Positions 1 to 32,000 of a DNA stretch of 32,000 bases are shown here, piece by piece (the first letter of the stretch is position 1; each line of letters opens with the position of its first letter). A program made the translations under genes and the position numbers. The notes beneath the pieces were generated by a model. That model made no database searches, was not told the origin of the DNA, and saw only the letters and a list, made by a program, of their open reading frames with translations. This stretch comes from an uncultured Alphaproteobacteria bacterium (GTDB lineage: Bacteria; Pseudomonadota; Alphaproteobacteria; Rs-D84): assembly GCA_963931495.1 (NCBI GenBank), contig OZ007020.1, positions 480,001 to 512,000 on the forward strand. The letters are read 5' to 3'.

Positions 1-1620
1 GATGCAGGAAATTTGATAAAACCGATGTTGGCGCGCGGTGAATTACACTGTTTGGGCGCAACAACACTGGATGAATATCGTCAGTATATTGAAAAAGACC
101 CGGCGTTGGCACGTCGTTTTCAACCCATATATGTTGATGAACCAACGGTTGATGACACAATATCTATATTACGTGGCTTGAAAGAAAAATACGAAGGACA
201 TCATGGTGTTCGTATTTCTGATGCAGCACTGGTGGCGGCAGTTCGTTTATCAAACCGCTATATCACAGACAGATTTTTGCCCGACAAGGCAATTGACTTG
301 ATTGATGAAGCGGCCGCACGTGTTCGTATTGAAATTGCGTCAAAGCCGGAAAAACTGGACGAAGTTGACAGACATTTGATGCAATTAAAAATAGAACAAC
401 AGGCACTGAAAAAAGAAAAAGATGAAGATTCTAAAAAGCGTTTGAAAGAATTGGACGCAATCGTCAAAGACACAGAATCTGAATCAGAAAAATTAACGGC
501 TGCATGGCGCGCAGAGCAAGAAAAAATGCGTGCATTATCTGATGCAATGGCCGCGTTGGATGCCGCCAAGGCCGAAGTTGCCACCGCTATGCGCAATGGG
601 GACTATGAAAAAGCGTCAGCATTGCAATATGGAAAAATCCCAGAACTGGAAGAAAAAATTCAAAAAATGAATGCGGAATCCAAGGAATATAAAACCGTTC
701 TGCCGGAACATATTGCCGCCGTGGTCAGCAAGTGGACCGGGGTGCCAGCCGACAAATTAAGCATGGAAGAACAATCAAAATTATTGAACATAGAAGACGA
801 ACTGCGCAAACGTGTCGTTGGTCAAGATCACGCGTTATCCGTAATTGCGCGGGCAATTCGGCGCAGTCGCGCGGGGTTGTCTGATCCGCACCGCCCATCA
901 GGCAGTTTTATGTTCTTGGGCCCAACCGGTGTTGGTAAAACCGAAGTTGCCAAGGCACTGGCAGAATATTTGTTTAATGACGAAACAGCAATGACCCGTA
1001 TTGATATGAGTGAATATATGGAACCACATTCTGTATCCCGCCTGATTGGCAGTCCCCCGGGATATGTCGGATACGAACAAGGTGGTGTATTAACCGAAAG
1101 TGTACGTCGTCGCCCATATCAAGTATTGCTGTTTGATGAAATTGAAAAAGCAAATCCAGACGTCTTCAATGTGTTCTTGCAGATATTGGACGATGGGCGT
1201 CTGACCGATGGCCAGGGTCATGTGGTGAATTTTACAAATACCATCATAATTATGACCAGCAATTTGCCTGATATGGACGCAGTGAAAAAACAGTTCCGTC
1301 CGGAATTCATAAATCGTATTGACGAAATTGTGTTCTTTAATCCATTGGGCAAAGATGTCATGGCCGGCATTGTAAAGATTCAATTGCAAAATCTGGAAAA
1401 ACGCTTGGCTGAACGGCGCATTAGTATGGAAGTATCAGACAAAGCCATTAAATGGCTGGGCGATAATGGATACGACCCTGTATTTGGTGCGCGGCCATTA
1501 AAGCGGTTAATCACGTCGGCGGTTGAAGATAAAATCGCAGATTTGATTTTATCTGGTCGTATCGGCGAAGGCAGTACTGTTTTCGTTGATGTGAACGGCA
1601 AAGATTTGGTCGTGAAATAA
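1..1620 (+). CDS. clpB: ClpB disaggregase chaperone, C-terminal ~540 aa (5' end outside window)
   Basis: Frame 1 is open from base 1 (DAGNLIKPMLARGELHCLGATTLDEYR). It shows a coiled-coil middle domain, NBD2 Walker A GPTGVGKTE, Walker B VLLFDEIEKA, and the GARPLKR sensor-2 region. Confidence 0.95.
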   Translation, partial: DAGNLIKPMLARGELHCLGATTLDEYRQYIEKDPALARRFQPIYVDEPTVDDTISILRGLKEKYEGHHGVRISDAALVAAVRLSNRYITDRFLPDKAIDLIDEAAARVRIEIASKPEKLDEVDRHLMQLKIEQQALKKEKDEDSKKRLKELDAIVKDTESESEKLTAAWRAEQEKMRALSDAMAALDAAKAEVATAMRNGDYEKASALQYGKIPELEEKIQKMNAESKEYKTVLPEHIAAVVSKWTGVPADKLSMEEQSKLLNIEDELRKRVVGQDHALSVIARAIRRSRAGLSDPHRPSGSFMFLGPTGVGKTEVAKALAEYLFNDETAMTRIDMSEYMEPHSVSRLIGSPPGYVGYEQGGVLTESVRRRPYQVLLFDEIEKANPDVFNVFLQILDDGRLTDGQGHVVNFTNTIIIMTSNLPDMDAVKKQFRPEFINRIDEIVFFNPLGKDVMAGIVKIQLQNLEKRLAERRISMEVSDKAIKWLGDNGYDPVFGARPLKRLITSAVEDKIADLILSGRIGEGSTVFVDVNGKDLVVK

Positions 1621-1621
1621 A

Positions 1622-1650
1622 ATACGGGGCGTTCGCCCCGTATTTACGTT
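1622..1650 (+). terminator. Intrinsic terminator of clpB
   Basis: A 9-bp stem ATACGGGGC/GCCCCGTAT with GTTC loop is followed by TTTACGTTT. Confidence 0.8.
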
Positions 1651-1678
1651 TGCATTTATATTTAATAAATTGTATAAT
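1650..1678 (+). promoter_or_regulatory. Sigma70-like promoter (TTGCAT-17 bp-TATAAT)
   Basis: The -35 TTGCAT is at 1650-1655 and a perfect -10 TATAAT is at 1673-1678, with a 17-bp spacer and TG just upstream of the -10. Confidence 0.4.
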
Positions 1679-1691
1679 TCCAGTTGCAGTG

Positions 1692-1814
1692 ATGTGTTGT
1701 TGCTGCGGGGCGTCACAACCTCTTATCAAGTGTCTGAGTCAAGACAAAAATATATCTCCAACCATATGGTTGGAGGGACCCTGGAATATATTGAATACAG
1801 GTCGCAATTCTTGA
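1692..1814 (+). CDS. Candidate 40-codon leader mini-ORF beginning M-C-C-C-C
   Basis: ATG TGT TGT TGC TGC opens the ORF at 1692. It reads through the palindrome and stops at TGA 1812-1814, 15 nt before box 3. The SD is weak, so this is speculative. Confidence 0.2.
   Translation: MCCCCGASQPLIKCLSQDKNISPTIWLEGPWNILNTGRNS
1756..1775 (+). promoter_or_regulatory. Perfect 20-bp palindrome CTCCAACCATATGGTTGGAG (boxes 1 and 2 of the putative attenuator)
   Basis: Read directly. In RNA it would form an 8-bp stem with an AUAU loop. Confidence 0.6.
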
Positions 1815-1828
1815 TAATTGTTGTGAAC

Positions 1829-1837
1829 CTCCAACCA
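1829..1837 (+). promoter_or_regulatory. Third CTCCAACCA box (potential antiterminator partner of 1767-1775)
   Basis: It is an exact repeat of box 1 and a perfect complement of TGGTTGGAG at 1767-1775. It overlaps the terminator left arm by 5 nt. Confidence 0.5.
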
Positions 1838-1866
1838 CTTGAAATTATTTCCGGTGGTTTTTTGTT
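1833..1866 (+). terminator. Intrinsic terminator/attenuator hairpin upstream of the small lipoprotein gene
   Basis: AACCAC(T)..GAAA-TTA-TTTC..GTGGTT gives 7 bp, a mismatch, then 4 bp. It is followed by TTTTGTT at 1860-1866. Confidence 0.55.
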
Positions 1867-1885
1867 GCAAAAATGGGGGTTAAAG

Positions 1886-2095
1886 ATGAAAAAGATATTT
1901 ATCGCCATTGTCGCGTGCATGATCTGCAATGTTGGTTGGGATAAACAACTGATAGAACAAGAGAAGCAAAAAGACTTGAAAAACAATTATGACGCTGTTA
2001 TAATGGGACTAAATAGCAAAGCGCCAGTTGAACAGGTGATAAAAATGCCGCCAACTGTGCAGCGATTAATGGAAGCGATGTCGGATAAAAAATGA
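1886..2095 (+). CDS. Small lipoprotein (69 aa); the signal peptide MKKIFIAIVAC carries a lipobox
   Basis: A GGGGG SD lies 6 nt upstream of ATG 1886. The lipobox is I-V-A-C. The N-terminal extension in the 141-aa track ORF is probably not coding. Confidence 0.5.
   Translation: MKKIFIAIVACMICNVGWDKQLIEQEKQKDLKNNYDAVIMGLNSKAPVEQVIKMPPTVQRLMEAMSDKK
1906..1940 (+). repeat. Direct repeat copy 1 (35 bp, 34/35 identical to 2936-2970)
   Basis: The sequence is CATTGtCGCGTGCATGATCTGCAATGTTGGTTGGG. The perfect core is 1912-1940. It encodes ...ACMICNVGW in frame. Confidence 0.9.
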
Positions 2096-2250
2096 AAAAA
2101 AACTTATTATGTTTATTTGGTTTTTTTCTTATAGTGGCGTTGTCACTGGGGTATGTGTCTTATAAAGATGACCAGTTGTATTCAGCGTGTATGCATAGTT
2201 TAGAAGGCTATTACACGCCAGAAGAAGCACAAATAAGGTGCATGGTATAA
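2092..2250 (+). CDS. Small (52 aa) single-TM/secreted peptide, ATGA-coupled to the upstream gene
   Basis: The sequence is MKKNLLCLFGFFLIVALSLGYVSY... The start overlaps the upstream stop (ATGA). It is below the track's 60-aa cutoff. Confidence 0.3.
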   Translation: MKKNLLCLFGFFLIVALSLGYVSYKDDQLYSACMHSLEGYYTPEEAQIRCMV

Positions 2251-2270
2251 AAAAACACATAATAAACAAG

Positions 2271-2296
2271 CCGTCCGAAAAGACGGTTTATTTATT
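2271..2296 (+). terminator. Intrinsic terminator
   Basis: CCGTC-CGAAAA-GACGG is followed by TTTATTTATT. Confidence 0.6.
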
Positions 2297-2312
2297 ACAA
2301 CAAAAACTTTTC

Positions 2313-2345
2313 TTTTACAAAAACAAACATTTTTACAAAAACAAA
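2313..2345 (+). repeat. A-rich direct repeats TTTTACAAAAACAAA x2 (18-bp period), with degenerate copies either side
   Basis: Read directly at 2313-2327 and 2331-2345. Related ACAAAAAC-type strings occur at about 2294-2307 and 2360-2373. Confidence 0.5.
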
Positions 2346-2453
2346 ATATTCCAATTTTTCCCAAAAACAAACACGCATGGGGTCGCGTGAAACAAAGTAT
2401 AACTCCGCATTTATTCGTTTAACCAAGGATTTCATATACAAAAGGAGTTTACT

Positions 2454-3491
2454 ATGGCAGGGAATCCGAACTTTGGTAACTTGTATTCTACAAGTACCGA
2501 CAATTATCTGCCGAAATTGAAAGACAACTATACGTCTATGTCGCGTTTGTTGGATTTCTTGAAAAAGGCAGGCAACATCAGAACCGAAGACGGTGGTGTT
2601 GAAATTTTGGAAAATATTGAATTTGCCGAAAACGGCGCGTACAACCGTTACGATGGTGCACAGGCGTGGAATTTGGAAAATAAAAAATTCGCAACCGCCG
2701 CATCGTATGCCCGCAAAAAAATTGCGGTCACCATGGTTGTCACCGGGTCCGAAATAATGGCCAACAGTGGTAAATCACGCAAAATTGACCTGATTGCCAG
2801 CAAGATTAAAAACGGTGCAAAAACATTGCAAAATGGTTTGGCGCACGACGTTTATTCTGATGGTACAGACGCGTTGCAAATCGGTGGTTTGCAATATTTG
2901 GTATCCGATACACCAAATACCGGTGTTGTTGGTGGCATTGACGCGTGCATGATCTGCAATGTTGGTTGGGGTGTTAATTGGATTTGTGAAATAGACCAGT
3001 GTGATAAAGGAACTTGGGCGCTAGATGATAATCCTTATAATAACCCATGTATGGTTTGCCCAGCCAACACATATCAAGATGGCTGTATTAATCCTGGTGA
3101 AGAGTGTACCCCGTGTCCCGCGGGGACCGGCACGATTGGTGATACGGCGGCCCATCACGACAGTATTGATGATTGTATTCCGATGGAAACAGAAGAAATA
3201 TCTTGTAATTCGGGATATTATTTACCCGCAAACAGTCAATCTTGCACACAATGTCCGAAAAATTCATATTGCCCTGGGGGAACATTTACCCCGACAACCG
3301 CAGATTCTGGGATAACACAATGTCCCGATAATATGTATTCACCACTGGGGTCAGATAGTGCGGATGATTGTGGGCGCGTGTTACATATTGGCGAATATAT
3401 TTTATATCTGCGCACGGCAAAACTGACCGTGCCATCACTGAATGTCAAGATTGGCAACACGATATATTACGGTGATATGTTCCCCGCGTAA
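2454..3491 (+). CDS. Chimeric ORF: phage major-capsid-like N-terminal fragment (aa 1-163, no Cys) fused to a Cys-rich C-T-x-C-P repeat domain (16 Cys in ~180 aa); probably a fusion pseudogene
   Basis: There is a strong AGGAG RBS. The N-terminus (NPNFGN...IGGLQYLVSDTPNTGVVGGID) resembles podovirus major capsid proteins as I recall them. Composition switches exactly at the 35-bp repeat. There is no signal peptide. Confidence 0.6.
   Translation: MAGNPNFGNLYSTSTDNYLPKLKDNYTSMSRLLDFLKKAGNIRTEDGGVEILENIEFAENGAYNRYDGAQAWNLENKKFATAASYARKKIAVTMVVTGSEIMANSGKSRKIDLIASKIKNGAKTLQNGLAHDVYSDGTDALQIGGLQYLVSDTPNTGVVGGIDACMICNVGWGVNWICEIDQCDKGTWALDDNPYNNPCMVCPANTYQDGCINPGEECTPCPAGTGTIGDTAAHHDSIDDCIPMETEEISCNSGYYLPANSQSCTQCPKNSYCPGGTFTPTTADSGITQCPDNMYSPLGSDSADDCGRVLHIGEYILYLRTAKLTVPSLNVKIGNTIYYGDMFPA
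2936..2970 (+). repeat. Direct repeat copy 2 (35 bp)
   Basis: The sequence is CATTGaCGCGTGCATGATCTGCAATGTTGGTTGGG, offset exactly 1030 bp from copy 1. It also encodes ACMICNVGW in frame. Confidence 0.9.
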
Positions 3492-3530
3492 TAATTAATA
3501 TCACCGCCATGGGGCCCAGGGTAAATGAAA

Positions 3531-3550
3531 AATCGCCCAATTGGACGATT
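3531..3550. terminator. Weak hairpin between convergent genes
   Basis: AATCG-C-CC AATT GG-A-CGATT is flanked by an A-run on the + strand, which is a T-run for the minus-strand ABC gene. Confidence 0.35.
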
Positions 3551-3552
3551 GA

Positions 3553-5361
3553 CTATTTCACTTGTTTTTTATCCTTGAATTGAATATCGCGCAGTTTTTT
3601 GTATTCGCCGTCCAGCGCGACCAGTTCTTCGTCTGTGCCACGTTCCACAATTTGTCCATCTTTGACAACACAAATAATATCCGCATCCAGAATCGTAGAC
3701 AGGCGGTGTGCAATAACGAACGTTGTGCGACCCTGCATCAATTTCTTTAATGCAGATTGAATTAACTTTTCACTTTGCGTATCCAATGCGGATGTTGCTT
3801 CGTCCAATAACAAAATTGGTGCATTTTTTAATATTGCACGCGCAATGGCGATTCGTTGTTTTTGGCCGCCAGACAACAATGCCCCACCTTCGCCAACACG
3901 TGATTTATATTGCCGTGGAAAGTGCATAATAAATTCATGCGCGTTTGCCGCACGGGCGGCGGCCTCTATCTGTTCGGGTGTGGCATCTGGTGACCCGTAA
4001 CGGATGTTTTCTTCAATTGTGCCATTAAACAAGAACACATCTTGGGATACATCCGCAATATTCAATCGCAGTGAATGCAACGTATAATTACGAATGTCGT
4101 TATCGTTAATTTTTATTGCACCCTGTTGTGGGTCATAAAAGCGTTCTATTAAATTCAGCATTGTTGTTTTACCACCACCTGATGGTCCAACCAATGCGCA
4201 AACTTTGCCCGCCGGTACAAACAAACTGACGTCTTTTAATATTGGTTCACCTGGATTGTATTCAAACGATACATTATCAAATTCCACAGACATTTTACCC
4301 GGCTGTAACACAACCGCATTTGGTGAATCCTGGATGTCTGGTTTGCTGTCCAAGAAATCAAATAAAACTTCGGCCGCCAACAATCCATGCTGAACCGTGT
4401 TTCCTGTTCCTGTTATGCCCTTGGCCGGTTTATATGCCGCCGTTAATGCCAACAAGAACGCCGTGAAATCACCGGTTGTAATCGCCCCAGATACAATAAA
4501 GTGTCCACCAATTAACAGCGCCATACACAGCCCAATTGAAATCATCAATTCCAATAACGGCGATTGCAGTGCCGATGCCTGGGTTCCCTTGTATGCGTTA
4601 ATCATCGCCGTATTCAACACATTATGAAAACGCTTTGATTCAACACCTTCGGTGGCAAACGATTGTATTGTCTTTATTCCACGTAATGTTTGATTCAAAT
4701 GTTGTGTCACGTTATTCGCGATACTAAACGATTCGCGGGACAATTTGCGCCGCTTGCGCATTATGATAACCAATGGCACCATGATTGCAGGAACCAAGAA
4801 TAACAGTATCGCGCACAGTTGGGGCGCATAATATATCATTAACCCAACCGTCATAATTAACGTGGCAATTTGGTGAACAGTACTGATAAGTGTGCCAGTT
4901 ACCAAATTCAACACCGCCCCAGCCTGGACACTGAAATAATTCAAATGTTTGCCAATGCCGGTTCCATAAAATTTTGATACATTCATATGAATCATATGGT
5001 CGTATATGCGTTCTTGTAATCTGGCACTGGCCAACAGCCCCGCCTTGGACATGATTAATGATTTGGCGTAATTAAATATACCCTTGAACCCGAACGCAGC
5101 AATGATTTGCAGACCAAATATCAATATGTTCTGCATGCTTTTTTCAATAAAAGCCTTGTCCACAACCTGTTGAACCAGCGTGATACTGTACGCTTCGGCG
5201 CCGGCGGCCCCAATCGTGGTCAATACACCAAACAATAACCACTTCCATTGTGGTTTACCAATTTCACGCCACACACGACCATATAACGACCATTTAATAC
5301 GAACGTTATCTTTGTCGCCATGAATAAATGTTTTTATACTTTTTACAATTTTCTTAAACAT
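3553..5361 (-). CDS. ABC exporter, fused permease/ATPase (MsbA-like)
   Basis: It has a six-TM N-terminal half, Walker A GPSGGGKTT, signature LSGGQKQR and Walker B ILLLDEATSALD. Confidence 0.9.
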   Translation of the reverse strand: MFKKIVKSIKTFIHGDKDNVRIKWSLYGRVWREIGKPQWKWLLFGVLTTIGAAGAEAYSITLVQQVVDKAFIEKSMQNILIFGLQIIAAFGFKGIFNYAKSLIMSKAGLLASARLQERIYDHMIHMNVSKFYGTGIGKHLNYFSVQAGAVLNLVTGTLISTVHQIATLIMTVGLMIYYAPQLCAILLFLVPAIMVPLVIIMRKRRKLSRESFSIANNVTQHLNQTLRGIKTIQSFATEGVESKRFHNVLNTAMINAYKGTQASALQSPLLELMISIGLCMALLIGGHFIVSGAITTGDFTAFLLALTAAYKPAKGITGTGNTVQHGLLAAEVLFDFLDSKPDIQDSPNAVVLQPGKMSVEFDNVSFEYNPGEPILKDVSLFVPAGKVCALVGPSGGGKTTMLNLIERFYDPQQGAIKINDNDIRNYTLHSLRLNIADVSQDVFLFNGTIEENIRYGSPDATPEQIEAAARAANAHEFIMHFPRQYKSRVGEGGALLSGGQKQRIAIARAILKNAPILLLDEATSALDTQSEKLIQSALKKLMQGRTTFVIAHRLSTILDADIICVVKDGQIVERGTDEELVALDGEYKKLRDIQFKDKKQVK

Positions 5362-5432
5362 GAGACATATTATAAATACAGTACATCAAACTGTCCAGAG
5401 AAAGATTAAAAAGCCCGATTTTCATTTTTAAT

Positions 5433-5461
5433 TTGACAAAATTAATAAAACCGTATAAAAT
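5433..5461 (+). promoter_or_regulatory. Sigma70-like promoter for the tRNA-Ala array/rpsU (TTGACA-17 bp-TAAAAT)
   Basis: A consensus -35 is at 5433-5438, followed by a 17-bp spacer and a -10 at 5456-5461. Confidence 0.5.
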
Positions 5462-5484
5462 CCATGGGCTTTGACGAAATTAAT

Positions 5485-5795
5485 CAAGGCAAAGTTCTGG
5501 GGTTGTAGCTCAGTTGGTAGAGGGCGGGTTGCTTTGTAACGCATGGGACGCCACACGATTGAACAGCAATCTTGACAAGGCAAAGTTCTGGGGTTGTAGC
5601 TCAGTTGGTAGAGGGCGGGTTGCTTTGTAACGCATGGGACGCCACACGATTGAACAGCAATCTTGACAAGGCAAAGTTCTGGGGTTGTAGCTCAGTTGGT
5701 AGAGGGCGGGTTGCTTTGTAACGCATGGGACGCCACACGATTGAACAGCAATCTTGACAAGGCAAAGTTCTGGGGTTGTAGCTCAGTTGGTAGAG
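5485..5795 (+). repeat. Tandem array of 3 perfect 91-bp units plus a 38-bp partial fourth unit; each unit holds the first 24 nt of tRNA-Ala
   Basis: Units start at 5485, 5576 and 5667, with a partial unit at 5758. GGGGTTGTAGCTCAGTTGGTAGAG recurs at 5499, 5590, 5681 and 5772. No mismatch was seen by eye. Confidence 0.95.
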
Positions 5796-5847
5796 CACCT
5801 GCTTTGCAAGCAGGGGGTCGTCAGTTCGAGTCTGATCAGCTCCACCA
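5772..5847 (+). tRNA. tRNA-Ala (anticodon UGC), CCA encoded
   Basis: A 76-nt cloverleaf: acceptor GGGGTTG/CAGCTCC with G3:U70, anticodon arm CCTGC-TTTGCAA-GCAGG, T-loop TTCGAGT. Confidence 0.9.
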
Positions 5848-5888
5848 GGAATTGTACAGATAAAGTGCGCAAAGGGGGTGAATAACCA

Positions 5889-6095
5889 ATGGTCAAAGTT
5901 TTGGTACGCGATAATAACGTTGAACAGGCACTGCGTGTTGCAAAACGCAAATCACAAAAAGAAGGCCTGTATCGTGAAATGAAAGAACGCCAACGTTATG
6001 AAAAGCCAACAACCAAGCGCAAGCGTTTGAAAGAAGAAGCCATTCGTAACGAAAAGAAACGTCAGTCTAAACAGCGTATGGTTTTCGGATTTTAA
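5889..6095 (+). CDS. rpsU: 30S ribosomal protein S21
   Basis: The 68-aa product has the basic [10 protein letters not shown] motif typical of S21, and an AGGGGG RBS. Confidence 0.9.
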
Positions 6096-6104
6096 GATTA
6101 CCAG

Positions 6105-6128
6105 TCCCGCACATGCGGGATTTTTTGT
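6105..6128 (+). terminator. Intrinsic terminator of rpsU
   Basis: A TCCCGC-ACAT-GCGGGA hairpin is followed by TTTTTTGT. Confidence 0.8.
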
Positions 6129-6147
6129 TATATTATTGCAATAATTA

Positions 6148-6156
6148 TGATATAAT
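6148..6156 (+). promoter_or_regulatory. Extended -10 promoter element TGATATAAT
   Basis: TGnTATAAT lies about 28 nt upstream of ATG 6184. Confidence 0.4.
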
Positions 6157-6183
6157 TCTTGGGTATATGAACAAGGGGTAAAT

Positions 6184-6675
6184 ATGCCAATGTCACCAGA
6201 CAAAAAACAACCAAAACAGTCCAAAACTTCACCAGCCAGCCAAAAATACACAAACATGTTTGCGGCATACGCGGCATATTGGCGTCGCGGGTTTACCGAA
6301 TGGGCCGGAACATCTTCACGTTCTGAATATTGGTGGACAGCATTGGTTAATTTTTTGATTTCTGTGATATGGGCAATAGTGATTACATCGGCTGGATTTG
6401 GCATTAATGACATTGCCGCAACAAACTTTGTTTACTCGCCAGTCGTGGATATATTAAGCATTGGATTTCTGGCATATGGAATCGTTGCATTTATACCATC
6501 ACTGTCATTGCTGGTTCGGCGGTTGCATGATGCCGGATTAAGTGCATGGTGGACGCTGTTATTTATACTGACGATATTCCCAGGTTTGGACATTGTTTGC
6601 AGTATAATCATGATGATATTTGTATTGCTGCCAACACAAAAAAGGGGGAATCCATACCATAAATTTAACAAATAA
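6184..6675 (+). CDS. DUF805-family inner-membrane protein
   Basis: GTSSRSEYWW and RRLHDAGLSAWW motifs flank the TM helices. The RBS is AAGGGG. Confidence 0.75.
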   Translation: MPMSPDKKQPKQSKTSPASQKYTNMFAAYAAYWRRGFTEWAGTSSRSEYWWTALVNFLISVIWAIVITSAGFGINDIAATNFVYSPVVDILSIGFLAYGIVAFIPSLSLLVRRLHDAGLSAWWTLLFILTIFPGLDIVCSIIMMIFVLLPTQKRGNPYHKFNK

Positions 6676-6775
6676 CATTGGCTGTTATATATAACTTGGA
6701 TTATTATATACAGCGCATAGGCAACTGCCTAATCTAAACCACCGTTTGGATTCGGCAAAAAGTGGGGGACAAAAA

Positions 6776-7834
6776 ATGCAGAATTCTGGGATTTTTACAA
6801 AAATAAAAACCGCCATTATAAACGGTGGTTTGTTTTCGGCAGGCATAATGATTCTATTTGGGCCACAATGTGCATTTTCTTATTCTTCGCCACTTGACGG
6901 TGGGTGCCGAATTCATGGTAATTGTGCCGATATTATTGGTTCTTCGGGGGGAAGTGGTGAACTGGCAAACTATATTAACTTAACACCGTGGTCAGGTGGA
7001 ACGTCTGTATGTTATTATCCAGACGGTGGTTCTGGTTTGGTCGGTAACAATATGCGTGAAGACTGTGTCATGTTCAGTGTTACAGGGGGCCAGGCGTATG
7101 CTTTTGAATGTCCGGCGTGTCATCCAGGGGATGAACTGGTGCCAACAGAATATACGTTTGGTGATTGTAAAATGATATTGGACACATGTGTTGATGCAAG
7201 TTGTGTTATAAAAAATGGTGCGTGTCCGGGTACAATAGCGCCCGGAATTACAAATTGTTCTTCGGTGGCAACGTTTTGTTTCGGTGGAACAACATATGTC
7301 AGCTGTGATGTTTGCCCCAGCAGTTATAACCGGGCGTTAAAAGAAACGATAACTGTGGATGGGTGCGATAATGTGTTAAATTTGTATCAGTGTAATAAAG
7401 GATTTATTCCCGCAGATCCATGTGCAAATTGTACGACAGATTCACAATGGACTTTTGTTCCTGGTGGGTCGTTGATTGGTTCTGGTGCATATAAACGTGT
7501 GTATCGTGAATGTAAAAAGACGTCTATGGGTATTGATTATTGTGCAGCAGAAACAAAATGGTCTTGCCGTTCGGGGTATTATGGAGTGCTGGTAGATGCC
7601 GGGGACGACAGTTTTTCTGGCAGTTGTACCAGATGCCCACAGCCAGACGGGCAGATCGCGGACATGATTGAGAGTAACATCGGCAGTAACAGCACTGTCG
7701 CTGGGTGTTATATTCCGGCAAATACAGATGTAGACGCAGAAGATGGAACGTATCAATTTGTCCAGGATTGCTTGTATACGGGCAGTGTTGTTGTTGGACC
7801 ACCGGCGGTCAGTGGCGGGGTAACGGCACAATAA
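6776..7834 (+). CDS. Secreted cysteine-rich protein (26 Cys), function unknown
   Basis: ATG 6776 follows a GTGGGGGA SD, which I prefer to the TTG at 6746. It has a signal peptide and CxxC / C-T-R-C-P motifs. Confidence 0.7.
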   Translation: MQNSGIFTKIKTAIINGGLFSAGIMILFGPQCAFSYSSPLDGGCRIHGNCADIIGSSGGSGELANYINLTPWSGGTSVCYYPDGGSGLVGNNMREDCVMFSVTGGQAYAFECPACHPGDELVPTEYTFGDCKMILDTCVDASCVIKNGACPGTIAPGITNCSSVATFCFGGTTYVSCDVCPSSYNRALKETITVDGCDNVLNLYQCNKGFIPADPCANCTTDSQWTFVPGGSLIGSGAYKRVYRECKKTSMGIDYCAAETKWSCRSGYYGVLVDAGDDSFSGSCTRCPQPDGQIADMIESNIGSNSTVAGCYIPANTDVDAEDGTYQFVQDCLYTGSVVVGPPAVSGGVTAQ

Positions 7835-7847
7835 GTTAAAATCAAAA

Positions 7848-7878
7848 AATATTGGGGCAAGTTTATTTGCCCCAATAT
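7848..7878. terminator. Bidirectional terminator, 13-bp perfect stem
   Basis: AATATTGGGGCAA-GTTTA-TTGCCCCAATATT. The right arm overlaps the last polA codons, and an A-run on the left gives a T-run for polA. Confidence 0.75.
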
Positions 7879-10652
7879 TTTCCAATCACGTAATCGGCGG
7901 CCAATGGTACAGATAACGTTGCAACAGATTCCATGGCAGATTCAATTTGTTGTGCAAATTCTGGCGCAGCGGATTCATCGCATTCAAAGATTATTTCATC
8001 GTGTACCTGCATAATCATTTGTATTTTGTCAGAATTTGGTTGGATTATATCTTGGTCAATGTTAACCATTGCACACCGCATCAGGTCGGCTTCAAATCCT
8101 TGGATTGGGGCATTAACGGCCGCGCGCATCGCGTATGCACGCATGCGCGGATTTTTGACTTCTGGTAATTCTATGCGACGGCCCCATGGGGTGTATACGC
8201 ACGCGTTTTCCATTGCAAATTGTTTAATACGATCAATGTATTCCCGAATTTCTGGCAGTCCAGCCATATATGAATTTATTATCTCTTGGGCCGTGGCACG
8301 TGATATCCCCAGTTGACCCGCCAGTCCAAATGATGATATCCCATATATGATAGAAAAGTTTACCGTTTTGGCCGCACGGCGTAAATCGCGTGGAACAGGG
8401 GTATCGGCCGCAATACCAAATATCTGACGCGCGGTTTGTTCATGAATGTCGGCGCCAGATTTGAATGTTTCTTTGAATGTGTGAACGTTTGCAACATCTG
8501 CCAACAGGCGCAGTTGAATTTGCGAATAGTCAGCAGAAATTAATACGCGATTTTCCGGCGCGATAAAGCATTTTCGGATTTCTTCGCCCAGTTCTGTTTT
8601 GATTGGAATGTTTTGCAGGTTGGGGTCACGACTGGACAGGCGCCCGGTGTTGGTACTGGTTTGTAAATATGTGGTATGTATGCGACCATCAGATGCAATT
8701 TGGCGCGGCAATGCATCTGCGTATGTGCCGGCCAGTTTCGCAATTGATCGCCATTCCAGAATTTTTTCTATGATTGGATGCGCGTCAGATAAATCATTTA
8801 ATGTATCGGCATCAGTTGAACGTTTCCGGTTTGCAGGTAATTGCAGTTCATCAAATAAAACAGTGCCCAGTTGTTTCGGACTGGCGATATTAAATTCGTG
8901 GCCGGCCATATCCCATATTTCTGATTCCAGTTTTTTTAATTGGTTATGGAATATATTTGATAATTGTTGCATGCCGTTTTTGTTTACCAGTACCCCGGCA
9001 CGTTCCATTTTGACCAAAACAGGCATTAATGGTAAATCGCATGTTTCGTATAATTTGCGCAGTTTTTCATCTTTGTTCAATTGCGGGCGCATTTTGTTAT
9101 ACAGTGCCATGCAAATCGTTGCGTCTTCGGCGGCATATGGGGCGGCGGTCGTAATGGCCAATGTGTCAAAGCGCATGTCGGCATCACGCGTTTTGGGTGG
9201 AAACAGTGATGCAAATGGTATATTTGTGTGCCCCAGATATTTTTGTGCCAGTTCATCTAGACCATGTCCGTGCAACGTTCCGTACAAAATGTATGATATC
9301 AGCATTGTGTCATCAACAGGTGTGATTTTGCCGATATCCCATCCAGTATTTGCGAATATATGCAAATCGTATTTTAAGTTGTGGCCAATCTTGGTAACTT
9401 TTTTATTTGTGAATATTGGCCACAATTTTTCGTACACAGTTTTGATATCTAATTGATTTGGGGCCAAGTTTTCAGTCGCAAATAAATCGTTGCCGCCGAC
9501 AATATGGCGAATCGGAATATATGCCCCATGCGAATCGTTTGTTGCCAAAGATATCCCCACCAATTGTGCAGTTAAATAATCCAGCCCGGTTGTTTCTGTA
9601 TCAATTGCAATAATGTCATTAACGTTTGATAAAAATTTGTCCAGTTCATCGGGTGTTGTAATTGTTTCGTATGTTAATTCATGTAACTGGGACGGTTGGG
9701 GTTGGGATTCTGGTTCAATTCCGCATTCTGATTTTTCAAACACGAATTGTTCGGTGTTGGTTGGTGATACATTTGCATCGTACGGAAATAATTTTTGAAT
9801 TTTTGTTATCAAAGAATTACTTTCCAGTGTGCTGCGCATAAATTCTGTGGCCGCCGGTGTGTTAAATATAAACGGTTTAATTTCCAATCCAGATAAATCA
9901 ACGTCTGTCTTTAATGTAACCAGTTGTTTGGATATATACGCCATTTCGCGATTATCGCGCAACAGGTTGCGAATTCGTTCGTTTGGTACGTCGTCCAAGT
10001 GTTCGTATAAATTATCCAGGTTCCCAAACTGGGTTATTAATTCAGATGCTTTTTTTGGGCCGATGCCGGGGACCCCAGGTACATTGTCAGATGAATCGCC
10101 CATCAGGCTTTGTACATCAATTACCTGGGATGGTGATACGCCGAATTTTTCAATAACTTGTGGGGTGCGAATTTCGCGTTCTTTCATTCCGTCGTATAAA
10201 AAAACACAATCAGATACCAACTGCATCAAATCTTTGTCACTGGTGATGATGCGCGTGGCGTCGTGACCGGTACAATTCATGCGTGCAATTGTTGCGATTA
10301 CATCGTCTGCTTCAACCCCGGGGATACACAGCATTGGCATGCCCATTGCGGCAACACCGGTGCGCACCATATATGATTGGGCAATTAAATCGGGTGGGGT
10401 TTCACGACGGTTTGCCTTGTATTCACTGTAAATATCCTGGCGAAAAGATTGACGTGATGCATCAAATACGCAAACAAATGCATCATTCGGTTTTGCCGAT
10501 GACAGCAATGGTAATATCATATTAAAAAATCCATATGCCGCGCCAGTTGGGGTGCCGTCTGAACGGGTCAGGCGGCTGTGCACGCCATAATATGCACGGA
10601 ATAATAAAGAATTACCATCAATCAGTGTCAGCATATGTCGCCATTCCCCCAT
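7863..10652 (-). CDS. polA: DNA polymerase I
   Basis: It has the 5'-nuclease N-terminus LIDGNSLLFRAYYG, motif A DYSQIQLRLLA, motif B RRAAKTVNFSIIYG and motif C QVHDEIIFE. The true start may be the ATG at 10634. Confidence 0.95.
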   Translation of the reverse strand: MGEWRHMLTLIDGNSLLFRAYYGVHSRLTRSDGTPTGAAYGFFNMILPLLSSAKPNDAFVCVFDASRQSFRQDIYSEYKANRRETPPDLIAQSYMVRTGVAAMGMPMLCIPGVEADDVIATIARMNCTGHDATRIITSDKDLMQLVSDCVFLYDGMKEREIRTPQVIEKFGVSPSQVIDVQSLMGDSSDNVPGVPGIGPKKASELITQFGNLDNLYEHLDDVPNERIRNLLRDNREMAYISKQLVTLKTDVDLSGLEIKPFIFNTPAATEFMRSTLESNSLITKIQKLFPYDANVSPTNTEQFVFEKSECGIEPESQPQPSQLHELTYETITTPDELDKFLSNVNDIIAIDTETTGLDYLTAQLVGISLATNDSHGAYIPIRHIVGGNDLFATENLAPNQLDIKTVYEKLWPIFTNKKVTKIGHNLKYDLHIFANTGWDIGKITPVDDTMLISYILYGTLHGHGLDELAQKYLGHTNIPFASLFPPKTRDADMRFDTLAITTAAPYAAEDATICMALYNKMRPQLNKDEKLRKLYETCDLPLMPVLVKMERAGVLVNKNGMQQLSNIFHNQLKKLESEIWDMAGHEFNIASPKQLGTVLFDELQLPANRKRSTDADTLNDLSDAHPIIEKILEWRSIAKLAGTYADALPRQIASDGRIHTTYLQTSTNTGRLSSRDPNLQNIPIKTELGEEIRKCFIAPENRVLISADYSQIQLRLLADVANVHTFKETFKSGADIHEQTARQIFGIAADTPVPRDLRRAAKTVNFSIIYGISSFGLAGQLGISRATAQEIINSYMAGLPEIREYIDRIKQFAMENACVYTPWGRRIELPEVKNPRMRAYAMRAAVNAPIQGFEADLMRCAMVNIDQDIIQPNSDKIQMIMQVHDEIIFECDESAAPEFAQQIESAMESVATLSVPLAADYVIGKYWGK

Positions 10653-10657
10653 GATTA

Positions 10658-11203
10658 TTAAAATATATAACGCAGTTTGGCACGCAATTCATATTGCAAT
10701 ATGTCCGGATTTATGTCGGCGATATCATACACGTCTGGGATATAAATTGCCCGACCTTCTATATCAATTTTGAATGGCAACACCGGTGGGGTAAAGGTCA
10801 GCCCCAGCATTGCTTGGTATGCGGTGGATTCATTTATATTAATATTTGTGTCGGTTGGGCCAAATTCACCGTCAAACGTACTGCCCACACCCAGCCCCAA
10901 GTATGGTTGGACAAGCGTTGTTGGCATTTTTGCGTATGCGTTTATCATTCCCAAGTGCAATTTATAATAATCATGATTCATGAAATTGTATTCCAGTTCA
11001 ATTCGTACAAATGGGACATCCATCCCCAGCACTGCACCGTATGATTGGGCAGAATGAGAATCTGTTTCGTTTTTTTCAAAAACGGTTGATGCGCCGGCAC
11101 CAATTGTTGCGCCGGCATAAATGTCAAACAGTGCCGCGGCGTCAGCGGTTCCAATCGTGACAGCAGATATTGCCATAAATGACAATAAATATTTTAATTT
11201 CAT
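10658..11203 (-). CDS. Small outer-membrane beta-barrel protein (OmpA/Omp25-like 8-strand class)
   Basis: It has a signal peptide ending ADA, alternating beta-strand pattern and a C-terminal LRYIF. Confidence 0.7.
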   Translation of the reverse strand: MKLKYLLSFMAISAVTIGTADAAALFDIYAGATIGAGASTVFEKNETDSHSAQSYGAVLGMDVPFVRIELEYNFMNHDYYKLHLGMINAYAKMPTTLVQPYLGLGVGSTFDGEFGPTDTNININESTAYQAMLGLTFTPPVLPFKIDIEGRAIYIPDVYDIADINPDILQYELRAKLRYIF

Positions 11204-11250
11204 AAAAGGCTCCTTTATATGATAATATATTAAAAAAAAGAGAGTTAAAT

Positions 11251-11772
11251 ATGCAAGAAAATAAACCTGTATTAATTGTTGGGTTGGGAAATCCGGGGGC
11301 GCAATATGATAATACGCGTCATAATGTCGGATTTATGGCAATACATAGGCTGGTGGGGGATGATGCCAGTTGGCGTAATGAACATAATGCGATGGTTGTC
11401 AAGTGTAAAATGAACGGATATACAGTTATGTTTGCGTTGCCCCAAACGTTTATGAATAACAGTGGCGTCGCGGTTCAGGCATTGATGGCGTACTATAAAA
11501 TTCCGTTGGAAAATCTGGTTGTGATTCATGATGATATGGATATAAAAATTGGTGATTTGCGTGAAAAAGTTGGCGGTGGCAGTGCCGGACACAATGGCAT
11601 AAAGTCTGTGGATGCGGCGGTTGGGCCGGAATATCGGCGTATTCGTATCGGAATTGGGCATCCGCGCGATACAGGGTCGCCAATTAATCCCGCTGATTGG
11701 GTTTTGGGTCGGTTTTCAGATGAAGAATTGCGTGTGATAAATAATGTGATATCTGGGATAAAATTGTTTTAG
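11251..11772 (+). CDS. pth: Peptidyl-tRNA hydrolase
   Basis: LIVGLGNPGAQYDNTRHNVGF and GHNGIKS motifs are present. Confidence 0.95.
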   Translation: MQENKPVLIVGLGNPGAQYDNTRHNVGFMAIHRLVGDDASWRNEHNAMVVKCKMNGYTVMFALPQTFMNNSGVAVQALMAYYKIPLENLVVIHDDMDIKIGDLREKVGGGSAGHNGIKSVDAAVGPEYRRIRIGIGHPRDTGSPINPADWVLGRFSDEELRVINNVISGIKLF

Positions 11773-11780
11773 TATAAAAT

Positions 11781-11797
11781 AACCCGCATGGCGGGTT
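11781..11797. terminator. Bidirectional terminator between pth and the 1064-aa gene
   Basis: AACCCGC-ATG-GCGGGTT is flanked by A/T runs on both sides. Confidence 0.65.
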
Positions 11798-11802
11798 ATT
11801 TA

Positions 11803-14800
11803 TTAAAATGGTAATGATATTGACCAGTTTGTTGGTGTGACCCCATCGGGCCATTGGTTATCAAATCTTTCAGTCGGTTCTTCTGCATTTCTTGCAGGGA
11901 TATACCACTGCGCCATTGGATAGTTACCTTCTTTGTCAGCGGCGTATGACGGTATGTAATAGTCACGGCTGGTCTTGTTAATAAACATGAAAGTTCCATT
12001 TGTACATTGTATTGTTTTGCCGGATGGGTATTCGGCCGTTTTGCCTGTCTCTGGGTATTCCACTGTACCGTCAACACATACCAAGAACAGTCTGTCACCA
12101 ATACCACCATAAGCAGAATTGTTATTTTGCATTGTTGCAACAAATGTGATCTTCCCCGGCAGGCACAACCCCTCGGCGGGTGGAACACTTTGACCTTCAA
12201 ATGATCCGTTGGCGCGTAATGTTGCTGTAATACGTGTAGCAGTTTTGTTGGAAAAATATGATATGTTTGTATTCCAATCTAATCCGGTGATATTTTTCGT
12301 TGGTTCCTTATTGCAACAATTGCCAAACGCATCACGATATGTTTTAGGGGTGTTTTCAAATTTGCAACAGTTTGTAATATCGCCGACAGAAAAACGCCAA
12401 AATTCATCACTGGGGCAATATTCGCCGTCGCCACTGTAATACCCGACCGGTACGCAACGTGATATATCTTCGTTATAGAAATAACCCGGCAAGCATTTTG
12501 AAACATAGCAACTTTTTGATTCAGAATCAGTGTTGGTATTTTTCGCGAACCATGACATCAATGTTTCGTTATCTGAATTCGTGCTGGGGATAACCTTGAT
12601 TTGATTATGGCGACTGTCGGCCTCTGTGCTGTCCAGACTGGACAAGTCGGTATCTGGTGCCGCTTCGCAATTGCCCCAAATTTTTTCCGTTATCCGGCAT
12701 AAATGGCATGTGTATGATTCAGGATCGGCACATTCAGTGGCGCATAAATCATACAGACAGTTTGTTGTACCGTCACTGGTGCATGTATTGACATTTTGTG
12801 TATTCGTTAACTGATATTGTCCGGCACCATATGTTTGGTCATAAAATGTTCCATTGGTGACGATTCCGCGATCTTCCAGTCTGTTGAAAACCTGGCTAAC
12901 CGTGTCATTGCCGGCATCGGCGATGCATTTTTGGACATCTTGCCAGCATGCAGTGCGGTTAATAATTCTTTTTCTGTTGGCAGAATTGTTGATATCTTGA
13001 CACAGGGCCAAATTACCAGATATTGAACGGCACGATTGTACAATACAGTTACGTCCAACTTCGCGGCACGTTTGTATAATTGTGTCGTACGTTTTGTCCA
13101 GTGCGATTTCTGTCATACCGGTACCCCAATCGGGCGTTTCTGTACCGGTGTCATCACCAGTATCGCCGGCGGGCAATTCCAATAATGCCGTACATGCATT
13201 TTGAACTTCGGAACACATTTCTTTGACTGTTTTGTCGGCTTCAACCCCAAATATAGACAGGGCGCGTGCATCAAAATCTTCCAACGAATCAGCCGAATCA
13301 GACAAACATTGTGTGGTCAGGGTTGTACAACTTTGGCGAACTTCTTCCATTTTGGCATCTTGGGCCAATTTGATTTGTGCCAATGCGTCTTCTATGAATT
13401 CATCCCAAATGTATCCAGATATGTCTTGGCAATTTTCTGTGGCGGTTTCCAAGTATTTCTTTTTTGAATTCAAGAATAATACAAATTTTTGATTTTCAGG
13501 GGCGTCGGTCCACTTTTTATCGCCGTCTGGACGGACGATTAAATTCGCAAAGTTGACCAATTCGGTTGTTAAAATTGCCTGGCCCGTAGATGGATCTATG
13601 TATTGGCCGGTTATATCCAAGCATTTTTCCATGTCTTCGCCGCATACAGTTGTATTGGTCAGCATATCCAACATCTTTTTGCGACATGTCAAGATATCAT
13701 CTGAATTACGCTGTTGATAAATATTAAGGCGTGACATGTCAAGCAATGCACCGCCTTCGCGGATACGTTCGCGGGCCTGTTCTTGCTGGGTTTCATATGC
13801 TTTCTTTACGGTATTACAATCTTGTTCAATCAGCATTTGATAACCGCTTTCCACGATGTCCAGTTCATCTTGACTGCATACTTCCAGTGCCATTTCGCGA
13901 CATACGGGTAATGCCGCACTGTATAATTCAGTTCCGCTTAATGCCGTTGTTGATGATCCCATCATGGAATCCACCGAATCAAATGCCGCGTCAATATTCA
14001 ATGTCAAAGACACGGGTGCCAAATTTTCACCAAATGTTGTATTATCAAATGTGTCGTTCAAACGTTCCGAGATTTCATCCAACAATGCCTTGGAATCAGA
14101 ACGATCTTCTTGTTGGAACGCCAATTCCCCTTCGGTTGCGACACTTAATGCTTCGGCGTCTTCTTTGTCCATGTTGACGGTTAATAAGTTTTGATTAAAA
14201 TCCAACAACATTTCTTCTATTTCAGCCAACTGGGCCTTGATTTCATCAAATTCATTTATGCGTGACGAGCACGCGCAACGTTTTAATTGGCTGTCTTTAT
14301 TTGCACAGAATTCATCCATACAATCATAATAAACCTGGCGACATGTGGTGATATCGCGATTCATTATTTCTTCGGCGGTGATTGTGCCAGTGCGCGCAAT
14401 GCGATTTGCCACCGATGTGCCCTGGGGTTGACGCAGTCCAGTCCCCGCAGATGGTGTTGTCGCCGAACGTGCAACGCGGCCAGTGGTTGCCGCGCGTGAT
14501 ACCGTGGTGCCACCACCACGGCCAGTTGTTGATACAGAACGCGTCCCAGATGTGGTGCGTGGTGTGGATACAGCACTGCGCACAGCACTGCGTGTGGCAG
14601 ACGATACCACAGATGCCCCAGATGTTGATGCGCGTGGCAGTACATTTGTTGCCGTGCGTGCCGTTACGTTGCCGGTGCCGTCCGCAGATGTGGCGCGTGT
14701 GGCAACGTCACGAACAACGACATTTTCGCCACGTGTGCTGGCCCCAGATGTACGTGATGTCGTTGCGCCAGATGTTGTGGCCGCAGATATATGTGTCGTA

Positions 14801-14997
14801 CGTGAAATCGTGTTTGATGATGTTGTGCGCTGGGATTCATTTGTTGTTTGGGTGGGGGTGGTGCGACTGGAACTGACCGTTGTGACCGTGCCACGACGCG
14901 TCGCCGCGCGTGCAGCATCATCCGCATCATCCGCGTATGCACCATGAAATGCCAGAATCCCAAGGCATACAGACAAAAATAGTTTAATTCCTTTCAT
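11803..14997 (-). CDS. Large secreted protein (1064 aa): signal peptide, ~180-aa S/T/R/A low-complexity tract, then a long Cys-rich region
   Basis: The signal peptide is MKGIKLFLSVCLGILAFHGAYA. Paired-Cys motifs (CRQVYYDCMDEFC, CLPGYFYNEDISRC) run throughout. I recognise no family. Confidence 0.8.
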   Translation of the reverse strand: MKGIKLFLSVCLGILAFHGAYADDADDAARAATRRGTVTTVSSSRTTPTQTTNESQRTTSSNTISRTTHISAATTSGATTSRTSGASTRGENVVVRDVATRATSADGTGNVTARTATNVLPRASTSGASVVSSATRSAVRSAVSTPRTTSGTRSVSTTGRGGGTTVSRAATTGRVARSATTPSAGTGLRQPQGTSVANRIARTGTITAEEIMNRDITTCRQVYYDCMDEFCANKDSQLKRCACSSRINEFDEIKAQLAEIEEMLLDFNQNLLTVNMDKEDAEALSVATEGELAFQQEDRSDSKALLDEISERLNDTFDNTTFGENLAPVSLTLNIDAAFDSVDSMMGSSTTALSGTELYSAALPVCREMALEVCSQDELDIVESGYQMLIEQDCNTVKKAYETQQEQARERIREGGALLDMSRLNIYQQRNSDDILTCRKKMLDMLTNTTVCGEDMEKCLDITGQYIDPSTGQAILTTELVNFANLIVRPDGDKKWTDAPENQKFVLFLNSKKKYLETATENCQDISGYIWDEFIEDALAQIKLAQDAKMEEVRQSCTTLTTQCLSDSADSLEDFDARALSIFGVEADKTVKEMCSEVQNACTALLELPAGDTGDDTGTETPDWGTGMTEIALDKTYDTIIQTCREVGRNCIVQSCRSISGNLALCQDINNSANRKRIINRTACWQDVQKCIADAGNDTVSQVFNRLEDRGIVTNGTFYDQTYGAGQYQLTNTQNVNTCTSDGTTNCLYDLCATECADPESYTCHLCRITEKIWGNCEAAPDTDLSSLDSTEADSRHNQIKVIPSTNSDNETLMSWFAKNTNTDSESKSCYVSKCLPGYFYNEDISRCVPVGYYSGDGEYCPSDEFWRFSVGDITNCCKFENTPKTYRDAFGNCCNKEPTKNITGLDWNTNISYFSNKTATRITATLRANGSFEGQSVPPAEGLCLPGKITFVATMQNNNSAYGGIGDRLFLVCVDGTVEYPETGKTAEYPSGKTIQCTNGTFMFINKTSRDYYIPSYAADKEGNYPMAQWYIPARNAEEPTERFDNQWPDGVTPTNWSISLPF
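14383..14916 (-). repeat. G+C-rich low-complexity coding tract with degenerate CCAGATGT (T-S-G) repeats
   Basis: It encodes residues ~28-205 (TSGA/TRxA-type repeats). All six frames are open here. Confidence 0.7.
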
Positions 14998-15010
14998 CTT
15001 TTATATATAG

Positions 15011-15040
15011 ATACTAGCAAATTTTGGAAAAACGGTTCAA
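15011..15040 (-). promoter_or_regulatory. Possible promoter of the 1064-aa gene (TTGAAC-18 bp-TAGTAT on the minus strand)
   Basis: Reverse complement of GTTCAA at 15035-15040 and ATACTA at 15011-15016. Confidence 0.3.
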
Positions 15041-15060
15041 GAAATAATTTACATATATTT

Positions 15061-15145
15061 TGGTGCGGATAGGGGGACTTGAACCCCCAAGGATTTTGTC
15101 CACAGCATCCTTAGTGCTGCGCGTTTACCATTTCGCCATATCCGC
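15061..15145 (-). tRNA. tRNA-Leu, type II (long variable arm); anticodon reads AAG
   Basis: The 85-nt sequence is GCGGATA-TG-GCG..CGC-G-CAGCA-CTAAGGA-TGCTG-variable arm-GGGGG-TTCAAGT-CCCCC-TATCCGC-A-CCA. It aligns arm for arm with E. coli tRNA-Leu as I recall it. Confidence 0.85.
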
Positions 15146-15150
15146 ATAAA

Positions 15151-15180
15151 ATTATGTGCACCATTAGGAATCTTGGTCAA
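15151..15180 (-). promoter_or_regulatory. Promoter for tRNA-Leu (TTGACC-18 bp-CATAAT on the minus strand)
   Basis: The -10 ends 5 nt before the mature tRNA 5' end. Confidence 0.4.
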
Positions 15181-15215
15181 TCTTACAAGATGCAGTTTTT
15201 TTTTCAATATTTTTA

Positions 15216-15224
15216 TGATATAAT
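15216..15224 (+). promoter_or_regulatory. Extended -10 element TGATATAAT for the OM gene cluster
   Basis: TGnTATAAT lies about 34 nt upstream of ATG 15258. Confidence 0.4.
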
Positions 15225-15257
15225 GTCGGTAACAGTTGGTTAATGTAGGGGTATTAA

Positions 15258-16727
15258 ATGAAACTTTCACGTTTAATGTTGAACAGTTCTTTGCTGGTGT
15301 TGATGCCGGTGGTCGCAAATGCGGCAGGAACATATTATAATCGCACGTATCAGACACCGCAAAACTCATATGCGGGTAATTACTATACGCCATCGTATAC
15401 AGCGTCGCGGTATAACAGTTATAATAACAATACTTATGCAAATACAATAAATCGTACAGCCGGTGGCGCCACAGGTCAAAATGTTGCGGCAAATACAACC
15501 GGTACAGGTGCGGCAACGTCTGATAAGTCTGGGTTTTGGTTGGATGCAGGTGTGGCATATCAAATGGCAGCGTGGCAATTTGATATGACATCCGCCGGCA
15601 GTCATTTGCACTATGACAATCTGGGGTGGACGGTGCTGGATATTGGGGCCGGATATTCGTTTGATCTGGGCAAGGTCGCACTGCAAATTGATGCCGGGTT
15701 TCAATATGGTATCCAGGTTGGTGAATCCAGTATGATTGACGATGATATCAGTCATGGTGGGTATTTTATAAATGGATTGTGTGAAGATATAAATAAAAAT
15801 GGCGTGTGTGATAAAAATGAAGCCATCTTGGGTGACCAGTGGGGATATGCGTTGTCGGCCGGCACCAGCCAGGGTGGAAATATGTTGGGGTTCAATGTTG
15901 GTGTCGGATTGACCGATGTGTTCAAAATTGGTAATCTGAAATTTACACCGTCAATTGGATATCGCTATTTGCAATATCACTTGACGACCGAAGATAACAG
16001 TGGATTAACATTGTCAACATTCAAAGATGCATCCGGTGGTACAAATTATCAATATTGCTATACAGATGCGGTGACGGGCGAATATCTGTGTATGCCGATA
16101 ACTTTTTCTAATGATGGAACAACGGATACATTATTGACGCCGAATTTTAATGAAGATGGTGCGTTTACTGGTATGACAGGTGCAACGGGCACTATTAATA
16201 CGCCGAATACCTTGTATTTTAAGCAGCCTGGAATCAGCCATTCTTATGATGTTTCGTGGTCTGGACCGTATATCGCAATGGATATGGGGTATGATATAAA
16301 TCAAAATAATTTTGTGAATGCGCGTGTTGAACTGGGGTTCCCGGGGTATACCGCAACCGGTGATCAACCGTATCGCTTGGATTGGCAACATCCAACCAGT
16401 GTAGAAGATACCGCCGGTATGTTCGGGGCATTGCATTTGGGACTGGCGGCGAATTGGTCAACCGCATTGACGAATTCTGTTGCATTGTCATTTGGACTGA
16501 CATATGATTACTATACTGTCAGTGGGGCAGATGCAAATACGTATTGGAATCGGTCTTATTATGAACAGTTAATGGTCGGGGCCGACGAAAATACAACCCA
16601 GGCAATACAAAATACGATTGATCTGATGGAAGCAGATTGTCCCGGTGGTGTCTGTGTCGCGCCAGGTGAAGTAGATTCTGTGTATAAATCTATGGGTGTG
16701 CGCATCGGAATTGATGCAAGATTTTAA
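15258..16727 (+). CDS. Outer-membrane beta-barrel protein (489 aa) with a Tyr/Asn-rich N-terminal tract
   Basis: The signal peptide ends VANA and the C-terminus is GIDARF. The PYIAMDMGYD segment is faintly omptin-like, but this is unverified. Confidence 0.7.
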   Translation: MKLSRLMLNSSLLVLMPVVANAAGTYYNRTYQTPQNSYAGNYYTPSYTASRYNSYNNNTYANTINRTAGGATGQNVAANTTGTGAATSDKSGFWLDAGVAYQMAAWQFDMTSAGSHLHYDNLGWTVLDIGAGYSFDLGKVALQIDAGFQYGIQVGESSMIDDDISHGGYFINGLCEDINKNGVCDKNEAILGDQWGYALSAGTSQGGNMLGFNVGVGLTDVFKIGNLKFTPSIGYRYLQYHLTTEDNSGLTLSTFKDASGGTNYQYCYTDAVTGEYLCMPITFSNDGTTDTLLTPNFNEDGAFTGMTGATGTINTPNTLYFKQPGISHSYDVSWSGPYIAMDMGYDINQNNFVNARVELGFPGYTATGDQPYRLDWQHPTSVEDTAGMFGALHLGLAANWSTALTNSVALSFGLTYDYYTVSGADANTYWNRSYYEQLMVGADENTTQAIQNTIDLMEADCPGGVCVAPGEVDSVYKSMGVRIGIDARF

Positions 16728-16741
16728 TTAGATAAAAAGTA

Positions 16742-17359
16742 ATGCGTTTTATGAAATGTCTTTTTGTCGGCATTGTATGCGTCATCGGATTTTTCGGTGG
16801 CGCATTTGCCACTGATTTAACCGGAACTGCGTCGGTTAATATTACCAGTGATACCGCCGCCGCGGCCAAGGATATCGCTTTTGACGAAGCACGCCGTCAA
16901 ATTATTTCTGAAGTGTTGGGGCAATATGCAAATCCAGAACAATTGGATGACATCATAAAAATTTCTGATGCAGCGGCGTTGACAGGACTGGTTGCGGCAT
17001 CCAGCGTTGATGGCGAACAACAATCTGATACAACGTATTCAGCCAATATTACAATGACAATTGACAGAAATGCGGCGCGTCAGTGGATGAATGATAATTA
17101 TGTCCAGAATTGGTTGACGGACGGTGTGTCGGGGGATGTTTTTGTAACCCAGATTATAATGACTGATAAAATGGCCCGTTGGATTGAATTACGCGATATC
17201 GCACGGCGCGAAGGTATTAATATGACAACGAAATTTATTAACGGGAATCAAATTACGGTTGAAATACCAACGTCGCAACGCGCAAAGTTTACAATCGCCG
17301 TTCGTGAAAATGGATGGCGGTATGAAAATCAAAATGGCGTATTGGTTATATCAAAATAG
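16742..17359 (+). CDS. Secreted/periplasmic protein of unknown function (205 aa)
   Basis: The signal peptide is MRFMKCLFVGIVCVIGFFGGAFA. It starts 14 nt after the upstream stop. Confidence 0.6.
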   Translation: MRFMKCLFVGIVCVIGFFGGAFATDLTGTASVNITSDTAAAAKDIAFDEARRQIISEVLGQYANPEQLDDIIKISDAAALTGLVAASSVDGEQQSDTTYSANITMTIDRNAARQWMNDNYVQNWLTDGVSGDVFVTQIIMTDKMARWIELRDIARREGINMTTKFINGNQITVEIPTSQRAKFTIAVRENGWRYENQNGVLVISK

Positions 17360-17369
17360 TTGGTAACAA

Positions 17370-18233
17370 GTGAAAAAAATTCTGGTGTTTTTATTGGCCG
17401 TGTCGTGCCCGCTTGTGGCAATTGCTGATGATGCAGGTACAGATACGAAAAATGATGATTGGATATTAAATGTGCGGCGCATTGGACTGGATTGGTCGCA
17501 AACACGGGTACAGAATGCCGCAGAATATATCAATTCGCCGATTTCCGCATTGAATGCCACCAGTCAAGATTATATCAAGGGCGTATTTGATACCGTACTG
17601 GAATATACAAAAAATAAGTTCAGTTGGAATAATACGTTGCAAATGGAATATGGACGCACAACACTAAAGCCGTATAATGCGCCACCAACGACTGATGAAA
17701 ACGCAGATAAAATTTTATTTTCCAGTGATTTATCATATGGATGCTGGGATTGGTCGGGGTTGAAGTTTGGACCAACAGTACGTGCCGCGTATGAAACACA
17801 ATTCCGGGATAAAGACGATTCGCCACGACAAAATATTGTTCGTTCCAGTGCCGGTATTTCGCTGTTTGATCATGCAATAATCAAAGGATTGTATCTGGCC
17901 GGAATACATGAATATGATTTTACGTACGCAGGCAGCCAGAACAGTAAACTGGGGGCGGAATTTAGTTGGCGTCTGGAATACAATGTTCGCCAGGGGGTTA
18001 AAGTTTCATCGGATGGATATTATCGTGAATATTTTTCGTATTCTGAATATGTTGGGACGGATTTAGAACGTGATTTAAGTGTTGTATTGCGATTGGATAC
18101 AAATTTGTGGGGCAATTTTACAATGGGGCCGTATGTGCAATACAGATTGGCCAAGGCTCGTGGTGCCACCGATTATGGCAGCAATTTTATTATGGGAATA
18201 TCTTTTAATTATATAACCAAGTTTTTGTTATAG
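17370..18233 (+). CDS. Putative outer-membrane beta-barrel protein (DUF3078-like pattern), GTG start
   Basis: The signal peptide is MKKILVFLLAVSCPLVAIA. It has alternating strands and YTKNKFSWNNTLQMEYG / YETQF motifs that recall DUF3078. Confidence 0.55.
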   Translation: MKKILVFLLAVSCPLVAIADDAGTDTKNDDWILNVRRIGLDWSQTRVQNAAEYINSPISALNATSQDYIKGVFDTVLEYTKNKFSWNNTLQMEYGRTTLKPYNAPPTTDENADKILFSSDLSYGCWDWSGLKFGPTVRAAYETQFRDKDDSPRQNIVRSSAGISLFDHAIIKGLYLAGIHEYDFTYAGSQNSKLGAEFSWRLEYNVRQGVKVSSDGYYREYFSYSEYVGTDLERDLSVVLRLDTNLWGNFTMGPYVQYRLAKARGATDYGSNFIMGISFNYITKFLL

Positions 18234-18236
18234 AAT

Positions 18237-20645
18237 TTATTTAACAACATCAAAACGGACAGATGCGGCATTGCCGTTTTCGTCAATCACGCGTATTATA
18301 TGGGTGCCGATTTTTGCGTCTAAGTGCAATATTTCGCCAGATACAGTTGTCCCGATTGTCTTGTCATCCATAAACCAAAATAATTTTGCATCAGGTGTCG
18401 GTGATATTGCATGACCGGCAATGCGTTCAAAATTTTTATCAGATACGATGACTGTTCGTGTGCCATCAATTGGTGATAAAATAACAGGTGCATTTTGCTG
18501 TGATGTGATTTTGTTCAAATCACACCCGGGCATAAATGGGGGCGGGGTGTTGCGACGTATGCCGGCGCGCTGGAACATATCAATGTATTCAGCATCCCAA
18601 AATTCAAAGACACGCATTTCGGTTGTTTCGGGATTATTGTCGCATGCGCGCAGACCTGTTTCGCGGTCAATTGGTATTGCGCGATATACAGATGATGTTT
18701 CAATTGGTGATTTGCCGGGTATAAAATATGCCCGGGTTGTTTGTGGACAATACTGGTTGGCCAATCCACCAACCGAATCGCACATATCCAGTTCAGAAAT
18801 ATTCAAATCATCGCGTAAAAAATTATTATTATGAATTTTTATCCCGTTGTCAGAATAATATTTTATTACGCTGCGTGCCAAAGAAAAGTATATCGGCGCG
18901 GCCGTTTTTGCGCCACTGAACACATTATTGGGTTGACCGTCAAAGTTACCAACCCATACAATTAATACAAAATCGCCGAATATTCCCGCGGTCCACGCAT
19001 CGCGAAATGATGACGATGTGCCTGTTTTCCAATAATGGCGCAACGAATCTGGCTGGGTGCGGGCAAACGGTATGTGTTTTTGTGGGCCTGATTGCTGGGC
19101 CAGCATATCCAGAACAATAAAAAATGCTTCTGGGGACAGAATTTGTGTGCCGTCGCCAATGGGGGCGTCTGATTCAAATCGTATGTTGTATCGTGTGCCC
19201 AAATTTGCCATCGTTGCGTATATGTCAGCGATTTCCAGCATCGTTAATTCAGCCCCGCCCAGCGCAACTGATATACCGTAATAATCAGGTGACTTTAATC
19301 CAGATACGCCAGAATCAGATAATATTTTATAAAAATTTTTTGTGCCAATTTTTCGTAATAAATTTATTGCCGGTATGTTTCTGGAATGGGTTAATGCGTC
19401 GCGCGCCAATACAGGACCATAAAATTCACTGTCGGCGTTTTCGGGGGCGTATACACCAAAATTGATTTTTGCATCTTTTAACAACGTCATTGAATGTATA
19501 TATCCCATATCAGTGGCGGCGGCATATATCAACGGTTTTAATGTTGAACCAGGACTGCGTTTTGAACGTACACCATCATTTTGACCATATATGTCTGTAT
19601 CAAAATAATTTGCCGAACCAATGTATGCCAGTACATCCATTGTTTTATAATTTATCAGTATTGCTGCTGCGTTTGTAACACCGTGACTGTGGCGTTGACG
19701 TATTTCATCCGACAATGCATGTTCCAATCGTTGTTGTAAATTGTTATCCAGTGTTGTATGAATAATTGATTTTGTATTCTGATTTTTATCCCAACGATTG
19801 TTGTGTCTGGTGATTTCATAGTTAATAAAATGTGGGGCGTGAAATGGCAAATCTGTTATTTTGCGGACACGCAGTGGCATTTGGGCCAATGTATCCAGTT
19901 GCGCATCAGATGGATATTTTTGAATCCAGCGACGTACCAAATCGGTGCGCATATGCATAATATTATCCAGGCCGGTATCTGTATTTAATCCGCGTTTGGT
20001 TGGGTTTTGTGGAATTGTTGACAGGGTTATGGATTCTATTTTATTCAAATTTTGCGGCAATTTGTCAAAGTATATCAGTGATGCGGCGCCAATACTCTCA
20101 ATATTTCCGCCATATGGGGCCAGGTTCAAATATGCTTCCAGAATTTCATGTTTAGAATAAAACATATCCAAATAAATCGCGGTGAATATTTGACGCAGTT
20201 TCCCAGATACACTGCGCGTGTCCATATCGTATTTTATGCGCGCAACCTGCATCGTGATTGTGGATGCGCCAATCGGGCGCGTGGAATGGGTGAAATGGTT
20301 TAATGTTGCCTTGGCCAAGGCAATCGGGTTAATGCCAGGGTGGTAATAAAAGTATCTGTCTTCATATAATATGGTTGCATTACGAATATGTGGGCTGATT
20401 TTATCCAGGGGGGTATACAGTCTGAATTTGTCGTCGTCAGACAATGTTATGCGTAACAATTCCCCGTTGCGATCAAAATATGCGTGACCAAAACTGATGT
20501 CTTGCAGTAATGGCGGGGTGAAAAATACCTGGATAATTGTATATATAGCAAAGATGGCGAAAACGAATATATATACCAACCAATGGCGATGTCGGTTTGA
20601 TGTCGCGGATTCAGTATAAGAATTTGGTTTGCGTTGTGTCGTCAT
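18237..20645 (-). CDS. pbpC: Penicillin-binding protein 1C (bifunctional transglycosylase/transpeptidase)
   Basis: It has the GT51 motif EDRYFYYHPGINP, the transpeptidase motifs STLK, SRN and KTGT, and a C-terminal PBP1C-type domain. It overlaps the A2M stop as ATGA. Confidence 0.88.
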   Translation of the reverse strand: MTTQRKPNSYTESATSNRHRHWLVYIFVFAIFAIYTIIQVFFTPPLLQDISFGHAYFDRNGELLRITLSDDDKFRLYTPLDKISPHIRNATILYEDRYFYYHPGINPIALAKATLNHFTHSTRPIGASTITMQVARIKYDMDTRSVSGKLRQIFTAIYLDMFYSKHEILEAYLNLAPYGGNIESIGAASLIYFDKLPQNLNKIESITLSTIPQNPTKRGLNTDTGLDNIMHMRTDLVRRWIQKYPSDAQLDTLAQMPLRVRKITDLPFHAPHFINYEITRHNNRWDKNQNTKSIIHTTLDNNLQQRLEHALSDEIRQRHSHGVTNAAAILINYKTMDVLAYIGSANYFDTDIYGQNDGVRSKRSPGSTLKPLIYAAATDMGYIHSMTLLKDAKINFGVYAPENADSEFYGPVLARDALTHSRNIPAINLLRKIGTKNFYKILSDSGVSGLKSPDYYGISVALGGAELTMLEIADIYATMANLGTRYNIRFESDAPIGDGTQILSPEAFFIVLDMLAQQSGPQKHIPFARTQPDSLRHYWKTGTSSSFRDAWTAGIFGDFVLIVWVGNFDGQPNNVFSGAKTAAPIYFSLARSVIKYYSDNGIKIHNNNFLRDDLNISELDMCDSVGGLANQYCPQTTRAYFIPGKSPIETSSVYRAIPIDRETGLRACDNNPETTEMRVFEFWDAEYIDMFQRAGIRRNTPPPFMPGCDLNKITSQQNAPVILSPIDGTRTVIVSDKNFERIAGHAISPTPDAKLFWFMDDKTIGTTVSGEILHLDAKIGTHIIRVIDENGNAASVRFDVVK

Positions 20646-23600
20646 TCAGATACTGTAAATATCCCTGTGTCGCCAGTTGCATTGATTTGCGGATTATTCA
20701 TTGCCGTGGCATTAATTGCAGGAATTGCAAATTTACCAGATGCCCCCAATTGCGCAGTATATGTAAATATACTGTCGTCACGTGTCAAGTCGGCGTAAAT
20801 CAGTATGCGATCTTCGCGGACTTCGGCAAAATTCATGTCGCCAGATACAGATTGTGTGTCGGCAATAAATCCCCCAGGCAGTAAGTCTGTTATTACAACG
20901 TTGTCTGCGTAATCTGTGCCGCCACGCGTACGGGCAAAGATTTTGACCGTTACTGTATCGCCAATTTTACCAGATGTGATTTCATTACCATTTGCATCGT
21001 AATATTCGCGTATGATTTCCAGACCATTTGATTCGCGTTTGGCTGTTAATGGATAACCCTGGTTAATTAATGTATAGAATATTTTATTATCACGTGAACA
21101 TGTGTCACAAATAATTTCAATTTGTTCAGGATTATTTTCAATGTGGGTATAAAGCATACCGTTGGATTGTGTCAATATTGCATCTTGGCCGTTTATGGTG
21201 ACGGTTATATCAGATGCGTGTACACCGTTGTCCGTGGCCATGGTTCCCGATAATGCCAATATTATTACAGATGATGTATAAGAACTGTAATTGCCGCCAG
21301 AAATATAACTTTGTATTGTGTCTGATTTGTATGCGTGATTTGTATCAAAATGCTTTGATAAAACATAATAATACATCGCGTCATTGGCCACATTATTATT
21401 GAACGCAGATGTGTATGTGAATTTATCTGTTTTTGATGTTTTATATTTGCTGATTAAATCATCGGCCAATGTATCTTGGTGTAATAATTTATATGATGCA
21501 GCGATATATGCCCCCATCAGTTGTTCGGACCATTTGTCTATATTTTCATTTGCGTATTCGGTGAACACATCAATGTAACTGGTTGTGACATAGTCATTTA
21601 ATGATATCACATATATTGCGTACGCATGTGCGGCGGCGCCCGCTGTATCAGTGATGGGCGCGCCTGCATATGTACGCAGAAAATCAATACCGCGTCCAAA
21701 CATCTGGTCTGGGACATAAAATCCGGAATCTTTGGCCAGTGTCAGAAAGTGGACAATGTATGCGGTTAAATATGCCGTGTCTGGATTTATATTGTTTGTA
21801 TATGGTGAATTTCCGTTCCACATGGCAAAAGAGCCATCATCGTTTTGACGATTTTTCAGTGTGTTTATTACGTCTTCCAAAACCGCTGTTGATTTATCAA
21901 ATGTTGTGCCGATGATTGGATTGGTTGGCATTGTTAAGTACGGTATTGCACGGGATACCAGTTGTTCTGAACATGGATATTCGTATTCTTCCAAGAACTT
22001 TACCAATGGAACAATCATCGCGGGCGCGCCGTTTGATATGTACAAATTACTGGCCGCGAAATCAGGGTATAATTTGATGTCTGATTTATTAATTGTGGTA
22101 TGCTTTGAATTTATTTCGCCAAATTTTACATCTGTTACATATGTTGTTGTTGGGCGCACAGATACGTTGGCGGTTGATGCGCGTGACAGTGATTCCGAAT
22201 TTAATTGTGCATTGACGGTTATCGTCGCGTTGCCGAGTTTATCTGATGCGCGTGCGTTGAATGTAAATAATTTTTCTGTGCCGTTTGGTATATTTTCGGT
22301 CACTGTTGTCGCGCCAGTTAATTCCAGTTTATTATTCGTTTGGACAGATACAGTCATATCCGGTCTTTCGGCCCCAGACATATTTGTTATCACAGAATTT
22401 ATGTTAAATTCATCGTTTGGCGCAACCGCCATTGGGACGTTATTAGATATCATTATCGGTGACTGTACCAATGTCGTCGTATCTGCAGAACCGACCGCGG
22501 TTTCATTTGATGCCACGGCAAATACACTGATTGTGCCATCAAATGTTTCAGGAATGTTAAATGTGTATGTACCGGGAATGTTTGCATCTGTTTCTAAAAT
22601 CCCGGAATAAAATGCCACAGATGGTACATTATCACGACCAAATGGGTTGGTTAAGATTGCGCCCATACCGCCATCGGTGCCGCCATAGTCACCGCCACCA
22701 GTTTGGGCGAATTCGCGCAATATATTATATTCAGGCAATAATAACGATAGAATTTGGAATGTATTGACCTGTAACGCGGATTTTTGAAAGAAATGCGCCA
22801 ATGGATTCGGGATTTTGTATTTCGCAACCTGTAAAATTCCCTGGTTTATGGCAAATATCATTATACGGGCGGGCGCATCGGTTGTATATTGCACAACCAG
22901 GTTATTATCACTTATCTGTTCGGGTACATCCAGTGCGATGTTGATTTCGTTACCAGATGTATCCGTGGCGAATGGTGCAACCGCGTATGCATATGGTGAT
23001 GTGAATATATCGCGACTGGTGATGTCACGAACAAAAGAAACGTTTATGTATCCTGTGCCGCTGAAATCATGGGGCAGGCGGATATGCTGGACCGACGATG
23101 TTGAATTTGTGTTAAACCATTTGTACGCGTAAACGCGATCGCGTTCAATTGTGATTAACCCAGTGCCAGTGTACGGTGCAGTTATACTGATTGCTATGTC
23201 ATCACCAGGGGCATATTCATCGGCATCCAGTTTGATTTGTAAATCTGCATCCGTGTCGGTTTCCATTGACGCATTTTCGTCGTTGGCAACAAAATATTCA
23301 ATGTTGGCCAATATACTGTCTGATGAATCTTGTATCTGTAATGTATATGTTCCGGGTGTTTTTGTATCCAGATTGATATCTGAACCGGCGGACGATATGT
23401 TTATATTTGATTGTGAAATTAATTTGCTGTCAGATACGGTTTGATATTTATAGTTGTTGTTATAATCCTTGACCAAACTGGTCATGTTTTCATGTTTCAT
23501 GATGCGCATTGTCAATCCATTTGCATCAATCGGATTTGCCGTATGATCCAGTGCGATTAAATTGATATTAACATTTGAATTCCGACGGATATATTCCAGG

Positions 23601-26395
23601 TTGTTTGCGGTTTTATATCCAATCAAATATTTTGCATTAGATGCGCGGGCGGTTATATTTGTTTGCACACTTTTGCCGGAATTTGATTCAAAGCCACGTA
23701 TATTCAGTGTTAACATATATGTTCCATTTTGGGTCGCGTCATTTATGTCAAATTTAACAGATGCATTACCATTCGCATCAGTTGTAACATCAGGAACATC
23801 GTGCGAAATTGTTTGAACACGGTTTATGGTATTGTTTGACAGTCCTGTGTCAGATATAAAATTTTGTGCAAAATTATAATCGGGATATTTGTCAAATTTA
23901 TATTGTGTCGGGGCCAGTATCGCATGAACAGATACACGTCTGTCGGATGCCGGTGTGCCGAATAAGTTGCGCAGTGATATGTTTGCCGATATATTATTTG
24001 GTGAAATCCATCCGTTTTCAGATTTGCCGGACAGTGTCGCGCTGATTTTCATCGTGTCAGGAACAAATTCTTGGACATCAAAACTGGTCATGCCCAACAT
24101 ATCTGTATTTTTATTGTTTGCGTTTATTAAATACAGGTATGTGTACCATGTGCCAAGTTGGGCGTCATCAGATATTTTATGCCGAATGTCAAACATGCCA
24201 TCTGGGGTTAATGAAAAAGTTTGTTCTGATATCATCCGTCCACGCGAATCGCGCAATTCCATTCGTACAGGTATTCCAGATAATTTGTTAAATGATTGAT
24301 TCTTTACAATTCCGGCAATTATTACTTCTTCGCCCGGCCGATATATCCCACGATCTGAAAATATATATGCGTTCAGTGGTGTGCCAGATGTTACATAGTT
24401 ACCATCAACGTCATATTTAGAATATTCTGTGCGTTGGGCATATGCATTGTATGGTATAAACGATACATCACCACCGCGACGTGCGACAATCGCCACAGGT
24501 TCACGTGCGTTTTTGTATTCTGACCATGGTAATTGCGGTATTTCGGTGTGACCGTCGGAATCAGTGCGCCCAGACCACACAGAATTGCCGTTGCGCCCCA
24601 GTACATAGATTTCAATGTCTGTGGCCGGGGTTCCGGTGGAAATATTTGAAACAAATAAGTCGGATGAAGTGTCATTGTTGACCTTGCGAATAATGCCTAA
24701 ATCAGTCAGCAGTATCAGGCGTTTATCATTAAATTCAGCAGCGTTTTCGGATGTACCGGTTTGTATTACAAAAATTCCGGTGTTGTCGCCATATGTTCGG
24801 TCCAAATAATCGCCCAAATCCAACGATGCATATTCTGTATCTATCATAGATGGATTAGCAAACGGAATTTCTTTCTGGAATACAGTGGACATATCATATA
24901 CACCAAAATTCCACGACTTGAATTCCATTGATGGGGCAAAAACATCGTATGTTTGCGAAATTAAATGATTTATTTCCCCTGATTTTATCTTGTACAAATT
25001 TACGTACGCCGTATCAACACCGCCACGCGCAACAATGCCCAGACGGCGGTCGCCAGACAATGATAACAGTGCGCCTGTACCAGCAATTGTGACAGATTGT
25101 TGGGGGTATGGTACACGCATTACCTTGGAAATGCCGGTGCGCATCTGAAAACCACTGGCCGATTTTGCGCCTGGTTTCACAGTAACATATACATATCGGT
25201 TGGCGCCGTCAGATACTTTGTACGCAAATGTATATTGATTTATTCCGTTCGGGGCAACAAAGTCTGTTTGTTTTATGTTCAGTTTGTCAGAATTGGATAA
25301 TACCTGGTCTGTTACTTCATCATTTAACCAATGATGTACCGAATTTTCCGATTTTTCTGTGTCATTGATAAAACGGGGTAATAAATAAACATCAATGTAT
25401 TCCATCCAATTAATATCAGATGCGCTGGGGACAGTGGTGTTCAGGATTATTAACTGGTGTGCATTGCCATCGGTGTCGTCGGCAACATTTGTTTCCAGTT
25501 CAGATATTTTGAATATGTTATCGGCGGATTCCAGGGTTACATCCCCAGTTATTTTTTTTGTTGATGAATCGCCATCTGTGGCATACACGCGATTTAATTT
25601 CAGATGCATGTTTTGCGGTTCGTCGGTTATTGCCACAGAATCTGAAATTATAAATGCAGTGCGATGATATTTATCAAATTTGACATTAAAGCCCAATTTT
25701 GTATCGTCCAGACGTAATGATACGCGATCGCTGAATTCAGTGGTGTCTATTTCATAATTAAATGATATTACCGCAACGCCATTTACCATGCGCTGTGCGT
25801 TTTCAGTGGCGTATATGTCAAAACTGTCAATCGTTGCAGATATCGGCGGGGTTGTAAATGATACGTTTGTGGTGTCGGGACGCACATCGTCATTAAAAAT
25901 ATCCGGATTTATTTTTATTGTGAATTTTTTATCCGCAGGCCAATTTGATTCGGGGGTAAATACAATCATTGAATCACCACGTAAATGCCATTTACCACGA
26001 ATAACCGGGGTGATTTTTATGTTTTCCGATAATTCTTTGTCAGTTAAGTTTATCTTGAATGTCGGCTGGTACGGGCCAGATTCCAGATTATATGAAATAA
26101 CCACATCCCCAGGTGCACTTAATTCACGGGCATTGTTAACGTCGGGCACATTTCCGTTGTTTGTAAACATCATGGTATTATCGTCTGTGAATGTTGACGG
26201 CGATGGGGGCGTAACATTTGCGGTCAGTTCAGAAATGCCAACGGAATTGGTGCCGATTCGTAACCAAACAAGTGTGACGACAATCCCCAACAATATTGTC
26301 GCAATAACAGATAAAACAACTTTGCCAAATCGTGAAATTTTTCGCGTGTCCATATGGCGTATGTCTTGATTGTTTGATTGCTTTCTTGATGGCAT
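20642..26395 (-). CDS. Bacterial alpha-2-macroglobulin (YfhM-like), 1917 aa, N-terminal TM anchor
   Basis: The call rests on its size, its position upstream of pbpC, the thioester-type motif YPCSEQ, and a GGGGGA SD before ATG 26395. Confidence 0.85.
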   Translation of the reverse strand: MPSRKQSNNQDIRHMDTRKISRFGKVVLSVIATILLGIVVTLVWLRIGTNSVGISELTANVTPPSPSTFTDDNTMMFTNNGNVPDVNNARELSAPGDVVISYNLESGPYQPTFKINLTDKELSENIKITPVIRGKWHLRGDSMIVFTPESNWPADKKFTIKINPDIFNDDVRPDTTNVSFTTPPISATIDSFDIYATENAQRMVNGVAVISFNYEIDTTEFSDRVSLRLDDTKLGFNVKFDKYHRTAFIISDSVAITDEPQNMHLKLNRVYATDGDSSTKKITGDVTLESADNIFKISELETNVADDTDGNAHQLIILNTTVPSASDINWMEYIDVYLLPRFINDTEKSENSVHHWLNDEVTDQVLSNSDKLNIKQTDFVAPNGINQYTFAYKVSDGANRYVYVTVKPGAKSASGFQMRTGISKVMRVPYPQQSVTIAGTGALLSLSGDRRLGIVARGGVDTAYVNLYKIKSGEINHLISQTYDVFAPSMEFKSWNFGVYDMSTVFQKEIPFANPSMIDTEYASLDLGDYLDRTYGDNTGIFVIQTGTSENAAEFNDKRLILLTDLGIIRKVNNDTSSDLFVSNISTGTPATDIEIYVLGRNGNSVWSGRTDSDGHTEIPQLPWSEYKNAREPVAIVARRGGDVSFIPYNAYAQRTEYSKYDVDGNYVTSGTPLNAYIFSDRGIYRPGEEVIIAGIVKNQSFNKLSGIPVRMELRDSRGRMISEQTFSLTPDGMFDIRHKISDDAQLGTWYTYLYLINANNKNTDMLGMTSFDVQEFVPDTMKISATLSGKSENGWISPNNISANISLRNLFGTPASDRRVSVHAILAPTQYKFDKYPDYNFAQNFISDTGLSNNTINRVQTISHDVPDVTTDANGNASVKFDINDATQNGTYMLTLNIRGFESNSGKSVQTNITARASNAKYLIGYKTANNLEYIRRNSNVNINLIALDHTANPIDANGLTMRIMKHENMTSLVKDYNNNYKYQTVSDSKLISQSNINISSAGSDINLDTKTPGTYTLQIQDSSDSILANIEYFVANDENASMETDTDADLQIKLDADEYAPGDDIAISITAPYTGTGLITIERDRVYAYKWFNTNSTSSVQHIRLPHDFSGTGYINVSFVRDITSRDIFTSPYAYAVAPFATDTSGNEINIALDVPEQISDNNLVVQYTTDAPARIMIFAINQGILQVAKYKIPNPLAHFFQKSALQVNTFQILSLLLPEYNILREFAQTGGGDYGGTDGGMGAILTNPFGRDNVPSVAFYSGILETDANIPGTYTFNIPETFDGTISVFAVASNETAVGSADTTTLVQSPIMISNNVPMAVAPNDEFNINSVITNMSGAERPDMTVSVQTNNKLELTGATTVTENIPNGTEKLFTFNARASDKLGNATITVNAQLNSESLSRASTANVSVRPTTTYVTDVKFGEINSKHTTINKSDIKLYPDFAASNLYISNGAPAMIVPLVKFLEEYEYPCSEQLVSRAIPYLTMPTNPIIGTTFDKSTAVLEDVINTLKNRQNDDGSFAMWNGNSPYTNNINPDTAYLTAYIVHFLTLAKDSGFYVPDQMFGRGIDFLRTYAGAPITDTAGAAAHAYAIYVISLNDYVTTSYIDVFTEYANENIDKWSEQLMGAYIAASYKLLHQDTLADDLISKYKTSKTDKFTYTSAFNNNVANDAMYYYVLSKHFDTNHAYKSDTIQSYISGGNYSSYTSSVIILALSGTMATDNGVHASDITVTINGQDAILTQSNGMLYTHIENNPEQIEIICDTCSRDNKIFYTLINQGYPLTAKRESNGLEIIREYYDANGNEITSGKIGDTVTVKIFARTRGGTDYADNVVITDLLPGGFIADTQSVSGDMNFAEVREDRILIYADLTRDDSIFTYTAQLGASGKFAIPAINATAMNNPQINATGDTGIFTVSE
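21962..21973 (-). other. Thioester-type motif C-S-E-Q in the A2M (canonical bacterial form is CLEQ)
   Basis: The minus-strand codons are TGT TCA GAA CAA. Both Cys and Gln are retained. Confidence 0.6.
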
Positions 26396-26557
26396 AAAAT
26401 CCCCCTGTGATGTTGTTTTTTATCATATAAGGTGATGGCAGAAAAAACAAGATAATATTTATTTTTTACGTATGTGTTTTTTTTGTGAGATTTTATTCAT
26501 TGATAAGCCGGGGGGTGGGGCGAGAATTTACTTTTTTTTTATAAAGAGGTATTATCC

Positions 26558-27190
26558 ATGGTTTACGGATATATTCGTGTTTCAACCGATCATCAAACAA
26601 CAGAAAACCAGCGTTTTGAAATTCAAAAATTTTGCGTCAAGCAAGAATTGGCCATAGATTGCTGGATAGAAGAAACAATTTCTTCAACCAAAGAATTAAG
26701 CAAGCGAAAATTAGGACGATTATTAAACAGAATACAAAAAGATGATTTGATAATTGCATCGGAATTGTCGCGCTTGGGGCGCAATTTGTTGCAAATTATG
26801 AGCATTCTGCATCATTGTATGGATATTGGTGCAAAAATATGGACGATAAAGGATAATTATCGTCTGGGCGCAGATATAACCAGTAAAGTGTTGGCGTTTG
26901 CGTTTGGGCTGTCGGCCGAAATAGAAAGAAATTTAATATCACAACGAACCAAGGAAGCATTGGCCCGATTAAAATCCGAAGGAAAGCATATCGGACGACC
27001 ATACGGCAGTCGTAATACATCTAAATTACATGGGCGCGAAAAATACATAACGCGTAAATTGGCAAATGGGGATACAAAATATGAAATCGCGCGTCGGTTA
27101 CGGGTGCACCGTGATACGTTAAACAAATTTATTGCACATAACGGGATTCAAACAGGTGTGGTTGCGAATCCGGAACATTTCAGAATCTGA
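26558..27190 (+). CDS. Small serine recombinase (resolvase/invertase family) with C-terminal HTH
   Basis: It has YGYIRVSTDHQ with the catalytic Ser, plus ASELSRLGRN and ERNLISQRTKEAL motifs. The RBS is AAGAGG. Confidence 0.85.
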   Translation: MVYGYIRVSTDHQTTENQRFEIQKFCVKQELAIDCWIEETISSTKELSKRKLGRLLNRIQKDDLIIASELSRLGRNLLQIMSILHHCMDIGAKIWTIKDNYRLGADITSKVLAFAFGLSAEIERNLISQRTKEALARLKSEGKHIGRPYGSRNTSKLHGREKYITRKLANGDTKYEIARRLRVHRDTLNKFIAHNGIQTGVVANPEHFRI

Positions 27191-29009
27191 TTTGGCCACG
27201 GGTCATTATAAAGAATTCGTCTGTGCCGTATGGATTGTCAATAAAACTGGCGGTGATTGACTTATATGATATTGAATATTCTATTGATGGGCGACCGCGC
27301 ATATCAATATTATAGTCATTATATATAATTGAACCATTTGTTGAACGACCAGACGCCAATCGCATATCAAATGATCCGGCAATAACAGTATCTGGGATTG
27401 ATACGGATATGGTCCAATCTTGGATTTGGGTTCCAAATTCAACAGATGCAGTATATATGTTTGAAAAGTTTGTGATAATGGAATTTTCAGATGCACGTGG
27501 TGCGCCAAATCCAATGCGGGCGCGTTGGAATAATTTGACGTCGCCAATGCTTTGTTCGCTGTGTGTGCCGATAAATCCGAACAATGGATTTTGGTCGCTT
27601 TGCATAAAACTGTCGCCAAACATAATGTCACTGTTCATCAATCCGATTTCAATGCCGTTGGTTGCAAATAATGTTGTTTCATTGTCGGAACGCAGGCGCA
27701 TGAATCCACGACCAGGGTTTTGGATTGTTATACTGTTGTTGATGTCTGTATCAAACGCGCGCCCATATTTATCAAAAAAGGCAAACTGGACATTGGCGTC
27801 TTTTATGTTTTTGGCAATCGTTCCCGACACACGTGCGGTTTGTAATGGGCGCATACTGCCGTTCGGCATTGGTATTAATGCCGTGCCAACCGGACGGGTT
27901 GCGCGTTCCAGATCCAGCATGCCGTGACCATATGTGCTGTCTGTGCCGGGGGCGCCGATATCGCGTGCGGTTTCAAATAATAACGATGTGATTTCTGGGG
28001 CGGACATGTATGGAAATGCTTCGCGTATTACCGCAACTGCCGCGGATACAATTGGGGTCGCAAAACTGGTGCCGGTGGCGATTGATGTGCCGGTGTTTAT
28101 ATCTGTGCCAGGGGCGGTTATGCACCAATTTTGGGTTATACCACATGCGTTACTGTAATCGGCCAATGCCCCGGTTTCACTGTCCCATGCAACGACGTTT
28201 ATAAAGTGCCCGTTCAGTTCAGGCATGACCGCGGGCATGGCGGATAAAGCACTGCTTTGTGTTTTATCATAATCATTGCCGGCCGCCCACACAAATATCG
28301 CATCACGTTTGGCGGCGTTTGATAACTGGTTAACAAAGTTTGCATCCGTAATGCGTATTAATTGTTCGCGTGATTTTAATTCTGTGGCGCGCATTGGCAC
28401 GGACCAACTGGAATTAAAAATATCTGCATCGTGGGCCGATGCGATAATGTTACCGATTTCGCGGTATGATACATATTCCATATCGTATGCAATTTTGTAT
28501 GAATCTATCTGGGCGTTTGGCGCAATTATCCCAGATGCCATTGCCGCAACGTTTCGCCCGTGCCAACTGTCCAGCCCAGTGTCCAATACCGCAATTGTTG
28601 AACCCGCGCCTGTGTATCCGCGTGCAATGGAATATGCGGCACGTATTTCATTATAGTGATTGAAATTGTCTTGATATTCCGGGGTGTGTAATATTGAATT
28701 CAGTTGCGCGTCAGTGATATCGGCGCCGACCATGTCGTATTGTGGTGTGGCAGATAAAGAATATGAATCAGATGATTGGGCTGGGGTGTTGCTGGTGCCG
28801 GCCATGCCGATTAATGCCAACGCCCCGCCCAGTACGGCAACACCGCTTAATGTCGGGGCAACCATGGACGGTGAAAATGTTGCGCACTTTTCGGGATGGG
28901 CACGACGATATTCCGAATTGGCACAATCGGGTATGTCGGTAATCGCGTTTACGGGGGATGTAAATGCGAATATAAGTACAGCGGAAAGTGCTGTGTATAA
29001 TTCTCTCAT
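27180..29009 (-). CDS. Secreted S8 subtilisin-like protease with a C-terminal ~240-aa beta-barrel/autotransporter-like domain
   Basis: The signal peptide ends VNA. The catalytic triad contexts are VLDTGLD, WHGRNVAAMASG and GTSFATPIVSAA. The C-terminus is GQIRF. Confidence 0.8.
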   Translation of the reverse strand: MRELYTALSAVLIFAFTSPVNAITDIPDCANSEYRRAHPEKCATFSPSMVAPTLSGVAVLGGALALIGMAGTSNTPAQSSDSYSLSATPQYDMVGADITDAQLNSILHTPEYQDNFNHYNEIRAAYSIARGYTGAGSTIAVLDTGLDSWHGRNVAAMASGIIAPNAQIDSYKIAYDMEYVSYREIGNIIASAHDADIFNSSWSVPMRATELKSREQLIRITDANFVNQLSNAAKRDAIFVWAAGNDYDKTQSSALSAMPAVMPELNGHFINVVAWDSETGALADYSNACGITQNWCITAPGTDINTGTSIATGTSFATPIVSAAVAVIREAFPYMSAPEITSLLFETARDIGAPGTDSTYGHGMLDLERATRPVGTALIPMPNGSMRPLQTARVSGTIAKNIKDANVQFAFFDKYGRAFDTDINNSITIQNPGRGFMRLRSDNETTLFATNGIEIGLMNSDIMFGDSFMQSDQNPLFGFIGTHSEQSIGDVKLFQRARIGFGAPRASENSIITNFSNIYTASVEFGTQIQDWTISVSIPDTVIAGSFDMRLASGRSTNGSIIYNDYNIDMRGRPSIEYSISYKSITASFIDNPYGTDEFFIMTRGQIRF

Positions 29010-29092
29010 GTTGTACTAAATATAATACATAAAAATATTTTGTCAATATTTTGTTTAGGATTATTTTTTTATGGAAGACAGCGAATTTATGC

Positions 29093-29121
29093 TTGATTTT
29101 TGCGCATTTGTGGGTTAATAT
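29093..29121 (+). promoter_or_regulatory. rpsB promoter (TTGATT-17 bp-TAATAT), followed by a ~115-nt leader
   Basis: The hexamers are at 29093-29098 and 29116-29121. Confidence 0.45.
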
Positions 29122-29237
29122 CGTGTCACACGTGTTTGCGTGAATAACACAGTCATTCGGTTAAAAGTTTCTGTCCGGTTATATAAATCGGTTTTTACCA
29201 ATGACGAGGATAACAACAGAAAACAAAGGATTTAATC

Positions 29238-30104
29238 ATGGCATTGCCAACATTTACAATGAAACAATTAATGGAAGCGGGTGTTCATTTTGGTCATCAT
29301 ACACGTCGCTGGAACCCGCTGATGACGCCGTATGTTTATGGGGTCAAAGATAAAATTCATATCATTAATTTGAATAAAACAGCACCGCTGTTGCATCGTG
29401 CGCTGGTTGCATTAGAAGCAATCGCCGCCGCCGGGGGCAAGATTTTATTCGTCGCAACAAAGCACCAGGCCAAAGATATTGTCAAAGATGCGGCCGAACG
29501 CTGTGGCCAGTTTTATGTGAATAATCGCTGGTTGGGTGGCATGTTGACAAACTGGACAACTGTTTCGCAATCAATTCGTCGCTTAAAGAAAATGGAATCC
29601 GATATTGAAAATGCGGATAAATTGGGACTGACCAAGAAAGAAGTTGGGGTTATGACCAAAGAAGTTGCCAAATTGCGCGAAATATTTGGTGGAATTCTGG
29701 AAATGCATGGCACGCCCCAGGCAATGATTGTTATTGATGTCCCACGTGAAATTAATGCGGTGCGTGAGGCAAAAATATTGGATATCCCAACAATTGCAAT
29801 TTGTGATACAAACGCAAATCCAGAATTGGTTGACTATCCAGTGCCGGGCAACGATGATGCCGCGCGTGCAACACAATTGTACTGCGATTTGTTTGTTGAT
29901 GCAATTTTGTCCGGAATTGAAAAGCGTTTGGGCGGGGCCGCCGGTAAAAAGGTTGAATCAGACATGTCGGACATCGCCGATGAATTTGAAGCGGATATGA
30001 AAGATAAAGAAGCACAACAAAAATCTAAAATGTCCGAAGCGCGCGCCGAACGTCGTGGTAAATTGATGGACAAGGCGGAAAAAGCCGAAAAAGCGGATAA
30101 ATAA
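29238..30104 (+). CDS. rpsB: 30S ribosomal protein S2
   Basis: MKQLMEAGVHFGHHTRRWNP is present, and the C-terminal tail is acidic/lysine-rich. Confidence 0.95.
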   Translation: MALPTFTMKQLMEAGVHFGHHTRRWNPLMTPYVYGVKDKIHIINLNKTAPLLHRALVALEAIAAAGGKILFVATKHQAKDIVKDAAERCGQFYVNNRWLGGMLTNWTTVSQSIRRLKKMESDIENADKLGLTKKEVGVMTKEVAKLREIFGGILEMHGTPQAMIVIDVPREINAVREAKILDIPTIAICDTNANPELVDYPVPGNDDAARATQLYCDLFVDAILSGIEKRLGGAAGKKVESDMSDIADEFEADMKDKEAQQKSKMSEARAERRGKLMDKAEKAEKADK

Positions 30105-30124
30105 TTATTCGTTATGTGTTTAAC

Positions 30125-30149
30125 GGCGATTGGTTCAACCCCAATCGCC
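30125..30149 (+). promoter_or_regulatory. Stem-loop in the rpsB-tsf spacer (9-bp stem, no T-run)
   Basis: GGCGATTGG-TTCAACC-CCAATCGCC. It may be an attenuator or processing structure. Confidence 0.35.
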
Positions 30150-30177
30150 CACAATAATTAAAAAATGGGGGAAAACA

Positions 30178-31047
30178 ATGGCAGAAATAACCGCAAAATT
30201 AATTCAAGAACTGCGTGAAAAAACATCCGCTGGGATGATGGATTGTAAAAAAGCGTTGGTTGAAAATAATGGTGATATAGAAGCCGCCGCAGATTGGCTG
30301 CGCCAAAAAGGAATTGTCAAGGCGGCATCCAAGGCCGGGCGCGTCGCTGCATCTGGGTTGGTTACGGTTGTAAAATGTGACGATATGGGATGCGTCGTAG
30401 AAGTTAATGCGGAAACTGATTTCGTTGCAAAAAATGAAAAATTCCAACAGTTGGTCGCAGATGTTGCAAATAAGGCCGCTGAATTCAAAGGTGACTTTGA
30501 CGCAACATTGAACGCCGTTAAAGATGATATCGCAAATGCAATTTCAACGATTGGTGAAAATATGAATCTGCGCCGTATTGCCAAGGTTACAGGTGATCAT
30601 ATTTACACATATATTCACAATGCCATGGTTCCAGGAATGGGGCAGATTGGTGTTGTGGTTGCGATTAACGGTGATTCTGAAAAAATTGACGAAATCGGCA
30701 ATAAAATCGCAATGCATATCGCGGCAAATAAACCAGAATTTATGACGATTGACGATGTTGATGCGGCGGCTGTGGAACGTGAAAAAAAGATTTTCATTGA
30801 ATCTGGGGCCACGGCTGGTAAACCAGAAAACGTTGTGGAAAAAATGGTTGAAGGCCGTATACATAAGTTTTATGCGGAAACTGTATTGGAAGAACAACCG
30901 TTTGTTATGGATCCGTCAAAAACAGTAAAGCAAGTTGTTGAAGAAGCAGGTGGCAAGTTGGCTGGGTTCGCGTATTTCGTTCTGGGCGAAGGTATCCAGA
31001 AACGCGAAGACAACTTGGCCGATGAAGTCGCGAAAATGTTGTCGTAA
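30178..31047 (+). CDS. tsf: Elongation factor Ts
   Basis: The sequence MAEITAKLIQELREKTSAGMMDCKKAL is typical of EF-Ts. ATG 30178 follows a GGGGGA SD, which I prefer to the TTG at 30130. Confidence 0.95.
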   Translation: MAEITAKLIQELREKTSAGMMDCKKALVENNGDIEAAADWLRQKGIVKAASKAGRVAASGLVTVVKCDDMGCVVEVNAETDFVAKNEKFQQLVADVANKAAEFKGDFDATLNAVKDDIANAISTIGENMNLRRIAKVTGDHIYTYIHNAMVPGMGQIGVVVAINGDSEKIDEIGNKIAMHIAANKPEFMTIDDVDAAAVEREKKIFIESGATAGKPENVVEKMVEGRIHKFYAETVLEEQPFVMDPSKTVKQVVEEAGGKLAGFAYFVLGEGIQKREDNLADEVAKMLS

Positions 31048-31073
31048 TTGGCAACTGTTTGGTTATAAAAAAG

Positions 31074-31097
31074 TCCGGCTGGTTGCCGGATTTTTTT
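31074..31097 (+). terminator. Intrinsic terminator of tsf
   Basis: TCCGGC-TGGTT-GCCGGA is followed by TTTTTTT. Confidence 0.8.
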
Positions 31098-31156
31098 ATT
31101 ATTTTTCTGGAAAAACAGTGGGGTGCGTGGTATTTTATTAACATAAGGATTTGGTG

Positions 31157-31546
31157 ATGGACAGATACAAAATTCATGACATAAAATATTATGATGTTGG
31201 TGCGAATTTATTCTTGGGACAAAATGGTCAAATCGTGCGGAATCAAATCGTGCCATTGGATTTTGTTTACGGATTACGCCCCGGGGATGTTGTTCGTGGA
31301 CTGGGGCGACGTGATTTGATGTCATATCACACCGCATTTTCATGTCGGGGGCGGCTGTATTTGGTGCTGGAACCAATGGGCGATGGATACAGAGACTATG
31401 TGTCACGATTTTTTGATGCGGGTGACAGAATTTATTTTGGATATGCGTTGGCGCGGAATTTGATTTCGCGTGGAATTATGCCAACATTAGATACTGCAAA
31501 AAATCTGGGGTTGTTTTTAGATGGACGCACAGGTAAAATAAGATAA
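31157..31546 (+). CDS. Hypothetical protein (~129 aa)
   Basis: An AAGGA SD lies 6 nt before ATG 31157. The amino-acid composition looks protein-like, but I recognise no motif. Confidence 0.5.
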   Translation: MDRYKIHDIKYYDVGANLFLGQNGQIVRNQIVPLDFVYGLRPGDVVRGLGRRDLMSYHTAFSCRGRLYLVLEPMGDGYRDYVSRFFDAGDRIYFGYALARNLISRGIMPTLDTAKNLGLFLDGRTGKIR

Positions 31547-31571
31547 AGGTCATTTTAAGCAGGGGTACGTT

Positions 31572-32000
31572 ATGCAAAACGAATTATTACGGGAACTGGA
31601 ATTACGTGGATTTATTAACCAGTCATCCAATATAGATGGTTTGAATGATGCGCTGAATGCGGGACGCGTTGTGGGATATTGGGGAACCGACCCAACCGGG
31701 GATTCTTTGCATGTTGGGCATTTGGCGTCATTAATGTTAATGCGGTGGTTTCAGAAATATGGGCACAAGCCGATTTTACTGGTTGGTGGGGCAACTGGAC
31801 GTATCGGCGACCCGTCGGGGCGTGACAAGGGGCGCCCAATGCTAACCGATGAACAAATTGAACATAATTGTGCCGGGTTGCGTCGGTCTATTTCAAAGTT
31901 TATCCAGTTTGGCGATGGCGATACAGATGCCATTATGGTTGATAATAATGATTGGATGAAAAATTATGGCCATATGGAATTTTTGCGTGAGTATGGAACG
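31572..32000 (+). CDS. tyrS: Tyrosyl-tRNA synthetase, N-terminal 143 aa (3' end outside window)
   Basis: It translates from ATG 31572 as ...GTDPTGDSLHVGHLASL...LLVGGATGRIGDPSGR, containing the HIGH motif HVGH. The ORF is open-ended and so absent from the track. Confidence 0.9.
   Translation, partial: MQNELLRELELRGFINQSSNIDGLNDALNAGRVVGYWGTDPTGDSLHVGHLASLMLMRWFQKYGHKPILLVGGATGRIGDPSGRDKGRPMLTDEQIEHNCAGLRRSISKFIQFGDGDTDAIMVDNNDWMKNYGHMEFLREYGT

Follow-up and report, generated by a model that had tools for sequence, protein, structure and literature searches.

A bistable leader RNA and candidate transcription attenuator ahead of exported-protein genes in Alphaproteobacteria

Attenuators of the trpL/hisL type combine overlapping 1:2, 2:3 and 3:4 helices with an intrinsic terminator just before the regulated gene. 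The PyrR-dependent pyr attenuator of Bacillus follows a three-layer logic of terminator, antiterminator and anti-antiterminator, in which a hairpin sequesters the antiterminator strand and so permits the terminator. T-box, BglG/LicT RAT and ANTAR elements are effector-stabilised antiterminators: a stable terminator is set against a weaker, effector-requiring antiterminator, and the elements occur in many copies per genome, including serial copies. Classes of c-di-GMP riboswitch with terminator expression platforms often precede surface-protein genes, and have a conserved, covarying junction domain whose closing strand overlaps the terminator. In Alphaproteobacteria, the AbcR and alpha-r14 'cuckoo' families are anti-Shine-Dalgarno (anti-SD) small RNAs with CCUCC motifs, and such small RNAs occur in tandem.

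We analysed a 32 kb stretch of alphaproteobacterial DNA (hereafter the window) in which positions 1684-1866 share features with each of these systems: the helix topology and terminator placement of the trpL/hisL type, the layered logic of the pyr attenuator (with one hairpin in the sequestering role), the unequal competing folds and copy number of T-box, RAT and ANTAR elements, the covarying junction and exported-protein association of the riboswitches, and the CCUCC motifs and tandem copies of the small RNAs. We consider it likely that 1684-1866 is the 5' leader of a lipoprotein mRNA and that this bistable RNA serves as a cis-acting transcription attenuator. The element belongs to a multi-copy family that would control mainly exported and surface proteins, with no role for leader-peptide translation or cysteine supply.

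Promoter, terminator and downstream gene in the window

A sequence-only reading of the window had proposed a promoter, a mini-ORF, three short boxes and a terminator ahead of a lipoprotein gene, and each of these elements is present. All features described below lie on the forward (+) strand unless stated otherwise. The sigma-70-type promoter TTGCAT-17-TATAAT spans 1650-1678, with its hexamers at 1650-1655 and 1673-1678; a promoter scanner gave the overlapping TTTGCA-18-TATAAT a score of 10/12, and the spacing between promoter and leader recurs across the family. From its position, transcription is predicted to start near 1685. The box CTCCAACCA occurs at 1756-1764 (box 1), at 1767-1775 on the minus strand (box 2) and at 1829-1837 (box 3). 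These three matches compare with 0.16 expected in 32 kb, none of 100 shuffles reached three, and the CTCCAACCA/TGGTTGGAG boxes are absent from the rest of the window. The intrinsic terminator (1833-1868) consists of a hairpin at 1833-1859 followed by the T run TTTTTTGTT, has a folding energy of -10 kcal/mol and is conserved in the family. Folding of 1685-1870, a check that the same reading had proposed, gave -64 kcal/mol with a z-score of -4.9, a value equalled by none of 200 shuffles. The stretch 1874-1888 contains the start codon of the lipoprotein gene (1886), preceded by a GGGGG Shine-Dalgarno sequence (1875-1879). The gene starts just 20 nt past the terminator, so that a separate promoter would not fit between them. 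We also noted that AACCUCCA (1825-1832) is able to pair with UGGGGGUU (1874-1881) at -12.2 kcal/mol, and attach no function to this pairing. Two scanner-type candidates were rejected: a minus-strand terminator at 1775-1756 is the palindrome formed by boxes 1 and 2, and a candidate internal promoter at 1791-1818 (TTGAAT-16-GATAAT) coincides in part with conserved RNA motifs and would yield a transcript that still includes the terminator.

The product of the gene beginning at 1886 opens with a signal peptide and, as had been described, a 1030-bp insertion interrupts the gene. A 35-nt direct repeat (1906-1940 and 2936-2970) flanks this insertion. An uninterrupted allele is found in other strains (locus L002; protein P0011), and the reconstituted product has 16 Cys in 191 aa, in agreement with the earlier view of a Cys-rich intact protein. 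The gene that the leader would regulate is itself disrupted in the window. The block 1650-3550 is missing entirely from the nearest other species (locus L007), from which it follows that the leader travels with the lipoprotein gene and not with clpB; clpB synteny was rejected as the context of the leader on the same grounds.

Two mutually exclusive folds supported by covariation

Homologous leaders were used to build a covariance model, R1, with 178 positions and 49 pairs. The window matches it from 1684 to 1863, over model positions 1-178, with 146 bits (E about 6e-44). This sequence was itself part of the seed, but paralogues outside the seed score 100-160 bits. There are 114 R1 copies in the loci searched. 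The first element of the RNA, identified by RNAfold and covariation, is the hairpin P0 (1686-1706), in which 1686-1693 pairs with 1699-1706 around the loop GUGUU (1694-1698). All eight of its stem pairs show compensatory changes, 96.6% of cells are paired across 114 sequences, and the loop is GUGUU in 44 of the 114 copies. A candidate pairing of this loop with the A-rich linker described below (AACAC) was inconsistent across members and was discarded. Covariation and duplex energies delimit a second segment, 1707-1722, which comprises hairpin A and the 5' strand of a basal helix: a (GGGG, 1707-1710), L (1711-1719) and a' (CCUC, 1719-1722). Segment a pairs either locally with a' (97-98% paired, with GC, GU and AU types) or with the CCUCC that opens box 3, while L pairs with L' (1820-1826; 98% paired, six of seven pairs compensatory). 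The same two kinds of evidence support segment m (UUAUCAAG, 1723-1730) and its partner m' (1810-1817), for which all six modelled pairs are compensatory and all four Watson-Crick types are seen. When partners were swapped between family members, duplex energies weakened from -5.9 (own) to -1.2 kcal/mol (cross) for L:L', from -9.6 to -2.3 kcal/mol for m:m', and from -10.8 to -3.6 kcal/mol for P0.

Covariation likewise supports P3 (1731-1746), a hairpin of variable length that is followed by an A-rich linker (1747-1754); its five pairs all covary, with pairing in 90% of cells. Boxes 1 and 2, with their loop, form a hairpin within 1755-1776, found by folding and by covariation (-12.2 kcal/mol in the window; 96.8% paired and six of eight pairs compensatory in the family), which would serve as an anti-antiterminator. 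The P5 hairpin (1777-1803) was defined from the alignment and from covarying stem pairs; its loop carries the conserved motif GAAUAUAUUGAAUA(A/C)(G) and houses an additional inserted hairpin in some members. In the covarying stretch 1804-1826, segments b (1804-1809) and b' (1816-1821) lie together with m' (1810-1817) and L' (1820-1826). Among the b:b' pairs, the first four show 93% pairing and each has compensatory changes, one of them occurring as UA:52, AU:42 and CG:10. Hairpin B (b:b') shares two nucleotides with each of m' and L', has m' within its loop and has essentially no 3' linker, and for these reasons it would compete with m:m' and L:L'. The a:a' and b:b' helices are short (3-5 bp); they may be present together with the long helices as a pseudoknotted fold, or the two sets may be mutually exclusive. 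The last segment, AACC plus box 3 (1826-1837), rests on covariation and duplex energies. Box 3 can pair whole with box 2 (97.6% paired, five of nine pairs compensatory), or can pair by its 5' part with segment a while its 3' part enters the terminator stem. Averaged over the family, box2:box3 has a duplex energy of -19.2 kcal/mol and box1:box2 one of -14.5 kcal/mol.

These helices make up two mutually exclusive folds, each supported by covariation. The earlier proposal had set box1:box2 plus the terminator against box2:box3, the left terminator arm sharing nucleotides with box 3, and the homologous leaders bear this out. In the window, box 2 (1767-1775) is complementary to 1829-1837, the terminator stem begins at 1833, and the same layout is found throughout the family. 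The boxes of homologous leaders change together: CTCCTGC, GCAGGAG and CTCCTGCC at locus L087, CTCCTGA, TCAGGAG and CTCCTGACC at L098 and L113, and CCAGC, GGGCTGGA and TCCAGCCC at L141. The three boxes covary also in copies outside the search-pattern selection. The terminating fold is a four-way junction with the box1:box2 hairpin, plus the terminator. In this fold 95.4% of 5382 cells are paired, compared with 38-45% in slid-partner controls, and 42 of 49 pairs are compensatory; such pairing percentages are inflated because most family sequences came through a pattern that demanded box 3 and a terminator, and because the model alignment was fitted to the terminating fold, a concern that the pattern-independent copies and the counts based on MAFFT lessen without abolishing. 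RNAalifold run on a plain MAFFT alignment independently recovers P0, L:L', box1:box2 and the terminator. The antiterminating fold consists of box2:box3 and the two small hairpins a:a' and b:b', and compensatory changes are found in all three.

The energies of the alternative structures, a comparison that had been suggested for the window, are clearly unequal: -64.0 kcal/mol for the terminating fold versus -49.6 kcal/mol when box2:box3 is forced. Across 85 leaders the median difference is +12.8 kcal/mol in favour of the terminating fold, and in 76 of these 85 the terminator is within the minimum-energy fold. Copies found by the model alone likewise finish in a hairpin and a T run. Because the terminating fold is about 13 kcal/mol the more stable, the default state of the leader is probably OFF.

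An RNA family in gut and soil Alphaproteobacteria

The leader is a member of a large RNA family that is absent from Rfam and occurs in gut and soil Alphaproteobacteria before genes for exported proteins. Rfam 15, searched at gathering score with the window and 34 related loci, returned nothing apart from tRNAs, and a search of 1550-1950 with E up to 10 gave only weak minus-strand matches on the clpB terminator. The motifs CUUAUCAAG and GGAGGGA raised the idea of a degenerate SAM-I riboswitch, which was rejected because the helices are not the same and none of the SAM models in Rfam gives a match. A tRNA-like cloverleaf was also dismissed, ARAGORN finding none at the leader. Full-text literature searches with the box sequences and related terms returned only primers and unrelated papers, and the main text of a paper cataloguing structured RNAs of the human microbiome mentions no similar element.

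Carriers of R1 are rumen, human-gut and other metagenome contigs, GC-rich contigs and one Frigidibacter plasmid. The plasmid copy was the only match when a leader of the GC-rich type was compared with plasmids by blastn, and was then confirmed by the covariance model; a gut-type leader had no blastn match among plasmids, and the leader had none among phage records. A pattern scan of IMG/VR viral contigs produced two chance matches, both rejected by the model, and no copies. On 66 unrelated clpB loci, R1 gave just two matches, of about 18 bits. Carrier contigs hold at least 3-4 copies per 100-225 kb, and at one locus (L145) serial copies are separated by gaps of 10-36 nt.

The position of the element relative to its neighbours is regular. 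Among 65 leaders with a promoter scoring at least 9/12, the -10 hexamer ends 4-5 nt ahead of model position 1 in 55, and in the window it ends 5 nt before that position. Nearly all copies are followed on the same strand by an ORF that has a Shine-Dalgarno sequence and begins 10-160 nt past the terminator. Signal-peptide-like N-termini are found in 61 of 82 downstream products, compared with 119 of 399 ORFs taken as background (p = 8e-14). Many unrelated genes follow the leader, and only a minority of them are Cys-rich. Pfam domains among the products include Flg_new, Ephrin_rec_like, beta-flower, trypsin, XRE-type HTH and EcoRI methylase; no Pfam family of amino-acid biosynthesis was matched among them.

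Alternative readings and a proposed mechanism

The sequence-only reading had taken the leader for a ribosome-mediated attenuator, in which translation of an M-C-C-C-C mini-ORF senses the supply of Cys-tRNA and gates a Cys-rich lipoprotein. Its starting points are sound: the 40-codon mini-ORF (1692-1814, stop at 1812-1814; product MCCCCGASQPLIKCLSQDKNISPTIWLEGPWNILNTGRNS) opens ATG TGT TGT TGC TGC and so has four Cys codons at its start, the 1:2 / 2:3 / terminator topology is real, and the intact downstream allele is rich in Cys. However, the AUG and all four 'Cys codons' fall within P0, where the codons coincide with the end of the 5' arm, the conserved loop GUGUU and the 3' arm; the AUG sits inside the stem and no Shine-Dalgarno sequence is found at it. 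At least two Cys in codons 2-6 occur in only 6 of 91 distinct leaders, in every case from the P0 loop. ATG-initiated leader ORFs vary in length between 3 and 61 codons, and neither start nor frame nor stop is conserved among them, so that the suggested comparison with related genomes upholds the covarying boxes but not the mini-ORF. Moreover, close paralogous leaders before the same lipoprotein family (L087, L089 and L091) have no Cys run, and most downstream proteins of the family are not Cys-rich. As far as sequence comparison can tell, the conservation data already contradict gating by cysteine codons, which we regard as scarcely credible. Unlike attenuators of the trpL/hisL type, the leader has no conserved ORF, Shine-Dalgarno sequence or regulatory codon run, its genes encode exported proteins rather than amino-acid biosynthesis, and its sensor would be a conserved multi-helix RNA domain.

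A gene for an independent, trans-acting small RNA is a more serious alternative, though we judge it improbable; the CCUCC boxes would then be anti-SD seeds acting on other mRNAs, and the downstream gene would be incidental or secondarily affected. A conserved promoter and strong terminator, with termination as the thermodynamic default, are consistent with this, as is the resemblance of the boxes to anti-SD and SD sequences (CCUCC and GGAGG). Some copies are in tandem, the second sometimes with its own promoter (L121, L117 and L166), and in this they resemble the tandem anti-SD small RNAs of the class. However, no AbcR or alpha-r14 model in Rfam matches, the CCUCC boxes are paired within the molecule, and so unexposed, in the terminating fold, and copies are consistently oriented and fixed before an ORF at a distance too short for another promoter. 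Covariation also maintains the box2:box3 helix, which destroys the terminator and would be sensible only if read-through is regulated. A dual role, in which the terminated leader acts in trans as well, is possible, and given the advantage of the terminating fold the element could mainly yield a stable 180-nt RNA. A DNA-level feature, either a dispersed palindromic repeat (MITE- or REP-like) or an invertible box 2-box 3 segment, would account for a multi-copy, dispersed element with inverted repeats, located in an accessory block missing from the nearest related species. We think this very unlikely. G-U pairs are abundant (for example GU:59 and GU:88 at single pairs) and strand-specific, since the other strand would give A-C mismatches, and reverse-strand matches to R1 reach at most 25 bits. 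Pairing is kept in m:m' and P0 while the helix sequences differ completely between copies, which argues for selection on RNA structure and not for repeat copying. Finally, the position is fixed relative to promoter and start codon, and none of the 114 copies has an inverted box 2-box 3 segment.

Under cis-acting attenuation, the reading that we favour, the 5' half of the leader would zip onto the 3' half in the terminating fold, GGGG pairing with CCUCC alongside L:L', m:m' and box1:box2, and would close the four-way junction, from which P3 and P5 project as side arms. This would leave the 3' part of box 3 available for the terminator hairpin, and RNA polymerase would halt at about 1866, ahead of the start codon at 1886. 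In the read-through fold, box 2 would take all of box 3 and deprive the terminator of its left arm, GGGG would fold back on CCUC (hairpin A) and b would pair with b' (hairpin B). An effector, whether a protein, a small molecule or another RNA, would be needed to favour the read-through fold. The pyr attenuator differs here: the leader has no sequence similarity to it and no Rfam match, and its terminating fold is far more stable without any factor, so that an effector is expected to favour read-through and not termination. T-box, RAT and ANTAR models do not match either, and the leader has another architecture and gene set. It has the conserved structured domain and the expression platform of a riboswitch; unlike riboswitches of the c-di-GMP type, its gene set gives no metabolic clue and both conformers carry local hairpins supported by covariation. 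More tentatively, the family may be a riboswitch-like or factor-dependent class of antiterminator not described before, with one common signal (a second messenger, an RNA-binding protein or a trans RNA) switching on much of the exported and surface repertoire of gut-associated Alphaproteobacteria.

If confirmed, the leader would join the few cis-regulatory RNA families with many copies per genome, and its tie to exported and surface proteins instead of metabolism would be unusual. With both folds independently supported by covariation, it would be a clean natural system for the study of bistable RNA switches, and the copy on a plasmid of Frigidibacter mobilis, in a named and sequenced strain, gives an experimental route. 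Recognition of the family also corrects annotation, as gene callers misread the leader as an N-terminal extension of downstream proteins. The carriers are known here mostly from rumen and gut metagenome contigs and metagenome-assembled genomes, and for these bacteria the leader would offer a handle on the control of proteins displayed to a host or partner cell.

Elements and folding of the leader

Between clpB and a lipoprotein gene starting at 1886, the + strand carries a promoter, TTGCAT-17-TATAAT (1650–1678; an overlapping reading was scored 10/12 by the scanner), a 40-codon ORF opening ATG TGT TGT TGC TGC (1692–1814), two copies of CTCCAACCA (box 1, 1756–1764; box 3, 1829–1837), the complement of CTCCAACCA (box 2, 1767–1775), all read from the sequence, and a terminator hairpin (1833–1859) followed by a T run, read from sequence and fold. 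A sequence-only reading had reported all these elements, and each was found where it had been placed, which confirms that observation. Counting the complement, CTCCAACCA has three matches in the 32 kb, against 0.16 expected. Folding of 1685–1870, which that reading had proposed, revealed a structured RNA (−64 kcal/mol; z-score −4.9). The minimum-energy fold consists of a small hairpin at the 5' end, a four-way junction that is closed by a long, interrupted stem and has the box1:box2 hairpin as one arm, and the terminator.

The clpB terminator (1621–1646) has GGGGCGTTCGCCCC between A and T runs and is bidirectional in form; it was the source of every weak Rfam look-alike on the minus strand (among them sraA and the L20 leader), and these were discarded. 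Upstream of the lipoprotein ATG, the leader contains no in-frame stop codon (1670–2095, + frame); hence, public gene calls run the protein upstream through the RNA element (P0004, P0007, P0008, P0011, P0020 and P0040, one starting MLLLRGVTTSYQ...). This upstream extension is an annotation artefact.

Mosaic lipoprotein genes and a larger leader family

Among reference genomes, the closest relatives are two rumen metagenome-assembled genomes with ClpB 86–88% identical; the next ClpB matches, at ~59% identity, are for the most part from Alphaproteobacteria. The leader is identical in three strain variants (L001, L002 and L004), one of which, L002, lacks a 1030-bp insertion and encodes an uninterrupted Cys-rich lipoprotein. 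The nearest other species (L007) lacks the entire block from the clpB terminator to a convergent ABC-transporter gene, and the leader therefore belongs with the lipoprotein gene rather than with clpB. A recognisably homologous ~180-nt leader lies upstream of each of four lipoprotein homologues located on contigs (after a DUF488 gene, after a BOF gene, before rpsL and after tatA), so that five genomic contexts are seen, the window's own locus included. At locus L087 the boxes are altered together (CTCCTGC, GCAGGAG and CTCCTGCC).

In the window, the lipoprotein gene is split by the insertion (1906–2970), on either side of which lies one copy of a 35-nt direct repeat (1906–1940 and 2936–2970) that codes for the last part of the signal peptide. 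Several independent assemblies (L001, L004) have the insertion; L002 and protein P0011 lack it. The right part of the insertion (2454–2950) codes for residues 4–164 of phrog_9953, a phage major head protein (E = 3e-37), and continues in frame into the Cys-rich body, which gives a chimeric ORF of 345 aa (2454–3491). The Cys-rich (Ephrin_rec_like) lipoproteins (window 1886–3491; L087–L091; P0001–P0052) form a strain-variable mosaic family: the 52 homologues share a conserved signal peptide and C-terminus, the signal peptide and C-terminal ~45 aa being near-invariant, around a mosaic variable middle. Their sequences suggest a diversifying surface-protein family. Further along, at 5485–5847, a 91-nt unit containing the 5' part of tRNA-Ala(UGC) is repeated exactly in tandem 3.4 times; its final copy leads into the intact tRNA gene (5772–5847).

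We searched for the family with the pattern AACCTCCNNCCACN{8,20}GTGGTTTT, which matched more than 120 metagenome contigs; among the matches, 79 distinct leaders carry, 45–69 nt upstream of their box 3, an 8-nt stretch exactly complementary to it. A covariance model of the family, R1 (178 positions, 49 pairs), scored 146 bits on the window (E ~6e-44) with no second copy there, found 114 copies in the collected loci, and gave only two matches, of ~18 bits each, in 66 unrelated clpB loci. R1 also recovers copies beyond the reach of the pattern: second copies on the same contigs, GC-rich versions at 43–58 bits, and leaders in series, such as the four in L145 that are separated by 10–36 nt. Serial leaders, two to four copies head to tail, occur at L145 5267–6019, L121 873–1288, L117 326–739, L166 414–827, L094 399–802 and L152 3190–3626; some are 10–36 nt apart, and others show a separate promoter-like site for the second copy. 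At least three leaders lie on each of two human-gut contigs of 144 kb and 225 kb, and at least four on a 107-kb contig. One further copy identified by R1 is carried by Frigidibacter mobilis, an alphaproteobacterium, on its plasmid pcai42B. This divergent copy (L212 2429–2637, NZ_CP012663.1; 32 bits) has a much enlarged P5 arm (the 1777–1803 hairpin in the window) and lies directly upstream of a gene for a prepilin-type N-terminal cleavage/methylation domain protein; the plasmid is mobilizable and its host strain is named and sequenced. The family was not found in phage records or IMG/VR.

Alternative folds and the probable direction of the switch

In the 114-sequence alignment, which was fitted to R1, 95.4% of cells are paired in the terminating fold, against 38–45% when the partner is slid by 1–3 columns, and compensatory changes are seen at 42 of the 49 pairs. 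Covariation is found in each of P0 (the 5' hairpin, 1686–1706), the long-range helices L:L' and m:m', P3 (1731–1746), box1:box2, P5 and the terminator. Three further checks were run: pair counts and RNAalifold, both on a plain MAFFT alignment, and a partner swap, which gave −9.6 versus −2.3 kcal/mol for m:m', −5.9 versus −1.2 for L:L' and −10.8 versus −3.6 for P0. G-U pairs are frequent and scores on the reverse strand are far weaker, which shows that selection acts on the RNA of the + strand.

The alternative helices covary as well. Box2:box3 is paired in 97.6% of cells, with compensatory changes in five of nine pairs. In hairpin A, GGGG pairs with CCC/CCUC just downstream in 97–98% of cells, with variants GAGG/CCUC, GGAG/CUCC and GAAG/CUUC; in hairpin B, CACUAU pairs with AUAGU (93% paired over the first four pairs; UA, AU and CG types). 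Hairpin B overlaps m' and L' by 2 nt each and encloses m' in its loop, leaving almost no linker on the 3' side; we therefore read the two sets of helices as alternative states, although a pseudoknotted fold may hold both. In the copies found independently of the pattern, the boxes covary many times (CTCCTGA/TCAGGAG/CTCCTGACC; CCAGC/GGGCTGGA/TCCAGCCC; CCAGT/GGACTGGA/TCCAGTCC; GC-rich forms), and the terminator arm varies together with box 3. The proposed topology, box1:box2 plus terminator versus box2:box3, thus holds across the family, and interpretation as an RNA switch is supported and generalised.

The accompanying proposal, that a Cys-codon leader peptide gates a Cys-rich product, fared differently. 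AUG UGU UGU UGC UGC (1692–1706) falls within P0: it begins with the last 2 nt of the 5' arm and continues through the loop and all of the 3' arm. Only six of 91 distinct leaders have at least two Cys in codons 2–6, in all six read from the P0 loop, and the run is missing from the L087, L089 and L091 leaders. Across the family, the most frequent AUG comes from a conserved AUGGGGUGU, and the ORFs that begin there are 3 to 57 codons long. Conservation is lacking for the start codon, the Shine-Dalgarno sequence, the frame and the stop position alike. Of the features sought in homologues, the three boxes are kept through joint changes and the Cys-run mini-ORF is not. On these sequence comparisons we reject the cysteine leader-peptide interpretation, and judge the link to the product's cysteine content coincidental.

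Comparison of the alternative structures, also suggested by the sequence-only reading, favours termination: −64.0 kcal/mol, against −49.6 for the best fold with box2:box3 forced, and −54.0 against −45.3 before the terminator 3' arm is made. The comparison over 85 leaders gave a median difference of +12.8 kcal/mol, with the terminator part of the minimum-energy fold in 76. As a duplex, box2:box3 is stronger than box1:box2 (−19.2 versus −14.5 kcal/mol). These energies suggest that the outcome depends on whether a long 5'–3' zipper of m:m', L:L' and GGGG:CCUCC closes before box 3 invades. From the energies we infer a default-OFF element that would need an effector for read-through. Conserved unpaired motifs, namely the P0 loop (GUGUU, 44 of 114 copies), GGGGUGU, an A-rich linker and the P5 loop GAAUAUAUUGAAUAAG, are candidate contact sites.

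Downstream genes and class of the element

Nearly all copies are followed, 10–160 nt downstream, by a same-strand ORF with a Shine-Dalgarno sequence. By a crude heuristic, 61 of 82 distinct products have a signal-peptide-like N-terminus, against 119 of 399 background long ORFs from the same loci (odds ratio 6.8, p = 8e-14). Most products have no Pfam domain; the domains seen are Listeria-Bacteroides repeat (eight products), Ephrin_rec_like (six), beta-flower (two), trypsin (one), XRE-type HTH (at least two) and EcoRI-type methylase (two). This gene set points to signal-type control of surface or exported proteins rather than metabolite feedback.

The logic of terminator, antiterminator and anti-antiterminator is that of classical devices: leader-peptide attenuators, the PyrR system, T-box, RAT, ANTAR and terminator-type riboswitches. 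The leader fails the defining tests of leader-peptide attenuators. It matches none of the curated RNA families, Rfam 15 having no matching family, and we class it as a new family within a known type of mechanism. The main text of a paper cataloguing structured-RNA candidates mentions nothing similar; the family may be present, unnamed, in large candidate catalogues. The leader is probably a cis-acting transcription attenuator. A tentative proposal, which we consider rather unlikely, is that the leader is a genuine switch that senses a ligand or factor and coordinates a large regulon of the secretome. The main result is a bistable leader RNA, widespread and missing from Rfam 15, that lies before exported-protein genes it would gate.
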